DNA from: Diadema setosum
Lineage: Eukaryota
DNA: 64,000 bases
Reading direction: 5' to 3'
Assembly: GCF_964275005.1 (NCBI RefSeq)
Contig: NC_092698.1
Coordinates: 37,680,597 to 37,744,596, forward strand
In this document: piece after piece, positions 1 to 64,000 of the stretch
Layout: each line of letters opens with the position of its first letter
How positions within the stretch are numbered: the stretch's first letter is position 1
The notes under the pieces: generated by a model
Seen by the model: only the letters and a program-made list of their open reading frames with translations
Told to the model about the DNA's origin: nothing
The model's database searches: none
Translations under genes and position numbers: made by a program

Positions 1-31
1 AGTGAAATGATTTATTCTTTTTTTCTTTCAG

Positions 32-151
32 GGCAATGAGCTCACCAACCTGATTGGTCACTCTGACAGAGTCTTGAGTGTTGCCATGGCAACAAATGGA
101 AAGGTGGTGACGGCCTCCATGGACTGCACGGTCAAAGTCTGGAGTCCTGAG
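32..151 (+). CDS. WD40-repeat protein, exon (phase 0-0); translates GNELTNLIGHSDRVLSVAMATNGKVVTASMDCTVKVWSPE
   Basis: Acceptor ttctttcag at 23-31 and donor gtaaga at 152. Open frame of 40 codons. Carries the WD signature GH...D..VKVW. Confidence 0.7.
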
Positions 152-264
152 GTAAGATACACTGTGTACTTCTATCATACTGCTGGATGTTCTGTGACTT
201 GAAGAGTTAGTTCTCGGGTAGTGGTGTCTGAGGTTGGCAATCCAGACAATACTCTGCTGTTAAG

Positions 265-655
265 TTAAAGGGATCGTATAGTTTTGGTTGAGACCTAATT
301 TCAGGTGTCTAACATTTTTTGGTGAGATAATGAGAAACCTCCTATGAAATATGAAAGAGTATGTAATTCCATAAGAAATGCAACGTTTATTTGATGAAAA
401 TTGGTTTTGAAATGGCTGAGATATCCAAAACAGAGTGATTCTAATAAAGTGTGGGACCCACATTTTATTACGATCGCTTTGTTTTACTTTGTTTTTGGAT
501 GTTTCAGTCATTCCAAACCTGATTTTCATCAAATAAACTTTGAATTCCTCTTAAAATGGTATGCTCTGTACTATTTCGTAAGTGTTTTCTTGGTATCTCA
601 CAAAAACTTAAAAGCCAAATTCTCATCTCCACCAATACTATACCCGTCCCTTTAA
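265..655. mobile_element. Family-A MITE copy (391 bp), termini TTAAAGGGA...TCCCTTTAA
   Basis: Terminal inverted repeats are ttaaagggatcgtatagttttggttgagacctaatttcaggtgtct and agaaaacacttacgaaatagt...ccctttaa. The element is internally palindromic (ggctgagatatccaaaac ... ctttgttttactttgtttttggatgtttcagtc). Three near-identical copies occur elsewhere in the window. Confidence 0.75.
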
Positions 656-990
656 GCTCTGCTTAAAGCTGCTGCCATATTTAACATAAAGGAATTACCT
701 GTTCATTCCATGCAAGAAAAGGAAACTGTCATCATCATGACAACATTTGCTTTAATGCACAGTTGCTTGGCTATGCCACTCCACTAAATTCTATGGGGAG
801 GGTTTATATTAGTGAAGGATAGTTTTTACTCATTGCTTGTATTAGAGATATTTTCCACAATTGATGAACAAGGGGAACTTGGGGATAGTGAGTATAAGTA
901 CAGTACAACAGAAAGAAAGAAAAATTCAGAAGCAGACTGTGATGGAAGAAAGATTGAGATGTTTATGTGTTTTGTGTTTATCTCATACAG

Positions 991-1085
991 CTCAGCCCAG
1001 ACTCTGTGCAGCATGGAGCCCACAATGCTGAGGTGACATCAGTGACTGTGTCAACCAAGACTAATATGGCCCTGTCAGCCAGCCG
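991..1085 (+). CDS. WD40-repeat protein, exon (phase 0-2); LSPDSVQHGAHNAEVTSVTVSTKTNMALSAS + cg
   Basis: Acceptor tctcatacag ends at 990. Donor gtatga at 1086. The frame continues from the previous exon. The split codon cg|g is completed by the next exon. Confidence 0.65.
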
Positions 1086-1762
1086 GTATGAAATGAATCA
1101 AACATGATAATGACAGCAATTCTGATATCAAGTGTGGTTGCCTGATCACACATTTAACCCAACTTTATCGATCATATATGGGAGTATCTTGGTATTAAAG
1201 TGCAAAGTGTATAATATCAGAAGTCTAGAAATCAATCAGATGTACCAATTGCAGTAAGTTTCAGTGTATTCTCACTAATTATCATTGTCTAACATATGAA
1301 TGGGAGTTCTGGGCAGGATATTTATCAAATTCTTCATTAACCATCAACCACATTTTTCCTAGTATGGGATTTGGTACATATTTATGTCTGATGTATACAG
1401 TATCTCAAAGCCGTCAAATATTCCTGCAGTGTAGTGATTTTACTGTGTAGTGACAATTTCAGTATTCCCAGACGACCTGCTCAATGAGTATAGATTTAAC
1501 TTGGTACATGCGATAGCATACTTGGATTGGATTGGCAGCAGCATTTTTCCCATCAATCAAATGAACTGCACCAGACTGATATATGCATAATCAAATTGAA
1601 TGCATTTCACAACTTTATTTCAAGTTAGCTCTAAACTGAACTTTGAGTGACCATATTATTATGTCCCATAGTAGGGACTCAATCATCATTCTAATCACAT
1701 GTATTAGTCTGATATGTTTTGTTATGATATCTCCCTCCTGTGTTATTCACAACACCTGACAG

Positions 1763-1841
1763 GGATGGTATGGTCTCTGTGTGGAAGATGCCCAACTCCT
1801 TGACACCATCAACAAGTCTGGCACCCATCCACTCCTGGAAG
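1763..1841 (+). CDS. WD40-repeat protein, exon (phase 2-0); (R)DGMVSVWKMPNSLTPSTSLAPIHSWK
   Basis: Acceptor cacctgacag ends at 1762. Donor gtaatt at 1842. It completes the split Arg codon. DGxVxVW is the end of a WD repeat. Confidence 0.65.
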
Positions 1842-2561
1842 GTAATTAAAGAGCAATTCTGCCTTGAGTCAAGACTAGCACTGAGCACACTCAATCTTTA
1901 GGAGCAACCATGACACGGGTTTTGATTAAATCTCTCAAGCAGAAAGCTCCTTACGTCGACTTTGATGGAGGAGAGCAAATATTTATCAGTGCCTTGCATA
2001 GCGTAGTTCTGTCTGTTCCTGTCATCATAATGAGATGATTGCTTTCTCTTTTACTTTCCTGGTCCCTGCCCCTCCCCTTTCTAATTTGTAATCAAATTAC
2101 TCTGTGAAATTCAATTCACAAATCAAACATCTTTGAATGCATTACTGTGTAAGTTAATAGTATCTTGATGTGAAGAGTTTGAAAAAAATTTTCATTTTCA
2201 AAAATTTTAATGTAAGTCCATCATCAGAATGTAACAAAATAAACTTTTCCAGAGATAGCTCACATCTTACATAACAAGGGATATTCTTAAACTTATGATA
2301 TCTCAAAAATGAAAATAAAAAACTCAAAAAAGTAGAGAAATAAATAGATATCTCATGTAAAAAATATAGAACATAAAGAATAAAAAATAAATGAATTAAA
2401 GAATACATAAATAAATAAATAAATAAATATCAAATATGTTCCTATGATTCTCATTTTTAGCAGCTTAGATAACAAATATCTCAAATTAACAAGAACAGAG
2501 TTAGCTCATTTAGTGATCAAGCTCCTCATGTGTTTTCTGTCTCCTGTCCTTGCCCATCCAG

Positions 2562-2695
2562 GCATCTGAGAGCTCGGCAAACTCTGTGGCCTTCGTCGGC
2601 AACCACAAATCCTTTGTGGTTGGTTCAGACGACGGCACCGTGACAAAGTGGCATATGGAGGAACTGAAGGACTCCGAGGGGTCGTTCACTGTCGT
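2562..2695 (+). CDS. WD40-repeat protein, exon (phase 0-2); ASESSANSVAFVGNHKSFVVGSDDGTVTKWHMEELKDSEGSFTV + gt
   Basis: Acceptor tgcccatccag ends at 2561. Donor gtgagt at 2696. GSDDGTVTKW is a WD motif. Codon usage is GC3-rich, unlike the flanking intron. Confidence 0.7.
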
Positions 2696-3160
2696 GTGAG
2701 TATCAGGGAGATGTCTCCTGAGAAACCTTTCCTTTTGGCATACTGGGAGGGCAGCATTGGTAGGGAGATGGTATGTCTAGGAGCTGCCTTGTGATTGTAT
2801 GACTGTGTGGGAAGGTTTACATACTTAGATATATTGACGGGAAGCGACTGAACATTGAGAATTCTTTATGTGATGTAAAGAAGTAAGTATTAACCATTGC
2901 CTTGAAGCTGGTCAGGTTGATAACGTCCTGCAGGCTTGGGGAAAGATAATTCTTCAGATCTGGTAGCACTTTTATCAAATTGTTTAGCTCCATAAGTCCA
3001 GATACAACTACTTAAAGGAAAAATTGAGGAAGAAGGAATAATGATGTGTTCGACTAATATATTGCCAATCTTCCATTTAATTATTTAGAACATTTTGGAG
3101 GCATTTAGATTTTTCATTAAAGCTCATAGGCTGTTGGCTTTGTTGTGTTCTGTATTGTAG

Positions 3161-3328
3161 GAAGGACCAGACATTCTACCTGAACACCTGCAGTTTCCAG
3201 TCCATGCCAGCTCCAGTTACATCTCTGTGCTATGACGACACCCATGACACGCTTTACATCGGTACCTGGGCCTCTGTCATCTCGCTGAGGAACTTCTCAA
3301 GTGGGAAGACCAAACAGAACACCCTCAG
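3161..3328 (+). CDS. WD40-repeat protein, exon (phase 2-2); (V)KDQTFYLNTCSFQSMPAPVTSLCYDDTHDTLYIGTWASVISLRNFSSGKTKQNTL + ag
   Basis: Acceptor tgtattgtag ends at 3160. Donor gtagac at 3329. Phase is consistent with both neighbouring exons. Confidence 0.65.
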
Positions 3329-3802
3329 GTAGACAAGCATCCTTCTTCATTTTGAAGGGAATCAATTCTATTCTTTCCAGTGGTATTTCAAACTTTTGAA
3401 TTGATTGTCACTGTGAAGGACAATTATATTACCAAAGGTAAACTTGAGGGATAACAAATCATATAGGTATGTAATTGAGCAAAAGATAAAATTCCATTCT
3501 TGCCTCATTACAGTTGTATGGCTTGAATTTAGAAAATAGTTTATCATGTTGTTTGGTGATATCATTAGGATATTATCAATAGGAGAGCCGAGGATTTCAA
3601 TGTTTGTTTGTTTTTTTCTTTTAGTATGATGTTCTTTTTATTCAAGTGATTGCCATATGATAGGTATGAGGGAAAATGTTTGTATGTTGCCACCTTTTTT
3701 TTGGAGGGATGGCAAGAAATCACTTCTAATTGCACTTTGGGAAAGTTTTGAACCATGCACCCACGACGTAGAAGTCACCTCTCTCTCCTCATGCCCTCAT
3801 AG

Positions 3803-3899
3803 TCTACCAGACTGGGTCCTGGATGTACAGTTGGCCAAGGACAAGGGTGTGGTTGCCTCGCTAGCCAACAGCTCTGTGGCCTACTGCAAGATTGTGGAG
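3803..3899 (+). CDS. WD40-repeat protein, exon (phase 2-0); (S)LPDWVLDVQLAKDKGVVASLANSSVAYCKIVE
   Basis: Acceptor atgccctcatag ends at 3802 after a pyrimidine tract. Donor gtaggt at 3900. The phase closes the split codon ag|t. Confidence 0.6.
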
Positions 3900-4565
3900 G
3901 TAGGTTCGGGGTTCAAATCTTAAATGCAATTTTCAACCAGTAATTTAAAACCAGAAATTTTTGTTTGCATGAAAATTTTGTGAACCTTCTGAGGAGCCAA
4001 GATTCTGCAAAGTAAAGTGGATGCAATTTCTTTTCTTTTTTTCTACACAATGCATTGAATGCAATTCACAAAAGTTTCATGTCGCAAAAAAAGCTGTCGG
4101 CTCCAATTCCTGACAGTTTCGTGCCATGAATGTTTCGTTTTGCAGTAATAAGCATGCCAGTTATTTACTGTCTTGAATGGATGACCCTAACCAAGCTCAT
4201 ACATAGTACCTCTTGACTGTCCAAAAGTGAGATGGCTATCAAGGACGGTTACATCTGTAAAGAAACATTACTTTCACAGCTAGTATTTTTCAGTCTTTAA
4301 CAATATGTTTATTTTAATTGTGATAAACAAAGAGATTGAAACTGACATAAGAACAAAAGTGGAAATGATATTGACACCAATCTATCCAGTAAGTATTTCA
4401 ATACTTTTTAAATGTTCTCATTACGCAGAGCTTACATTAGTAGATTTGAATACACAAATGTTGACATATATGTTCTGTAGTTGGCGAGAAACAGCTTGTC
4501 ACTGTTTTTGTGGAATTTCTCTGGTCAATATTCCTCATAAGGCGGATTAATTTCTGTTCCTACAG

Positions 4566-4748
4566 AAACGTGTGACAACTGTGGACATCCCAGGCACTTT
4601 CCCTCACCCGTCTGATCCTTGGCAATATTCTCTGACCCTTGCCCCTCCCGAGCTGAAGAGCGCCCCCAATGGTGCTTTCCTGACAGGAAATTCTCATGGA
4701 TCTATGATGACAGTGACTGAAAATGAGGAAACCAGCCTAGCACAGAAG
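4566..4748 (+). CDS. WD40-repeat protein, exon (phase 0-0); KRVTTVDIPGTFPHPSDPWQYSLTLAPPELKSAPNGAFLTGNSHGSMMTVTENEETSLAQK
   Basis: Acceptor tttctgttcctacag ends at 4565. Donor gtaaga at 4749. Open frame of 61 codons. Confidence 0.65.
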
Positions 4749-4995
4749 GTAAGAATAGAAAGACTGAAATTTTGATGCTTTAGCCTGAACTGCGTGGGAA
4801 GCATGTGTTTCATGTAAAGCTATATGTATATTACTGTAAAAGTGAACATTTTCATGCAAGTATTTTCTTGCACTGCTGAGGAAGATGAATTTCATGTCTT
4901 TTCAGTTCCATGGAACCAAAATGTTAGATAGTGTTGGATATGTCAGACAAAAATATTGTATTTTTGTGGCAGTTTGAGTTTGGGTGAAATGTGTG

Positions 4996-5016
4996 AAAAT
5001 TTCCACTTTTACAGTA
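4996..5016. mobile_element. Solo terminus of family-C MITE
   Basis: aaaatttccacttttacagta is identical to the family-C right TIR. Confidence 0.4.
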
Positions 5017-5245
5017 TTTGGTTTACGTAAGGACATAGAGCATGATCTGTAAATTCTTTCACAATTTCTTGTGATTCAAGCGTAAATTTTAACCCAACAC
5101 AAATGCTAGGAGATGATGCTATGCAGCATGAATGGATTTACTTGTGAAAATTCAAATTGTTATAATTAGCAAGTTATTTACATCAGTAGTAATAATAGTT
5201 GTATGGCTTGTTTGTCAGGGATTAGAAATTGGTACTAAACATTCA

Positions 5246-5339
5246 TTTTAACCCGGTGAGGATGAGTACCAAGTATAGGGCAGGTGTCTATGGGAATTGT
5301 GTGTTGTAGCAAAATCAGTTCGTCCTCAATAGGTTAAAG
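5246..5339. mobile_element. Family-D mini-MITE (~95 bp), TIR TTAACCC[AG][GT]TGAGGAC
   Basis: ttttaacccggtgaggatgagtacc...gcaggtgtctatgggaattgtgtgttgtagcaaaatcagttcgtcctcaataggttaaag. Copies are at 23521-23614 (reverse orientation) and 35937-36031. Confidence 0.6.
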
Positions 5340-8085
5340 TACTGCAAACATGGAACATACAAGACACTGTAAACATTCTTTGGCACAGTCAAATTTACAG
5401 GAAAAGCAGATCATTGAAATGACCCCCTTTTTTTTTTCTTGTGTGTGTGCGTGTGTGTATGCATGAGCATGTTTTGGCACAGAACAAATGCGCGCCTGAA
5501 TTGTAGAACATGTCTCCGGTATGCACACATGTACATTTTGTGGTACTGCAATAAATGAATCGGATATGAAATAAACAGTTTTCTAAAATCATCTTGCCCA
5601 GCTGAGGGCAAAAGATTTTGTTGCACAAAACTTCAACCTGGACAGGATTATAAAGAGGAAAGGATCGCGTTTCAAACGACTTTCATCCTTTCATTCACTG
5701 ATAATGCCCCATGTCCTCCGGCCATCACACCTCCCAGTCTAGGGACCGCTATCCCCAAGGGTGGGCGTTTTCTTCAGTCTCCCATTTCAACCGCAAAACA
5801 GACTCAAAATGTAAAGACAGCAACCTTCTCCCAAAGCCTGTGTAAACTTGAGTCAGAGGGCGCTAGGAAAGGCTTGTTGTGGTTCTGAGTGCACATTTCA
5901 GCACCTAAAAGGCGGTAGCAGTCCCGGGTCTGGAAGCCAGAGGGAAGGCTGATCACGTCATACGACCGTGCCATTCCAAATTCACCCAGGGTAACACAAT
6001 AACAGTTTGTTGTAGAGTGTATCGTCTTTCACCAGGGATGTGCTTTTGACTGCTGGCTGCTTGTCACATGAAAGATAACACGGCTAGATTTCATAGATAA
6101 TCATGCAGTAATATGCCATTTCTCTTTTCATTTCAATCTGAAGCATGAAATTGAATATCTTTCCATATATGAGCAGCTTTAATTCTACAAATGGAGTTGT
6201 GTATGATGGTTTAAGCCCATGTTAATTGGCAAAGTCACTATGCCTTCAAAGGTTAAATGACAGAATGATGCCGTGATCAAATACGAATTCTGTGCAGAAG
6301 TTAGATAAGTCTAGAGTTCCAAACAGGGGAATGATTTTCTTTTACCCCACTTCTATTACTTTGACTTCATTCCTAGGCTTTTGGTAAGGAGAATGATTTT
6401 GTCTAACAAGTTGATCCCATCACTCAATAGTCTCTACATCATAATTTTGTGAGTAAATTCTTTCAGGAAATCATGAGCATTATATAGATGATTTGATCAC
6501 AATAAAAATCACAGTTGTGTGTGTAATAGATTTACTTTCATCTCTTAGTAATTTAACAACAAAAAAGTGCTGCAAAAAACAAAACAAAAAAAGAATACAA
6601 ATGTGGCCAGCACTTTCCAGTGTTAATGGTATGCCAGCATGAGCAATGGTTTACATTGATATTTTTAGTTATTCAAGTGTTTGAATTGAAGCAGTTCCTG
6701 CATGTAGAGTTGGAGAAAAATGTCAATTTTGGCAGTGTTTGGGTGGAGTGTAAACCAAGATGTTTGTGTGGAGTAATTTGAGGCTGGAGGAGGTGCCTTC
6801 CAGCTCCCGGCAGAGTTTGTGGTGGTGTCAGAATGCAGTTATCTGCTTCACATGAGGGAATGTTGTCAGGTTCTCTCCACCGGTGATGACAGACCAGGAG
6901 TGACATCTGGGAGGGAATGTGCCTTTAAGAGAAAGCCATGCACAGGGTGGGTATCAATGACCCACAGATACAGACCTCCCTGTGAAGAAATAACCCCCCA
7001 TCCTTCATCCAGTCAGGATGTCGTCCGTTGACAACAAATTTCCTGAGTTGACAATATCTCTCTTCATGATCTCACCCCTCCAGTGCCAGGGCTAAAGATT
7101 GGGTTACAGGAGCAAGGGCGTAAATGATTTTTGTTTTATGTACATATATTGCTATTATATTGAGGGTTTTTGAGAGTTGTTGAATCTCCCTTGCTGTAGG
7201 CCCCCATCACTCTATACTTTCTTACTAGCTGCATCCTTTGTAGTGAAGTTTCCCACCCCCTTCTCCCACCTTTGACAATCCCCCATTTTTGCCTCTCTTT
7301 CCTCTCCCAACCTCCAGACATCTATTTTATCTTTCATCCCTTTTCAGAAGTTTATATGTACCAAAAATAATTTCTTCATCGTATCTGCCCTTTTACCTGT
7401 CAACTTGTAGGGATCTATGTCAATTTTTTAGCAAATCCATTCATTCTTGTCTAACCTGTATCTTTCTGTAGCAAATACATGTTTAAGTTCCCTTGTTTTT
7501 ATCAATTTCTTGTATTCTACCTTATACATGCTCATTGTTTGTCCTCTCACCTTTACTTATTGAAAAATCATCAGTGACTTTAAAAATTCCATAAGGTGTT
7601 CCCTGTGTGCTTATTTCTCCCTCTTTCTCTTTTAAAATCTTTTAAAGAACCTGCAGGGTGCGCTGTTGTTTTCTTCATTATCTTAGTCATCCTTGATATT
7701 CCCTTCTACATAATACCATAGATCTTAAATATCATTTTAGATTTAGTACTACCAGTTCCTGCCCATTTCCAAGTTTTTCCTAGTAGTATGCCATCCAGTT
7801 TTCCTCAGTTTATCTAATTTCACAAGGGATTCAGACATGTTCATGATGATTATAGTACCTGGTTCATTAGTTAATAGGGAACACATTTACATGTATTGAC
7901 AATAATCACCCCCCCCCCCAAAAAAAAAAAAAAAAAAGAAGAAGGTACATAGGCCCCAGTCAATTATTGAAAATCATCTCGGATGGAATACATTGTAATA
8001 GGTTGAACAAGTTTACATTATGCTTGTCAATATTGTGGTTTCAACACCACATGCTTGCCTTCCCTGAAGTTGATATCTCTTTTCT

Positions 8086-8137
8086 CTCTCTCTCTCTCTC
8101 TCTCCTCCTCCTCCTCCTCCTACTCTCTGCATTGTTT
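8086..8137. repeat. (CT)n-(CCT)n compound microsatellite
   Basis: ctctctctctctctctctctctcctcctcctcctcctcc. Confidence 0.9.
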
Positions 8138-11100
8138 CTTTGTTGCTCATCTGTTATTAATTCTTTCTGTTTTCTCTGTCAGATTATCTTTAGGGTTTTT
8201 TTTTTTCTCTCTTATATTCCCCTTTTTTATCTTTCTCTTATGTGTTATAAGTAGAATAGCCTTTGATAAAAATTAACCGAACTGTGTAATGAATAAGATG
8301 TGCATCCATCGGTAGAATAATATGATATTATATTCTGTCTAAAAGATGTACCCAAATTTGAAGACAAAGTACTCTGTCCAAGCAGATTCTTCTGGTGATA
8401 TTTTACTGTTTATTGATTTGAAGGAGGCTTTTGTTGTTGCTAGGCAACAGTTGCTGTGGTAGCCCCTGTACAAGGAGGAAGTTTGAAGAGGCTCAAATAA
8501 TCACCTCCAGGGAACAAGAGAGATTGAGTGGCAAAGTCCAATGAGATATTTGATATGCCCAGAATTAGATATGACTGCTATGGGATCAAATGCCTATCAA
8601 ATGAGATTGAAAGGATAAGGCATGGCATGTGCAATGATTCTATTGGCAGTCTTCTGAAACTCTTTGACATTTATTTATTTATGTGGATTTAGCATCTTAT
8701 GGGGTGCATCATAGGTCAAATTTTGTTCCAGTTCGCATGTTTTGCCAGCATCGCAATACATTTTGATTCCTGGCTGTTTCTGTTGCTTGTTGCGTCTTGG
8801 TAATTTTTTGCACTGAACATCACTTCATCTTTCATATGGCTTTATCGTGAGATGTTCAGAAGTATGAATTATTGCACTAAGATTGTCTCAAGACAAATGT
8901 CTTTTGTCTTCTATTATGTCAACTGAACCCAGAAAAAAAAAATTGCTTGTGAAGGAAAAATAAAGTATTTTACATTAGTAACTTCTGCAACTAATTTAAC
9001 AACAGCAAAAAGTGCCCATAAGCACTCAGTGATTACATAGTTTGCAATTTTGTACAGTGAATGATCCCATCACATAACTGTGAGTTATGTCTGTGCATGT
9101 ATTGTAATGACTAGTTAATTCTTAGGGATTGACAGATGCATGGTGTACAAATTTTGCAGAATACAATGCAAGAAATTAAAAACTATTGATGTATCATATT
9201 CATCTATATGTATAATAACAAATTAGGCCTACTAATTTTGTGAGGAAGAAAATGACAAATTGATTTTTTTGCCTGTGGGGATTAGCTTTCTAGGATCTAC
9301 TTCCTGGGATGTTTTTCATAGCTTGTTGGAGACATGATGAGATTATCAGTGTTTAATCAATTAGATGATGTCTCCCATTGGGCAATATCCACAAATATCA
9401 CGTTTCATGACTGTGATTTGATTGCTTTTAATTTCATTAATTTGGTTGAAGGCTTTGATGAAAGATGAAACTGTTTTTCATCATAAATTATGTATATGAG
9501 GAAGAAACAAGGGATTTTATTGCAGACATTGAGCATGCATACATTCTTGATGAACATGGAACTTCAAGATGAAGTTTTAGATCTGATGTTTTTCAGTTTG
9601 TTGGATAATTTGTTGTTGTTGTTGTTGATATGGGATGTAGTAACTTAACTCTAATTTCTGGAATCTTGTTTGGTTACATATGATGAAAGAATTAAATGTC
9701 AAAAAAACTTATGTGAACAGAAAAAAAAAAAATAATTTGCAATAGAAAATGTGATCAACTCCATCTGCGACACACAGAGGCACAGGTGGGACTATGAGAG
9801 CTGAGTGTTTGTGGAGGGAGACCTCATTTTACCTCACCCAGGAGTAGGAAGCAACTGCACACCCTTATCAATCCACCTCCAATTACCAGCTACACTTCAT
9901 GCCCCGTCGGCTCTCAAGAACCCGTGAGATATAATTTGTATGTTCCTCTCTGAAAATATCATCCCTTATAGGACTACTTTACTACTCCAGTAACCCTCTC
10001 CCTCCAAAGTCCCACCCCTCTCCACCTAAACTCCCTCCTATAAAGTGCAATCAGCACCCTTAGGCCTTCCACCTGCTCTCCGGCGAGTGTCTAGCGGCGT
10101 CAGAGAGGCAGGGTCCATTTGCTGCCGTTAGGATTCATTGGTCCTGTGGGAAGGAGATAAGGGTCCAGCTGGGAGGGGAGGGGGGTAAACTTTGTGAAGT
10201 GATGTCAGAACATCAGCAGGTGCTCCGATTTAAGACTACCTAAAGTAAGATGCCCATGGACTTTTGAGAGGAAACAACACTGATGCTATCACCTACTGGC
10301 TCCAGCTAGACCCCGTTTAAATCTGCATACCTCGGTTTGGATGCACCTAGCTTCAAGGAGGCAAATATGATGGAGAAATTTGGTTTTTAGCGATAAGACT
10401 CACCAACGTCAGTGATTCCTCATTTGACCGACTTATGAGGAATGAATAATATCATTGGATTCTAATAGATGTTGACCCGAATTTCACTTGAGCGAAAGTG
10501 ATAAGAATCTTATCATAAGTTCAAGGGAAATGAGCTGAAATTTTGAATCAAGGCAAAATCTGTCCTGTGATTTGTTGATGAATTACACCTAGTTTCAGCT
10601 GATACTTTTAAAATTGTGTGTTCATCTGCATTTCCTGCATATAGTCCTTTATATCAAATGAAAAAAATGTATCCTCTGTAGGTATGATAAATATCAGTCC
10701 AATTCTTACTATTTATTCACAGAGGGAAAAAAAAATCACAAGATTCATTTTCAATCCAGTGCCAATTTTAGTTGTGAGTCAGACAAAATTTCTCTCTATG
10801 TATGTAGCTACCCTAGTGGATACATGTTATGTTTATGATGACACACTAATATTTCTTATGAGCTCCAATTTTTTTAGTTTGATTCATGTTGATTTAATGA
10901 CTCATTCTTCTACCAAAAGACAGTATGATAGCACGGGTCAGCTGTCACAAGAATCAGTTTTGAGCGTGGCAGTGTTTGTTCAGCTGCCGTAGAAGAAAGA
11001 CTGACAACATAAATTGCAAGCTACGGAAGCAGTGTCTTGGTTTGGAGTCTTTATTTTCATGGAAACCAATGTGACTGAGATCACAGTAGATAATGCTGCT

Positions 11101-11366
11101 GCAGCGTTGTTTGGGAGATTCTATTTGAGGGCATTGTAGGGACACAGACTAAATCCTAGTGTGGATGTGAATTTAGCATGGAGTAATCCGGGCTGGATTC
11201 CCATTGAACAGGAAGCAGCGTGTTTTGTGTGTGCGTGACCATCATGTGTGACTGCCATGTCTCTCTAGAAGGTGGAGGAGAATGAAAAGGAAGAAGAGAA
11301 GGAGAAGAAGGAGGAGGATGTTCTAAATATAACTCGATGCATGAGGATCTCTTACTAAGTTACTAT

Positions 11367-11804
11367 CAGGGTGTTCAGACACAAAACATTAAAACTAGAA
11401 TGGTATAGCTATACCAAATTGGTGTAGCTACATTATATGATGAATTTATACGTCTGAACGCTGACTAACGAAATGACGTATAATGAAACGACGTTCAGAG
11501 CATCATTTCAAACTAGAACTCGATAACAAATCAGCATTCCATCGTGTCCATTGTGTGTCTGAATGTAAGGCAACCATAGAGCGGTATAACTGGGGGGGCT
11601 TAATGGGAGCACGCACGAAAGGTGACCCCATAGCTGTCACTCATGACGATAACAGCATGCGCAGTGGGAAACTGCACATCTATATGATGTTTTCCAGAAC
11701 GGTCGACATTATCGTCTGAACGGTCTGTCGGCTGTATGGTGATTCTTTATACGTCGTTTCTTTATCGAGTTTGGTATAAACTGGCTTGCGTCTGAACAGG
11801 GGGC
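11367..11804. mobile_element. ~440-bp non-autonomous element with TIR CAGGG(T)GTTCAGAC and internal GTTCAGA/TCTGAAC sub-repeats
   Basis: The left end is cagggtgttcagacac. The right end gcgtctgaacaggggg is the reverse complement of ccccctgttcagacgc. The internal repeats cgtctgaacg, acgacgttcagag and atcgtctgaacgg suggest a hairpin-rich structure. Confidence 0.45.
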
Positions 11805-11912
11805 AAGATATGCGTGTTTCACGATATTGTCTTGGGAGAAAAACAAAAACACTTCGTTGTCTAGCTTGATCATTCACTTTGCTCTTTCTCCTGCTCCCAC
11901 TCTCTTGCTCTA

Positions 11913-11916
11913 ATAC

Positions 11917-11956
<40 letters not shown>

Positions 11957-11978
11957 CACACACACACACTCAAACTCA
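11913..11978. repeat. (CAGA)n followed by (CA)n microsatellite
   Basis: cagacagacagacagacagacagacagacagacagacaacacacacacacac. Confidence 0.9.
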
Positions 11979-14900
11979 CAATAGACCGCCCCATCTCTGA
12001 TTCTCCCCCAAACAAAGGTCTACTGAATCATCCTTGTTGATCAAATCAATTACGTTATTACCTTATTACCTGCCTTCTCGCATTTTGGCACTAGGGAGTG
12101 AGAAGTGTTTATAAATAAACTTGGATGCAATCACTGGTGGCCACAAACCTACGTGATAGTGATTGATGATCTAGCTGTGTGCTCTGAACTTTCCTGCCTC
12201 CAAATGGACAGTAATGCATTCTGCAACTTATGACCATTTCTGCAGTTTGAGCTAGTTCATGTAGCCAAGCTGTTTAGTTTCAGAAAGCCCACCTGTAATG
12301 GTTCATGGCTGTGCAGAAGACATAGAACATGTAATTAAGATGCAGATTTTCAGATAGTACACAGTATTTGATGATACACTCTGTCATTTTTAGTGAACAG
12401 AAGTTTCAAATGGGAACATATTGTCCTCTTGTCATGTTGCTCATTATTTTGAACAGTACAACAGCTTGCTCGCCTTCTGCAGTATCAACTATAAAAATAA
12501 GGACAAAATGGTTTTGGATTTCTTTCATAACAGCAGCCATTCTAGTCTTCAGTTCTGTTAACTACCCGAGTGAAAAAACAGATTTTTTATTTAGGTATGA
12601 AATTCCCACGCATATTTCTTCTTATTTCTGTGGCATATCCAGGTTCGCTTATCGATAGTTTGAATACATTACTTCTTTAAAAAAAAGGGGAAACTCTAAA
12701 TTCTCATTCATATTATTCATGTATGTATTCCTGCAGCAAGCCACTTTCATAGCGTTAAATTTTTTGCAAAGTATTTGAATTAACTTTCGTTACACATTGC
12801 AGTCTTCTCAGTGAATGGTGTGCTCCTCCAATGGTGATACATATCTCAGTTGAAATGTATGTGACTAAAGCATAAACTAGTTCACCAAATAGTGACATTC
12901 ACAGCCTGAGATGACATGTGACCATCAAGTGGAGGACAATATTAAGAGAAGGTTGCCAGGTTTCAAAAGAGTTTGGAAGATTCATGTTCAACATGACTTT
13001 CAGGGTGACCTGTTTCCAAGGCAAACGTGTGATGAACTCTTACTCGCTGCTCTGAGGACTTCCCCTCCTGACAAAATGTTTGCCCCGCAAGGAATAATTT
13101 CATTTGACATTGTCCAGACATCATGACCGTGTGTCAACAGTCCCATCTATCGTAAACCTTGTTAGCTTAGTTCCTGATGTCTTAATTTTGGTCTGGACAT
13201 CCAAAGATTGGATTTCCTCTATTATCTTGGATGTGTGATGGACAGTATTCTATGGCAGATATTTTCATGTATGCACAGTCATATTGGCCACCACCCCCCC
13301 CCCCTCCATTTTATTGTATTATTTTTGTCTATACCATTATCGTTATCTTTGATTTTTTTTTTCATATTTTACTTTTGCTGTTTGTTCTTTTGGGGTTTCT
13401 TTATGTTTTTGTCTTTTTTGCTGCATGTGATGGTTATGACCTCATGGGTCAACAAGCAGACCTGGGCCATAAACCGATAGTCTTTAGAGAGAAAAAAACC
13501 TGGATAAAAGAGGAAATAATTAAGGAAGGAAACAAGTGCTTAAGGTGTCCAGTGACCCTGAGAAAAGCCCATTAAATCTCCATTTGGCTGGCTAGCTAGA
13601 TGATGAAGGGTCACTTATTTCAAACTGTGATTCATTGGAGTATGATATTTTCTGATGCATTCATCATCTTATGTTTGTTTTTATTTCTGAATTTATTTGA
13701 TGTTTTTTTTTTTTCGTTACAAACACCAATTACATAAATCGCCATGATAAATCTCCTGTTGTATAAAGTAGATACGCATTTATATTTCTTTTTTCTGTTT
13801 TTTCTCTTTTGTTTCTTGTTCTTCATGTTCTTGTTCTTGTTATCCTCTCCTTTGTTTGTATTGTTATTGTTTTTCTTCCTCCTCCTCCTCCTTCTACCCT
13901 ACCTTCTCTCCCACTGTTTTCTCTGCTTTAACAAACCCAATACCTGTATGTTGCTGGTAATACCATAAGTCATCTTCCGTGTGAATTAAGTGTTTTCCTT
14001 TTCTCTTATGTACACACCCACTCTCCTTGCTCTTTGCTCTTGATTTCTTTCCCCCAAAACCTGTCTCATTCTGTGCATTTCATTTTGACTAGTTTGATGC
14101 ATCATAGTTTATCCCTGTTCAAATCATGAATATCACGTTCCTCGCTTTCCCTAGGCAGTTGTTTACTTTTCATAATCTACCATCTCCAGTTTATGTGGAA
14201 ATCGGCAGCAATTCTCAGCATTAGAACCAGGGGCCCTCGTAAGATTCCTTGGAGGGGCTTGCCTGAGCTATTGGCTGTCTAGCACACATGTTCTACGAAG
14301 ACAGATGTCTCGTTACACTTTTTTGGCATTGATCTCCCTGCTGATTCGTGGGCTGTGCAGATCAAACTTTGCTCTAGACGTTTGCTGCCAAATATCATGT
14401 AAAATAAATTGCAAAATATGGTTGAAATTGCAGAAAATACTAAAATTATGCATTGCAGAACTCCAATATCAGTATGGCTAGATATTCCTATCTTACTCTC
14501 TTACTTAATTGTGAATAGGTCATTGCAACAATGAAGTTGCTTTGTTACCGTCTCATGGAGTCTGCATACTAAGACTAGACCTGTTATAGCTTTGTTTGTT
14601 GCTACATCCCCATAGGAAGCCCAATTTAGGTGATTATTCCCTGGTTTAAAGTATGATAATCTGAACATGATGTGTGATCAAAAAGATAAGATTTGGAAAA
14701 GCTTAGTGACTCAAGCTCTTGAGTAAATTTAGGACTTTTTTTGTTGTTGGAATTTTGCCTCTTCTGAATAGAGAGTTGTTCTTAATCCTCCACAAGACTC
14801 TTTCCTTTCTTCCATGAAGATGCTTGCAAGTCTTGTGGTACACCCACATGGCAATGAAAAAGGAGGTAATAATGAACATACTTATTTCTACAAAGTGTTC

Positions 14901-15033
14901 TGTTTGTATTGGCTAGGCTTTAGTGATTGTATTTCAACGCATTATTTTCCTTTGTCTGGTTTTGCTGTTTTTGTTTTGTTTGTGTTTTATTTTGTTTTTG
15001 TCTGTTTGTTTGATTGTTGGTTTTACTGTAAAA

Positions 15034-15237
15034 GTGGATATTTTAGTGCGACTAATTTTTCGCGCTTGGCCGGGCAAGAAGAGTTTCGCTAGTTTTTAAT
15101 TCCGCGGAATCAAGACATCACGCACAGGAACATATGGCAAGCAAAAATATTTGTGTGCTTTTACTTTCGCGCTAGTTTCTGGTTGCGCGAAATGCGCGAA
15201 AATTTCAACACCGCGAAAATTTCCACTTTTACAGTAG
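15034..15237. mobile_element. Family-C MITE (~204 bp), TIR TACTGTAAAAGTGGA
   Basis: The termini tactgtaaaagtggatatttt and aaaatttccacttttacagtag are inverted repeats. Sibling copies are at 22226-22490 and a solo end at 4996-5016. Confidence 0.7.
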
Positions 15238-17918
15238 TCTCTGTTTGGTTGTTTGTTTGTGTCTGTGAGGAAAACCAGAGTGGATAGTGGCTGGTCAGAT
15301 GGAGTCAATGGTGCAGAGGTTTTCTGATCAATGTGTTGTATCTCAAGGATGAAAAGGCTGTATCAACTTCGATCATATGAAAGTTGTCCTTTTGTTGTTG
15401 CAATTTCTCCACTTCTTCTTAAGCAGCTTGATTTAGCTAGCTGGAAGTCCAAATAATGATTGAGAATTTCCTATGCTGGAAAATCTCCTGTTCAAACCTC
15501 CAATCTCATTTGCTTGATCCAAAGAGAGAAATGAATTGTGTAATAACTCTTCTGTGACTTAACCAAGGATATAAAAAGAATTTCCTTCCCTTCCTCCAAA
15601 ATGTCAGAGTGTCTGTGTCAACCAATCCGGGATGTCCGTTCCTGTTTAATTGGTGAATCATTTGTCTGGGCTTGGCAATTTTAGTTTAAACTGGGTCTTT
15701 TGCCTTTGAACTCCACCAGACTACTGGAAGTCATGCTGGGCTTGCCATTTGTCAACCTCCTGTGACCTCTTGTAACATTTTAATTGGTCAGCATTGTCCC
15801 CGTAGACAGGATTCCTCCGCTCTTCCTTCCTCCGATGCAGTCTTCCCCATCGGCTCAGGATGTCATAATCATCACCACCACCAAGGGAGATTTCCTGTGG
15901 ACTTTCCCCATTAGCATAGATGTTGTCGTGATTCGCGAGTCGTATTGGAAGGACAGTAACTCACTATTAGTCAGAATAAGATACAACAAAGACTGGCAGA
16001 GTTAAATGATGATATCCTAAACTGATTTCCTGGTTAAATTAAGAAACATTCTGTGAAAAAGTGCCATCTATGACCAATTGTCACTCCATGTGGCTATTCT
16101 AGGAAAGAATGAAACAAAACAAAACCAAGAAACATCTCAGGGTAAAGAGAAGATGGAAGCTCTTGTGTTATTGACATGGATCTGATCTAGACTTGACATA
16201 GTGCACTGTGAACAGTGAGTGAGAACATTGTGTTTGAGCTGTATGCTTAGATCAACAAATCAAGGGGAAAATAATGGTTAGACAGATGTTGGCAGTAAAT
16301 GGCAAGTCACACAAAAAAGTCTGAAGAGATAGGAGTTGTTTTATCTCCACATTTGTTGAGTGACAGTGAGTGTCGATTTGACAAATTGTCATTACACACT
16401 GTCACTGTATGTCAAACAAATCCAGTATTCAGAAAGGCAGAACTTGATTTCAGCTCAGTGTTTACCTATGTCTGGTTCCCGTGTGCATTGTAAGCTCTCT
16501 TAGCGCCACTGTCTATCTGTAATCCTTTTACACTCTTTGTAAAAGTGGATTCTGAATGTTCTGTGAATTTTGCCTGAATAGTTCTGGAAGAGAAGCTCAT
16601 AATGAGCAAATAGATAGCCAGGGAAAATATAAATCAGCTAGAGGGGTAGTGAATGATTACTTTTTCAACAGTGAAGATGCAGTATGTTGCATAAATGACT
16701 GAGTTTTGGGAATACTAAACAAAGTGCCTGCAAATTTATATTATGAGTTTACTGTTAATCAGATTTACCATGGCAACATTCTCCATTTTCATACTTTTGT
16801 GTTTGCATCATGTTGCCAGCCTTGGGTATACATTTCTTTTTCCCTTTGTGACTAGCAGACAAAATGAAGTCATCTCCCCTTTGGGCCAGAATGAAAACAA
16901 ATACATACATCAAAATATATCACAGGTATAGGAGTGATCTCTGTCTGGTGATTCTGTGTCAGTAAAAGGTTTGTGAATGAAAGATTAGGTGGTAATGATT
17001 TTGAATTGAGGGGAAATGTTTTATTTTCAGGATGGGTGTAGCTTGTGGTTTGCAAATATACGTACTCTCTTCAGTTTGTGGAGAAGATTTTGTGTTAGCT
17101 TAGTTTTGTGGCTGTGCATGTAGAACATGGATTTATGTCATTGGGTTTTAATCAGAATTAGCTTACCCTACCATTATTTGCTATAAATAGGCCTGAGAGT
17201 GCTATATCAGGCAAGACTGATCCACTTGTAATGAGCGAGCTACATGTTTTTTCCTCTTCATTTAACTCTTCCGATCATCTAGAGAGGAGGCAAGGCTTTA
17301 GCAAGATTACAGGCTTGACAGCCTACACCTCCCTTCTCCCACAGTCCTTGTAGGTTTCTAGAGTTCTACTGTGAGCCAACAACAAACTGGTCATTTTTTT
17401 TATTCACTCAATTCCTAGCATGAGCCACCTAGCTCACAGAGACAGAATATGTATAATGAATGTGGAAAGTCAAATTCATTTTCACCCCAAATAGTATGAA
17501 GATAAAATTGTCACGTCATCATGCAATGAGAAATTCTGAAATCTAGAGTGTTTTTGTGTTTGAATGTGGACAAAATTATGAATGTTTGTTGTTGCTCTAT
17601 TTTCTTAAGTTATAAAAACTCACTCAAGCATCTTTTGTTTCTTCTGCTTAAGCTCAGTGAGCACAGTGTGATTTTTGAATTCTTATGGCATGCTTGCACC
17701 CATTGTAGTTAAAATATTATAACTTTCCCTACAGACTTGTTTCTCTTCACAGAAAGCAATGCTGTTTCTGTGCAGGTTCCTTCCTGCTTTAAGGAGACTG
17801 CTGACTCATAAGAGTTTAAAGTGCCCATTTTTTGTTCTGTGTTGGCATGGGGAGCATTGTATATAAACACTTTCAAGATGATTTCTTTTTTTGTCTCTGT
17901 TGTCATTTATCTCTGTAG

Positions 17919-18020
17919 GTCAAGTCGGCTGTGACGCGTCTCGGCACCAACAAACTTCACATCGTGTCTGCTTCCTCCGATGGGACGGTCAAATTTTGGG
18001 ACAAGGCAACTTTCACTCAG
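17919..18020 (+). CDS. WD40-repeat protein, exon (phase 0-0); VKSAVTRLGTNKLHIVSASSDGTVKFWDKATFTQ
   Basis: Acceptor tttatctctgtag ends at 17918. Donor gtaatt at 18021. SASSDGTVKFWD is a canonical end of a WD repeat. It follows a roughly 13-kb intron. Confidence 0.7.
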
Positions 18021-20188
18021 GTAATTTATAAAAATTGGCTTGTGGAGACCTTTTTTATCATAATATCTTTCATTTTCATCGCCATCTTGATGATATTAAT
18101 GCATGATTGGACTCTTCTAATATGTTACCTCACAAGCAGGTAATATCGGTTTCATTCGCAGTATCATATACGATAACCATTCTCCAAATTGTGACCCCCT
18201 CCTTGTTTAATATGAAAGAAAATAAAATGTGCTGTTCCGTGACGGTGATGGAGGGGTGCGGTCACCAAACAGGAGAGCTTCCCCCGTGTCAACACCCACA
18301 CGGAGACCCCTTCCTTCCCCCCCCCCCCCCCCCACGTTAAGAGGACTGACACCGCTTAACCTTGCAGGATCTTTCTATCCAAACAATATCTCAGCGTCAC
18401 CTCACTCATCATAGTCTGTGGGACCCAAGGTTGGGATTCCTCAGGGAACTCGTAGCCAAGACCAAGGTCTGTGGTTACCCCGGGAGCAAAGACCTCTTCT
18501 CAAGATTTTTTCACTCCAAGGAGTCGAAGGGGGAAGTCGATGAGAGTTTTCAATGCCTAACCTGCTAGGTCAGTGTAATTCAGGCATCCCAAACGTGCTC
18601 ACGGAGGCTTGGAAATATTGGCAGACAGGGAATTGTGGTTTCTACCTGTTCTCGATGCTCCATTGTCTCTAGTTTTTAACTCCTGTTAAGGGCATTTTGG
18701 ATATCATACTGCTGTCCAGGATTATTCCGTATTAGGAAGAGTGAGCCTAAAGGGTTTGATTCTTAGGACAGAAATAGGCTTCTTGCTCTTGGCATGTATG
18801 AAAATCGAGGAAAGTAAAATGATAGGAATGCTAACCAGTGATATATTTGGAGCTAGTATCAGATTTGTAGTGTTGTCTTCAGATAGAATGATAAGACTGC
18901 CATGAGAGATGTATTCTCTTCTAGTCACTTACCTTTGGTTCTTCATTTTGCATCCTTTAACTGTAGCTCTGCGCAAACTTCAGCAGTTAGTCATCACTTT
19001 CTCTTCATTTTACACCATACTTGGGGAATTTTATGCCTGTTCCATGAACTTTCCTTTCTTCTATCTGTGATGATGTATCTCTTTCTCCTGTATTCTTTCG
19101 CCTCAACTCTTATGTTCATTCTCCTAATCATGCCCCTCACTCTCTTTCTGTCATTCTTCCCCCCCCCCTCTTTTTTCTCTCCTTTTTTTCACTCTCTCTT
19201 TCTCTTGCTCCCTTTCTTTCTATCCAAACATATGTTTTCAATGTATATGTTCATCAAGAATACCTAAATGACAAGCTACAGTTAGTCCCATGTGCAGAAT
19301 GTGTCATATCAGCTGGAGTGTTAACTGCTCCTGCACTCATCGTGTGAATTCCCCTCCAATGACTGGCATCTCCTAACCTCTTCTGACTGGATGTCAAAGT
19401 AATTCACTCGTCTCCCAAGTCCAAGGTCGCCTAATTCCCGGCATTTGGGTTGCCCTGCGAGTGCACAGAGGCTTGGTGAAGAACACATGCAGCATGGCTG
19501 TAGGGTGGAATGTTGGACCAAATTAGGTCAGTCCATGATCTTCTCTGATTTCCCTCCGACCTTTCTCCATGGAGACAGCCTGGTCTAGAGAGGAAGCCGG
19601 TAGCGTGTCTTCCATTAGGATTTACTCCTAGCTGTCTCTGTCTCTCGGAGACAAACTCCCTCCTCCTTGAAATCCATCAAAAAACTGGATTTAGTAGCAA
19701 TTTTTCTGCTGAGACATTCATATCAATATCCATCCCACGGACCACGGAAAGTCAGCTGTTCATGAAAGTAGAGCTGAGTCAGTGTTATCCAGCCTTACTG
19801 TGTACGTAATGTACATATCATGCAGTTACCTGTTGTTTCGTCATGTAGTGTGATATGAAAATTGAATCAAACCAATCAGATCATAGAATTAGACTTGGTG
19901 AGCCGTACAGGCTTCAGTGATCATATCATGCAAGCCTCCAAAACAGACAAAAAATAACTTTTTAAGCCAAGAACGGTACGTGCACTGTGTCACGTTTATG
20001 TCGAGCAAAGATTGTGATTTTTAGAGCGCGTTACAAGCGAGCCACTGTGGGATTTATGAGCTTTTTCATTTCTCCCTTATCTACAACATTGAGTCATGTC
20101 TACATATAGGTTAGGGAATGTTCTGAGAATGTGACATATCGATGCAGTCCTCTGTGCTAGTCACCATCTTGAAACTATAGTCTTAATA

Positions 20189-20260
20189 TCAGCTTGTTGG
20201 TAATTAAAATACCAGCTTGTAAAATACCAGCTGGTAATTAAAATACCAGCTTGTTGGTAA
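20189..20260. repeat. Three copies of a ~24-bp tandem repeat CCAGCTTGT(TGG)TAATTAAAATA
   Basis: cagcttgttggtaattaaaataccagcttgtaaaataccagctggtaattaaaataccagcttgttggtaag. Confidence 0.8.
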
Positions 20261-20760
20261 GTTTGCATGTTTTTTATTTCAGTACCACAGTGTCAAGTAT
20301 TACCTTGCTATACCTTGTGTTATTTTGGAGTGAAAATCCATTTGCATATAAATATAGCTCACATGATAGCTGCACATCTAACAGCATCAATCATATGACC
20401 TCGTATATTGTGTATAGATAAAAAAATATGAGAATTTGAGGTTCCTGGGAGTGGGATTTTTTATTTACATATATCATTTTATTTGTTATTATTTGGAGTG
20501 CTTTGGTGGGGGGAGGGGGAGGGGGAGGGGACTCTTTTCTTTTTTCCAAGAAATTTCAGAGAGCGATGGCAGGATGGAGGGGAGGGGGGTTTCATTCTGG
20601 ATGTAGAAATCAGTTTATTAAAGCACAATGAAGGATTTTTACGATCATACAGATCTGTATGATTTGATATCGGCCGGAAGATGTCCTAAACTTTCTCAGA
20701 AAGGGAAGAGTGGGGAAAATTTTGCCTTTTCAATGCTGAAGGGAAATTTAGTTTCAGCAG

Positions 20761-21538
20761 TTAAAGGGATCATATAGTTTTGGTTGAGACTTAACTTCAG
20801 GCTTTGATTATTTTTTGGTGAGATAGTGAGAAACCTCTTATGAAATATGAAAGAGCATGTTATTCCATGAGGATTTCAACGTTTATTTCATGAAAATTGA
20901 TTTTGAAATGGCTGAGATATCCAAAACAGAGTGATCCTAATAAAGTGTGGGACCCACACTTTATTACGATCTTTTTGTTTTTATTATTATTATTATTATT
21001 TATTTGGCAATTCAATATACAATACAAGTTGACATAAAATACAAACAGAAAATCGTATTACATGATATGAAAATTGTGGTGGTTCCAGGTGCATGCTGCT
21101 GGTTGCCAGGGGAGGAAAAGGCAAACTTAATCACCGAGTCTCGAGACCTTCCTCCTTGACCAGTGCATGCACCCAGAATCAGCTATATCGATGTAAAACA
21201 GATACAAACATTATCAAATAATACATTATTACACAAAAATGCTCTGAATTCAAACATAAATATGACTAAAATTATAACTGAATATAACCGATGCCCTATC
21301 CTGATCTGATGGTGTAAGCTCATCCAGCAAAACTGGTGATTTGATATTCTTTCAAAAAGAAACTGTTTTACTTTGTTTTTGGATGTTTCAGCTATTCCAA
21401 ACCCGATTTTCATCAAATAAACTTTGAATTCCTCTTAAAATGATATGCTCTGTACTATTTCATAAATGTTTTCTTGGTATCTCGCAAAAAAGTTAAAGCC
21501 CAATTTTCATCTCCACCAGTATTGTACCATCCCTTTAA
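20761..21538. mobile_element. Family-A MITE copy interrupted by a ~385-bp nested insertion (~20975-21360) that begins with an (ATT)n tract
   Basis: The left half (20761-20975) and right half (21361-21538) are collinear with 265-655. The interior has no similarity to the MITE. Confidence 0.7.
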
Positions 21539-22225
21539 AGTGTATTCCTTTTCTGTTCTTACAATACCAAGCACAAACTTTAGACAAACTTGGATGAAAG
21601 CAGGAGAGCATTAATCCCAGTAGTCCAAAACCCTGGAGGAAGCATTGTTCTTTCATTTCTTTCCAAGCTGGCTAGTTTTGTGATGAATAATGTAAACTGC
21701 CATATCTATGTCACTTTCCCCAAACAGGGATTTTAAGTGGTTAAAGCCAAGACCTTCAGGCATTGAGACCTGTAGGAATCTATTAAACAGAGGGCGTAGG
21801 GAAGGGGTTAGACCTGGGATTTTTCCCCCCTACGTCAAGTTAGCGTTGGGCGTGATGGCTGTAAACTCTTCACATGGTTTGTATGCTTGGGCTGAGTTGG
21901 CTGAAAACTGACAAATCCTTCCTGCCCTTCTCCCCTTCATCCTCCATCAATCAGGCCGTGAGCCATTTTTAGCCGATTCTCTCCCGACGCAGCAGATGTG
22001 AAGCAAGCCAAGAATATTCAGGATGACAGAAACAACCATCTTAGAGGGGAACAGCATCTGATCTTGCTTTATATCTTACAGAACAGTAATTTAGGCCCTC
22101 CTTTTGTAATACATGCTTTGAAAAGATCAAGGAGAAACCCACTTTATAAATGGTTTTTTTTTTTCGGTTTGTCTTAGAGAGGAATTCTTGTGTTCAAATC
22201 TTTTTGTTATACAGTTACGGTCATA

Positions 22226-22490
22226 CGCTGCAAAAGTGGATAGTTTCACATGAGTAGTAGTTTTTCATGCTCTACTGAGCAAGATGACTTTGGGTGTTTT
22301 TAATTCCAAGGAATCAAGACATTACATAGTCGTACATATAACAAGCAAAAATATCACATGCTTTTATTTTCATGCTAGTCCTGTTTGTCCCCCAAAAAAT
22401 AATCAATCAATCAATCAATCAATCAATGAAGTAAAATTGAATTAGATTTTAAAAAATGAACACCTCAAAACATTTCCACTTTTACAGTAG
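22226..22490. mobile_element. Family-C MITE copy containing a (CAAT)n microsatellite (22400-22435)
   Basis: The termini ctgcaaaagtggatagttt and catttccacttttacagtag match 15034-15237, as does the shared internal segment ttaattcc[ag][ca]ggaatcaagacat. Confidence 0.65.
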
Positions 22491-23162
22491 TGAAGAGACT
22501 TTTGATTATATATTATCATCCTTTTGATAAAATATGAAACTGAATGACTTTGTTTGTAGTAATTATTAGCTCTCTCCCTCACAAAAAAAAAAAAAATTAG
22601 ATGTTTTTTTTTTCTGCATTAAAGCAGCATACTTTAATGTTGTTATAAAATATAAAAGCATCAGTTTTTAAATAGTATCTGCATGGTAGTACAAGCAACC
22701 TTTTTAGTATGAAGATTTCGACAATATCAGAAGAGAAGGCATTTTTTAAGGAATCCAGAGGCCTTGAAAGAGTGAAGTGCAAGTTTGTGAACTTTTAGCA
22801 CTTTTTTTCCAGTTTTACCCATATGGACCCCACATAATCTCATGCCAGTAAGTGATGATGTATGTTGACATATAACAGTGATGTTTTAGCCTGTTTTCAA
22901 GGTTTTTATCTCTATTCCCTTGAGTAAGAATGCATCTTTTTTTTTTTTAATCATGCCCTGTAACCTCTCATACTCCATTTGTTCTCTTGGAATGATTGAT
23001 GCGTACTTCTAAATTTTCAATTGCTCCAATCAGACAAGAAGATCTCCTCTAAAATTTGCCTGACAGCTGCAAAATAAAAGCTATCACTGATTATTGAGAA
23101 GGATCAAAAAGCTCTCAAGACAACAAGAAGCCAATTTCTTTTAGAGAATACCTCACACACAA

Positions 23163-23198
<36 letters not shown>

Positions 23199-23520
23199 CA
23201 AAATTACCCTATAATGTTCTGTCACTCAGCGATCCTAAAAAGGGTGTCATTATCTGCCTGTGCTTGATGTTCCCTTTTACCCAGAAATTCCAGGGTGGGG
23301 TAGGATATGAGCCGAAGCCCCTCCCCTTCCACCTTTTATGAATTTCAAGGGCAGTGCAAGTGGGATGTAATGGAGCAGACATCTCATAGGCAACGGAGTC
23401 TTGGCTTAAATGGAGCATACATGTAGGGGGCAGATCCAAGGCTGTGTTCACACTACACACTATATCCTGAACTTTGTGTAATAGTGAGTCAGGTTTTGCA
23501 GGTAAAGAAGTGTGTTCAGG

Positions 23521-23614
23521 TTTTAACCCATTGAGGACATTTGATTTTGCTACAACACACATTTCCCATAGACACTTGCCTGAGTATACTCGGGACTCGT
23601 CCTCAATGGGTTAG
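23521..23614. mobile_element. Family-D mini-MITE copy (reverse orientation)
   Basis: Its reverse complement matches 5246-5339 (aagtgtctatgggaaatgtgtgttgtagcaaaatcaa). Confidence 0.55.
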
Positions 23615-23774
23615 TAGAGATAGCAGATCTGTCAGAGGTTCTCTGTCTCGTGTCGCATTACCTTGTGTTTGAGACTCAAGTTCCTTGTAGGTGTTTTTTT
23701 TTTTCTTCTTCTTGATAGTGTATTGACTGGCGCGACATTATTTCAATTTTGTTTTTATGCACGACCATGGGAGT

Positions 23775-24164
23775 TTAAAGGGACTGTACAGTACTGGCTG
23801 AGGTGGGGATTCATGTTTTGAACATTCCTAAGTGAGATAATGAGAAACCTCTTATGAAATATGAAAGAGCATGTAATTTTAAGAAGGATTTGATGTTTAT
23901 TTGATGAAAATTGGTTTTCAAATGGCTGAGATATAAAAAAAAGTGATTATAATAAAAGGCGACAGGCTACGCCTTTTATTAGGATCTCTTTGTTCACCTT
24001 GTTTTTGGATATCTCAGCCATTTCAAAACCGATTTTCATCAAATAAACTTATGATACCTCTTAGAATAGCATGCTCTTTGACAACTCATAGAGTGGTTCT
24101 GAATATCTCGTAAAACGTTAAAAGCTAAATCCTCACCTCAACCAGAACTGTACACACCCTTTAA
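23775..24164. mobile_element. Family-A MITE copy (390 bp), more diverged
   Basis: Collinear with 265-655: gagataatgagaaacctcttatgaaatatgaaagagcatgtaat ... gatgaaaattggttttcaaatggctgagatat ... ccctttaa. Confidence 0.7.
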
Positions 24165-27100
24165 ATGCACGTATCTTGTGGTGTAGCCACTTTTTGTCAG
24201 GTTACCTTCAGTACTAAACAGTGGAGAGGAGGTTATATGGACATTGGCTCTTTGCATTTCAGAAACTAAAGGTCTGTTGGCTTTTCATCATTGATTAACT
24301 GGAGGATTTCACCATAACCCGGACACACCTCACATACCTTTCTCCCATGTATTATCTCACACATCCCTGATTTCAAGAGAGATAAATAGAGAAAGAAACA
24401 ATTGTTGTTCCTTTCTGTGTTGGTCACCCCAAACAAACTTTTCTATGTTTCTGTCCTATTTCTATCTGTACTCTGCACCTTGTCTCTACTGTATCTTTCT
24501 CTATGGAAGTTATTTCTCTTCTAGTTGTGCTCTTGTTTGAGAGCATGTTTTTCCAGCCAATCTCTAAATTCCGCTCCAAATTCAGGTCACATGGATTATG
24601 ATTTGAGAGTCTTCCTGAATGGGGCTATTAGTATTTTGTGGGGAGTGGCTGTCATATTGACAGCATTGTAAACTGAAACAGGAGACAGGCTAAATTGTAC
24701 TTCCAGAGTTATAACAACAAAGAAACAAATTACAACAATTGATTTATGATGATACATGTGACAGGAACTCTTGAAACTGAATTGAAAAAAAAAAAATCCC
24801 CTTTGGCAACTTATGAAGTACCTGTCAAAGTTTGTTGATAGTGTGTTTTGAAATAACAGAATATTGAGGAAATAGGTAAATTCTTCTAACAAAAATAGAT
24901 AGCTGTAATGCTACTATCTATGCTGTTGCAAGTTAGATTCTTAAAATAAAGTTTAGTAGCAGATGAAAAAGAAAAATAAATTTTCATATCTCTTCTTATC
25001 TCAAGGCTAGGAGAGGCTTCTTCTTTTTTCTTAATGTTGGCCCTTTAAGAAAAAAAATTGTCCTGACTTGGCACAGACTGTCTCACCTGGGCCCCGAGTT
25101 TCCTGTGCAGGTCTACGTCATGGTGAAGTTAAGATACATGGCTCACTGCTGTTCTCGTTTCCTGTCATCCCAACTTACCTTGGCAAGACCCGACATGTTA
25201 TCTCTTTCTCCAGCTATCACGCAGAGAACCCATCGGAATGAGACATTGAACAGGAAACATCCAGAGCAGTCATGAAATTTTCATCCTTGACTTTTATTTC
25301 TCCTCTTCATACTTAGATATTAAAGAAGTAGAAATTTTATGACACAGACAAGCATTTTTCTCTTTCTTTTATAGGAATGTTGAGGTCTCATATTCAGGAC
25401 TGTCATGAATGGTAGCAATCAATCAAATTCTTTCTTTATTTTTTTTTTATTTGCTATGATTTTGTGACAGTTAAATGCAACCACTGACTTATGAGTAACT
25501 TCCTTGTCGAAAGTCATTTAAAGAGCCTCACAATGACCTGCCGTAAATTTGGGCCAAAAGGAAATTTATTGATTTCTCTACGCAGGTTATAGTTTTCATG
25601 TCAGGGAATTGATCTGTATGACAGTTCATATGAAAAGAGAAGATTTGTTGTTGTTGTTGTTGCTCTTTTTAAAGAGCATGATATACATGTACCTTACTTG
25701 TGCCCCTGTGGGGTGGTCATCCATACCTGTTTATAAAGTATTGGGCAATTAAACCTCTTCACTTTCTCCTCATGGGAAATGAAGGGAAATCCCATGTACT
25801 TGAGTTGTGTTTCACTAGTTCTGTACTGTCCTTTCACGCAACACTTTATCTCTATACATAAGGGGGGGGGGGGGGGGGCTTGCCAGCACCCATCATTTGT
25901 CAGACTGACCCTTATAGAAGTAGAACTGAGGGCCTTTTTGTTAGTGTCAGATGCAGTGTCCACAGGACCTAGTCACCTTCTGTATGGTAGTGTGGATGTT
26001 TCCATCTGCACTTTAGATTTGACAAGTCATGTGCAGGAGCAGATGTGAGCTGTGTTGTGTTGTGGAACATTCCCATTCGACTAGATCATCTCACACTAGG
26101 GTTTTCCACAAACAACATCCCGTAGGTCTAACAGGTGCCGTGTCTGGTTGTGGTGGGAACTTTAAGTTCATGTAGCCACAGTGACCACATTGACTTCTCA
26201 TGTCTATTTTCACTCCAGTGTTGAAGTTTTTTTGTGGCACATTGAAGATTACTCACGCTTGACCAACCAAAATGAACGTCATTTATCGTGCATGCAAGCA
26301 AAAGTGAAGTTTTTTGCTCCCTCCTAATACCCTCAGTATCTCTCACTAAAAACACAAGACTCTGTGCACCTCATGTAGGCCTCTAACAGGTAGAAATTTT
26401 AGATATGATATAAGTCACTAGATGAGTTAGTTTTCAAAGGTGGCAAGCTATGTCTCAGATGACTAAAAGTGACCAGTCATCTTCACTTAGGCAACAAGCG
26501 AAACAGATGACACCGAAGTGATTTTTAAGTATCGAGGAAGCTTACTTACCTTATTTATTTGTTTCCATGACAACTTGTCAGACTTACTGACAGATTCAAA
26601 TTTAAACCCTGAAAACAGGTCTCTGATGACAAAACTGGAATCTTGAATAGAACCAAGTCTCTTGTGTTGATTGTACTTTGTAGAGATCATCAGAATTACT
26701 TGCTATGAGGAAATATGACACAAATTACTTAGGTAGCTGGAGACAGAGTGAGAAAAAAAATAATTGGTCAATTTCCCTGCCATCTCAAAGGTTAATGCAT
26801 GTATTATCCAATAAACAACTTCTTTGAATTAACTTCTTCGATTGGTGTAAAGTTGTTAAAGGGAAGGTAAACCCAAAGAGCAATGTGGATTGAGTGAAAG
26901 CAGCAACATTAGTAGAACACATCAGTGAAAGTTTGAGAGAAATCGGACAATCGATGCAAAAGTTATGAATTTTTAAAGTTTTGGTGTTGGAACCGCTGGA
27001 TGAGGAGACTACTAGAGGATATGACGTATGAGTGGACAAAAATACAAAGAAAATATAAAGGATATTCAACAAAAATTCACTTTTCTAGAATTATGAAAGA

Positions 27101-27239
27101 GCAGTGGACCAACCGCTTTCAGAAAGCAGGGGGAATAATTGCTACCCTTAACATATGTCAATATCAAGTTGATGGATTTTGTAATTTTCATGAAAAATGG
27201 ATTTTTGTAGTATTTTCTTTATATTTTCTTGATATTCCC

Positions 27240-29485
27240 AGGTAACATGCCAATATGGGACCCATATGGGCATACTCCGGGCCACGTGGGCCATCTGGGT
27301 TAGGGTGAATCCCATATGTATTTAGCGTCAGACCCATATGGGATAACCCATATGGGTTTTTTAATGGGACTGCCCATGTGGGTATCATAATGGAAATGAA
27401 CTGGGCAAACCCATCTGGGTAAGATTGTTAAATGCCCATATGGGTTACACATGTGAAAAAAATGGGTAGACCCATCTGGGTGAGATATGTAAATACCCAT
27501 ATGGGTCTCATATGGGTATAAAATGGGCAAAGCTACCTGGGTAAAATATGCAATGCCCATATGCATACCATATGGGAATCTACTGGGTGAACCCATCTGG
27601 GTAATAAATGTAAATATCCATATGGGCTTCATAAGGGAATGAGCTGGGCATACCCATCTGGGTAAAATAAGTGAATGCCCATGTGGGTTTCGTGTGGGAA
27701 ATAAATGGGCAAACCTATCTGGGTGAGATATGTAAATATCTACATGGGTTTCATATGGGAATAAGCTGGGCAAACCCATCTGGGTAAAATAAGTAATTGT
27801 CCATATGGGTTACACATGTGAACAAAATGGGTAAACCCATCTGGGTGAGATGTATGTAAATGCCCATATGGGTTTCATATGGGTATAAATTGGGCAAAGC
27901 TATATGGGTAAAATATGCAAAGCCCATATGCATACCATATGGGAATCTACTGGGTGAACCCATCTGGGTAATAAATGTAAATATCCATATGGACTTCATA
28001 TGGGAATGAGCTTGGCATACCCATCTGGGTAAAATAAGTGAATGCCCATGTGGGTTTCGTGTGGGAATAAAATGGGCAAACCCATCTGGGTGAGATATGT
28101 AAATATCTATATGGGTTTCATATGGGAATAAGCTGGGGAAACCCATCTGGGGTAAAACAAGTAAATGTCTATATGGGTTACACATGTGAAATAAATGGGC
28201 AAACCCATCTGGGTGAGATATGTAAATATTTATATGGGTTTCATATGGGAATGAGCTGGGCAAACCCATCTGGGTAAAATAAGTAAATGACCATACGGGT
28301 TTCACATGGGAAATGAATGGGGAAAACGGTCTGGGCAGTACATGTAAATGCCCATATGGACTCCATATGGGAAGTAAATGGGTTAACCCACCTGTGTAAT
28401 ACATGTAGCCTATATGCCCATATGGGCTCCATATGGGCATGGAATGAGCAAACCCATATGGATGAGATATACAAATGCCCATATGCATACCATATGGGAT
28501 ACAACTGGGCAAACCGATCTGTGTGAGATCTGTCAATTTACATATGGGTTTCATATGGATATGAAGTGGGTAAACCCATCTGGGTAAGAGCTGAACATAT
28601 CTTTTTTGGTAACATATGGGAAAGAACTGGGCAAACCCATCTGGGTAAGAGCTGACCATATCTTTTTGGGAACCTTATGAAAAAAAAAAAACACTAGGCA
28701 AACCCATCTGGGTAATAGATGAACATATCTATACCATATTAGAGCGAACTGGTCAACCCATCTGGGCAAGAGATGAACAAAATTATGTGGGTACCATATG
28801 AGCATAAATTTGGCAAAACCCATCTGGGTAGGAGATAAACATATCTATTTGGGTACCATATGGGAATGAACTGAGCACAAATCTGGGTAGGAGATAAACA
28901 TATCTATGTGGTACCATGTTGGAATGAACTGGGCAAACTCTTGAGTAAGAGCTGAACATATCTTTTTGGCTACCATTTGGGAAAGAATTGGGCAAACCCA
29001 TCTGGGTAATAGATGAACATATCTATGTGGGTATCATATTATTGGAATGAAGTGGACAACCAATCTGGGTAAGAGATGAACATATCTATGTGGGTGCCAT
29101 ACGGGAATGAACTTGGTAAACCCATCTGGGTTAGAGATGGACATATCTATTTGGGTACCTTATGGGAATGAACTGGGCAAACCCATTTGGGCAGGAGATC
29201 AACATATTTATGTGGGTAAAATATTGGAATAAACTGGGCAAACCCATTTGGGTAGGAGATGATGTGGGTACCATACTGGAATGAACTGGGCAAACCCATC
29301 TGGGGAATAGATGAGCATATCTATTTGGGTATCATAGGGGAATGACCTGGGCAAACCCATCTGGGGAATGGATGTAAATGCTTATATGGGTTTCATATGG
29401 GGTCAACCTGGGTAGAACCATCTGGGTAAGATATGCAAATGCCCATATGGGATTTACATGGGAATGAACTTGGTAAACCCACCTG
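27240..29485. repeat. Satellite-like tandem array with a ~60-bp unit containing CCCATATGGG and ACCCATCTGGGT; higher-order repeat of ~375 bp (e.g. 27409-27786 vs 27786-28160); a variant unit from ~28560
   Basis: The motifs recur with regular spacing. Spurious stop-free ORFs appear in the window's six-frame ORF track (27300-29001). Confidence 0.8.
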
Positions 29486-32400
29486 CTCATCATAACACCC
29501 CTACCTGAAAATGGAACTGACCCAGAATTTGAAAAGAGGGTCCGGTTCATGCCCGTTATGCAGTGCAGTATATGCATTGGCATTAGGACTGATTGATCTC
29601 CTTCAGTACAGTCAGAGCTTGGTGATCATCTGTCTTCGCCTCATTTTAGGTAAGTAGATAAACTTATTTTTGTCAGCATGTTGTATTTAAAGTACCTAAG
29701 ATGTTGATTGCAAGTTATTGAAAAAGATAATCCCAATTCGGCAAGCTATAAAGGCAATAACAAATATGTAAGTTGGGATGGTATGTGAGCATGTTGCCTC
29801 CATGGATCATCCATAGAATATTATACATGAAGATAGGTGTATTCAAAGGTTGTAGGCCTGCTATGTCATATGATTTTGTTTAATTCTAAATATTGCTTTA
29901 TAGATTTGATTTGGGGTTTAATCTCATACTCTGTGTATAGAAATTAATGCTGTTTAGCATTATTTCATTTTCATTTCAATACTTCAGATCACTGAGTTTC
30001 ATTTAAACAAAATGGAGTAACAGTATTTGAGAAAACATTTACGCATACAGAATTTTACAAATAATTGCAATAAGGGAAAACACTAGCTGTGAGATGTATT
30101 GAAACAAAGGGAGCTGATGAAAGCACTCGATCAGTGATTTTAATTGCAGTTCACTCATAGTTTAAAGTATGCATTATGATGATATCAAATCAGAAATTAC
30201 GTTTTTACATATTATAATGGAAACATTAACTATAGGATAACTAGACTCGCTATTTCCGGGTTCACCACAAAAGCCCAAGTGGAGAATTAAGTTTATGCGC
30301 AGTACTGTGTAATGGTTTGGTATGAACACGTCCCACACAGTATTGGTAGTATACAGCTTTTTAGTATTCAATCCTGAACCATCTAAACACACCCACACCG
30401 TACGGTACTTAGTATGAGGAGCTTGCAAGGTCATTCAACCTCCCCAACTCCACAGCATCTCTGCAGAAGGCTGTGGTCAGTTGTTTGGGTTATAAAGTCA
30501 CAAAGGTCACATTCCATCAGGGAGACTCACCTCCCTGATTCCATAAGAAAACAGTCTCAAATGAGTGGACAACATAATATATGCATATTACCTAAAGCTT
30601 GGCTCTATTAATGTACAACTGGAAAGCACAAGTATTTTTTGCAGTTACCATAACCAAATACTAAGCGTGTGAGAAAGAGTCTTAGCTTCTGAACAGTATT
30701 GCAATTAGTTTTACTGTGACATGCATAAAATGTATTTAGGAGGAGATCTGAGTGAGTGAAGCCTAACTGCGATTTTCATGCTCCTGTATTATCAGAGATG
30801 TGTATATACAACGTGTACGTAACACTTTAAATAAACACACGTATATAGGCCTACGTTTCACAGTAGTAATCAGTATAGCAGTGGCATTTGGAAATAATTA
30901 TATGAAAAGAAGTTAGGCCTACTGATATTTGTGTCATCATAGCTCTAGTTGGCATATTTTTTTCTGTCTACTGTAAATATGTTTTAATAGTTTATGTTGT
31001 TTAAGTTGTATTACTCCTTCTCAAAAGAGGTAATTGATAAGCATAATTTTCCCTCTTATGATAGAAGTACAATTGTAAGATAGTTTGGGGGTTTAAAGGC
31101 TATCTAGTGTATTGTTATGTCTCAAATTCCTTCTAAGAAATAAGTCATGTATAGGTTTATAAATCATACCAGATTATGAGCTTAAATAGATTTAATTTAC
31201 AGGCCCTACTGGTAGTCAATATCGAGTAAATAGCAATCAATTGTAGGTTTAACTTCATATCGTTTGTCCAAAATATTTATTGACCACTCGCAATCTTTTT
31301 TTTTTATGTGTACACATATTCCTTTCTCCGTGTCTGCCTTTCTGTTCACTTAATCAAATTATACTCAAAATTTACTCAAATTATAGCTTCTCCTAAATCT
31401 TAACTGTCATTTACTGTTTAACGGATAATCAAAACTTGTCCTTTGATCTTCCTGGGTTTGTTTTACAATCAAATGAATTAAAAGATTCATTCAAAAAAAA
31501 AATCTTCGTAATGAGATGAGGTGTAAGTTGATATCTTTCTACTCACCCTCAAGCAGTAACTTATTTTGCAATGTTCTAAGTCGTTTATCCTAATTCGTAA
31601 TTGTTGCAATTTCCTTTGCTCTGGATGTATAAAAACTATATTTATCCCTTGACTGATTTTGTTTTCTTGTTTCACAATCAAATGAAGATTGAAATACATT
31701 GCATTTGCAATGTGTATAATTCGATATTATTTCCATTATATGAAAATGAAAACCAATGGTAATACATGTACACCGAAAATATTTCTGTCCCTCTCTTCCT
31801 CTTTCTCTCTCTCTCTTTCCCTTTGAAGCTTATTCATTTTGATAGTTTTAAACTACGTATATGACCCTCTAGTTATGAAGAAAGTCGAACAAATCCTGTA
31901 AGAGTATAGGCTAACAATTGTATACTGAATTTTTAAAACCCATGTAACTATGCATTCCTTTATACAGTCATGTATTCAAATACTGTACAATGTAATGTTG
32001 CATGCCTGTATCTCTCAATAATTGAATCTAGCAATATTTCTGATGAAAAACATGTGTAACACATTTTATATGAAGATTGTAATTCCATGAATATATTTCT
32101 CCCTCTGTCATTGCAGATCTGGTGAAGAGAAAAGATGGACAAACACAGCAAGACTTCACGCAGCATACATTTTAAGGTCTACACAATAAGAAATCAGAAC
32201 AGTGGAATAAAATAGCTGGATGGACAAAAACAAAGGCGGTTTGCAGCACAGGTTCAGGGAGAATTAGATGGCAACGCCTAAATTTCAAAAGTGCATAAAT
32301 TTTGACAAAATTGTGCAATTTTCTTCAAACCTTACTGAACTGTTCTTTTCATATTGCTGCATTCACTCAATCAACGTTTATTTTGGGTATTCCCCTTACA

Positions 32401-32877
32401 GAAGCTGTTAAAAAGATCTCACCATTTCTAGCTTTTACGCTTGTTTATCAAGTAATATTATATGAATGCCTATATTCAGCTGAGGGACACAAGACAACAG
32501 ATTTCAATTAGAACAATGCACAAATATATCCACTTTGAGAATAAGATACTTGATCTATTGAGTACATACATTCAAGAGTGAATTGAGGGGAACAATACTT
32601 CTCTATGTGTAGGTCATTGGTGGTGGTGGATGTACAGTGTATATACAGTATGTTTACATGGTATTTAGGTAGCTTTCGAAGATGTGCCACCTTACTAGGG
32701 CTGTTCATCGAAGAAATAAACAAACATTCTACACGCTAAGTGGACTGCTCATAACAGAGGTTTGATGTCAGTTTTCCATCAACTCAGTGTGCCAGTGTCT
32801 CCTGCCATTGCTGCTGGGCAAGCTGTGGTTAATCATAATGAGGTAGGCCTATTGACAATATGGTAAACTCACCGTTG

Positions 32878-33830
32878 GCAAAAATATTAGCCACGTTACC
32901 CAGATGGGACCCACGGTGTACCTATATGTGCTATCTTGGAGCCCCCATATGGGTCCCATGTAAATATTGGGTGCAAATTCCTAGGGGCTCCATATATGCA
33001 TACCCATGTGGGACCCATGCTAAAACCCCATCTGAAGCCCATATGGGAAACCCACATGGTGCCCACATATTTACCACATACATTACCAAGATGGGTCCCA
33101 TTGGGATCCAATATGGGTCATTTTGGATTGCCCATATGGGTCCCATGTAAATCTAGGGTGCAAAATCCTAGGGGGCCCGTATGGGCATACCCATGTGGGA
33201 CCCATGATGAAACCCCACACAAAGCCCATATGGGATAACCCACACAGTACCCACATATTTACCACATACGTTGCCCAGATGGGTCCCACAAGGAACCCAT
33301 ATGTGTCATTTGGGATCGCCCATATGGGTCCCATGTAAATCTTGGGTGCAAAATCCTAGGGGCCCCATATGGGCATACCCATGTGGGACCCATGATGAAA
33401 CCCCACACAAAGCCCATATGGGATAACCCACACAGTGCCCACATATTTACCACATACGTTGCCCAGATGGGTCCCACAAGGAACCCATATGTGTCATTTG
33501 GGATTGCCCATATGGGTCCCATGTAAATCTTGGGTGCAAAATCCTAGGGGCCCCATATGGGCATACCCATGTGGGACCCATGATGATTTCCCAGCTAAAG
33601 CCCATATGGGATAACCCACACAGTGCCCACATATTTACCACATACATTACCCACATGGGCCCCATCGGGAACTCATATGGGCCATCTGGGACAGCCCATA
33701 TGGGTCCCATGTAAATCTTGGGTGCAAAATCCTAGGGGTCCCATATGGGCATACCCATGTGGGACCCATATTCAAACCCATATTGGGCCCATATGCAACC
33801 CATATGGGCATGTTACCTGGGTTGTAGTCC
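32878..33830. repeat. Tandem array of ~180-bp unit, about 5 copies (e.g. 33283-33463), orientation opposite to the array at 27240-29485
   Basis: The unit tacccagatgggtcccac...cccatatgggtcccatgtaaatcttgggtgcaaaatcctaggggccccatatgggcatacccatgtgggacccatgatgaaacc recurs in tandem. ACCCAGATGGGT is the reverse complement of ACCCATCTGGGT from the left array. Confidence 0.8.
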
Positions 33831-34723
33831 ACTCATACGTCATAACCTCTAGTAGTCTCCTCATCCAGCGGTTCCAACACCAAAACTTTAAAAATGCATA
33901 ACTTTTGCATCGATTGTCCGATTTTCTTCAAACTTTCACTGATGTGTTCTACTAATGTTACTGCTTTCACTCAATCCACATTGTTCTTGGGGTTTATCTT
34001 CCCTTTAACTATGGGAACTACTCTTAAGGAATAATGGTTACATTTTTTTTCCCCGAAAGATCAAGCAAATAGTCTAATAGTTTGCATGTATCAAACAAGA
34101 AAAAGAATTTTGCGTATTTCATAAAAATATGTTTTGAAGCCATCAGATACAGGCAACAGAGGCCTTGTAGAGAAAACAGTTAGTTTTGGGTTTTGTACTT
34201 TCTGAATGATACGTATTTTGTTAATTGTTAGTACAAGTAAAATAATTTCTGCGCATCAGATGAATAACCATGGGAACTACTCTTAAGACTTAAAAGTGAT
34301 CAGATTTTTTTTTTTTTTTTTTTTTACACAAAGATCAAGCAAACAGTCTAATAGTTTACATGTATCAAACAAGAAAAAGAATTTTTCATATTTCATTACA
34401 ATATGTTTTGAAGCCATCAGATACAGGCAACAGAGGCCTTGGAGAGAAAACAATTAGTTAAGGTTGTTTCTTTTTCTGTACTGTCTGAAGAATATGTACT
34501 TTGGTCATTGCTAGTTAATGATTTCTAGGCATCAAATGAATTATGCAACCATCTGAAAAGTAATGGAAAGAGGTTTGTAAGTCTTACAAATGGAGAAAGG
34601 ATGATTATTTCATTTCTGTCATCAAAAGATGGGCGGCAGTGCAGTAGTAGCCAGGGCTTATTGGATAAATTTCCTACTACCACGTAGAAATCTAATTTCA
34701 GAAGAAGGCTATCTCACCCAAAA

Positions 34724-34773
34724 ATGTTAGAAACCTGAAATTAGGTCTCAACCAAAACTATACTATCCCTTTA
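34724..34773. mobile_element. Solo terminal fragment (50 bp) of family-A MITE
   Basis: agaaacctgaaattaggtctcaaccaaaactatactatccctttaa matches the right end of the family. Confidence 0.55.
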
Positions 34774-35936
34774 ATCTCTCAAGGCAATCATTTCTTGTTT
34801 AAACTGAGCATTTCTGGGTTTTTTTAATTCCCCCCCCCCCCCCCATTGGTTTATGCCACATGTGGGGAAATTAAATCAAACATTAATCAGGGTGGTTTGA
34901 CACCCTGGACTAGTATATAAAATTTGTATGATTTCTGTGATGGTGATAAAATCTTCTGACTATGGTTAGAGGTTGAAGAGTGAAAGAAACTTGACAATAA
35001 TGTGTAAATGGCAGGAATTAATGATGCAAACTATGTGTCACTTCCTGATTCTGACGTCTTTAAGTTTTATTGTAATTTTCATCCTAAATGCATATTTGTA
35101 GATTTAAGTTATGGTGATGATGTAAAAATGTGCCCAAATCCTCCAGGGGACTTTTAAGAAGTTCCGATTCTCTTTGAGCGGTAGAACGAATGGAGACAGG
35201 AATGTAGGGGCTCAGTCTGAATCAGGATGCCCCCCTGAGATGGGGCAAAAAACTTTAGCCATTACCTTAAAGGAAGCACGCTGTTCTGGTTGTATCCTGC
35301 TCTCCTTACCAACTCTCTTTTATAATCTTCTACACTGCTTTCATCTTTCCCCTTCATATGATGTTTGGGGGTTCTGTTTGTGTGGTCTTTATTGTATCCC
35401 TGAATTTGTATGCCATTCCATGTTCACATCAAGTTGACTTCCGGTAAATCATGATTCGGTATTTTTACCTTCCTCATTTTCTCTCTCTAGTACTGTCCTT
35501 AGTGCACAATATTCTTTTTTTTTGTCTCCTTTCCCTTCTCTTTATATATCTTTTTGTCTTTTCTTCTCTTTTCTTGTTTTTGTCAAAGTATTTAGATGCA
35601 CTTATACCTCATTCCTATTCCCTGGGATATCACTTTTTTCATTTCAACGAGTCTTGTCACTTGTAAGGCTGATCATCAGATGATGTGAGTTGAATTAGAT
35701 GGTTGAATAAAAATGCTGTCAGAGACATTCCAAAGTTTGTGAAATGAAAATCAAGTCATTCCTGTCTTTGTGTTGCTTGATTTTCGTAGTGTGCTCTTGA
35801 TTTTGTATCGTTAAAGGACATCTTAGAGTGCAGTGCCAGGGCAAGAGGATTCTATGCAGAGATCGACTCTTCTTCATCTTATATATTTGATGGAGAAAGT
35901 TGAAGTAGTTTCACATTTTATCCAAATTTGAACCAG

Positions 35937-36031
35937 TTAAAGACCAGTCCAGAGTAAACTCAGGCAGGTGTCTGTGGGAAATGAGTGTTACAACAAAATT
36001 AGCTCGTCCTCAGAGGTTTTAAGACAGTGGT
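35937..36031. mobile_element. Family-D mini-MITE copy
   Basis: ttaaagaccagtccagagtaaactcaggcaggtgtctgtgggaaatgagtgttacaacaaaattagctcgtcctcagaggttttaag. Confidence 0.5.
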
Positions 36032-38566
36032 CAGGCGCTGGCGATCACCCTTTTAAGTGTGATCTTGTTGCGTGCAAACATTAGCATGTAATGACCTCAC
36101 CTTTGCTTCACTCCTAAAGTCAGAGTCAAGAACAATGGACAATATGGAATGTGTCCTTCTGAAGAAGGGGGAAAAAAGATTTGCCTTCAAATTTGATTCA
36201 TGCGATTGTGTTATGAGATGAGCTTAATTCAGGAAATTCTGAATGAAGGAAGCAGTTTGTGCCCTGGCCAGCTAGAAATGATGACTGTTGGATTCAGAAA
36301 TAGGTTTGGTAGTGGGGTAGATCGTGATGCAATGGTGGATTGAGGGAATAAAGTCAATTGGTTGGTCAGATAGGTGAGTGGTAACCCTGACTCATCCACA
36401 GGACCTTTGTTTGTGGTCATGTGACCTGTCTTGCCAGCCATGCCACTGATGTCATTATATCTACAGTTGTTGATGGCAGAAGGAGATAAGAGACAGGGAC
36501 ATAGGCATGACAAACTGTGATATCAGTTTGGACTTTTGTTGGTGTTGTCTCCAAGCTGGTCTTTACGGGTTGTCCTTGACCTTGTGAGTTTATCAGTGGG
36601 TTAGGTTAGTATGGTAGAAGTATATGACTGACAAACAGTTGTCCAAGTCATATTGGGGTGGCGCCAATGTTATGCTGTACACAGATTATTTTTTGTTCCT
36701 TACCAACCAAGTTTTATGGAGAATGATCATTTGCTCACTCTGCCCCATCACTTTGTTACACTCCCCATCTTATTTGAAGGACTCATCTACAGCACCAAAG
36801 TTTCAAACCGTCCTTGAAACATATTAATTCAAAAACCATATTGAATGAGTGTATGTTTGCATTTAAGAGCATAGTTCTGACAGTGATATGCCCTAAAAAA
36901 AAAAGAATTGTATTATCATTGTTATAACACTGGTCAATATGAAATACCTACCTCTTCTGTACAATTTTGATATTTCGTTTTTTGGGGCCATTCAGTCTCT
37001 TTAATTTTTATTTTTTATTCTTTTTTTTTTTTGTGGGAAGCAATCTTTCGTTCAGACATGAATGTATGAATTAGATTCATTTGTTTCTCTTTTTGACTTT
37101 TATGTGAGATACTGTCCTTCAATCAGCATTACACATCTCTACGTATTAGCAATGAAATATGTGACACATAAGGAACAAACAAATGCATGTATACTTTGTG
37201 CAATTCATTCTCATTTACTCATATTGAATCACAGAGTATTGCAGTGCTCCTGTTAATAGTATGTTAATTTTGTAGCATCAAACATATGTGGAAAGTTCAT
37301 TTAAAAGTTGGAGGGATATTCATCTACAGCTGCATCTGAGTCATGATGGAAAATTGGAATTATATTCATCAGCATTAGAAGAAATATTGCAGCCTTACTG
37401 TGCAAAGACATGCTATCAATCAAGATCCCCCATTAGGCTAATTAATGTCGCAACAAAATGGATTGTGAGTGATATGTAATTGGACCACGTCACAGCTTAT
37501 TAAATTTCACCTCATCTATGTCCATGGTATTTGATTGAGGCAGTCTGATTTTATGCCTCTGACTCATAGCCAAATGTTTTCTAATGTGGCTTCTCATAAT
37601 TACAAGTAGAACATTAGCAATAATCAATGCATGCATTGGGATAGATTAAAAATCAAGTGAGCATGTACATAGATCCCTTACAGTTCTTCTGTGACTTACA
37701 TAGTGGTTGTAGGGGACAGTTCATTTCAGAGCAATCAAAATCTCATTCCAGAATTTATAAACTTCTGTTCTGGACCACCAACACCATCAACAAAGTGACA
37801 GTTTATGAGAAGAATTGTTCAGTGAAATTTGACCAAAAATTATTTGATGAGACTGTGAATTTTAAGTAAGATTTGTGCTACAGGTGAAAATGATGTGGAT
37901 AATATCTATGAATTCCATTGCAATTGATGAATGGTGAAACAAAGTTTACGAAGATGTGAGTATTCAGCTGCCTGGAAGGTTAAGTCTCATGTCAGAAACC
38001 ACTGAGGGTTTCATCCCACTCTTCAAATGTGATGACAGGGTGCAAATATTCCCCCCTTGTCCCGGCAGGGGTGTGTAGGTTGACCTCCCCACTGTTAATC
38101 CTAGATGTCATTCTCTTTGCTGCTACTTACTAACTACTCACAAGACTTGCACTGGTATATCTACCCCCTTGAAATCTAAAATATCCGGAGTAGGGATATT
38201 GTGTATTCTATTTTTAGCTAATTCTCTGTTCAAAGATGAATATCTTGTGACGTTTCACTTGGAAATGAACAGTTTTAGTCTTGTCAAGTTTGTTTTGACA
38301 TGCTATTTTGAACATGAGAAATTGTGATAAAGCAGGCTCTGTAATTGGCACTTAAAGGGCTACATCTGTGAAGTATACACAATAGTAAGACTCCCAAATA
38401 TCATGATCTTGTCTGCTGATACTAGAGAAATATTAAGTCAGGCTACCATCTTGTCCATGACATAAAAGAAAGGTCTTGTCCACCGGTCTTGTCAGAAGTA
38501 AATTCTTCTATTTCATGCCAGCCCAATTAGTAGATCAAGACATTTTTTACAATTCACAAGATGATG

Positions 38567-39132
38567 TTAAAGGACAAGTTCACCTTCATTAACATAAGGA
38601 TTGAGAGAATGCAGCAATATTAGTAGAACACATCAGTGAAAGTTTGAGGAAAATTGGACAATCGATGCAAAAGTTATGAATTTTTTAAATTTTTGTGTTG
38701 GAACCGCTGGATGAGGAGACTACCAAGGCTCGTGATGTCATATGAGTACAACAATATAAAGAAAATGTAAAGAAAATTCATCATATTTTCACTTTTTTCG
38801 CATTATAAAAGAGCACTTGACTTGCCTCTTTCTAAAGGCAATTGGAATAATATTACCCATAACATATGTCAGTAACGAGTCAAGGGAATGTGTACTTTTT
38901 TCAAAAGATGAAATTTTGTGAAATTCTCTTTATATTTTCCTTATATTGTTGTACGCATGTGACATCATACACTGCATTAGTCTTCTCATCCAGCGGTGAC
39001 TTCACAAAAACTTCAAAAATTCATAATTTTTGAACGGATTGTCCGATTTTCCTCAAACTTTCAATGATGTGTTCTACTAATATTGTTACATTCTCTCAAT
39101 CCTTATGTTAATGAAGGTGAACTTGTCCTTAA
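38567..39132. mobile_element. Intact family-B MITE (566 bp, long hairpin; TTAA at both ends)
   Basis: The termini ttaaaggacaagttcaccttcattaacataaggattgagagaatg and cattctctcaatccttatgttaatgaaggtgaacttgtccttaa are perfect inverted repeats. There is further internal self-complementarity, for example ggaaccgctggatgaggagac with its reverse complement gtctcctcatccagcggttcc. There is no ORF. Confidence 0.8.
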
Positions 39133-39220
39133 AGACATTTTGTTTGATTCCTTTTTACTCCTGCACTTCAGCCATATGTAGAAATTGTTCTAGGGCAATC
39201 ATCCCCTAGACAATTGCCCC

Positions 39221-39322
39221 AGACCCTGACCCTAACCCTAGTCCTAATCCTGAACCTAATCCTAACCCTAACCCAAACTCTAACCCTAAACCTAACCTTA
39301 ACCCTAATCTTAACTCAAACCT
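39221..39322. repeat. Degenerate telomere-like (CCCTAA)n tract
   Basis: ccctgaccctaaccctagtcctaatcctgaacctaatcctaaccctaacccaaactctaaccctaaacctaaccttaaccctaatcttaactcaaacc. This is the reverse complement of (TTAGGG)n with substitutions. It lies about 90 bp from the MITE at 38567-39132. Confidence 0.6.
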
Positions 39323-41983
39323 TATCACATGCCCTGATACGGTAGAAATTGTTGATTTGGCTATGCATCCGAAGATTGAAATGTTTCATTTTCTTCACTT
39401 ATTTCACTGGTTCCGATGAGTTATTATGGTATATCAAAGGCATGCTAAAATTTTTGGTTTTACAAAAATTCACACCTTTCCTTATAATTATAAAACTGGC
39501 AACTTCTTGATGATGGAAGGGGCTGCAATGTATAGATTTCCAGTGAATTTATTTGGAAAGTGAAAAATTCTGACCGTTATTTTCAGTACAAAAAGGGAGA
39601 GTATTTTTTTTTACTGACATGGGGTTAGTTTTCCATTTCTTAAAAAAAAAAAAAAAAAGATTTTCATACACAAAGTTGGGAGACATCATTTTTAACCATG
39701 CAAAATTTTGTGATGTGTACAAAGGGGATTATATGACCTTGAAGTATCATTTCTACTCAGCACACACACATCTCAACATCTCCATAATTATATATAATTG
39801 ATGCCATGCTGCACGTGAGTAATATTCAAGGTATACTCTGAAGATGTTGACAACATATTGTTAAAGAAGAGGCACCTTGGTGACTGCTGTACCACCTCTC
39901 TTTTTCTCATGGTTCCTGATACTGTTGCTCCAGTACCTCTTTGAAGCCTCCAAGATTCAGTTAGCTGATAATCAGCGTGATCTTCCATCATGTGATTGTA
40001 CTTGTGATACACTGCCCTTTACCTGTCCATGCAGAACTGACACAGTCCTTGCTGTGTGTATACGGATTTATTATTGGGTATTCTTTGCTTGGTATTGGAT
40101 TTCATTATCTGGGACTTTTTTTGGGTCTCGTTTCACCTCCAACTGCCATTATTCCAAGCTCTGAGGTTACAAAAGTGTAATTTTCTTCTCCGCCTTGTCA
40201 TGAGACCAGGAGGTACAGGGGGAATCAAAGGAACTGTGATCATGGGAGAAGGAAGAGTAAGTGGGACTAAGTTGCTGCAAAGATACGGATGCACCAATAT
40301 CCTCCTTTTCATGACAAATACTGTAAAACCAGAAATTTTTGTGTACATTCAATTTTACGAATTTTGGGAAAACATTCGCGAAATTAAAATGCGTGCAGAA
40401 GTTCGTGTCTACACCACGCATTGAATGCCACTGGCAATTCATGAAAATTCATGGCGTGAAAATTTTTTGCTTTACATCGCAAAAATCATTATCTTCATGG
40501 TATTTTTCCTTCCAAAATGTATGGTGTAAGCAGTCACTGTAATTTTTGGGAAATTTCTGAGCAAAAGTGTTCGAAAAAAATTGCTATTCCTGGCTGAATA
40601 ACTTTGAAATAATGATCAGTGAGATATATCACGATTTGAGACTGGAGCATAATTGCATTTTAGTATCAAGATTTTGTATAAAACTATTTATATATAGTAC
40701 ATGGTGAGGCAGTGATATCATCAACCCCCACATTTGCATATTCATGTTGACCCTTCAAGAAGTGTTTTTTGAAAATAAGCGAACTTTCACAATTTTATAA
40801 CTTCCTGAATATTTGTCTAATTTTATAACTTTTTAGAAGAACTGAGCATTTATTACTCTGAATCCTTATTTTTCTGTAGCTTAATATCGACAGAATATTA
40901 GAGACTTTTGTTGGAAGTATGACCACCTAGTGTACCTTCTTCAAAGTGGAAACATTGTTGAACAGTGCCTTTAAGCTGAATGTTTGTCTGGGAGGATTAT
41001 GATTGTGGTCATAGCATCCTACAACCCTCTCAGTCCAGAGCTAGGCCCCAAATAGTATGTTTAATAGCCAGTCAATGACACCCTCAAGGTTGAATCTTTA
41101 TTCTCATCTAATTCCCTCCTATAAATGAGTACAGCTGCCATCCTAGACTCACTAATCCAGGATTATGCTGTCTTGAGGACCCCAGCTATCCATTGCCCAA
41201 CTCTGTATGCATCAAATCGTATATACTGGATGAAGTGTAGGCATCTCAAAACAATATCTGTATGGTGTGTATGATGAATCAGACCATAGAACCAATTGTT
41301 TAGTCTCTCTTGATGCCTTGTTCTCTGTGTATTGATGGATGTTATGTTTCATCTGACAAAAGATAGTAATGAATTGCTAAAACCAAGACTTACTTTCCCA
41401 TTCAGTTTACAATGTTCAATTCTGTTTAGCACCGATTTCACTGGAAGGGTTTAATGTAGGTTGACACGATGAGCTAGTCATTTTGTAATACCTCATAAGA
41501 AACAAACAGTGACGTACTTTTGACGGACTGCTAATGGCAGAATTCCAATGAGGAGTGCAAGCATTCATGCAGACTTACCAATGTAAAGACTCAGATAGTA
41601 CTTTGTTTTGCAAATGCATGAAAGACTGCTATTTTGATTTAATACCGGTAGTAGGGATTTCCCCCCATGTGTTACACTCTGGATGAGAAGGAGAGAAGCA
41701 CATTGTGATATATAACAGTCAGACATGATAGACAATAATGAGTTCTGGGACAAAGTAGTGTGGCATTCAGAGTCAAAGTAAACATTGAAAGGTAAACAAG
41801 TTCAATCAAGAAAAATGTTCATTCCTGTTTAGTGAGATGTATCATTGTCTTTGTAAGGCTGTTGCACTTCAATACCTTTTTTTTTTCTTTTGCACATCAG
41901 AAGTGTTTACTCTGTGACTATGATTTGATTAATTACCAGGTACAGTTTCTTCTTCCTCTTTTCTTTCTTTTGTTTACCTGCAG

Positions 41984-42103
41984 GTTGGTCAGTTCTTCTG
42001 TCCTTCCGCGGTCACTGCCCTGTCCACCCAGTCTGGGGCCAGTAGAGATGTACTCTGTGGTGACCGTCTGGGCAACATCTACCTGCTGACGTGGAAGGAC
42101 TAA
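41984..42103 (+). CDS. WD40-repeat protein, terminal coding exon; VGQFFCPSAVTALSTQSGASRDVLCGDRLGNIYLLTWKD*
   Basis: Acceptor ttgtttacctgcag ends at 41983. The frame is open from the phase-0 junction to TAA at 42101-42103. It follows a roughly 24-kb intron. Confidence 0.65.
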   Translation, partial: VGQFFCPSAVTALSTQSGASRDVLCGDRLGNIYLLTWKD

Positions 42104-45100
42104 ACTGACCTTAGGTCAACTCACGAAATCTGAGACTCACTACCCTAGCTATCATTCCTTGTGTTTCAAAACGGACTTTATAGAATGTAGTGCAATTTCT
42201 TTTTCTACTTTGATACTCGTCATTAGTGATGAGTGTGTTTGTTCAGGAGACGTAACGGCACGTGTAATCTGTAGATTCACATCATGCAGTCATGTAGGTC
42301 TGTTTTCCCATTTCCAGCGCGATTTCCTTTATGCAAAAAAAAAATAATAATAATAATAAAAAAATAGTTTGAAATTTACTTAAGAATATTTTTTTTCTAC
42401 CAGCAGAGAGCTTTAGATCTATTTTGTTTTATAACCTTTACTCTGAAAGGAAAAAGAAAGAGGAAATTATATCATGACTATCTGTAGCAGACTTTTTGAG
42501 ATTTAAGATGCCTTGTATCTTCTGAGAGAAATAGAGATATTAATATTATATATATCATTCTATTCATGTATGTCTAAAATGTGTGTGTTTTAATATTATG
42601 TGTGCTTATATTCTTCTGAATGATTAATTGTTTTGATACTAGTGATTTCTAATGCAAAGCTTTCCAAGCAATTTCAGCAGCTCTGTATCTCACAAGAAAG
42701 AAGAGCAGAAAACTGCCAGCAATCACGACAAGTAAATCAAATTTACCACTTTCCAACTGCTTCAATTTCATAAGTTTGCAACCAAGTTGCATTTGAATAT
42801 TTGGCTAGTTGAGAAAAATAGCATCTGTTAATTCAATATTATTTCTTGTGGGTTCGAGAGAAAATCCTCTTTCCTAGTAGTAGAAGTGTACACTGATGAA
42901 TAGTAGTAACACCCCACTGCAAAGACCATGCTACACTAAAGACACAGAGTGTATCAGGGTGGTTTAAATTAGTACAGTTCATTCCTGTTGTATCAAACAC
43001 ATTATAAAAAAATTTTGTTACAACAGAGCAAAAAAAAAAAAAAGAATATCATCTTTATATCTTTATATACTCTATTTGTTCAGCTGAAACAAAATTTTGA
43101 TAATATAATGAAAGAAAAATGCCAGTCCCCAGGACTTCATTATAAATGGAGTGACCTGTAGTAAAGATTCTTTTCACATTTCTATAGCATAAATGTTGTA
43201 ATATTTGTAGCATGCCTTGTCACATTACTCATATTCTTGTCAACAAATGAATGTGCCATGTTAAATGAAGAATCCATATTTTAGAACAGTTTGATTTGTG
43301 TGGCACCAATGTGTTTTGTATGTCAGCATTTTCAAAGCATAAAATTGCTGAGATGTGCCATTGATTTAATATGTCATCATGGCATTGGTCTTTGTGATGG
43401 ATAACTTTCTAATTACAATACATACCTTATTTTTAAGAGTTACATAACCAAACAGCCTAGAATTCAGATGTCAAAGTCTATCATGAATGATGCAATTATG
43501 ATGATGAGGGTAAACTTCAATATAGATTATTGCTTGTATCACCAGATTGAATGAGAAAAGGTGTTCACCTAGATTTTGTTTTTTATTTTACTTTGTTTTA
43601 ATGTGTGACTGGAGTGTTGATTGTGTTTGCTAAATTTTTGTCAGCTGTAGTTTACTGGAGTGATGGTTGAAATGAGAAATACCTGCAAAGATATGATATA
43701 GTGATCAAGTTTGTTTTCAAGGAACTTTTTATCTGTTTGACATAGTCTGTTCGAGATATCAGTTTAGTATACTTTGACAATGACTTTGATATGACTATTG
43801 AAAGAACCTTTTGATCGCTGTGCCCATTTTGTATTATAAAAAAACCCCACAAGAATTATAGTTAAGTGTATTGCGGCTTTAGCTATAAGTTTCCATATGA
43901 ACTGTAGTAAGATAGGCTCTTCTCATGAGTGCATGATTTGTAATTGCAACATTTCTTCTAACCACTAGTATTGTATGCATCAATGTAATAATCACTAAAT
44001 GTGCAAACTGTGCAGAGATACATTTATTTCAACTTTGTGTGTATTTTCCAGAGCTAGTAAAGCTTTCCATGCCATTGGATATGTTAGTATTTCTGTTAGT
44101 TCTAAAGACTTTTATTTCATTTGTGTAAGAGTTGATAACTGTATGTTCTTTTATGTCAGAGTTGATGCTGAGTCTATTTTTTCCCAGAGATATTTAATAT
44201 ACAGTAATATCATGATGCAAAACAACTATATAATCTGCATTGCTGAGATAGCGTATATGCAATAGCTTGAAAATGGCAAGAATGATATCTAGATTTTCTA
44301 TGGGTTGAGTGTATTTCTCACCTTTTCTGATTCTTCAATAGAGTTTATTGTTTATAAACTGACTTGACTGACAAAGATTGATAGTCAATAAACAAATTTC
44401 TTTTAGATGAATGGATCAGTTTTTGTGTGTGTCAGCAATCAATTTATTGTATTTCTAGCAAGTGTAGTTAAATGACAGAAAAGGTAATGATATGTTTGTT
44501 TGTGTGTGTGTGTGTGTCTGCATGCATCCTTGTCAGTTTTTCAGTAGTGGACAATGACCATGCAGAAATGCATCTGCATTCGTCGACACACCTTATTCAA
44601 AGATATGCTTGGTAAAAAGTTTCAATAGGTATTGTATCTTGACAAGAAACGAGTTGAAAAATATCAAGTGGTCAACTGAGAATACACACACACACACACA
44701 TACACACACACACACATGCACCAAACAAATACAAGGTCTTGTATGAATGCCTAGAATATATTGTCTTGCATGTGCAATGGACATCCTTTTAGTAGACGTC
44801 TAAATGGTGTGATGCCAAAAGCGGTAGACTTGACAGCATCGTGTGCTGGAAGAACGATGACAGGTCATTTTCAGTCATTTGGAAATATAGATCTATGTAT
44901 GCATCAATACACTTATTGAGTGTGTGTTCTTTTTTTTTTTGGTAGTGTTTTTCTTGTATTGTTTTATTGTTTTGTTGTTGTTTGTTCATGTGTAAGTGCA
45001 TTTATATGTGTATGTGGCATGAAGCATGCCTCTACATACTTAATTTCTTGCCAGGTGCATCTGTGTAAGAGATTGCAAGGAAAATTAATGTGTGTGATGT

Positions 45101-45104
45101 GTGA

Positions 45105-45108
45105 TGTG

Positions 45109-45164
<56 letters not shown>

Positions 45165-45170
45165 CATATA
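45105..45170. repeat. (TA)n microsatellite (~30 units) inside a (CA)n/(GT)n microsatellite cluster spanning 44500-45290
   Basis: gtatatatatatatatat...atata. Flanking tracts are (GT)n at 44500-44520, (CA)n at 44685-44715 and (GT)n at 45235-45285. Confidence 0.9.
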
Positions 45171-45230
45171 CATATAGGTATATACTTTTGTGGTGTATGC
45201 ATAGTGTGTACATAGAGAATTTGGTATTCA

Positions 45231-45277
<47 letters not shown>

Positions 45278-45355
45278 CGTGTGTCATTGGATATGCTTCT
45301 GTGTTTCACATTGGTACATTTCATGAAACTATAATTCTACGTTATGTCACAATGG

Positions 45356-45548
45356 CCCGAATTCTCAAAGCTGGAATAACTATTCCGCGGAATAGTTATT
45401 CCGGGGAATAAGTTATTCCATCTTTGAGAATAGATTCCGGGGAATAGATCGCATCATTTTACGTCACGAGGGCCTAATTTGCATAAGAGGCGTAATAAAT
45501 CGGCGGAATAAGCGGTGTAATAAAGTTATTCCACCTTTGAGAATTCGG
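45356..45548. mobile_element. Family-E MITE (~193 bp), TIR CCCGAATTCTCAAAG[CG]TGGAATAAC
   Basis: The left end is cccgaattctcaaagctggaataactattcc. The right end is gttattccacctttgagaattcggg. The interior consists of GGAATA/TATTCC palindromic sub-repeats. Confidence 0.7.
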
Positions 45549-48500
45549 GTCAATGACTATAATATTTCAGTCACTGAGATGATATTGAAATTTATTATTT
45601 CCAAACTATTATATTACATACAATTACCTTTTTTCAACATTTTTTTTTCTACCAAAACGCGTACATGATAAACAGAATGTGCAGATGTATACGCTTACAT
45701 GTAACACACATCACAAAAAGAAGCAAGATGTTCTCACATTTATTGAAAATTATCCTGCGTTGTAGTGGACTTTTTAATTTTTATAGAAACTACCGAGGTA
45801 ATTCCCGGTCAATCTCAAGCTCAACTATTCAATTCAGGAGAGACATAGTAACTGAACAATTCACGATGATACTTGCTACTTCGAAAATTTTGGTTGATTT
45901 TATGATCAAAGTAATGACTCACTTTATTACGAAGGAAAATGTCGAGACTGACATTGTAATTTTTCATCTCGCGAAACAAAGCAATCAGAACTAGGACCAC
46001 CACGGTGTTTATTAGATAACCTTGTCTACACCGTTTATTTAAGGTTGTTATATCATTTTATGACACATTCTCTTGTAAATCGGTGATTGATTCGTCGAAT
46101 ACCTGACAGGAACAAACAAATTTCATTGAATGTGGCACAAAAGAAAGTCTACGCGTATGAAAACCTAATTTTGGATAGAGGATTATCGTAAATTTTGAAA
46201 TGCCGTTTTAAGAATGCGTCATTTTGCTCGAGGTCAGCGCTATGATATGAATGGATGGCGCATGCTCGTAAGTGCCAAATCTTATCAACTTGAGGACATA
46301 GCGAAAGTTCTATTTGTGCCAATAAGAATAAATGATGATAAATGTATTGAACATTGGCTCCATTTTTGATTTGCGTCATAACTCATCTACATATTGTTAT
46401 CACGTGAATAGTAAAGAGCAATATTTTCTCGGATGCGATGAATAACTTGCCATAGTTTAAGAAATACATTTATACTTGATTCATTAATTCTTATACAATG
46501 TCTACAATTAAAGAGCGAAAACAAACGAAAAAACGTATTATGAAGCAGAAAGTGTAGACATAAAAATTGACATAATTATGTAGGTTACATTTCTTGAAAC
46601 AAGAACGAGCTACAACTGTTAGCAGTTTATTTTTATTGCCGTGTATAATGGTTTATAGAAACAATGCACAGGAAACGGTTTTATAATGTACATCAAAAAT
46701 TACGTTATATAAGGCGTCAGACATTAATTACAATTTTGCTCTTCAGAAAGTAATCTAAATGTGGGCTAACGACATATCTGTCATAACTAATCATGAGTTT
46801 ATATATGAACTGAAACAAATTAATCATGAAATCGGATTCTTTGCAATAACGATGGAAGTGAATGTCATAAATGTGGGACTCTCGTGCAGATTTTTTTTTT
46901 CATTATTATTACTATAAAAAAGAGATAAGAATAGACGTTCCAGAAATTGTATTGCTCGTAAGATTTTCGGTTGTTACGTGCATGTGAAGGAAGTGAAATA
47001 TATGCAATTTAGATATTGCTCAATGTCGAAATATTTAAGAATTGGATTTCTATTAACAATTCAAATATATAACTATTTTCATGTGAGTTGTAAAGTCGAG
47101 ATTTCAAGATTTGCGAAAGTGATGGGTAACGTGAACCCTGTCGCATGAAATGTGGTCCTGGCTTGCAAATGATTTCCAACAGACTGGCGTCAGATAAAGG
47201 AAAATACTAATTGCCTTGGGCAGCAAAGCAAAAACAAAAACTAGAATAAAAAACAAAGAACAAAGAACACACACACACAAAAAAAAATAGTAACAAAAAA
47301 CCCAAATAAGTTATATTTGTGATTTATACAAGGAAACTTTGATGCATTAATGGGAATGCGTACATTATTAGGAGGACACAGGACAGGATATTGACTCCGA
47401 ACAGAAGATGAAAGGAAGATGAAAGAGAGAGTGATGGGAGAGAGAGAGAGTTCAGAGGAATAGGAAAAAGAAAAGCTTCGTGCACAATAAAAAAACAAAA
47501 ACCATCAGTATATCAACGAAATACGAGCATGAAGACTGACATGTACTGTGCACGATTAAAGGAAGGAAATAGGATTACAAAAGAAGAGAAAAAATAGCAA
47601 GAATTAGGGGGACAGGAGGGGGAAAAGGATGTTCAGGATGGTTCGTGGTATGAAATTGACATGATCGCTCTTCCTCTAAAGTCAGATGGTGTAATACTCC
47701 GTTTATGTAAGATTATGGTATCTTCGAAATTCAAACAACAAAAGTGACTCAAGTATATGGCGCCAGTCAAGGCGACAGGTATAACAACTTTTGACGGGTA
47801 GAACTGGATAGCATTGTTAGTGACAATCACCTCGACCCATCACTCATGTCTTTTGATATGACGTGAAGTTTACTGTCACTTAGTCAAGTCCTTCTATATC
47901 CTTCTTCCTTTCTGTGGAGTTATTCCGACAGACAGATGGATATTGAGTTGTTTCCTGAGATCACGGTGACCTTGATTAACGACAATCCCAAGCTTCCAGC
48001 TCCTATTTCATCCAGTGTTGATTGCACGATGACTAATGACCCCTGTACTATTTGTAAACAGTTATGTCTTCACAATGGTAGCACGAACGCTCAGACAGAC
48101 GTATATAATGAGCATAGATATCACACACGAGCGCACACTTTTTTTTTTTTTTGGTTGTTTTTCAATAATCTTTATTTGATTCCTATAATTTTACATAACA
48201 AAACATTCATCTTGAACGTTCGCATGCACACACACATCACATGCACACAAATCATTCATAATGAAGAAAAAGATCGGATGTAGTCCAATATACGTTGATA
48301 TAACATCACAATCAATGAACAAGAACAGATGAGATGAAGGAGTGGGAGCTGGAGGAGATGAGAACACCAAAGCGAAGAAAGGAAAGAAATCTTTTTTTTT
48401 CTCTTTTTCTCTTTTTTTTTTTTGCAACCATAAAACAAACAAAACACACAATATAAACAATGTACAAATGTCCAGCCTATAGCATTAAAAAGGGTTCAGT

Positions 48501-48700
48501 AAACAAGTCACATTAAACTATCTGCCATAATGGAATAACACAAGAAGATGGATGTCTATGAGATATATGAAAATAGAGGATCAACCATTACAAAAGCATA
48601 GACCACTTCCTCAAATGACATTGTAATTTACCTTTCTTTTGTGCTATAGCATATTCAGTTTTCTGTTTATACTTTACTAAAGCCATAAATGCATCAAAAT

Positions 48701-49440
48701 TCAAAGCTGAACCTTGAAATCTACATCTATATATATATAAAACTTAAGACAAAGAAATAAAAAATTTATACATGTACAAAATTCTACGTCATTATTTACA
48801 CCAAACATCATATTAAAAGGCAAAAAGGTATATACCTTTTTGGTCTTTTCCTCTATGAAATCAAATAATTTTTTCCATAAAAGTAGTGTTTTAGGACAGT
48901 GTACAAATAGATGAAAAGCAGTTTCCTGTTCTTGACTACAAAACATACAGTCTGGGTGTTCTATTTTTTTAATCTTAAATAAGAATGCATTTAAACCAAT
49001 AATATCATGAAAAACCTTAAAATAAAAGGAACGAAGTTGTGTTTCAACAGTACATTTATAGTTATTCATATGAATAACATCCCACTGAACTGTTTCATCA
49101 TTAATGGAGAAGAGGTCTTTCCGCTTACCTATTCTTTTCTCACATGAGGAGTCACAATATACATTTCTTATTACCGAATAAGCATGTTTAGAATTTTTTT
49201 TTTTCACCAGCTCTGACACTATTTTATCAAACATATCTTCATCGGTATCCAAGGAAGAATCAAACCATGAAAGATAGATACCATTCATTAAAGAAAGGAA
49301 AGAAATCTGAAAACAAATGGGTGTTTGACGATGCAAACAAAATAGAATAAGAATTAGGAGTAGGAAAATGTAGAGTTTGTTGAAGAAGGCCGCTTGGGGA
49401 AAGAAGGTGAATTGTATTAAGAAGTGTGAATACAAAACAA
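48701..49440 (-). mobile_element. 5'-truncated non-LTR retrotransposon ORF2 C-terminal fragment with CCHC motif
   Basis: A 244-aa ORF on the - strand ends with HPDCMFCSQEQETAFHLFVHCPKTLLLW, a C-x2-C-x11-H-x4-C motif typical of the LINE ORF2 C-terminus. The poly-T run at about 48137-48152 on the + strand could be its poly(A) tail on the - strand. Confidence 0.55.
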
Positions 49441-50250
49441 AACAAAAATCATCTCTTAAATAGAAAAGATCACAGACGATTAAGAAGGAGAAGGGAAAAA
49501 ATGATACTCATGTCGATTAGTGCTCGAATTTTGCAGAACATGATTGATGCCACCTTTCTGCAAGAGCATGGATGGCGTCACTAAGAGCTCCATGGTTTAA
49601 GAAAGGAGATGGAGTGAAAACGAACAGGCTGACGCTGTTCATTCAAGGTCAGAATTAATCGAGAACACTCGGTGAGGAAACGATGAGGATGTAACCGAAG
49701 TACGATGATCTGAAGTAACGCGACTTGACCTTGTACGAGGACAACAGGATTTCCCCGCGTATGGAGAGAGCTGAGCTCGTGCGAAGGGATAAGCAGAGAC
49801 TCGGCAGGGGAGCGAGATGGAGAATGGTGCGAACTTTATTCAGTGCCGTCTTAATTTTTGATTTAATACGAAAATACACATAGGATCTACTGCTCAAAGG
49901 ACATAATTACCTTAAACCTAATACACAACACTCACACACGCATGCACGCAAACACACATGCAGAGTGAACCTCTTTTCGCTTTTAATTTTGTTTTGCTTT
50001 TGTCATTGCGTTTGCTTTTGCTTTTGTTCTTGAGTTTGTTTTAATCTATACACAAGCAGCGTTTACCCAGGACGGGGGGGGGGGGGGGGGTGAAAGATGA
50101 AAGTTGAGAAAATTATTTGCCGTCATGTACAGTTAGATATATATTGAACATGAAAACATGTCCACCGTGTGAAGGCTGACAGCTTTAATCAAACGTCTCA
50201 CTTCAGAGCCTGATGGTGCATATGAGATGTACTTATAGAACTATAGACCA

Positions 50251-50418
50251 GGGGGCATTTCATGAAGGAACTTGTCGGATAAAATGTCCGACAAGTCAAT
50301 TATATCCGACAAGTTCAGAGAAATCAGCCACTCAGACTAAAGAATTTCTCAAAACTTGTCGGATATAATTGACTGGTCAGATATTTTATCCGACAAGTTC
50401 CTTCATGAAATGCCCCCC
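50251..50418. mobile_element. Family-F MITE (~168 bp), TIR GGGGGCATTTCATGAAGGAACTTGTCGGATAAAAT
   Basis: A 35-bp near-perfect TIR: gggggcatttcatgaaggaacttgtcggataaaat ... attttatccgacaagttccttcatgaaatgcccccc. Confidence 0.75.
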
Positions 50419-51550
50419 AGATGATAATTTCAGGGTATGCGATAATTTAGATTCGGAGAAATCATAATTCTCCATGTGGTGTGTTCTTATTGGGCTTTTG
50501 TTCTCTCTTGCCCCTGAACTGAACTACATGCCTCAGCGATGCAATATACAAGATTGTTTGTCATATTGCTGTTATTGTAAACGTACAATGTATTGTATTC
50601 ATGAAACATTTGTCATGACAGAGCAGTATACATAAGACATTGTAAAAACAGGGAAAAATGCGATAGCTTTTCACAATCGGTAAATGATTAGTCGGGCAAT
50701 GATTCACAATCGGAAAATGATAAACAAAGCAGTGCAAACAGTCTTATTATTTGTGAGAAAACCGTGAATATCTTTTCCCTCAAATATTCATGATGTTTTT
50801 CGATTCAACACAGACTCTGCATTGAATGTTATATAGACCTCTATACACTCACTTTAATCTTGGAAGAGAATGTGTTGTTAAAGAACTGATTTTTAGTAAA
50901 CTGTAATAATGTGTCCTCCAGGACAATGGTTAACCTCGACCTTGCGATCGTCTGCTCAATGTTCTCAAAAAGAGGAAGTGTGACCTAGATATTAATCCTA
51001 GGTAGAGGAATAGGAACTTGCTTTAGAAAATTCTTTGCCAACCTTCTTGTGGCTTTGTGATATGCACCACTGTTGGTCTGTGTCTATTTTTTGATTGAAG
51101 AACGGAACATTAGAATTAAAGCGTGAATGAACGAATGCACGAATAGCCTCATAGAATGTTAGCCGCAGCTATGCGGGAATCTTAAAAACAATGGTCTTTG
51201 CTGCTGTACTCATTTTGAACAAACAAACAAATGAGAAAATTATACATCTGAAATAAGACCCTTTTTCCATGTGCATAATGGGTACTCACATTCAAATGAT
51301 AAAGAGTGAAGGTCAGATATAGAGGGAGCTGATTCCTAACATGTATTTTTGTGTGGAAAAAAAAAAAGTGTTGCATATTGTTTCTCATTCATGCCTCTTC
51401 CGTTTAGCTGTTCGGGACGCTTACAAATGCGTTCCTTTGATGTTCATTCTCTAAAAATGTTACTCGCCCTTGGCATAATTTGATCTTATACGTCTGTAAA
51501 TTCCAGGATAAAACCCCTATTTTGGAATCGTTTAAGGCTCACTTAAATAT

Positions 51551-51552
<2 letters not shown>

Positions 51553-51602
<50 letters not shown>
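51553..51602. repeat. (AT)n microsatellite
   Basis: atatatatatatatat... about 48 bp. Confidence 0.9.
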
Positions 51603-51605
<3 letters not shown>

Positions 51606-51816
51606 TATAGAATTTCTAAAAAGAAAGGTAAACTTGCCACTCATTTTCAAAAATGGAAGTTTGAAATCTAAACTGAAACTGTATAATTAACTTAGAGTAT
51701 TTTTGTTACATTTGATATGAAATATTGTATGTATTTTCATTTTGTTATGCTTCATCTTTTTCCTTTATTTTGTGATTCTGTTATTCATTTGATTTTTTTT
51801 TATGTGCATGTATAAG

Positions 51817-51855
51817 CAAGGAGGTACTAGGCGAGGCTCGCCTAGTACCTCCTTG
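51817..51855. repeat. 39-bp perfect palindrome (19-bp arms, 1-nt spacer)
   Basis: The sequence is caaggaggtactaggcgag g ctcgcctagtacctccttg. It is followed by the GGTACC-containing ggtataaggtaccaac. Confidence 0.85.
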
Positions 51856-54007
51856 GTATAAGGTACCAACAATTCTATAACTAAGCCCTTTACGTAGGTT
51901 ACCTACCCTGTGTACGGGGAATCAATTTGCAGGCCATTAAGTGACCCAGAGATTAACATGATATTGACCCCGGCTGTATTAAATTGTTGTCTTCCTTCCT
52001 CTACCGATGAAATCTTTTGACAACACCTCCAAGATGGCAGCTGTGACCAGATCGTATTCAAATTGAAGACGGCATGGTCACTAGTCCAACGCCTACAAAT
52101 GGCGGCACCATCACGTGCCATCGCGTGCGCGCTTTCACAAATTGAAACTCGAGAGATATTTTGCTGGAAATCTAATCAACCAATATGTCAGTTTATATAT
52201 CTCTGATAAGTTTCCTTCCACTTGCTATATCCAGGCCATCAGACAAAACATTCCGAACATCCGCCTGTCGTCTGTCGGTTCTTCTTGCCGCCCTTCCGAT
52301 GTGACTACATGTCAAGACTTCCTCTTGGTATTTTGCTAGGGATTTTATATCTGAAAAGAGACCTTTACCTGGTTTTCCCATTAATAGTACATTGTATCAT
52401 TATTTTGTATTTACATGATACTGAAAAGAAATGATTTTTTTTTTTTCGAAGAATGACATTGATATTGGCTTGCTGAATGCAAGGTTGATTTAAGAGAATG
52501 TTATTTACTAATGACCGTATAAAAAAAGTCTATACGTCTGGAGGTGTGTGGGCCTGCCCAGTTGTCTCTGTATAGTCATTTTTATTCTCCCTATTCAAGC
52601 AAGATGTTAAGACGTTTTTGATAATACAACAATCTGTAGAAGACCGATGAGTGGTGATGGTGGCAATTCACACACAGTCACTTCTAGCATTGGACGAGTT
52701 TGCGGTTCAAGTATAAAGTATATCTTTCAGAGTTTAACGGGTTTAGAATAAAACTTTTGAAAGTTTCAATTGCCGAGTCATACATAAGTTTCTAGGGAAA
52801 GAAAAGAGTACTAGTATATTTCCTTGGGTCGATCATGACCAGATGATGGATTCGTAGAAGAGAAGCCCTTGACACTCTTTATGTTCTCTTTCTCATTTCT
52901 GCAGATTCTGGATTGGTTTCTGTTATGACGGGTGATCCCGTATAAACGGCTGCTGGCGCCACCAAAGCCCCAGATTCTGAAATTCTCGTCAGTCGCACTT
53001 TTCTCCAACGTTGTGCAATTATTGTCTTTATCTTCGTTCACCCGGAAAATCCGTCCGTGTCAACAAGATGGAGCTTCGAGACGTCATAATCGACCTTTTC
53101 AATCTGGACAAAAACATTTCATGCGCTTCCCCGACTCCAATCCACCCCGAAAATAGCTCCTTTTAATGGCATTGTTTTCCATAACCTTATACAGTGGCAC
53201 TCAATCATCTGCACGGGGATTTTTGTCCATAGAGACCCAAAGCGCAGCGATCAGCATGCAAGCAAAATTCGATTGCCCAAGAGATCGGCGTACTGTCCTT
53301 GATGTAACTCAAATTTTATAAAGGTGTTTGTCACTCACTAACGTAAAAGGAATTGACAGAACAATGAGAATTCGCAGAACAGTTACGAGTGACGAAGCCA
53401 AAACAGAACACGTGGGATTGTAGAGCGTCAAGCAAGTTGTTCGATCTAAAATGGAAAATAAACTGTACTGGGATGGGATTTAGTTGGCCATTGCATAGAA
53501 AGATTGATATTTGTAATCATGTCGGGGGGGGGGGGGGCATTGTAAATATGATGTAAAATCAAATATCTTGGAATACCTCGGGCAGAGTTGTGAAGGCATT
53601 TTTCTTTTTTCTCGTCATAGAGAGAAATCAAAAGTGAAAGTTGTTGACATTTTTCGCAGAAAACAAAATGAAGTGTAAATTGCATGTAGGATGTTATACA
53701 ATCACTTGATTGTCATTGTGTTTTTATTGTCGGTTTGGCAAGGCTAAAATTTCGAATCAGCTCCCCCAAAATAAGGTATAATCTGATTGACTGCAGAAAG
53801 TATTGACTAGTAACCCCGCGGCAAATGATTACACACGAACACTGCCCTGTGTAATCTATACATTATTCAGCTCCAACATTTTGGCTATCTGTTACTGGAT
53901 TCCGGGATAAAAAGCCATGGCATGAAAGGTACAAATATAATATTACTCATCCAGACATCTGAGATGGCTTACCTATAGCCTTCCCACTGTCTGGCTCTAC
54001 AATTACG

Positions 54008-54040
54008 ATAATAATAATAATAATAATAATAATAGTGGCT
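54008..54040. repeat. (AAT)n microsatellite; possible 3' tail of the minus-strand LINE at 54610-55655
   Basis: ataataataataataataataataat. Confidence 0.8.
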
Positions 54041-54609
54041 ACTTGTATAGCGCACAGGTCCACTTTTCAGTGCTCATGGCGCTTCAAAAATGAAAAATAT
54101 CATATATTTACATGCATATACATATTCAAACATTTCAACAAAGAAAAAAATGGTAAACAAAAGCAAATATATACCAAATAAAGAATACAACATATATCAA
54201 TTAAAAATACAATATTAATCCAATATTAAAGACATACAGCAATAACAGTCCTCAGTATGAAAGGAACAGATAAGTTTTAAGTTTGGATTTGAATGACTCT
54301 GTAGATGACAGTTCCCTTAAAGGCATAATTTACCATTTGCAGATGAAACAAAAACCCAGCATTAGTGCTTTAAAATAGTTCTAAAATGTGAGTTAGGGAT
54401 AGAAACAACCACTGTCAAAATTTGAATCCGTATAATCGATGTTAAGTGTTGTTAAATACACAAAATGTGAACAATAGTTATAATAAAAATGTTTCTAGAC
54501 TAAAGCGTATACAGTTACGGTTTACTGAGAAAAACCCTGATATCTCCTTTATATTTTAGGTTTTATTGCAAATATTTCATATGGTAGGATGTTTTATGAT
54601 ACAACAGAC

Positions 54610-55655
54610 CTACACATATGCATCAAATGTGATATCTTGAACATTTTTGAAATCACTGCTCCCAAAGGTAAACTGGACCTTTAACTGAAGAGGTAACTGA
54701 TTCCACAATTTTGGTCCCATAACGGAAAAAGCACGATCACCATACCCATGTTTTACTCTGGGTGTTTGGAGTAAGAATGCATCTGATGATGAACGTAGCC
54801 TTCGTGTCGGATTGTATTTTTGAACAGAATTACTTATGTATATTGGGGAAAAAGAATGAACTGAATGATGTACTAATAACAGAATCTTGAAAATAATCCT
54901 TTTTTCTACAGGTAACCAATGTAAGGAACGGAGAACTGGTGACATGGAATCAAACTTATTAGTAAAAGTTAACAATCGGGCAGCAGAATTTTGCAACCGT
55001 TGAAGTTTTGTGACATCTTTTTTTGAAAGATTACACAACAATGAATTCGAAAAATCCAACCGAGAAGAAATCAAAGCATGAATAAGTATCTCAGCTGCAG
55101 ATTTAGACAAATATTTCCTTATGAAACTTAAATTACGCAACTGATATCGAACATTCCGCTGAATATGAGTTACATGACTTCGAAATGACATTTCCTGATC
55201 AAATATGACACCTAAATTACGGGCTGTTTTCGACGGAGTAATGCAAGTGCTACCGATGTTGACATGACATGACTGATAATCAACTTTGCTTAACATATGC
55301 TTTGATCCCAATAACAGAAACTCAGATTTATCATCATTTAGTTTAAGGCCATTGGATGTAAGCCAAATTTTCAGGTCTTGCAAACATGCTTCGAGTTTTA
55401 CAATGGCGGATGACAATGAAGACACAGTGGGTTTAAAAGACAAATAAAGTTGTATATCATCCGCATAACAATGATAACTAATACAATGCTTGCGAAATAC
55501 TTCACTAATTGGTTGCATATACAGAGAAAAAAGCAGCGGGCCTCCAACAGAACCTTGAGGTACACCAAACTTTGTCATAGTTTTACAAGAGGTAGAATCA
55601 CCAATTCTGACATAATGAGATCGATCACATAAGTAGGATATAAACCAATCACCTT
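54610..55655 (-). mobile_element. 5'-truncated non-LTR retrotransposon (L2/CR1-type) ORF2 fragment: RT domain plus C-terminal tail
   Basis: The - strand frame reads ...SYLCDRSHYVRIGDSTSCKTMTKFGVPQGSVGGPLLFSLYM...YADD...LQRLQNSAARLL...LRSLHWLPV...RAFSVMGPKLWNQLP. These motifs are characteristic of L2-clade ORF2, as established for the family. The frame extends upstream of the first Met to about 55653, and there is no endonuclease or N-terminal RT. A possible 3' tail is the (AAT)n tract at 54008-54040. Confidence 0.7.
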
Positions 55656-57456
55656 AGTCACATTAAAAAAGCAAAAATAACAACAACCAAAAAAAAAAAA
55701 ATCCCCTCACCAAGATTTACTTGACAATGACGCGTACAAGTCTGTTATTTCTCCGTGTGTTCTCAAACTTATTGTTATATCTTCAAATGTTTTCTTTGCG
55801 AGTTCCAAAATAATTTCTTGTATGCAGAACATGTCGAAGAACTGCCATGTCGAATCAGTATACAAAAGATTGGTGTCATGGGAACCATGTAGGCTTACGG
55901 AGTCTTATGCCATCAGAAATATATGGGAGTGTATTATATTTCCCTGTTAAACCACTGCTAGCTCGTATCAGGAACAATATAGTATTCCATATAACAATCT
56001 CTTGGAACGCTTGGTGACATTTCAAATGACATCAAAAAGCTAAAAAGCAAATCTTGGTAAAGGCGATTTTTCTGTCGAGATGTCCAGTGGGAGTTGTCCA
56101 CAAAGCATTTAGTGTACAGGTATGTCTTGTTATAATGGCTCATTTTTGTTTTCCAAATGAAAAGTACAACAATCTAACCAACACAACAAAGCATCAAGCT
56201 TTGCAAAGTTACGTTTCGGGTGGCTTATTAGGGGCCAAAGATTGATTCAAGAAAGAGAGAGAATATTGATGATAATGTCTTTATATTTTGTTGTCAAGTT
56301 GGATTCATAATCCAAACAGTCTTATCATACAGTACACGAGGTATCAGTGAATGAACGGATTGAACTTTCATGTACTTTCGGTACGATTTTTCATGAATGT
56401 ACGTCACATAAAGTACAGAGAAGGCCATGTAGAACAACTTGAAGACACTGTACTGCTGAAACCAGTGCTTTTGTAAAAACAAATCATAGTTTTGATTCTT
56501 TGTTTTTTTGTTTTTTGTGTGTTTTTGTTTTGTTTTTGCTTTGTTTTGTTATGTCTAACCAGTATACACTTTTACGTATCTGTTTCTCAGCGGGGGTTTT
56601 ATGAGTAAATGTAACCATGAACCAAGGAGTTACCAGACAACTCCTTGCATGGACCTGCTCCACGTAACGACGCAACTTGATTTCTTACTGACCTGGAGTT
56701 GGCCCCGAGTTGTTAGAAGAAAATAAAAAGTCTTTCTTGTGTTATTTTCCCTGATCGAAACTCCGATTTGATAACAAACAAACTGACCGAATTCATCATG
56801 CTGTGACGTGAAAGCAGCGTGTTCAAATGAACAGCGGAGGATCAAGTTTAGACCTGGTGTGTGGTATTTTTTGTTTTATTCCCTATCCCAACGAAAATGG
56901 CTTTCACGATGCCCCGGATAAATGGTGAATTCCAAGTTGGTCTGGCAGTGCATCTGTGTATGCTTTACTGCGGTTTCCTATGACGAGGCGAATTGGCATG
57001 AATACCAACCCTGAAAATGTCTAGACCAGTCTTCGTCAAGAAGATACCACAGAGAGAAGTTGAGACGCCGAGGAGTAAAATGGTTGGGAGGCCCAACCGA
57101 GTCACAAAATCCTTGAACCGAGGCTATTCAGGTAGCGATCGAAACCCCTTGTCATAAAATGAGACTCATAAACATTCTAACTTGGAATTGTTGACTAGAG
57201 AATTTTACGTTATGATTCTCAAAAGGGCTTTTACGAACTTTCTGTATAGTTTTGTTTATATTCGGTTTACCAAAACTGTTCAAATAACGCGAAGAATGTT
57301 GTTTCTGACGTTGTCCGACAGTGTTCGAGATGGTCTCACATTACTTTAGGTCCCCTATTGGAGAATTGTTTTGATACATTTGAGTCCTACTTGTTTTGGG
57401 TCTTCGATTTTGAATGTAATATGATAGTCATGAGGACTGATGAAGGACCTTATGAC

Positions 57457-58042
57457 TTAAAGGGATTGTATAGGTTTGGTGGAGAGGAGGCTTCAGATTT
57501 GCTTTTTTTTGTGTAAGATAATGAGAAACTACTTACGAAATATGAAAGAACATACAATTCAAAGTATATTTGATGAAAATCGGATTTAAAATGGCTGACA
57601 TATCTAAAAAACAAAGCGGTCCTATGAATGTTGGTTCTAACCTTTATTAGGACCACTTTGTTTTTGGATATCTTAGCCATGCCATTTCAAAACCAATTTC
57701 ATCACATAAACCACTTGTGGAATATGAAAGAACATACAATGTATAAATCCCACGAGGAATTCAAAGTTTAGTTAATGAAAATCGGTTTAAAATGGCTGAG
57801 ATATCCAAAAACAAGTGGTTCTAAGAAAAGGAGAGACCAATCTTTGATTAAGACCACTTTGATTTTTGGATATCTTAGCCATTTCAAAACCAATTTTCAT
57901 CATACAATATCAAATAACCTTTGAATTCCTTAAAATTTTATGCTCTGATATTTTATACGTGGTTTGGCATTATCTTACATCTAACAAAAACAAGTTAAAA
58001 ACCTGAAGCCACATCTCAACCAAAACTACATCATACCTTTAA
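57457..58042. mobile_element. Family-A MITE copy with an internal ~185-bp partial duplication (1.5 copies)
   Basis: It starts ttaaagggattgtatag and ends cctttaa. The segment gaaatatgaaagaacatacaat...aaaatggctga[gc]atatc[ct]aaaaa occurs twice, at 57538 and 57722. Confidence 0.65.
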
Positions 58043-59489
58043 GATAGCTGTCATCAGTTCGCAATATTTGGTAATACTTGTACATCACATCCCCACGTAT
58101 CAAACCATGTTTTGATATTCCACCAGACTGATTTAACACATTCCTCCTGCTGCCGCCCTTCTCACAGTTAGTCTGCTAATACACGACAAATTCCGGCAAT
58201 CAAATTAAGTTCAGAGGATGATGCTTCCAGTCAGCGACCATTCTAATAAACAGATGTAAATAATTTCAAATTGTGTTCACACGTGTTGCTACCTCACCAC
58301 AATTCCACAAAATATGCATGCCATGACAATAGACATTCACAATATTCCTTCAGTGCCCTACCCCAATTCTCCTTTCTCAACCCATTTAAAACTTGATTTT
58401 GATTACAGGGTCTGAATTAAATAACCCCTCTGAGAAGAAACAAAATCTCCTAGCCAGCAAAAACACCAAACTGATCGAAACTTTTGGAATAAATTACATA
58501 AGCTTACTTGCAATGTTCTCCTCTTTACTGTATGTGTTTGCTATTGGAATCAAATGCATATCAATTAAAAGTTAACAAAATAGTTTTTTTTCTATAGTTT
58601 GAAATAGAAATATGCACATGTATATTCACTACAAAATACAACAGTGAAGCACAGAAAAAAAAAAAAAACTAACAGACAGCAAAGTTAGAAGTAATGCAGA
58701 AGAAATTATGTAAAACTTACTGTAAGGTGTTTTTGTTTGTTTTTTTAGTCAATTTGTATCCTATTGCACTTTTATTTTGTAACTGTCTTGTTGCCTTTCA
58801 TTTACACACACACACACACACACACACAAATCATTTAAACAGCTCATTGCCATTAATTTCCTTGAATTGTAATGATGATGAAATACATGTATAACAGCAA
58901 TATGTGATATGAGTAATAGTGGTCATAATAGCAGTTGACTCCAAACTAACCCAGCTGCCAGTAAACTCCACGTGCTGAAAATGAACACAACAAGTTGAAA
59001 AGATGCAGCCACAATTTCTTGCAGTTTATCAAATACTGATTTATTATCAATGGCATATGTATATAGCTGTACATGTATATTGTAAAAATATGATTGTAAC
59101 ATGTAACCTTAAGCAAAATATAAAGACAAGTAATCTGTAGCAACATACAGGTACAATTTACAAGAGCAGCATTACAGAACAATTATGGAAAGATGATATT
59201 AATATCATGGGGTGTATGATGAAGTTGACAAACAAACATTGTCTTTCTTTCCCACAGAAATTATTTTTAGATACCAGTGAAATAGATGTGAAATAGAATC
59301 AGTACATATTTAGTATACCTTCACTGTGACCTTTAACTTTTCATGTCAAAATCATTAACATTTTAAATCATCAAATTTGCAGATAAGACAAAAGAATTCA
59401 CAGAACTTCAAAATTCAGTTTGAAGAGTGAGAGAAGTTGTTGAAAATACTAAATTCAGCAGAGCATGACAACGGATCAAAAATTTTAAC

Positions 59490-59572
59490 AAAATGCCCCC
59501 CCCCCCAAAAAAAAAAAAAAAAAAATCAAAAAAAAAAAAAAAGAAAGAAAGAAAGAAAGAAAAAAGCTGAAC
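59490..59572. repeat. Poly-C / poly-A / (AAAG)n low-complexity tract
   Basis: ccccccccaaaaaaaaaaaaaaaaaaatcaaaaaaaaaaaaaaagaaagaaagaaagaaag. Confidence 0.85.
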
Positions 59573-62500
59573 TTGGCTTGACATACTAAAATCTAAGCTT
59601 GCCTTCTGTTTAATAATGTTGTATGGCAGCTTGTTTTGTTTGAACTGACTAGACACAGATCTGGAAGTAAATTGGTGGAATGTAACAAGGTTACACACTG
59701 AATGTTTCAGCAACTTGTGGTGAAACACAAGTCATGCTCCACTCTCCTGACATCAAAAAGTCAACCAAAATGCTCACCAGCATGTATTGGTTTGTCATTC
59801 TCTCAGAGAGAGAGAAAAAAGAAAGAAAGATGTATTACAATAACAAATATGGTTTGACATTTGAAACTGGGTGAAAGGACTACTGAGCAAGTGGCCTCTT
59901 GTTTCATATTTCCCGTGGTTAAAAGCAACAGAAATCACGTTGTTGGCATTATAAAGAGGAAGTGTGGGCAGAACATGGGTTTAAAAAGAAATAATCCACA
60001 CACTTAAAAATTTAATGCTAATCACATGGTAATCTCAGGGGATTTAGCTAATCCTGTGTCAGACTATAAGGCACATGGAACAAACCACAGCCTGTGTACA
60101 CTCATCATTCTCAACACATGTACGTTTTCACTGCTGGGGAAACAAAGTGCATTTGTCGTCAGAATTTGGACAGCTTGGAATGACTTTCGACAACAGCTGT
60201 TGGTGCGCGACACATGAATGAAACATTCAAAGGCACTTTGTTTTCTGAGTGGAATCACTGGAATGAATCGTATGAATACAATGCCTCGTTTATAAATCTT
60301 TAGTAAGAATCCTCCTTGCGGTGGGTTAGATGCAACTCAGAATACAACAAAGACGACACATCACAATGTTTATTGTTTAGTCAAGTATTGATACTTCTTT
60401 CCAGATTGACTCATTACTCTTTAATGTTAAACCTGGATGGTTTCTTTTAGACCAACGAGGAGTAATATTTTGAACAACACATTTTTGAAATGTTCAAATC
60501 AATCTAATCTGTAAACAAATTTTAACAAAGACATACATGACCAGATAAAAGCAAGATATCTTGAAAAAGGGAGAGGTTGCAAGCTGAAGTAGCCAACTTT
60601 ATGTACTCATTAAGGGAATCTTTAATCAAGTGACTTCACTGAAAAATGAAATAGAATCTTACCATTGATAAATAGATAGACTCATGTACTATTATGAAAC
60701 ACAACTTTTCAAAGAGAAGAATGTTACAAGCTGGTTTGTTAAGATCCTACATTTAATGCATATGATATATTTGTCAAAAGCATATTACATCCGCAAGCAT
60801 GAGAATGATATTAGGCACAAAACTTCAAAAAATTGCACGAGATATACATATTTTCATCTTCAAGGTAAAAAATAAACTTGTCTGCATCACACTGCAAAAT
60901 TACATCTTGCATGAATTACATTTAGTTTGAACACTACACATTACAATGCCTTTCAGTGAGCACTATACAACCTTGTATCTGATATCAGACTGACAAAGGG
61001 TTGATAAAATCTCTTTTTGTCTCTGCGCACTTCAAGAACACAGAAGTGATTAACCATGAAACTTCAGCATGCTACAGCCATTTTCTCTTTTTGTTTTGAT
61101 TTTGAAAATAACTTCTCTTTCAGCCAAATCTGGATGGTTTTAAAATGAAACTCAATATGTACATTCTCACTGCCAGAACTATAGTACTGTTTATATTTCA
61201 AAATCAATCGTATAATATTACTTGGAAAAGCTATCGGTTCTCATTGTCACATATATCGCAGAGTAATTCTAGATGGTTACAAAAGGGGGAAATCAAAAAA
61301 CAAATAGATTGCTCAGTCAGCTAAGAAGATTATCTTTCATAGAAATTCCTTTAAAGTGGCAAACAAAACACTGATCAATAAGAGCAGGTAAATTATAAAA
61401 CTTAAGCATACCATTTCAATGAACAATATTCATGGAGTTTTATAAAGGGGAAAATATTTTAAGACAGAGATGGATTGCTCAATGAACAAAATATATTTCC
61501 TTTCATGGAAATTTTCTTTACAGTGACAAACAAAACACAAATAAATAAAACCAGATGAATTTAAAAACTAATCCTTAGATCATATCACTGATCAAAATTC
61601 ATGAACTGGTACCAAAGGCATCATTGTCTCACACTGCAAGAAGTATGGTACAGTCAACCTTGCCTAACTCAAATCTATTTGGACTGAAGAAATAGCTTCG
61701 ACTTATGGAAATTTGACTTACAAGGGATTAAAATCAATAGAATATGAAGAGAAGAGGACTTGAAGAGACCTTCAACTTAGGCTATCATTTGACTTATGTG
61801 AGGTCAACTTAAGCAAGGTGAACTGTACTTCCAAGTTATACTCACTCTTTGTACATATTTACATGATATGCCAAATTGAGTGAAGCAAGATGTCTTCAAC
61901 AGGGAAAATGTACCAAAATAGCAAATATCAAACTGGCAACATATCCCTTCCAATGACATACACTTGAAATTTAAGAGGATTTTGGAATTTGGAAATTTCA
62001 AAAAGAACTCATGAAGACCTATTCAATTTTGAAAAAGAAAAATTTCAAATATGATATTATGTACATCAGGCACAGCTATCATGAAATGGTGGGTTTCTCA
62101 AGGCACTGCTTAAAGAACACTAAAAATTTATGTTGAAAAATTATTTGGATTTTTTTTTCTTCAGAAAGATATTCCATTAGTATTTTCCATTACTCAAAAG
62201 ATGTAGACAAGTGATTCAATGTATCATCTCTGAATTTGTGTTGCATAAATAGCTTTCAACCAACGCGATCATTAAAAGTATAAATTTGTACATGTCAATC
62301 ATAAAAGACAATACTGTACATTGCAATTGATTATAAAGCATAGGAGGTACAGTAATGTTCTGTGCTATGATCCACAGATTTTTCTTACCAGAAGAAAACC
62401 TGTGTGCTCAATAAAAATTTTTCACAAGTAAAAATTGCTTCCAGCATTGTTCCCTATCAAAGCACGAAAGTTGGAAAGCTGTGTTTGGTGTGTTTGTTTG

Positions 62501-62733
62501 TTCAGTTTCCATACCAATATGAGAGATATTCTACTGACTAAAACAGTTCACTAGCCAAAGCAATGTGCAGCTTCCTCTGGAAGAGGTTCACCTAGGACAT
62601 TGTTGTTACTCTCAAAATATACACGAATGTGACATACATGTATGTATCCCAATACCATTATGAGATCATGGATGTGAAACAGGTGGTAAACTTCCCATAG
62701 TTGCAGTGTACTCTATAACCTCTGTGAAGAATA

Positions 62734-63772
62734 TCAGAGGTCCAAACCTGTATCAATAACAGCCACATCTTCACTGGACGTTCCCCCGTAGAGCACGTCT
62801 AGGGCTCTCTTACAGTCACTCACTGTGGTCTTGGCAAGGAATTGGCACTTTAGCTGGTCTGAGAGGGACACGCCCCCCTCTTGGGATGCACTCCCTAACA
62901 GTGCTGAGATTGCCATCTGTGAGACAGCGTTGGCACGCTCCACCGCCAACCATCTCTCCAGTGCTCCATCCAGGGCACCTGGTGTCGCGGCATTCTCTGT
63001 AAGAAAGGTGGCAGGTGGGCCCCACAACAAGCACTGAAGTAGAGTCACGGCTTGATCACAAGTTAGCCTGTCTTCAGGCTTCTTAGTGAGAAGTTTGCAG
63101 GCAATGGTATGGAGGCCCTGGGAGAGAGGTGACTTGACAGGAATGTGGGGTAGATCTTCTTTGGCATAGTCAGAGATGATAAGGCTTGTGCGAGTTGAGA
63201 ATGGGTTAGCATGATGTAAGAACTCGTACACAAGGATACCCACATCAAATTCATGGCATTTTTGCTCCAGCTTGGATGCCACACCCCCCTCAGCTGGTGA
63301 CAACACAGGAGCCGCGGTTACTACTTCCGCTCCGATCAAGTGGTTGATGACCAGTCTCTGACCACCACCGGGCAGCCCACTGTTGACCAGCAGGAGGTGA
63401 TCCAACTTAAGGCTCTCCAGACACATGTGGTGGGATTGCAGCTGGCACAAACCTTGGCACAATTGCAGCAACATTGTGGCGACGTCTCGCTCATAGACAT
63501 CCGGGAGGCACTCATGCTTTTCTGCATTCTGAGTCACATACTCGGCAACGTTTACTGCCGGCAGACAGTCCGTGATGATGACGGCCGTCTCAAAGGAACC
63601 GTCTGGTTGGGGAGAACCACGAGACTTGCGCTGCTCCAGTAGTGAGGGGTTGATGGTGACAGTGTCTTTGGCAGCATGGCTGACTGAGATGAGGTTGGGT
63701 TGTGGAAACATGGATCTCGTAATGTCCGCCATGTGGAGTACTTGAGATGTCTTGCTGGGATTACAGCATACC
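62734..63772 (-). CDS. Terminal coding exon of a protein-kinase-like (probable pseudokinase) gene; partial gene, upstream exons lie outside the window
   Basis: A 332-aa ORF on the - strand (62734-63732) with non-repetitive, GC3-rich codon usage. It shows kinase C-lobe landmarks with degenerate catalytic motifs. The HRDLKxxN position reads CLESLKLDHLLL. The APE..DVWSLGVILYELL region reads SPAEGG...FDVGILVYEFLHHANPF. The subdomain XI region reads KKPEDRLTCDQAV. The frame stays open 13 more codons upstream of the Met, up to a minus-strand acceptor tttttatatttctgtag at about 63773-63789. The N-lobe is too short to be complete, so the exon probably begins at that acceptor. Confidence 0.6.
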
Positions 63773-64000
63773 TACAGAAATATAAAAATCATGATAGAGC
63801 GATCTAAATAGGCATACTGGATTTACAAAACTTCAATGATCACTGGCTATACACAGAAAAAAAAAAGTATTTAGCTGTAAATGGCGGATGTATCATTAAT
63901 ACAATTTCTGTTTACAGACATTATTATGAGAACCATTTTCATACAGTCTAACTCTAAAATCTAGAATAATTTCATGTTCAAAGCTTACAAAAATTCTGGA

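Follow-up and report, generated by a model that had tools for sequence, protein, structure and literature searches.

Family A, a palindromic repeat family at TTAA sites in Diadema setosum, is most likely a Kolobok/T2-type foldback MITE

The hairpin element at positions 265-655, which recurs within the 64,000 nucleotides of Diadema setosum DNA analysed here (the window; GC content 37%, 7 open reading frames of at least 120 aa), raises the question of which type of mobile element it represents, if it is mobile at all, and which transposase would have moved it. A first interpretation of the letters of the window (the sequence-only reading) described it as a MITE family, referred to as family A in the following, compared its TTAA ends with those of piggyBac-like elements and regarded the mobilising transposase as unclear. 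The dispersed copies, defined ends and whole-length hairpins described below support a non-coding foldback MITE-like family. Family A most likely represents a non-autonomous cut-and-paste transposon (class II), namely a foldback MITE of the Kolobok/T2 type; a Kolobok DDE transposase acting in trans would move it by cutting at TTAA|AGG and integrating at TTAA.

Within the window, family A comprises four full copies and one truncated end, together occupying 2.9% of its length. All of these places were recovered with copy 1 as BLAST query against the window, and an nhmmer profile built from the family A arms matched the same five places only, with copy 2 matched in two parts (20761-20981 and 21364-21538). 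Each of the five places named by the sequence-only reading was thus found to hold family A sequence, and only the extent of the terminal fragment had to be revised, from 34724-34773 to about 34695-34774. Furthermore, the 8-mers TTAAAGGG and CCCTTTAA occur 12 times in the window, compared with 2.8 expected occurrences (100 order-1 Markov simulations, maximum 7).

The canonical unit measures 390-391 bp, flanking TTAAs counted. Copy 1 (265-655, plus strand, 391 bp) forms an imperfect palindrome from end to end, carries TTAA at 265-268 and 652-655 and features the termini AGGGATCGTATAG.../...CCCGTCCCT. Copy 3 (23775-24164, plus strand, 390 bp) is approximately 80% identical to copy 1, has the termini AGGGACTGTACAG and AGGGTGTGTACAG and possesses an apex hairpin of its own. 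The previously proposed size of about 390 bp applies to these two copies and has to be qualified for the others. Copy 2 amounts to 778 bp because an insert of 388 bp (20976-21363, minus strand) is nested just past its apex. Its left part (20761-20975, plus strand), which comprises the left arm, the apex and the beginning of the right arm, is about 90% identical to copy 1, as is its right part (21364-21538, plus strand; 90%), which terminates with TCCCTTTAA; without the insert, copy 2 measures 390 bp and is 90.0% identical to copy 1. The insert is bordered on both sides by the 6-bp direct repeat TGTTTT, shows an (AAT)n end on the minus strand and looks like a retroposon or SINE that is foreign to family A. 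A tRNA scan of the insert for a SINE head found none, no Rfam family was assigned to it, and a second copy is absent from the window. Copy 4 (57457-58042, plus strand, 586 bp, right terminus AGGTA) belongs to a diverged subfamily and contains an internal partial duplication, its parts being a left arm (57457-57632), a partial right arm (57641-57712), a partial left arm (57707-57833) and a right arm (57842-58042). The collapsed version of this copy comprises 385 bp and is approximately 81% identical to copy 1. Finally, the truncated end (34695-34774, minus strand) is of the left-arm type, is 95% identical to positions 1-65 of copy 1, carries TTAA at 34771-34774, and its inner 15 nt pair back onto the terminal part.

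Pairwise identities among the family A copies range from 79 to 90%. Copies 1 and 2 and the truncated end form one subfamily (90-95% identical), and copies 3 and 4 constitute older subfamilies, each separate (approximately 79-81% identity to the other copies). The retroposon nested in copy 2, the duplication inside copy 4 and the truncation of the fifth member indicate that the family A copies present here are old and decaying, and even in the youngest subfamily identity reaches only 90-95%.

Stop-free frames across copy 1 encompass 85-96 aa, and the stop-free frames through family A yielded neither a Pfam match nor a homologue in the protein collection. The family A element is non-coding, and the earlier statement that it contains no ORF therefore holds in any useful sense. 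Moreover, no DNA-transposase domain, that of Kolobok included, was detected in the window by a Pfam scan that covered stop-to-stop frames of 70 aa or more over the first ~46 kb and longer frames only beyond this point. Accordingly, an autonomous partner must be located elsewhere.

Regarding the insertion sites, the sequence-only reading had named extended flanking identity as the mark of segmental duplication. The flanks of all family A copies are unique within the window and mutually unrelated, and the element boundaries are sharp, which indicates independent insertions rather than segmental duplications. TTAA was found at 11 of 11 ends, namely the eight ends of the four full copies, the truncated end and both ends of a 7153-bp element of a second family described below, and direct repeats of 3-8 bp outside TTAA are absent from the five elements. 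With the central TA as sole target, the invariance of the outer T and A would have to be due to chance (P ~3e-6 for 11 ends), and a 3-bp TWA target would offset the inverted repeats by one base. Since the outer bases are invariant and no repeat lies farther out, TTAA is the only sensible target-site duplication, in agreement with the earlier suggestion. In the search for empty sites within the window, each left flank joined through one TTAA to the right flank was used as BLAST query and returned self-hits only; because no empty site was found, we infer the duplication of TTAA on insertion from the sequence of the ends. At copy 1, almost identical 12-13-mers occur on both flanks (252-264, CTCTGCTGTTAAG; 657-668, CTCTGCTTAAAG) and are absent at the other copies; these may have been left by repair or may derive from a local repeat that was already in place.

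Read inward from TTAA, all nine family A ends start with AG and seven of the nine with AGGGA. The two deviating ends, the right end of copy 3 (AGGGT) and that of copy 4 (AGGTA), differ by one base each and belong to the most diverged copies. The termini of the element are AGGGAYNGTATAGT, also given as AGGGAYNGTATAGTTTTGG. Shared ends had been claimed for all copies, but the closing TCCCTTTAA is not common to all, as copy 3 closes with ACCCTTTAA and copy 4 with TACCTTTAA.

In order to assign family A to a superfamily, published terminus definitions were considered. The T2-MITE family is defined by a TTAA target together with inverted repeats that carry AGGRR at their ends (PMC6004289), and Kolobok elements are set apart from piggyBac by their termini, combining TTAA duplications with 5'-RR...YY-3' ends (PMC9587614). 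Full-length Xenopus Kolobok copies likewise show TTAA duplications and AGG... ends, e.g., AGGGGAACTATCATGA (PMC6004289). In family A, each of the four full copies is bordered by TTAA on both sides and the truncated end carries it as well, 5'-RR...YY-3' termini occur at all nine ends, and AGGGA next to TTAA, in accordance with the T2-MITE definition, at seven of nine. Beyond the first 5 nt, similarity to the published Xenopus Kolobok repeats is at chance level (best match 9/16 versus a null mean of 8.3), so that family A is T2-type by signature and does not fall into any described Xenopus subfamily. A literature search for the exact family A termini and core yielded no match, a generic search for TTAAAGG was uninformative, and family A sequence was unmatched in the KolobokP consensus supplements.

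Likeness to known systems extends from the ends to the architecture. Family A resembles Kolobok-N2_XT, which is 496 bp in size, non-coding and equipped with palindromic internal repeats (PMC12676858), and insect Kolobok MITEs with a mean size of ~386 bp (PMC5199201) in TTAA flanks, 5'-RR...YY-3' termini, size, lack of coding capacity and palindromic interior, whereas its subterminal sequence shows no relationship to inverted repeats published for Xenopus Kolobok elements or to the KolobokP consensus supplement. In Xenopus, where the T2 type was originally described, T2-MITEs (Xmix/T2-A1, T2-C; Unsal & Morgan 1995; Hikosaka et al.) are, like family A, short, non-coding and divided into several subfamilies. 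However, only the 5-nt terminal motif agrees, the host organism differs, and family A is palindromic over its whole length, whereas Xenopus T2-MITEs have only short terminal inverted repeats. Because of the deviations from AGGRR, the chance-level subterminal match and the lack of a transposase or an empty site in the window, the Kolobok/T2 assignment is based on two short sequence signatures in combination with the architecture. Given these definitions, the piggyBac-like framing of the sequence-only reading should be replaced, since TTAA together with AGGRR and 5'-RR...YY-3' fits T2-MITEs and Kolobok elements (PMC6004289, PMC9587614). Similarly, the mobilising transposase, previously called unclear, is most likely of the Kolobok type by the published terminus definitions.

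An unrelated second family in the window (family B) bears on this assignment. Its small element (38567-39133, plus strand) is a 567-bp foldback MITE with the structure TTAA|AGGACAAGTTCACC...GGTGAACTTGTCCT|TAAA, i.e., with TTAA at the left only and TAAA as right flank, and shares 79% identity with its reverse complement. Judged from its T2-type ends, family B should be placed in the same class as family A, of which it is not a copy. Over its first 16 nt, the small element agrees with the A4 inverted repeat of Xenopus Kolobok at 12 positions (P ~0.013, uncorrected), which may serve as a hint only. A degenerate interstitial telomere-like (CCCTAA)n array of approximately 14 units is located 90 bp downstream of this MITE (39223-39321).

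The larger family B member, a 7153-bp derivative (26856-34008, plus strand), is flanked by TTAA on both sides, with TTAA|AGGGAAGGTAAACC as terminus, and possesses 188-nt terminal inverted repeats that are 94% complementary; family B ends read TTAA|AGGGAAGG... (termini of the 7153-bp element) and TTAA|AGGACAAG.... Family B ends account for the left 381 nt and the right 187 nt of this derivative, and the interior of approximately 6.6 kb is non-coding. Inside the element, a satellite array of 35 units of 61 bp (27379-29485), an array of 4.7 units of 188 bp (32893-33769) and a family B fragment (32272-32393) were observed. The derivative looks like a MITE with acquired and amplified tandem repeats, comparable to Xmix, which carries the amplified internal segment Xstir (PMC6004289). 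Pearl/DTC84 tandem-repeat MITEs were also considered as analogue and rejected because of their 'AA' duplication and different architecture. Directly to the right of the 7153-bp element, a tandem duplication with a 274-bp period and approximately 88-92% identity is present (34009-34540); it was rejected as empty site of the element, since its upstream sequence is unlike the element's left flank. The truncated family A end (34695) lies about 150 bp past this duplication.

That the window contains two families sharing TTAA|AGG ends argues for the past operation of a T2/Kolobok-type transposition system in this genome. In the proposed mechanism, the mobile unit would be the imperfect palindrome of approximately 382 bp bounded by 5'-AGGGA...TCCCT-3', with TTAA on either side. 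A Kolobok DDE transposase supplied from elsewhere in the genome would recognise the terminal ~25-35 bp with the common core AGGGAYNGTAYAGTNYTGGYKGAG. Kolobok transposases are of the DDD/E type and feature a C/DxxH signature. The enzyme would cut the element out at the TTAA|AGG junctions and then insert it at TTAA, thereby duplicating TTAA, and copies may multiply through repair or replication-coupled copying. Family A would contribute no protein of its own to mobilisation. We infer both the transposase involved and the mode of amplification.

Among the alternatives, an origin from another or undescribed superfamily is the least improbable, although clearly unlikely. Here, either TTAAAGGG as a whole would belong to the inverted repeat of an element lacking a recognised duplication, or another transposase generating 4-bp duplications would prefer TTAA. 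TTAA could formally be the outermost element sequence, the window contains neither an empty site nor a transposase, and the subterminal sequence lacks significant similarity to the Xenopus Kolobok inverted repeats. Against this origin, TTAA combined with AGGRR is the exact published T2/Kolobok signature, the same signature recurs in family B, and no duplication extends beyond TTAA. Superfamilies with shorter targets, namely Tc1/mariner (Stowaway-like; 2-bp duplication TA) and PIF/Harbinger (Tourist-like; 3-bp duplication TWA), require an outer T and A left invariant by chance or asymmetric inverted repeats, as calculated above. Foldback (FB-type) elements have long inverted repeats together with a 9-bp duplication; family A shares the long inverted arms, but the five elements lack a 3-8 bp direct repeat outside TTAA.

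Far less probable is a derivation from piggyBac, in which family A would have been moved by a TTAA-targeting piggyBac transposase. Elements of this superfamily duplicate TTAA and have 5'-CC(Y)T...A(R)GG-3' termini; MITEs derived from them include human MER75/MER85 and bat npiggy. Such MITEs agree with family A in being short, non-autonomous and flanked by TTAA, which was found at every family A end. However, they start with CC(Y)T, whereas family A is bounded by AGGG...CCCT, i.e., by 5'-AG...CT-3' termini, and none of its nine ends starts with CC, as the sequence-only reading had already recognised in stating that the subterminal sequence is not that of piggyBac. It is precisely the termini that divide Kolobok from piggyBac (PMC9587614).

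The hairpin architecture was evaluated separately. Each copy aligns from end to end with its reverse complement (68-70% identity for copies 1 and 3), and the identity between the two arms is 70-76%. Modelled as single-stranded DNA, copy 1 folds into one long hairpin with -72 kcal/mol (z = -9.4) and copy 3 into one with -96.7 kcal/mol (z = -17.7), and in both cases none of 100 shuffled sequences folded as well. These results bear out the long imperfect palindrome described previously. In an RNAalifold analysis of the four copies, 138 consensus pairs were predicted, 11 of which show double-sided changes, and the covariation term of +3.5 provides no net bonus. Practically negligible is the idea that family A consists of segmental or tandem duplications or of structured hairpin-RNA genes (miRNA or other hairpin-RNA precursors) instead of transposons: strong hairpins, the double-sided changes and sub-threshold Rfam matches to hairpin miRNA precursors could be cited in its favour, but the boundaries are sharp between unrelated flanks, no Rfam match was obtained at gathering thresholds, the sub-threshold ones reach 43 bits versus a gathering score of 211 bits and were obtained for both strands, which indicates generic hairpin similarity, the covariation term is unfavourable, and both the defined inverted repeats and the TTAA adjoining every end are characteristic of transposons.

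For the evolution of the arms, informative sites in quartets of aligned arms were counted as supporting the same arm between copies, the two arms within a copy, or a crossed pattern. Copies 1 and 2 gave 26 : 0 : 0 and descend from a common master element that was already asymmetric. For copies 3 and 4 the ratio of 1 : 7 : 1 favours agreement of the arms within each copy, and copies 1 and 3 (6 : 6 : 3) prefer no pattern. Matches between the arms of the same copy are concentrated at the apex and within the outermost 35 nt. The simplest reading of this pattern, suggestive only in view of the small counts, would be that the two ends bound by the transposase evolved jointly and that the palindrome was occasionally regenerated when subfamilies were founded. 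That selection, and not mere inheritance, maintains the whole-length hairpin of family A is considered improbable; in its favour, paired changes specific to individual subfamilies preserve the complementarity of the arms in these two regions, as seen in the 1 : 7 : 1 ratio of copies 3 and 4, and 11 of the 138 consensus pairs are changed on both sides.

Concerning the genomic context, the window has a eukaryote-like make-up and contains LINE reverse-transcriptase fragments; two remnants of non-LTR retrotransposons are present, the first at 54610-55653 (minus strand; RVT_1 reverse transcriptase, E = 2e-16) and the second at 48701-49507 (minus strand; zf-RVT, E = 1e-8). A long exon at 62734-63771 (minus strand) encodes a C-terminal pseudokinase domain of the PEAK1/PRAG1 family (PDB 6bhc, E = 6e-42). 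Database searches with this exon returned a single relative, 62% identical, on the 12-kb ENA contig ERZ26222911:ctg781922, on which no family A copy was found. A short frame at 17919-18140 (plus strand) contains the WD40-like motif VSASSDGTVKFWD and a weak, sub-threshold match to Beta-prop_TEP1_C (E = 8e-4); if this frame is a host exon, as it may be, copies 2 and 3 might lie within introns. Screening of metagenome contigs with a 21-mer of the family A core returned three matches, all of them chance matches in unrelated, coding-like DNA of higher GC content, and the same 21-mer had no match among viral contigs.

With respect to annotation, families A and B should be masked as Kolobok/T2-type MITEs, and neither as piggyBac elements nor as 'unknown'. 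Family A leaves the current understanding of DNA transposons unchallenged and represents a case of ordinary repeat annotation within the known Kolobok/T2 class, and the 7-kb family B member adds a further case of tandem repeats riding on a MITE. If the family A hairpin were under selection after all, a single-strand hairpin intermediate might be used or needed in its transposition, or the family might persist as a source of hairpin RNAs or regulatory elements that the host tolerates, a role suggested for long-lived Xenopus T2-MITEs. The occurrence of two T2-type families within 64 kb suggests that Kolobok-driven MITE amplification has shaped this genome, as in Xenopus.

Follow-up and report, generated by a model that had tools for sequence, protein, structure and literature searches.

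The structure at 26856-34008 of the window (the whole 64,000-nucleotide stretch of Diadema setosum DNA that was analysed) is best explained as an ordinary nesting of two mobile elements, a Kolobok/T2-type hairpin MITE and the satellite-armed, foldback-like insert that it carries. The two are probably both non-autonomous DNA transposons, the satellite-armed one being of a separate family and having inserted later. The locus is bounded by TTAA at either end, and its terminal inverted repeats, which are 188 nt long (26855-27042 with 33822-34009), are 94% complementary (183 bp at 95% by BLAST). Together with collinearity with a neighbouring MITE at 38567-39133, this shows that the structure picked out in a preliminary description is real. 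The interpretation then offered stands in part. A single MITE is split by about 6.6 kb, the satellite arrays are of opposite polarity and the layout resembles that of foldback elements, but there is not one element and there is no long stem. The parts are:

26856-26859, unstranded: TTAA at the left, a copy of the outer MITE's target site as read from the sequence (the sibling MITE at 54321-54678 has a TTAA duplication)
26860-27042, plus strand: left outer arm of the Kolobok/T2-type MITE, with terminus AGGGAAGGTAAACCC and the 188-nt inverted repeat; arm profile 233.6 bits
27041-27236, plus strand: inner arms of the same MITE, left (27041-27090) and right (27187-27236), with the loop; 50-nt inverted repeat, 80%
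27237-33821, unstranded: nested non-coding foldback-like element of 6,585 bp, at a T/T step of the MITE right arm
27237-27271, plus strand: left terminus of the insert, the 15-mer CCCAGGTAACATGCC with two palindromic boxes; 35-nt inverted repeat, 89%, conserved in contig L008
27237-29485, plus strand: left satellite arm of G-rich polarity; unit of 61 bp, higher-order repeat (27379-28589) of 367 bp
29486-32877, unstranded: AT-rich middle segment of 3.4 kb, unique in the window; ORFs of at most 86 aa
32268-32389, minus strand: lone relic arm from a third T2-like MITE, in the middle segment; arm profile 62.2 bits, E = 1.3e-18; BLAST 74-78%
32878-33821, minus strand: right satellite arm of C-rich polarity, inverted relative to the left; 188-bp unit, 4.7 copies
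33787-33821, minus strand: right terminus of the insert, ending ...CCCATATGGGCATGTTACCTGGG; inverted repeat partner of the left terminus
33822-34004, minus strand: right outer arm of the Kolobok/T2-type MITE, 94% complementary to the left; arm profile 201.1 bits
34005-34008, unstranded: right TTAA, likewise read from the sequence
38567-39133, plus strand: reference small MITE of the same family, with TTAA at its left, AGGACAAG...CTTGTCCT, and TAAA at its right
54321-54678, plus strand: fourth TTAA/AGG-type MITE in the window, with a known empty site; mobility control for the outer family

The outer element has the traits of a T2-MITE: a TTAA target, an AGGRR terminus, and a non-coding sequence whose arms fold into a hairpin. 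AGGGA is present at both of its ends (terminus AGGGAAGG), with TTAA on either side. T2-MITEs are defined by their TTAA target and terminal AGGRR, and Kolobok by the RR motif; the terminal repeats of Xenopus Kolobok include AGGACAAGGAAAGCTT and AGGGGAACTATC (PMC6004289). The small MITE has the terminus AGGAC, and this is also how the Xenopus Kolobok A3/A4 repeats in the same paper begin. The outer ends are not of an undescribed kind, since TTAA, an AGGRR terminus and a long hairpin are the published T2-MITE/Kolobok signature (PMC6004289). The small MITE itself, whose two arms are 83.9% alike, folds as a DNA hairpin of −181 kcal/mol (z = −29.8). Duplication of TTAA on insertion is shown for the sibling MITE at 54321-54678 by a public empty site. 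In the window it reads ...GTTCCC TTAA, then AGGCATAATTTACC...GGTAAACTGGACCT, then TTAA CTGAAG, whereas a LINE copy without it (L003, 99% identical) reads ...GTTCCCTTAACTGAAG and has a single TTAA. As the target is always TTAA, its presence at both ends does not alone prove a single insertion event.

To the left of the insert 26887-27236 is collinear with 38598-38947 of the small MITE (79.9% over 354 bp, its part 27041-27236 corresponding to 38748-38947), and to the right 33837-33977 follows 38962-39102 in the same way (81.6%). The outer parts match, as proposed, the left and right halves of the small MITE, and 6,585 bp separate them; the right inner boundary is at 33821/33822 and not at about 33830. 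When 27237-33821 is excised in silico, what is left is a MITE of ~560 bp, 568 bp from TTAA to TTAA compared with 567 bp for its neighbour, with which it aligns end to end with 3 gap positions. The restored MITE folds into a single hairpin of −230 kcal/mol that passes through the junction. It is this collinearity after excision, and the one hairpin, that lead to the deduction that the split MITE is a nested insertion. Opposite the break in its right arm, the left arm of the MITE runs on without interruption. The insert is flanked by GATATT on one side and TTGTAG on the other, any direct repeat being at most 2 bp (the collinearity of the MITE leaves room for none longer), and this lack of a clear target duplication leaves entry by transposition no more than probable.

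The insert has ends of its own. A terminus of ~35 nt, comprising a pair of CCCATATGGG-type boxes at a spacing of 11 bp and then CATGTTACCTGGG, is present in inverted orientation at both of them. The window has just two copies of the 15-mer CCCAGGTAACATGCC, one exactly at each insert end and on opposite strands, and the initial 60 nt of the left end find their best match at the extreme end of the right arm when this is reverse-complemented. Satellites of 61 bp related to the left arm are present in at least five public marine contigs. The array in one of these, L005, is 96% identical to it (perhaps the same locus in another individual), and those of L006, L007 and L008 are 64–71% identical; the P0137 contigs are the L007 locus in other samples and provide no new termini. 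The unit consensuses align without gaps, and their CCCA boxes are invariant at unit positions 6, 17, 28 and 53. In the Tara contig L008, the source of the sole external terminus recovered, the 61-bp array ends ...CCATATGGGTCCCACATGGGCTTGCTACCTGGG and is followed by unrelated flank. On comparison of three ends, the ~35-nt terminus is common and similarity stops exactly at CCTGGG. [The L008 flank also begins with T, and the T/T pattern rests on two or three observations.] That related satellites occur in marine contigs, one with the terminus beside unrelated flank, is the reason for considering the insert to be an element family in its own right. The single composite element first proposed is accordingly two, as excision restores a ~560-bp MITE and the insert terminus recurs elsewhere beside a flank that is not MITE. 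The MITE arm profile has no match in L005–L008. Exact-pattern scans with the insert terminus and a conserved MITE arm gave 0 matches in metagenome and viral collections, a protein-word search gave no candidates for the ORF that spans the right array and the MITE arm, and exact look-up of ten element ORFs found none in the collection. There was no second complete copy of the insert in any collection searched, and a literature text search for the motif strings returned cloning primers only.

It is improbable that the whole is instead a single integrated Kolobok-family element with a Tetris-like layout, of which the small MITE at ~38.5 kb would be an internal-deletion derivative, as has been proposed for DAIBAM and Tetris. 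The layout does match that of Tetris, whose repeat ends are shared with a MITE (PMC4079207), and one deletion of 27237-33821 would yield the MITE form. However, the continuity of the left arm opposite the interruption of the right implies that the uninterrupted hairpin is ancestral, and the ends of the big element and the small MITE are only 74–80% alike, yet the contiguous-arm design is common to both. The insert terminus in L008 is also without an adjoining MITE arm, and there is no significant similarity between MITE arms and arrays. (Derivation of the arrays from the MITE arm was considered and rejected; the two have the 10-mer GGTAAACCCA in common, but their best alignment score, 20, equals the shuffled mean of 19–21.)

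The two arrays, one with a higher-order period, had been recognised earlier, with periods of ~60, ~375 and ~180 bp that are here corrected to 61, 367 and 188 bp. The left array has 34.6 copies of its 61-bp unit at 27379-29485, with the higher-order period of 367 bp at 27379-28589. The right array has 4.7 copies of a 188-bp unit at 32893-33769, the central units being 93–95% alike and the edge units 77–86%. Both are built of CCCA...TGGG boxes at 11-bp spacing and, as was noted at the outset, around the self-complementary decamer CCCATATGGG. Of its 21 copies in the 64 kb, 8 are in the left array and 13 in the right, against a shuffle expectation of 0.06. THAP-type sites have the form TXXGGGXW, and their density in the arrays is ~15 times that of other sequence, which is a consequence of the box motif itself.

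Four measures back the claim that the arrays are of opposite polarity. The left to right counts of CCCATCTGGG are 21:0 and those of CCCAGATGGG are 0:3; CCCA and TGGG number 43 and 108 in the left array, and 53 and 36 in the right; GC skew is positive in the left array (+0.216) and negative in the right one (−0.114); and a profile of the left monomer has near-full-length matches in the right array on the minus strand only, about one per 188-bp unit. The exact 12-mer ACCCAGATGGGT, which had been put forward for the comparison of the arrays, is absent. The arrays are not mirror copies of each other: inverted matches between them do not exceed 41 nt and k-mer sharing is alike in either orientation. 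Because the motif is palindromic, neither k-mer sharing nor local alignment of single units is informative about array orientation. Inverted arms were earlier thought to form a long stem, but the only pairing is that of the 188-nt MITE repeat and that of the 35-nt repeat of the insert ends. As the arms are organised in different units and have no more than short inverted matches in common, the term 'inverted arms' rests on the polarity statistics, the profile hits and the termini. An apparent left-type unit at 32862-32895 suggested that the middle segment had been inserted into a single array, but the profile gives no support for this.

The middle segment was described as having no ORF longer than 90 aa, and the longest within it is 86 aa. 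A six-frame search of 29400-32900 found no Pfam domain, and no transposase or Rep/helicase remnant, in agreement with the statement that no transposase is encoded. There are no Rfam families or tRNAs in the segment, nor is any of it repeated elsewhere in the window except for the relic MITE arm (32268-32389). The insert thus has the non-coding or variable middle domain that is a foldback trait. The setting inside a gene intron that was first described is tentative. Outside the element, the ten longest open frames from ~23 to 42 kb have no Pfam match; the closest exon that can be recognised as coding, one of a PEAK1-like pseudokinase, is at 62737-63771 on the minus strand.

Several established families were tried for the insert and set aside because of its ends or its duplication. 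Its CCC...GGG ends fit piggyBac but there is no TTAA, its CAG start fits hAT but an 8-bp duplication is absent, and reading it with TA, as for Tc1/mariner, breaks the inverted repeat. The TC...CTGG and a hairpin ~12 nt from the end fit a canonical Helitron, but the flanks are not A on one side and T on the other, and neither are they the AAA and TTT of Spy/PIF.

There is little likelihood that the insert is a Helentron-derived non-autonomous element (of HINE/DINE-1/pearl/DTC84 type) that entered at TT by a rolling-circle route. Its position, with a T on either side and no clear duplication, is in keeping with such an origin, as are short inverted repeats beside palindromes and tandem repeats, which are HINE traits (PMC4067079; PMC7492417; PMC3879986). 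HINE ends, however, are asymmetric, whereas those of the insert are symmetric and reach the boundary itself; HINE arrays are in one orientation and here they are of opposite polarity; and neither a microsatellite module nor a Rep/helicase remnant was detected in the insert.

Very unlikely is a one-off rearrangement, in which a non-mobile satellite-bearing block was copied into a break in the MITE arm by gap repair or ectopic recombination. A target duplication of at most 2 bp and the failure to find a second complete copy are what would be expected of it, and the middle segment, with its relic MITE arm, resembles ordinary AT-rich DNA. Yet the ends have an exact inverted match of 15 nt; in another organism a related array finishes in the same terminus, and there too the resemblance breaks off at an identical base; and symmetric, conserved ends are not expected from random capture. 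An assembly artefact joining repeats of different loci is scarcely credible, for though satellite arrays and MITEs are typical misassembly sites, the MITE halves fit exactly, the insert ends are mirror images at one point of the MITE, and the arrays have ordered higher-order structure with the usual decay toward their edges.

In the preferred reading, that of a MITE later entered by an element of another family, the outer element would be a T2/Kolobok hairpin MITE of ~560 bp, with AGGGA termini and arms of ~230 bp, presumably placed at TTAA by cut-and-paste, with a THAP/DDE Kolobok transposase acting in trans. Such an enzyme (DDE, THAP and H2CH) would come from an autonomous Kolobok partner with matching ends in the same genome. 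The 6,585-bp unit would later have entered its right arm at T/T, 183 bp from the right end, at no cost of sequence to the MITE and with a duplication of at most 2 bp. To its family would belong the inverted ~35-nt terminus, tandem arms of opposite polarity with CCCA/TGGG boxes spaced at 11 bp, and a non-coding middle. The arms may then have diverged separately via unequal exchange, the left to its 61-bp unit and 367-bp higher-order repeat and the right to its 188-bp unit. The phased palindromic boxes are putative binding sites for a dimeric transposase, and the composite could perhaps still be moved via the intact MITE ends.

A broader proposal, which is rather unlikely as it stands, is that the ~35-nt terminus and the 61-bp satellite with four phased CCCA boxes mark an undescribed foldback-like lineage of marine animals, one that makes no target duplication and whose arrays are platforms for a dimeric transposase. 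If that were so, an insert nested in a Kolobok MITE could be carried by a second, unrelated transposase, which would provide a route for the spread of satellite seeds. The locus is a base-resolved example of the entanglement of transposons and satellite DNA, in which the Kolobok MITE is the ruler that fixes the insert ends. Conservation of the 61-bp unit, the box spacing and the terminus across several marine organisms makes it a testable case for arrays that are maintained within a mobile element rather than being drifting junk. Annotators should mask two elements here, one nested in the other, and should call the locus neither a new composite transposon nor a classical foldback element.

Transposons with satellite arrays are well described, in Xmix/Xstir, Tetris/DAIBAM and pearl/DTC84/HINE (PMC6004289; PMC9659126; PMC4079207; PMC4067079; PMC7492417; PMC3879986). 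With Xenopus Xmix/Xstir (T2-MITE/Kolobok) the locus shares the TTAA target, an AGGRR-type terminus, long hairpin arms, lack of coding and tandem repeats inside a MITE (PMC6004289; PMC9659126). Xstir, however, is listed in a review as arising from the Xmix MITE itself, its source region being the terminal inverted repeat (PMC9659126), whereas here the arrays have no significant similarity to the MITE and were brought in by a separate element with its own conserved termini. Tetris of Drosophila virilis is foldback-like, has repeat ends in common with a MITE (DAIBAM) and is a proposed link to satellite DNA (PMC4079207). MITE-shared outer ends, tandem repeats running inward, a non-coding middle and the lack of a transposase are features of both (PMC4079207). 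In Tetris the repeats are within a single long terminal inverted repeat, whereas in the present case one element supplies the MITE ends and another, nested in it, the repeat arms; target duplications of Tetris are 8–10 bp (PMC4079207), compared with at most 2 bp for the insert, whose two arms, unlike those of Tetris, differ in unit length (61 bp and 188 bp).

The HINE/DINE-1/pearl/DTC84 group of molluscs, insects and sea urchin resembles the insert in being non-coding, in having satellite-like arrays with a palindrome per unit, and in having short inverted repeats near the ends; HINEs insert at TT with either no duplication or one of 'AA'. The 5′ subterminal repeat of HINEs, which has a complementary repeat close by, is 2–4 nt from the end and the 3′ one 38–60 nt, with a stem-loop between the latter and the 3′ end (PMC4067079; PMC7492417), and their tandem arrays are always in one orientation relative to the flanks (PMC7492417). 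The insert differs in its symmetric and strictly terminal ends, its arrays of opposite polarity and its 3.4-kb unique middle segment, and in being without a microsatellite module or 3′ stem-loop tail. Classical foldback elements (Drosophila FB, sea-urchin TU and Galileo) have inverted arms of tandem subrepeats around a middle domain, and the insert may be built likewise. The arm repeats of Galileo carry extra binding sites for its THAP transposase, according to work cited in PMC4079207. In contrast to those elements, the insert has arms too diverged for a long stem and no 7–10-bp target duplication. The term 'foldback-like' suits the insert only, and not the composite as a whole.

The composite at 26856-34008 is a nested insertion of one non-autonomous element within another; its structure is real and well defined, and is the product of ordinary processes. 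Removal of the 6,585-bp insert (27237-33821) leaves a MITE of 568 bp from TTAA to TTAA, versus 567 bp for the neighbouring MITE of the same family (38567-39133), and global alignment of the two has 3 gap positions. The restored MITE folds as a single hairpin (−230 kcal/mol) running straight through the junction. Both ends of the insert meet the same point in the right arm of the MITE, where the left arm is continuous. Since the right arm is broken at one point and its partner is intact, a complete MITE came first and was interrupted later. The outer pieces had been matched to the two halves of the neighbouring MITE in the preliminary description, and both are indeed collinear with it at ~80% identity (26887-27236 with 38598-38947, and 33837-33977 with 38962-39102).

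The outermost 188 nt on each side (26855-27042 and 33822-34009) form an inverted repeat that is 94% complementary, with TTAA at both sides of the element. Its ends read TTAA/AGGGAAGGTAAACCC...GGGTTTATCTTCCCT/TTAA, and those of the neighbouring MITE TTAA/AGGACAAGTTCACC...GGTGAACTTGTCCT/TAAA. T2-MITEs have a TTAA target and terminal AGGRR, Kolobok has TTAA and terminal RR, and full-length Xenopus Kolobok repeats include AGGACAAGGAAAGCTT and AGGGGAACTATC (PMC6004289). The T2/Kolobok sequence tests were positive for the outer element, whose ends are of Kolobok/T2 type. Mobilisation of the MITE would have been in trans, by a Kolobok transposase, an enzyme with DDE, THAP and H2CH domains (PMC6004289). 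As the composite retains intact MITE ends, its further movement is possible in principle.

The neighbouring MITE gives a near-perfect DNA hairpin on folding (−181 kcal/mol, z = −29.8). Arm identity is 94% within the composite, 84% within the neighbouring MITE and 74-80% between the two, and a profile built from these four arms found a relic fifth at 32268-32389. Between the two elements, the arms are strongly diverged in their outermost ~30 bp (26860-26890 versus 38571-38600) and well conserved over the next ~150 bp inward. Diverged arm ends with a conserved interior are the reverse of the usual pattern; the divergence points to subfamilies whose ends are recognised by the transposase in different ways.

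The window, which is animal DNA, has a G+C content of ~37%, and four further features of it are as follows.

48704-49507, minus strand: LINE reverse-transcriptase ORF with RVT_1 and zf-RVT
54321-54678: TTAA/AGG-type MITE of 358 bp, with ends AGGCATAATTTACC...GGTAAACTGGACCT, interrupting the LINE at 54009-55653
54613-55653, minus strand: LINE reverse-transcriptase ORF with RVT_1 and zf-RVT
62737-63771, minus strand: PEAK1-like pseudokinase exon, a 345-aa open frame resembling the C-terminal pseudokinase part of PEAK1/pragmin

The MITE within the LINE, a fourth TTAA/AGG element, was spotted by eye. A copy of the LINE, 99% identical, is present in an ENA marine assembly (contig L003, ERZ27290654), and there the insertion point is uninterrupted (...GTTCCCTTAACTGAAG...) with a single TTAA. 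This empty site means that TTAA is duplicated by elements of the TTAA/AGG type, which have been mobile in this lineage. The ORF at 54613-55653 has thousands of homologues, the nearest named ones being from a sea star and teleost fishes. A second ENA marine assembly, distinct from that with the LINE copy, holds a 96%-identical copy of the satellite. The PEAK1-like frame looks like a terminal coding exon; its top public matches are ENA contigs at 62% and 45% identity, and vertebrate PEAK1 comes next at ~34%. Copies of a short interspersed repeat (~60-90 bp), 79-81% identical, lie at 23523-23609, at 5278-5337 and at 4671-4754 of L001, a contig of a related organism (ENA ERZ26222911). About 90 bp to the right of the neighbouring MITE, at 39223-39324, there is a degenerate (CCCTAA)n telomere-like run. 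The DNA directly right of the composite forms a tandem duplication (copies at 34006-34264 and 34265-34541, with 82-96% identity), the start of which coincides exactly with the TTAA of the composite.

The insert, a discrete element, has ends of its own: it starts with the 15-mer CCCAGGTAACATGCC, which has no other occurrence in the 64-kb window, and finishes with its exact reverse complement. The inverted match reaches 35 nt and is the best for the left end in the whole right arm of the insert, in either orientation. The flanks, GATATT before and TTGTAG after, place the insertion at a T/T step with direct repeats of 2 bp at most. The insert would have arrived by transposition.

The tandem arrays described earlier inside each MITE half are present. 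By Tandem Repeats Finder, the left one has 34.6 copies of a 61-bp unit and a higher-order period of 367 bp, and the right one has 4.7 copies of a 188-bp unit. CCCATATGGG, around which both were proposed to be built, has 21 occurrences, all within the arrays, versus 0.06 expected; ACCCAGATGGGT, also cited in the preliminary description, has zero exact occurrences. That the arrays are oppositely oriented is agreed by several measures. The left arm is TGGG-rich (108 versus 43 CCCA; GC skew +0.216) and the right CCCA-rich (53 versus 36 TGGG; GC skew −0.114), left-to-right counts are 21:0 for CCCATCTGGG and 0:3 for CCCAGATGGG, and a profile of 20 left monomers finds near-full-length matches (model positions 1-59) in the right array on the minus strand only, about one per 188-bp unit. 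Its plus-strand matches there are mostly shorter and centred on palindromic boxes. Neither array is a mirror copy of the other. The most frequent half-box spacing in both arms is 11 bp. Right-arm units are 93-95% alike centrally and 77-86% at the edge, the pattern usually seen where unequal exchange has homogenised an array. Inverted matches between the arms reach 41 nt at most, and so no long stem is expected from the whole element.

The middle segment (29486-32877) is AT-rich, with ORFs of at most 86 aa. Searches of it gave neither a Pfam domain, in all six frames, nor an Rfam family or a tRNA, and, within the window, no further copy of any part except the relic MITE arm. An open frame at 29486-29652 ends at a GTAAG donor-like site, and an AG acceptor-like site lies downstream (32118-32176). 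The two stretches could splice to an ORF of ~65 aa (MELTQ...QHTF*) without homology support, probably by chance.

DNA pattern scans of metagenome and viral collections and a protein-word search gave no matches. When the 307-aa open frame in the left arm was used as the query of a full HMMER search, five spurious 'proteins' came up, translations of similar repeats. Of the contigs that encode them, L005 is 96.0% identical to 27655-28227, and three Tara Oceans marine metagenome contigs (L006, L007 and L008) are 64-71% identical over 700-900 bp. All four have 61-bp units, and the unit consensuses align gap-free with invariant CCCA boxes at positions 6, 17, 28 and 53. L008 includes an array end (...CCATATGGGTCCCACATGGGCTTGCTACCTGGG/TAATTAACC): the last ~35 nt are common to it, the right end in the window and the reverse-complemented left end, and all diverge exactly after CCTGGG. 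The T2-MITE arm was sought in the L008 flank and is absent. With a terminus lacking the MITE arm, and conserved units, the terminus and 61-bp arm constitute a family independent of the MITE, in more than one organism. At 1118-1415 of L007 the array adjoins another tandem repeat, of ~128-bp unit, and each unit holds a motif like the insert terminus (ATGCCAATATGGGGCCCATATGG) in opposite orientation; the arms of the insert family may therefore be modular.

Repeats in Galileo and Tetris have been proposed as binding sites (PMC4079207), and by analogy the phased palindromic boxes of the insert may be binding sites. Among described systems, Xmix/Xstir, Tetris/DAIBAM and the HINE/pearl/DTC84 group come closest. 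The insert is like foldback elements in layout, but not in their 8-10-bp target duplication. It has the TT target and the absence of duplication in common with HINEs, though not their asymmetric ends or single array orientation, its two arrays being opposite. It has the look of an uncatalogued element in the foldback-like, satellite-carrying class.

Follow-up and report, generated by a model that had tools for sequence, protein, structure and literature searches.

A T2/Kolobok-type MITE and a decayed telomere-like tract in Diadema setosum DNA: probably two unrelated neighbours

In a stretch of 64,000 nucleotides of Diadema setosum DNA (the window), a palindromic miniature transposon of the MITE class, which we call MITE-B, lies close to a run of degenerate CCCTAA hexamers. 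This raises the question of whether the two arrived together, or through a common cause, or whether their vicinity is fortuitous. Both parts are of well-described kinds, the first being a T2/Kolobok-type MITE and the second a decayed short interstitial telomeric sequence (ITS). The explanation that we favour, with a probability of about 0.6, is that two unrelated and ordinary insertions stand side by side, a Kolobok-type MITE and an old short ITS resulting from break repair. The features of the locus are listed in Table 1.

Table 1. Features of the MITE-B and telomere-like tract locus (positions in the window)
Feature	Positions	Strand	Basis or remark
TTAA, left target copy of MITE-B	38567-38570		rule established by comparing filled and empty sites in family C
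MITE-B body, 559 bp; terminal inverted repeats AGGACAAGTTCACC (38571-38584) and GGTGAACTTGTCCT (39116-39129)	38571-39129		inverted arms, hairpin, ORFs, homology to family A
TAAA, degenerate right target copy of MITE-B	39130-39133		one base off TTAA: one changed or one T lost
44-bp spacer from MITE-B to the first direct-repeat copy	39134-39177		no other copy in the window or fetched loci
GTAGAAATTGTT, copy 1, putative target duplication	39178-39189	+	repeat search, random-position test
28-nt filler CTAGGGCAATCATCCCCTAGACAATTGC, overlapping small palindromes	39190-39217	+	hairpin fold, direct reading
Degenerate (CCCTAA)18 tract	39218-39325	+ (C-rich strand; TTAGGG on -)	TRF, register analysis
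CACATG CCCTGA TACG: badly decayed unit, in-register CCCTGA, 4-nt filler	39326-39341	+	direct reading, register
GTAGAAATTGTT, copy 2	39342-39353	+	repeat search, random-position test

The hexamer periodicity, which the sequence-only reading of this DNA had allowed might dissolve into CT-rich low complexity, held up in both the register analysis and the shuffle statistics. TRF reported a repeat of period 6 at 39223-39307, with 14.2 copies, 78% matches and 0% indels. The complete tract consists of 18 hexamers in a single register, devoid of indels, with 19 mismatches over 108 positions (82% identity to (CCCTAA)18). It had previously been placed at 39221-39322; the tract is real, and its start is at 39218 rather than 39221. 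Units 1 to 9 read CCCAGA, CCCTGA, CCCTAA, CCCTAG, TCCTAA, TCCTGA, ACCTAA, TCCTAA and CCCTAA, and units 10 to 18 CCCAAA, CTCTAA, CCCTAA, ACCTAA, CCTTAA, CCCTAA, TCTTAA, CTCAAA and CCTTAT, so that four of the 18 are perfect CCCTAA. The lag-6 autocorrelation amounted to 0.73, as compared to 0.32 ± 0.05 (maximum 0.51) in 5000 dinucleotide-preserving shuffles, and the best-register identity to 0.82, as compared to 0.42 ± 0.03 (maximum 0.58) in the same shuffles. As both values exceed those of the shuffled sequences, the tract displays a true hexamer periodicity and is not mere CT-rich low complexity. The next unit is ruined, but it is followed by a CCCTGA (39332-39337) that is again in register and with which the array may comprise 20 units. 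In the 64 kb, no other telomere-like stretch was found at a threshold of 25 of 36 matches, in any rotation of the motif and on either strand. The tract is internal: within the window, it is followed by non-telomeric DNA over 38 kb in one direction and over 25 kb in the opposite one. Its G-rich strand corresponds to TTAGGG, the prevalent telomere motif of metazoans (PMC8480181).

The MITE that had been noticed at 38567 is also real, since inverted arms, terminal repeats and hairpin were all found. With its target copies, it spans 38567-39133, and its body is a near-perfect palindrome. The outer pair of inverted arms (38567-38722 and 38978-39133; 156 nt) is 90% complementary and the inner pair (38733-38797 and 38903-38967; 65 nt) 82% complementary, which makes the element almost entirely palindromic. 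As single-stranded DNA, it folds into a single long hairpin of -181 kcal/mol, compared with -52 ± 5 kcal/mol for shuffled sequences (z = -25). The left junction reads gatgatg-TTAA-AGGACAAGTTCACC and the right one GGTGAACTTGTCCT-TAAA-gacatt, the terminal inverted repeats matching exactly over 14 nt. The terminal 18-mer gave 3 matches with at most 3 mismatches, for 0.03 expected. The longest ORF encodes 55 aa, and the architecture is that of a short element with inverted termini, without transposase ORF and with several related copies. A 10-nt repeat, AAGACATTTT, found around MITE-B was judged to be due to chance.

At least nine T2-like MITE loci, distributed over four families (A, B, C and D), were found in the 64-kb window, i.e. 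about one per 7 kb. Family A, the ends of which read TTAA-AGGGAAGGTAAACCC, was found by window self-comparison and multiple alignment as two halves (26857-27240 and 33820-34010). When joined, these halves align end to end with B, indicating that they are one element split by a 6.6-kb insertion. The interiors of A and B are 80% identical along a stretch of 354 bp and 87% identical along one of 150 bp; the two families differ mainly in the first ~35 bp, and a further B-related copy is present at 32272-32390. To judge from these alignments of their interiors (~80-87% identical), A and B are subfamilies of one family. A scan for TTAAAGG...CCTTTAA pairs with complementary ends disclosed family D, with ends AGGGAT, at 20761-21538, 23775-24164 and 57457-58042, as well as family C (body at 54321-54680; 54317-54684 with the flanking TTAAs). 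BLAST added to family D a copy at 265-655 and a fragment at 34709-34774.

Family C showed where the elements begin. Its host is an L2-like LINE, of which a 99.2%-identical copy is present on ENA contig L002 (sample ERZ27290654). The empty site on this contig reads ...gacagttccc-TTAA-ctgaagagg..., with a single TTAA and no insert, whereas the filled site of the window reads ...gacagttccc-TTAA-AGGCATAATTTACC...GGTAAACTGGACCT-TTAA-ctgaagagg.... This comparison showed that TTAA is the duplicated target and that the element proper starts at AGG, and also that at least one of the families moved recently. The heptamer TTAAAGG is thus to be read as the duplicated target TTAA followed by AGG, the start of the inverted repeat. 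The earlier suggestion that the TTAAAGG start of families A and B hints at a shared transposase source was strengthened by these data and can be made more precise, as A and B share a TTAA target, inverted ends starting with AGG, and closely related interiors.

The target flanks are TTAA/TTAA in families A, C and D, and TTAA/TAAA in family B. The terminal pentamers are AGGGA in A and D, AGGAC in B, and AGGCA or AGGTC in C; A and D thus match the motif AGGRR in full; B and C match its AGG, the base that is not R being the fifth in B and the fourth in C. The AGGAC of B satisfies AGGRR at the first R only. The definition of T2-MITEs comprises a TTAA target and the terminal motif AGGRR; these elements have been attributed to Kolobok, for which the terminus is described as RR or AG (PMC6004289). 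The ends of autonomous Xenopus Kolobok elements include AGGACAAGGAAAGCTT and AGGACATGTCAACCCC, and AGGAC... ends are among them (Table 5 in PMC6004289). The end of MITE-B, AGGACAAG..., is identical to the first 8 bases of AGGACAAGGAAAGCTT, the end of XKol-A4, and to the first 6 bases of AGGACATGTCAACCCC. By its TTAA target duplication and AGG termini, MITE-B is therefore a non-autonomous transposon of the T2-MITE/Kolobok type. It was presumably mobilised by a Kolobok transposase (DDE + THAP); none is encoded within the 64-kb window. The elements resemble the Xenopus T2-MITEs (Xmix/T2-A1, T2-C and others) and Kolobok, their presumed autonomous partners (PMC6004289), in their TTAA duplication, AGG(RR) ends, size of a few hundred bp and non-coding nature, and also in forming several subfamilies at high density in one genome. 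They differ by their host, by the fifth base of B, which is C and not R, and by the almost complete palindromy of B. A derivation from piggyBac was also considered. The target of piggyBac is TTAA and its ends begin CCC...GGG; a piggyBac-derived MITE was ruled out because the ends start with AGG and finish with CCT in all four families.

MITE-B and the tract are separated by 84 bp, of which no other copy was found in the window or in the fetched loci. This places the tract outside MITE-B. The earlier description of the element as 'directly abutting' a tract within 90 bp is thus right as to the proximity and overstated as to the contact. About 2.5% of the window (calculated from the coordinates) lies within 90 bp of an end of a T2-like MITE, which means that the coincidence is not trivial and the proximity is mildly unusual. 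The pairing was singled out because it is eye-catching, and other classes of repeats are also abundant in the window.

This short distance, together with the frequent presence of mobile elements beside ITSs (PMC6410037), is what speaks for a link between the two, the tract being brought by the MITE or its parent element, or both having a shared cause such as an insertion hotspot. We consider such a link improbable. The ends of MITE-B are sharply set by its inverted repeats and TTAA flank, and the tract lies beyond them, with 44 bp up to the first copy of the direct repeat that surrounds it; this repeat, GTAGAAATTGTT, would be the tract's own duplication, at a site that is not TTAA. Furthermore, cut-and-paste transposition leaves flanking DNA behind. 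None of the other T2-like MITE loci of the window (at least eight) is accompanied by a telomere-like tract: such a tract is absent from both ends of family A, which is the closest relative of B and shares its interior, and from families C and D. The proposal that the tract was carried by an adjacent element, or that the site attracted insertions, is therefore not sustained by the position of the tract outside the MITE ends, its own 12-nt duplication and the absence of a tract at these other loci. The 84-bp proximity is most likely a coincidence in a MITE-dense region.

What brought the tract to this site is best approached through its flanks. The 12-nt direct repeat GTAGAAATTGTT brackets the tract and is exact. 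When flanks of 84 nt and 100 nt were taken around random 108-nt segments of the window, 0.6% of the positions outside the satellite block showed an exact direct repeat of 12 nt or more (empirical p ~0.006), it being understood that the repeat itself had been found post hoc. This is suggestive of a target duplication created by the insertion of the tract, though the repeat could be due to chance. The 152 bp comprised between the two copies (39190-39341) consist of 28 nt of filler, the hexamer array and 4 nt (TACG). In the filler, GGGCAAT pairs with ATTGCCC, and CCCTAGACAATTG (39204-39216) mirrors AAATTGTTCTAGGG (39182-39195), a segment into which one half of the duplicated 12-mer extends. The filler hairpin has a free energy of -6.9 kcal/mol (z ~-3), and 2 of 200 shuffled sequences folded as well. 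A lone CTAGGG in the opposite orientation is present at 39190-39195. Read on the minus, G-rich strand, the order is flank, CGTA, (TTAGGG-like)n, filler and flank, which fits the addition of repeats to a minus-strand 3' end at a break.

Such an arrangement has precedents. Mammalian short ITSs comprise 2-25 units, and the human genome contains hundreds to thousands of them; they have been attributed to insertion during double-strand-break repair with the involvement of telomerase (PMC6410037). Comparison of mammalian ITS loci showed one-step insertion at breaks, with a 'duplication' at 5-16% and an 'addition' at 16-17% of the loci (PMC2246262). Mismatches are more numerous in older ITSs (PMC2246262; PMC6410037). 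The tract described here shares with these sequences (Nergadze et al. 2007, PMC2246262; PMC6410037) its internal position, its single orientation, its 18-20 TTAGGG-type hexamers, which is within the 2-25 range, a short target duplication and non-telomeric filler, which are described classes, and, like old ITSs, numerous mismatches. With 82% identity, it is more degenerate than most catalogued short ITSs, and in the present case the insertion and the role of telomerase are putative. By analogy, the tract is probably an old short ITS, i.e. a repair scar; its age is indicated by 18% decay without indels.

The two events would have proceeded as follows. A transposase of the Kolobok superfamily, acting in trans, would have recognised the AGG... 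inverted ends, excised MITE-B and pasted it into a TTAA, which was thereby duplicated. Independently, a chromosome break at ...GTAGAAATTGTT... would probably have been repaired by end joining. During this repair, telomeric repeats would have been added to the minus-strand 3' end, by telomerase or through capture of telomeric DNA, and some templated fill-in would have accompanied the joining of the extended end to the opposite side of the break. The traces of this join would be the 12-nt target duplication and the filler, which is palindromic and 28 nt long at one edge of the array and 4 nt long at the opposite edge; the repeats would then have decayed by ~18% through point substitutions. We infer the break-repair origin, its one-step character and the role of telomerase from the structure of the locus. 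If the tract was inserted in one step with a 12-nt duplication, a tract-free allele would read ...CATATGTAGAAATTGTTGATTTGG..., without the 152-bp insert; if MITE-B was inserted independently, a MITE-free allele would read ...GATGATGTTAAAGACATT....

Among the other accounts of the tract, the leading one, which we nevertheless regard as unlikely, is that it is an ordinary hexanucleotide microsatellite, in which replication slippage would have expanded a fortuitous CCCTAA-like sequence that decayed afterwards, in which case the match to the telomere motif would have no mechanistic meaning. The 18 units in one register without indels are compatible with unit-wise slippage followed by point mutation, but the exact 12-nt repeat that surrounds tract and filler points to an insertion rather than to growth in situ, and mammalian TTAGGG arrays have been argued to arise in one step, unlike classical microsatellites (PMC2246262). 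Next in order, and also unlikely, comes the possibility that the 152-bp unit is a copy or a fragment of an unrecognised mobile element with internal telomere-like repeats. Such an element might be retroposed or SINE-like, the 12-nt repeat being its target duplication, or it might be a tiny minus-strand Helitron-like element (5'-TC..., hairpin, ...CTAG-3'). Twelve nucleotides is indeed a typical length for the flanking repeats left by target-primed reverse transcription, and on the minus strand the unit ends with GGGGCAATTGTCTAGGGGATGATTGCCCTAG, a hairpin leading into CTAG, while its start is readable as A-TCAGGG, i.e. TCAGGG preceded by an A. Yet a second copy of either flank was found neither in the 64-kb window nor in the fetched loci (30 kb), and the repeat array is at neither extreme end of the unit, unlike the tail of a retroposon. 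No tRNA-like or other RNA-family match was obtained either: ARAGORN detected no tRNA-like SINE head in the window, and Rfam, searched with the whole window at the gathering threshold and with 38900-39700 at E ≤ 10, returned no telomerase RNA, ribozyme or other relevant match. The sole LINE examined has (ATT)n at its end instead of telomere-like repeats, and a LINE tail was for this reason rejected as the source of the tract. Helitrons start with 5'-TC, finish with a 3' hairpin followed by CTRR, and insert between A and T without target duplication. The candidate minus-strand mini-element has the TC, the hairpin and the CTAG, but its 3' neighbour is A instead of T and it is flanked by the 12-nt repeat; it was rejected.

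We also considered that the filler could derive from telomerase RNA, the addition of repeats during break repair having been ended by read-through of the template boundary by telomerase. In the telomerase RNAs of non-vertebrate animals, a stem-loop, P1.1, located directly 5' of the template forms the template boundary (PMC4712671, PMC8480181). In the sense of the telomerase RNA (plus strand), the present locus shows a hairpin, a 3-nt linker and CCCTRA repeats, an order the polarity of which fits template-boundary read-through. A parallel is provided by the TERC-ITS loci of mouse and rat, in which telomeric repeats are joined to retrotranscribed telomerase-RNA sequence (PMC2246262). As in these loci, non-telomeric sequence is joined directly to the repeats, the hairpin being separated from the first repeat by 3 nt, on the C-strand-sense side. 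The rodent loci differ in carrying the 3' domain of TERC and not the template-boundary region, and the palindrome of our filler mirrors the local flank, which favours local templating over a telomerase RNA source. We hold this origin of the filler to be very improbable. If true, it would represent a TERC-ITS locus outside rodents and the fossil of a template-boundary bypass that occurred in vivo.

The least probable of all these explanations is that the tract is the relic of a chromosome end, either the point of a telomere-telomere fusion or a former subtelomere. Degenerate repeats with many variant units are found in subtelomeric and fusion ITSs (PMC6410037), and one reversed CTAGGG (39190-39195) is present. 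In a fusion ITS, two arrays stand head to head, (TTAGGG)n(CCCTAA)n, whereas the present tract has 18-20 units in one direction and at most one in the other. The array is only ~110 bp long, it is surrounded on both sides by ordinary TE-rich DNA without adjoining subtelomeric satellite, and a 12-nt duplication is not expected at a fusion. The tract shares with the human 2q13-q14 fusion ITS degenerate telomere-like hexamers at an internal site, and differs from it in its lack of head-to-head arrays, its far smaller size and its flanking duplication.

The locus had been assigned to an intron. The only recognisable host coding sequence in the window is on the minus strand, at ~62734-63772, where a 332-aa ORF is preceded by a splice-acceptor-like ...tttctgtag. 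This ORF matches the pseudokinase domains of human PEAK1 (6bhc, E = 6e-42) and PRAG1/SgK223. Its sole database relative, P0001 (ENA ERZ26222911), is 62% identical and finishes with the same ...DL-stop. As the position of the stop is kept in a related species, we take this PEAK1/PRAG1-like exon to be the terminal coding exon. Since the gene runs in the direction of decreasing coordinates, the region at 38.5-39.3 kb is situated 23 kb downstream of the stop and not in an intron of this gene; the assignment is thus unsupported. The contig from the related species (L001) covers the PEAK1-like exon and the upstream side only. Ten further long ORFs in various parts of the window, of which three are located no more than 1.2 kb from the tract, gave no match in Pfam. 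Nor is the further claim supported that interstitial telomeric repeats are uncommon in introns, as short ITSs number hundreds to thousands in humans; a subset of short ITSs is found among the TRF-binding sites, and these sites are enriched in introns and in the vicinity of genes (PMC6410037).

The recognition of the TTAAAGG elements (at least nine loci in four families) as T2/Kolobok-type MITEs should help repeat-masking and TE classification in this genome. The tract is a routine feature of the scar type and matters little beyond annotation; it would be more notable only if a telomerase-RNA origin of the filler, or a genome-wide association of MITEs with ITSs, proved true.

Exact-protein look-ups with the ORFs of the window did not find the same locus in public assemblies. 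Two conserved core blocks of the MITEs gave no exact-pattern match in JGI metagenome contigs, GTDB genome contigs or IMG/VR, and conceptual ORFs across the MITE core gave none in a database of 5.8 billion proteins. Relatives of the LINE reverse transcriptase of the window led to contigs L002-L004 (ENA samples ERZ27290654, ERZ26222911 and ERZ27290468). Neither MITE-B nor telomere-like tracts were present on contigs L001-L003. The LINE reverse transcriptase itself is ~50% identical to teleost L2-type elements, and 98% identical to the protein P0002 encoded on L002 (99% for the DNA); its identity to proteins encoded on other contigs is 79-83%.

The T2-like MITE group, whose members target TTAA, has been recently active, as a comparison of filled and empty sites shows. 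An L2-like LINE in the window carries the family C MITE at a TTAA in its 3' part; a LINE copy 99% identical to this one (ENA contig L002, about 2007-2013, sample ERZ27290654) carries an empty site with one TTAA. The MITE was inserted after a very young LINE copy, so the group has moved in recent times.

Features located in the window
Feature	Position	Strand	Details
T2-like MITE, family C	54317-54684		360 bp; ends AGGCATAATTTACC / AGGTCCAGTTTACC
T2-like MITE, family D (fourth family)	265-655, 20761-21538, 23775-24164, 57457-58042; fragment 34709-34774
Insert within MITE-A	27241-33819		about 6.6 kb
Tandem array inside this insert	27379-29485		61/367-bp units
Tandem array inside this insert	32893-33769		188-bp units
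L2-type LINE	53990-55651	minus	RT ORF 54610-55578
ORF with zf-RVT domain	48701-49435	minus	244 aa; E = 1e-8
Terminal coding exon, PEAK1/PRAG1-family pseudokinase	62734-63772	minus	E = 6e-42 to PDB 6bhc

The 3' end of the LINE (GAAGCGCCATGAGCAC...GTGCGCTATACAAGTAGCCACT(ATT)n) was 97% conserved over 64 nt in a contig from a related species (L003, 1521-1584), compared with only 79% DNA identity in the RT region. This conservation probably reflects a 3' element recognised by the reverse transcriptase. The zf-RVT ORF is a piece of a second non-LTR retrotransposon, distinct from the L2-type LINE.

Family D is represented by 4-5 copies, 68-90% identical, with ends consisting of TTAA followed by AGGGAT.GTA.AGT..TGG and a typical length of about 390 bp; the copies at 20761 and 57457 are longer due to internal insertion or duplication. 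A similar 367-bp TTAA-AGGTACTGGG element was found in another related-species contig (L001, 3734-4100).

The insert that splits MITE-A has inverted-repeat ends, CCAGGTAACATGCC(A/C)ATATGGG, with no obvious target duplication at them. At the point homologous to its junction, MITE-B reads TATATT|GTTGTAC. Nearly the whole interior of the insert is made of tandem arrays around CCCATATGGG palindromes; a diverged fragment of MITE-A/B also lies inside it (32272-32390), and no Pfam domain was found in its long ORFs. The insert could be a non-autonomous element that carries satellite DNA, perhaps Helentron/HINE-like.

The degenerate telomere-like (CCCTAA)n tract is adjoined by an inverted repeat, AAATTGTTCTAGGG / CCCTAGACAATTG (39182-39216), and half of the 12-nt putative target duplication falls within one of its arms. 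The appearance of this repeat suggests filler left by end joining, either snap-back or templated; alternatively, it could correspond to a telomerase-RNA-like template-adjacent hairpin.

The stop position of the PEAK1/PRAG1-family exon is kept in its sole database relative (ENA ERZ26222911), which is 62% identical; the upstream exons of the gene lie past the end of the window.

Follow-up and report, generated by a model that had tools for sequence, protein, structure and literature searches.

A minus-strand terminal exon of Diadema setosum belongs to the PEAK (NKF3) pseudokinase family and probably encodes part of a catalytically inert scaffold

Towards the end of a 64,000-nucleotide stretch of the Diadema setosum genome (hereafter the window), the minus strand carries a long open frame whose product resembles a protein kinase with its catalytic motifs destroyed. 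To which gene does this frame belong, could its product still act as an enzyme, and is the gene functional at all? A preliminary description, made from the sequence alone, proposed the terminal exon of a convergently oriented gene for a candidate pseudokinase, and held that no named pseudokinase family could be assigned. The evidence presented here does name one, PEAK/NKF3. We put at roughly 85% the probability that D. setosum has a single gene of the PEAK family (NKF3; PEAK1/PRAG1/PEAK3), of which this interval forms the last exon, and that the gene encodes a dimeric, catalytically inert scaffold.

On the minus strand, an uninterrupted frame of 345 sense codons runs from 63771 to 62737 and is closed by a TGA stop codon at 62736-62734 (62734..62736), not by the TAG that had been reported. 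A frame of this length is far beyond chance, as 345 open codons have a probability of about 3e-11 per start at the base composition of the window, or about 4e-6 for the whole window. The coding sequence is GC-rich, as had been noted for third codon positions, with 53% GC (57% at third codon positions) versus 37% for the window and 29-33% for the immediate flanks. The 3' splice site lies at 63772..63788 on the same strand, where the string tttttatatttctgtag (63788-63772) comprises the polypyrimidine tract tttttatatttctgt followed by AG at 63773-63772; the first base of the exon is 63771. The acceptor had been recognized, with the 5' end of the exon misplaced by one base (63772). The TAG of the acceptor (63774-63772) is an in-frame stop, and hence the coding frame cannot run further upstream. 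The product length of 332 residues given at first takes the first ATG (63732) as its start, whereas 345 residues are encoded by the exon as a whole.

The translation matches, without a single difference, the last 345 residues of XP_072173691.1, a 1692-residue 'uncharacterized protein [Diadema setosum]', so that the coding part of the terminal exon (62737..63771, minus strand, phase 0) corresponds exactly to residues 1348-1692. Its predicted junction, in which the upstream exon end ...CTCATG (...GGCCTCATG) is joined to GTATGCTGT at 63771, coincides with the final junction of that protein (...SPGLM|VCCNPSK...), whose gene model is itself a RefSeq XP_ prediction. The exon is thus terminal, as proposed. 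Only 229 bases of the intron fall inside the window and the upstream exons lie outside it; our statements on the β3 position, on helix αN1 and on the N-terminus rest on the database protein. Downstream of the stop, a putative 3' UTR (60374..62733, minus strand) is AT-rich and free of open reading frames. No canonical poly(A) signal occurs on the minus strand within about 2 kb of the stop; ATTAAA is first encountered at 60757 and AATAAA at 60374.

The window opens with plus-strand WD40/TEP1-like exons, which extend at least as far as 42100 (Beta-prop_TEP1_C, 38.7 bits), and the two genes are therefore convergent, in agreement with the preliminary description. LINE fragments and satellites are found between the WD40/TEP1-like gene and the exon.

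With the exon product as query, a phmmer search of the PDB places PEAK1 first (6bhc, E 7e-42), followed by PRAG1/SgK223 (5ve6, 2e-37; 6ewx, 7e-35), with PINK1 at about 1e-12 and PEAK3 at 9e-8 (8dp5). The generic Pfam profile Pkinase (PF00069) scores only 24.2 bits against the exon and 19.1 bits against the full protein, both below the gathering cut-off of 31.7, and neither matches any PEAK-specific Pfam family. Judged by the Pkinase profile, the kinase assignment would come close to failing; the PEAK-specific evidence is overwhelming nonetheless. The low generic score is misleading, and the kinase fold is clear from the predicted structures. In the AlphaFold model of the exon product (pLDDT 70.7), residues 67-330 are confident, and Foldseek superposes the model on 6bhc, 5ve6 and 6ewx at about 1e-14, on PEAK3 at 2e-8 and on PINK1 at 1e-6. 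A model of the full C-terminal domain (435 residues, pTM 0.79) matches 6bhc with E 1e-22 and a TM score of 0.81, PRAG1 with 0.80-0.82, PEAK3 with 0.73 and PINK1 with 0.55-0.6. Searches by sequence and by fold thus agree that the domain is kinase-like, as first described.

XP_072173691.1 (P0012) came to light in an exhaustive profile search over 1.8 billion representatives, which also recovers proteins that NCBI names PEAK1, PEAK1-like or PRAG1. The orthologues of Patiria miniata and Ptychodera flava are named 'inactive tyrosine-protein kinase PEAK1-like' and that of Trichoplax sp. H2 'Pseudopodium-enriched atypical kinase 1'. Two proteins of D. antillarum show 17 and 21 differences from the exon product over its 345 residues. 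A word-indexed search with the exon returned only two metagenome ORFs and vertebrate PEAK1 fragments, and missed the identical RefSeq protein. A homologous exon is present on an ENA metagenome contig (L001), whose protein P0001 is 62-64% identical to the Diadema exon product; a word-indexed search with P0001 for camarodont urchin orthologues yielded nothing new.

Could the exon instead belong to PINK1 or to another kinase family? PINK1 structures are indeed the next best in both sequence and fold. However, in sequence they score some 30 orders of magnitude worse, their TM scores reach 0.55-0.6 against 0.8 for PEAK1 and PRAG1, the PINK1-like sequences in the profile search keep the HRD...N and DFG motifs that the Diadema protein does not have, and Strongylocentrotus purpuratus possesses a separate PINK1. 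We regard the probability of this assignment as negligible.

With the PEAK assignment in place, the anatomy of the domain can be read from model and alignment together. The exon begins directly after the codon at the β3 (VAIK) Lys position. AlphaFold, Foldseek and alignment assign exon residues 1-252 (63016..63771, minus strand) to the pseudokinase domain, in the order αC (about 63709-63759), β4, a disordered β4-β5 insert, β5 and hinge, and the C-lobe as far as the LLWGP motif, in which W250 is the equivalent of PRAG1 W1330. Beyond the subdomains VI-XI recognized earlier, the exon also encodes αC, β4-5 and the hinge. All peptide strings quoted in the preliminary description (HMCLESLKLDHLLLVN, LVINHLIGA, SPAEGG...FDVGILVYEFLHHANPF and KKPEDRLTCDQAVTLLQ) are found in the translation.

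The degeneracy of the HRD and DFG motifs stands up to multiple alignment. The catalytic loop (63397..63420, minus strand) reads L118-E119-S120-L-K-L-D-H125, with L-E-S in place of H-R/C-D, such that the catalytic Asp is replaced by Ser and the catalytic Asn by His125; proper alignment did not restore either residue. At the DFG position (63337..63345, minus strand), N143-H144-L145 aligns to the S-N-F / N-F-S of PEAK1 and PRAG1, and the alignment contains no Asp at or beside it. The activation segment that follows is short, and the APE motif is deleted. Finally, the last codon of the upstream exon, which lies outside the window, specifies Met at the position of the β3 Lys (XP_072173691.1). Some of this is familiar from vertebrates: the DFG-equivalent motif of SgK223 is SNF (PMC5660093), and within the PEAK family the DFG Asp is absent in PEAK1 and PEAK2 and the HRD motif is altered in PEAK1 and PEAK3 (PMC10279700). 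What we say of PEAK1's own motifs is based on the present alignments and on these two papers.

With Met, Ser and His in place of the β3 Lys, HRD Asp and Asn, and with the DFG Asp absent, phosphorylation by the canonical mechanism would be impossible. From the loss of nucleotide and metal ligands, together with the vertebrate structures, we infer that the nucleotide pocket is occluded and that ATP is not bound. PEAK1 was originally described as a tyrosine kinase. A cryptic kinase that uses non-canonical residues, like WNK or some re-classified 'pseudokinases', would account for the strong purifying selection on the domain, and some abstracts still term PEAK1 a 'non-receptor tyrosine kinase'. 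Nevertheless, none of the four canonical catalytic residues is left, the APE segment has been lost, and the structures of vertebrate homologues have occluded pockets and bind no nucleotide (PMC5660093, PMC10279700). Activity of this kind is thus highly improbable, and an inert domain is the reading with which we proceed.

The two histidines in the cleft deserve a separate remark. His125 and His144 stand at the catalytic-Asn and DFG-Asp positions, which bind Mg2+ in active kinases, and the pair is kept in both Diadema species and in proteins P0001, P0002 and P0017, but not in Patiria. Conceivably, the pair makes up a novel 'pseudoactive site' in echinoids, one that binds a metal or a ligand and switches the conformation of the scaffold. 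We consider this idea a long shot; if true, the echinoid lineage would have repurposed the cleft and gone beyond the loss of catalysis.

Is the loss of catalytic residues a peculiarity of Diadema? Vertebrates keep the β3 Lys, an HCD (PEAK1) or HRD (PRAG1) motif, the catalytic Asn and APE, with SNF/NFS at the DFG position. Lys, Asn and NFS are also found in Trichoplax (with HRD) and in amphioxus (with HYD). Hemichordates have Gln at β3, HGA/HGE at HRD, Asn at the Asn position and NFD/NFP at DFG. The crinoid Antedon has Met at β3, LST at HRD and a retained Asn, its DFG position being ambiguous (VVDYL); the sea star Patiria has Met, LRS, Asp at the Asn position and NLL; and the echinoids (Diadema and P0001) have Met, LES, His and NHL. 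The catalytic motifs of cnidarian, priapulid and tunicate PEAK homologues are also degraded. Hence, the loss of catalytic residues is common among invertebrate PEAKs and is no peculiarity of the Diadema gene.

The gene structure can be followed across the same range of animals. In L001, the acceptor of the homologous exon falls at the same codon as in Diadema (ttttatatcttcatccag|GTTTGCTGT). The penultimate exon ends in phase 0 in L001 (..AAGLM|gtgagt) and in L002 (..TSVL|gtaaat), and the last exon starts at the same aligned residue, such that a phase-0 intron after the β3 Lys/Met codon is common to Diadema, L001 and L002. In genomic ORF fragments of vertebrate PEAK1, agreement with the spliced sequence breaks off precisely between ...LQ and ICKSK/ICRSK, and the intron position is therefore probably the same from echinoderms to mammals.

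A protein whose catalytic motifs are destroyed, whose domain is barely detected by generic kinase profiles and whose exon has LINE fragments nearby might be taken for the decaying remnant of a non-functional gene. The pattern of substitution speaks against this. Compared with the homologous exon of L001, at 62% protein identity, the three codon positions are 71, 84 and 42% identical, with dN 0.27 and dS about 2.4; the exon is under purifying selection, and its dN/dS of about 0.11 excludes a decaying pseudogene. Moreover, the frame of 345 codons is unbroken, conservation extends to the splice site and to the phase of the intron, two species of Diadema possess intact orthologues of 1692 residues, and full-length ones are found across deuterostomes. 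A non-functional remnant is scarcely credible on these grounds. Ambulacrarian PEAKs have been stripped of every catalytic residue left in vertebrate PEAK1/PRAG1, and still their domain is strongly constrained, which argues that the ancestral deuterostome function may already have been non-catalytic.

What, then, does the rest of the exon encode? The preliminary description ended the protein with a non-kinase tail of about 90 residues. In fact, it makes up the C-terminal half of the family's split helical dimerisation (SHED) module, which in the vertebrate proteins is made up of αN1 combined with the C-terminal helices (PMC5660093, PMC10279700). Three helices are predicted on the minus strand, mostly with pLDDT 85-96 and all inside the Foldseek superposition on 6bhc, 5ve6 and 6ewx; the aligned motifs are LLWGP, xWL and DxLxCQ(F/Y)L. 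Helix αJ (62896..62982; exon residues 264-292; pLDDT 85-96) carries W274, the equivalent of PRAG1 W1354, and M286, a conservative change at the position of PRAG1 F1366. Helix αK (62830..62865; residues 303-314), placed by model and alignment, keeps D305 and C309 (PRAG1 D1381 and C1385) and has Q306 where vertebrates have W1382, a hot-spot for the dimer and for anchoring of the N-lobe; this residue is Gln in all ambulacrarian orthologues and Trp in vertebrates only. W1354, F1366, D1381 and W1382 are the hot-spots of the PRAG1 SHED module that have been defined by experiment. Helix αL (62788..62823; residues 317-328) aligns with the C-terminal helix of PEAK1 and PRAG1. For αN1, encoded upstream of the window, a predicted helix at construct residues 15-35 aligns with PEAK1 αN1 at a pLDDT of only about 45-50. 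After αL, the last 17 residues (YGGTSSEDVAVIDTGLDL; 62737..62787, minus strand; pLDDT below 50) form a disordered C-terminal extension. Echinoid sequences have one (Diadema, and P0001 with ...RLIDSEIDL); the sea star, crinoid and hemichordate orthologues end right after αL without it, and the C-terminal tails of the vertebrate PEAK1 fragments are unrelated to it.

Dimerisation through this module is plausible, not established. The replacement of W1382 by Ala renders SgK223 monomeric (PMC5660093), and Gln occupies this position in Diadema as in every echinoderm and hemichordate orthologue; F1366 is replaced by Met, and the αN1 region is short and modelled with low confidence. These features would fit a PEAK scaffold that does not dimerise via SHED, being either a monomeric docking protein or an oligomer formed through another surface, for example the ambulacrarian-specific LPGGG loop or the αG face. 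Against this, the model places the three C-terminal helices with confidence and in superposition with PEAK1 and PRAG1, W1354, D1381, C1385 and the LLWGP Trp are conserved, and conservation of the tail among echinoderms is as strong as that of the kinase core. We deem a scaffold of that kind unlikely and a dimer probable.

The part of the protein encoded outside the window fits a docking role. The N-terminal 1270 residues of XP_072173691.1 are 70% polar, Pro or Gly. They contain Y1088-ENLGASRA, followed by PQKPAR (a PxxPxR motif), and the former matches the motif at vertebrate PEAK1 Y1107 and PEAK3 Y24, TYSNLGQSRAAMIPPK (TYSNLGQSRA), which is phosphorylated by Src and binds the Grb2 SH2 domain (PMC10279719). 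This pYxN motif is conserved in the sea star, crinoid, hemichordate and amphioxus orthologues; the canonical CrkII nSH3 motif PxLPxK, next to which PEAK proteins have a 14-3-3 site, was not found in Diadema or in any invertebrate orthologue checked. Most likely, the protein would work like its vertebrate relatives, as a dimeric, inert scaffold with a disordered N-terminus of about 1270 residues carrying docking motifs. One of these would be the conserved Y-x-N-L-G site of the Grb2-SH2 type, and together they may bring SH2/SH3 adaptors into complexes that serve adhesion and cytoskeletal signalling. A non-catalytic docking scaffold is the likely function. The data show which gene and family this is, how the domain folds, that its catalytic residues are lost, that it is under purifying selection and that the pYxN motif is conserved; dimerisation, adaptor binding and the cellular role are what we infer.

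The PEAK family, its presence in sea urchins and the Diadema gene model are already known. A published study reports one PEAK gene in animals that range from placozoans to amphioxus, and its Table S1 gives S. purpuratus XP_030856156.1 the name PEAK1_Spur (PMC8699254; Ounoughene 2021). Beyond this table, the literature searched contained nothing specific on PEAK1 in sea urchins or on the evolution of pseudokinases in echinoderms. NKF3 is still counted among four kinase subfamilies missing from sea urchins in a review of 2021 (PMC7854572), which cites the urchin kinome of 2006. This statement is wrong; NKF3 would have been overlooked in 2006 because the echinoid domain falls below the threshold of generic kinase profiles. 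In the papers searched, we found no account of catalytic residues being lost by degrees within Ambulacraria.

The significance is small beyond annotation, as the RefSeq model is public and an urchin PEAK already stands in a published phylogeny. Still, the 'uncharacterized protein' entries of Diadema can now be named PEAK-family pseudokinases. The stepwise loss of Lys, Asp and Asn in Ambulacraria, with fold, SHED helices and Grb2-type Tyr kept, constitutes a natural 'kinase-dead' series, which supports a purely scaffolding ancestral role for PEAK proteins, and sea urchin embryos offer a single-gene system for their study.

Among known systems, PEAK1 (SgK269, 6bhc) is the closest in both sequence (about 33% identity over the domain) and fold (TM 0.81). 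The architecture is the same, consisting of a very long disordered N-terminus, αN1, the pseudokinase domain and αJ-K-L. Both proteins are without the DFG Asp, share LLWGP and the N-W-L of αJ, and have a TYSNLG-type pYxN motif about 170-190 residues upstream of the domain. They differ in that PEAK1 retains the β3 Lys, the H-C-D Asp, the catalytic Asn and APE, all four of which the Diadema protein has lost. PEAK1 also has long acidic/Gly-rich inserts (β4-β5 and β7-β8), in place of which the Diadema protein has loops that are shorter, together with an ambulacrarian 'LPGGG' loop; the αK Trp of vertebrate PEAK1 is Gln in Diadema, which also has no PxLPxK CrkII motif. PRAG1 (PEAK2/SgK223/Pragmin; 5ve6, 6ewx) is similarly close (E 2e-37, TM 0.80-0.82) and shares the SHED helices, and its W1330, W1354, D1381 and C1385 are all conserved in Diadema. 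Unlike the Diadema protein, PRAG1 has an intact HRD...N and β3 Lys, and its dimer hot-spots F1366 and W1382 correspond to Met and Gln in the latter.

The Diadema gene is an orthologue of the invertebrate PEAKs (S. purpuratus XP_030856156.1, Patiria miniata XP_038058341.1, Antedon, Saccoglossus, Ptychodera, Branchiostoma and Trichoplax), each genome having a single copy, with a common architecture and with blocks of conservation along the N-terminal region. Other ambulacrarian PEAKs have likewise lost the HRD Asp and β3 Lys, although the degree of decay varies, and NCBI labels the Diadema proteins just 'uncharacterized', unlike their PEAK1-like orthologues. PINK1, the sister kinase family used as the outgroup in PMC8699254, is the second-best match and shares the kinase fold with C-terminal helices that pack on the C-lobe. 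It differs in being an active Ser/Thr kinase with intact catalytic machinery and a mitochondrial targeting region, and in having no long disordered scaffold region.

The D. setosum window carries a PEAK orthologue, which is at odds with the absence of NKF3 reported for the sea urchin. A 2021 sea urchin review (PMC7854572), citing the 2006 kinome paper, describes the sea urchin as being without NKF3, and counts it among the only four human kinase subfamilies that are missing. On the other hand, Table S1 of a 2021 PEAK3 paper (PMC8699254) includes a PEAK1 orthologue from S. purpuratus. The echinoid PEAK domain does not reach the Pfam Pkinase threshold, and this is probably why NKF3 was originally missed in the sea urchin.

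The RefSeq protein, although 100% identical, was missed by a word-indexed homologue search and recovered by an exhaustive representative search; a negative outcome of the word-indexed search is not evidence that a homologue is absent. Homologous PEAK genes were located on two low-coverage long-read contigs from one ENA 'metagenome' sample, at 7260-8033 and 10028-11053 of L001 (ena:ERZ26222911:ctg781922) and at 4221-7619, 8829-9553 and about 9900-10906 of L002 (ctg954831). Both are echinoderm PEAK genes with a common exon structure, made up of one giant exon for the disordered region plus the penultimate and last exons. The L001 protein, P0001, is echinoid-like (LES...H), and the L002 protein, P0002, is similar to the Patiria sea star protein; the ORF call for P0002 begins about 33 codons downstream of the true acceptor. 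In Diadema antillarum, two 1692-aa copies (P0160 and P0161) lie on separate scaffolds and differ from each other at a handful of positions; they may represent haplotigs or a very recent duplication.

Within the pseudokinase domain, H125 occupies the catalytic Asn position (window 63397-63399, minus strand), and H144 adjoins the DFG-equivalent Asn (N143-H144, window 63340-63345, minus strand). Both histidines are kept in the two Diadema species, P0001, P0002 and the homologue P0017, but not in Patiria. They could form a metal or ligand site, or could reflect no more than drift. At the C-terminus, the echinoid proteins carry a short additional tail, ...(V/L)ID(T/S)x(L/I)DL-COOH (window 62737-62787, minus strand), which the sea star, crinoid and hemichordate orthologues do not have; with its hydrophobic-x-hydrophobic ending, this tail looks similar to a class II PDZ ligand.

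On the plus strand, GC-rich ORF fragments at 11-199, 958-1104, 1728-1898, 2517-2696, 3081-3329, 3630-3920 and 41933-42100 look like exons of a WD40 beta-propeller gene. The first matches Pfam WD40 (34.8 bits) as well as TEP1 propeller models, and the last matches Beta-prop_TEP1_C above threshold (38.7 bits), reaches the end of the profile and is followed by a stop codon. The gene is probably telomerase-associated-protein-1-like, and its 3' end points towards the PEAK gene. Between these convergent genes lie intergenic non-LTR retrotransposon remnants on the minus strand, of which the one at 54610-55578 is part of a reverse transcriptase (RVT_1, 60.6 bits) and the one at 48701-49435 is part of a zf-RVT domain (35.9 bits).

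Two satellite arrays are also present, one at 27379-29485 (periods of 61 bp, 34.6 copies, and 367 bp, 3.3 copies) and one at 32893-33769 (188 bp, 4.7 copies). Since CCCATCTGGGTAA / TTACCCAGATGGG is common to their consensus units, with the orientation reversed between them, the arrays appear to be related and inverted relative to each other. They give rise to long spurious ORFs (e.g. 27751-28659, 302 aa), which have no match in Pfam.

In the full-length protein, XP_072173691.1, a Cys/His pattern, C-x6-H-x-[FW]-K-x3-C-x2-C-F-x6-H, is found at the extreme N-terminus (residues about 11-35). It recurs in the homologues P0013-P0018 and P0020, its conservation extends from the sea urchin protein to PRAG1 and the amphioxus one, and it could constitute a small zinc-binding module. 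The vertebrate CrkII PxLPxK motif is absent from the Patiria, Antedon, Saccoglossus, Ptychodera and Branchiostoma orthologues. Outside the window, on its upstream side, the gene encodes Y-E-N-L-G-A-S-R-A...P-Q-K-P-A-R (residues 1088-1105), and this motif is kept in the same five orthologues. It matches the Grb2-SH2 docking motif of vertebrate PEAK1 (Y1107) and PEAK3 (Y24), TYSNLGQSRAAMIPPK.
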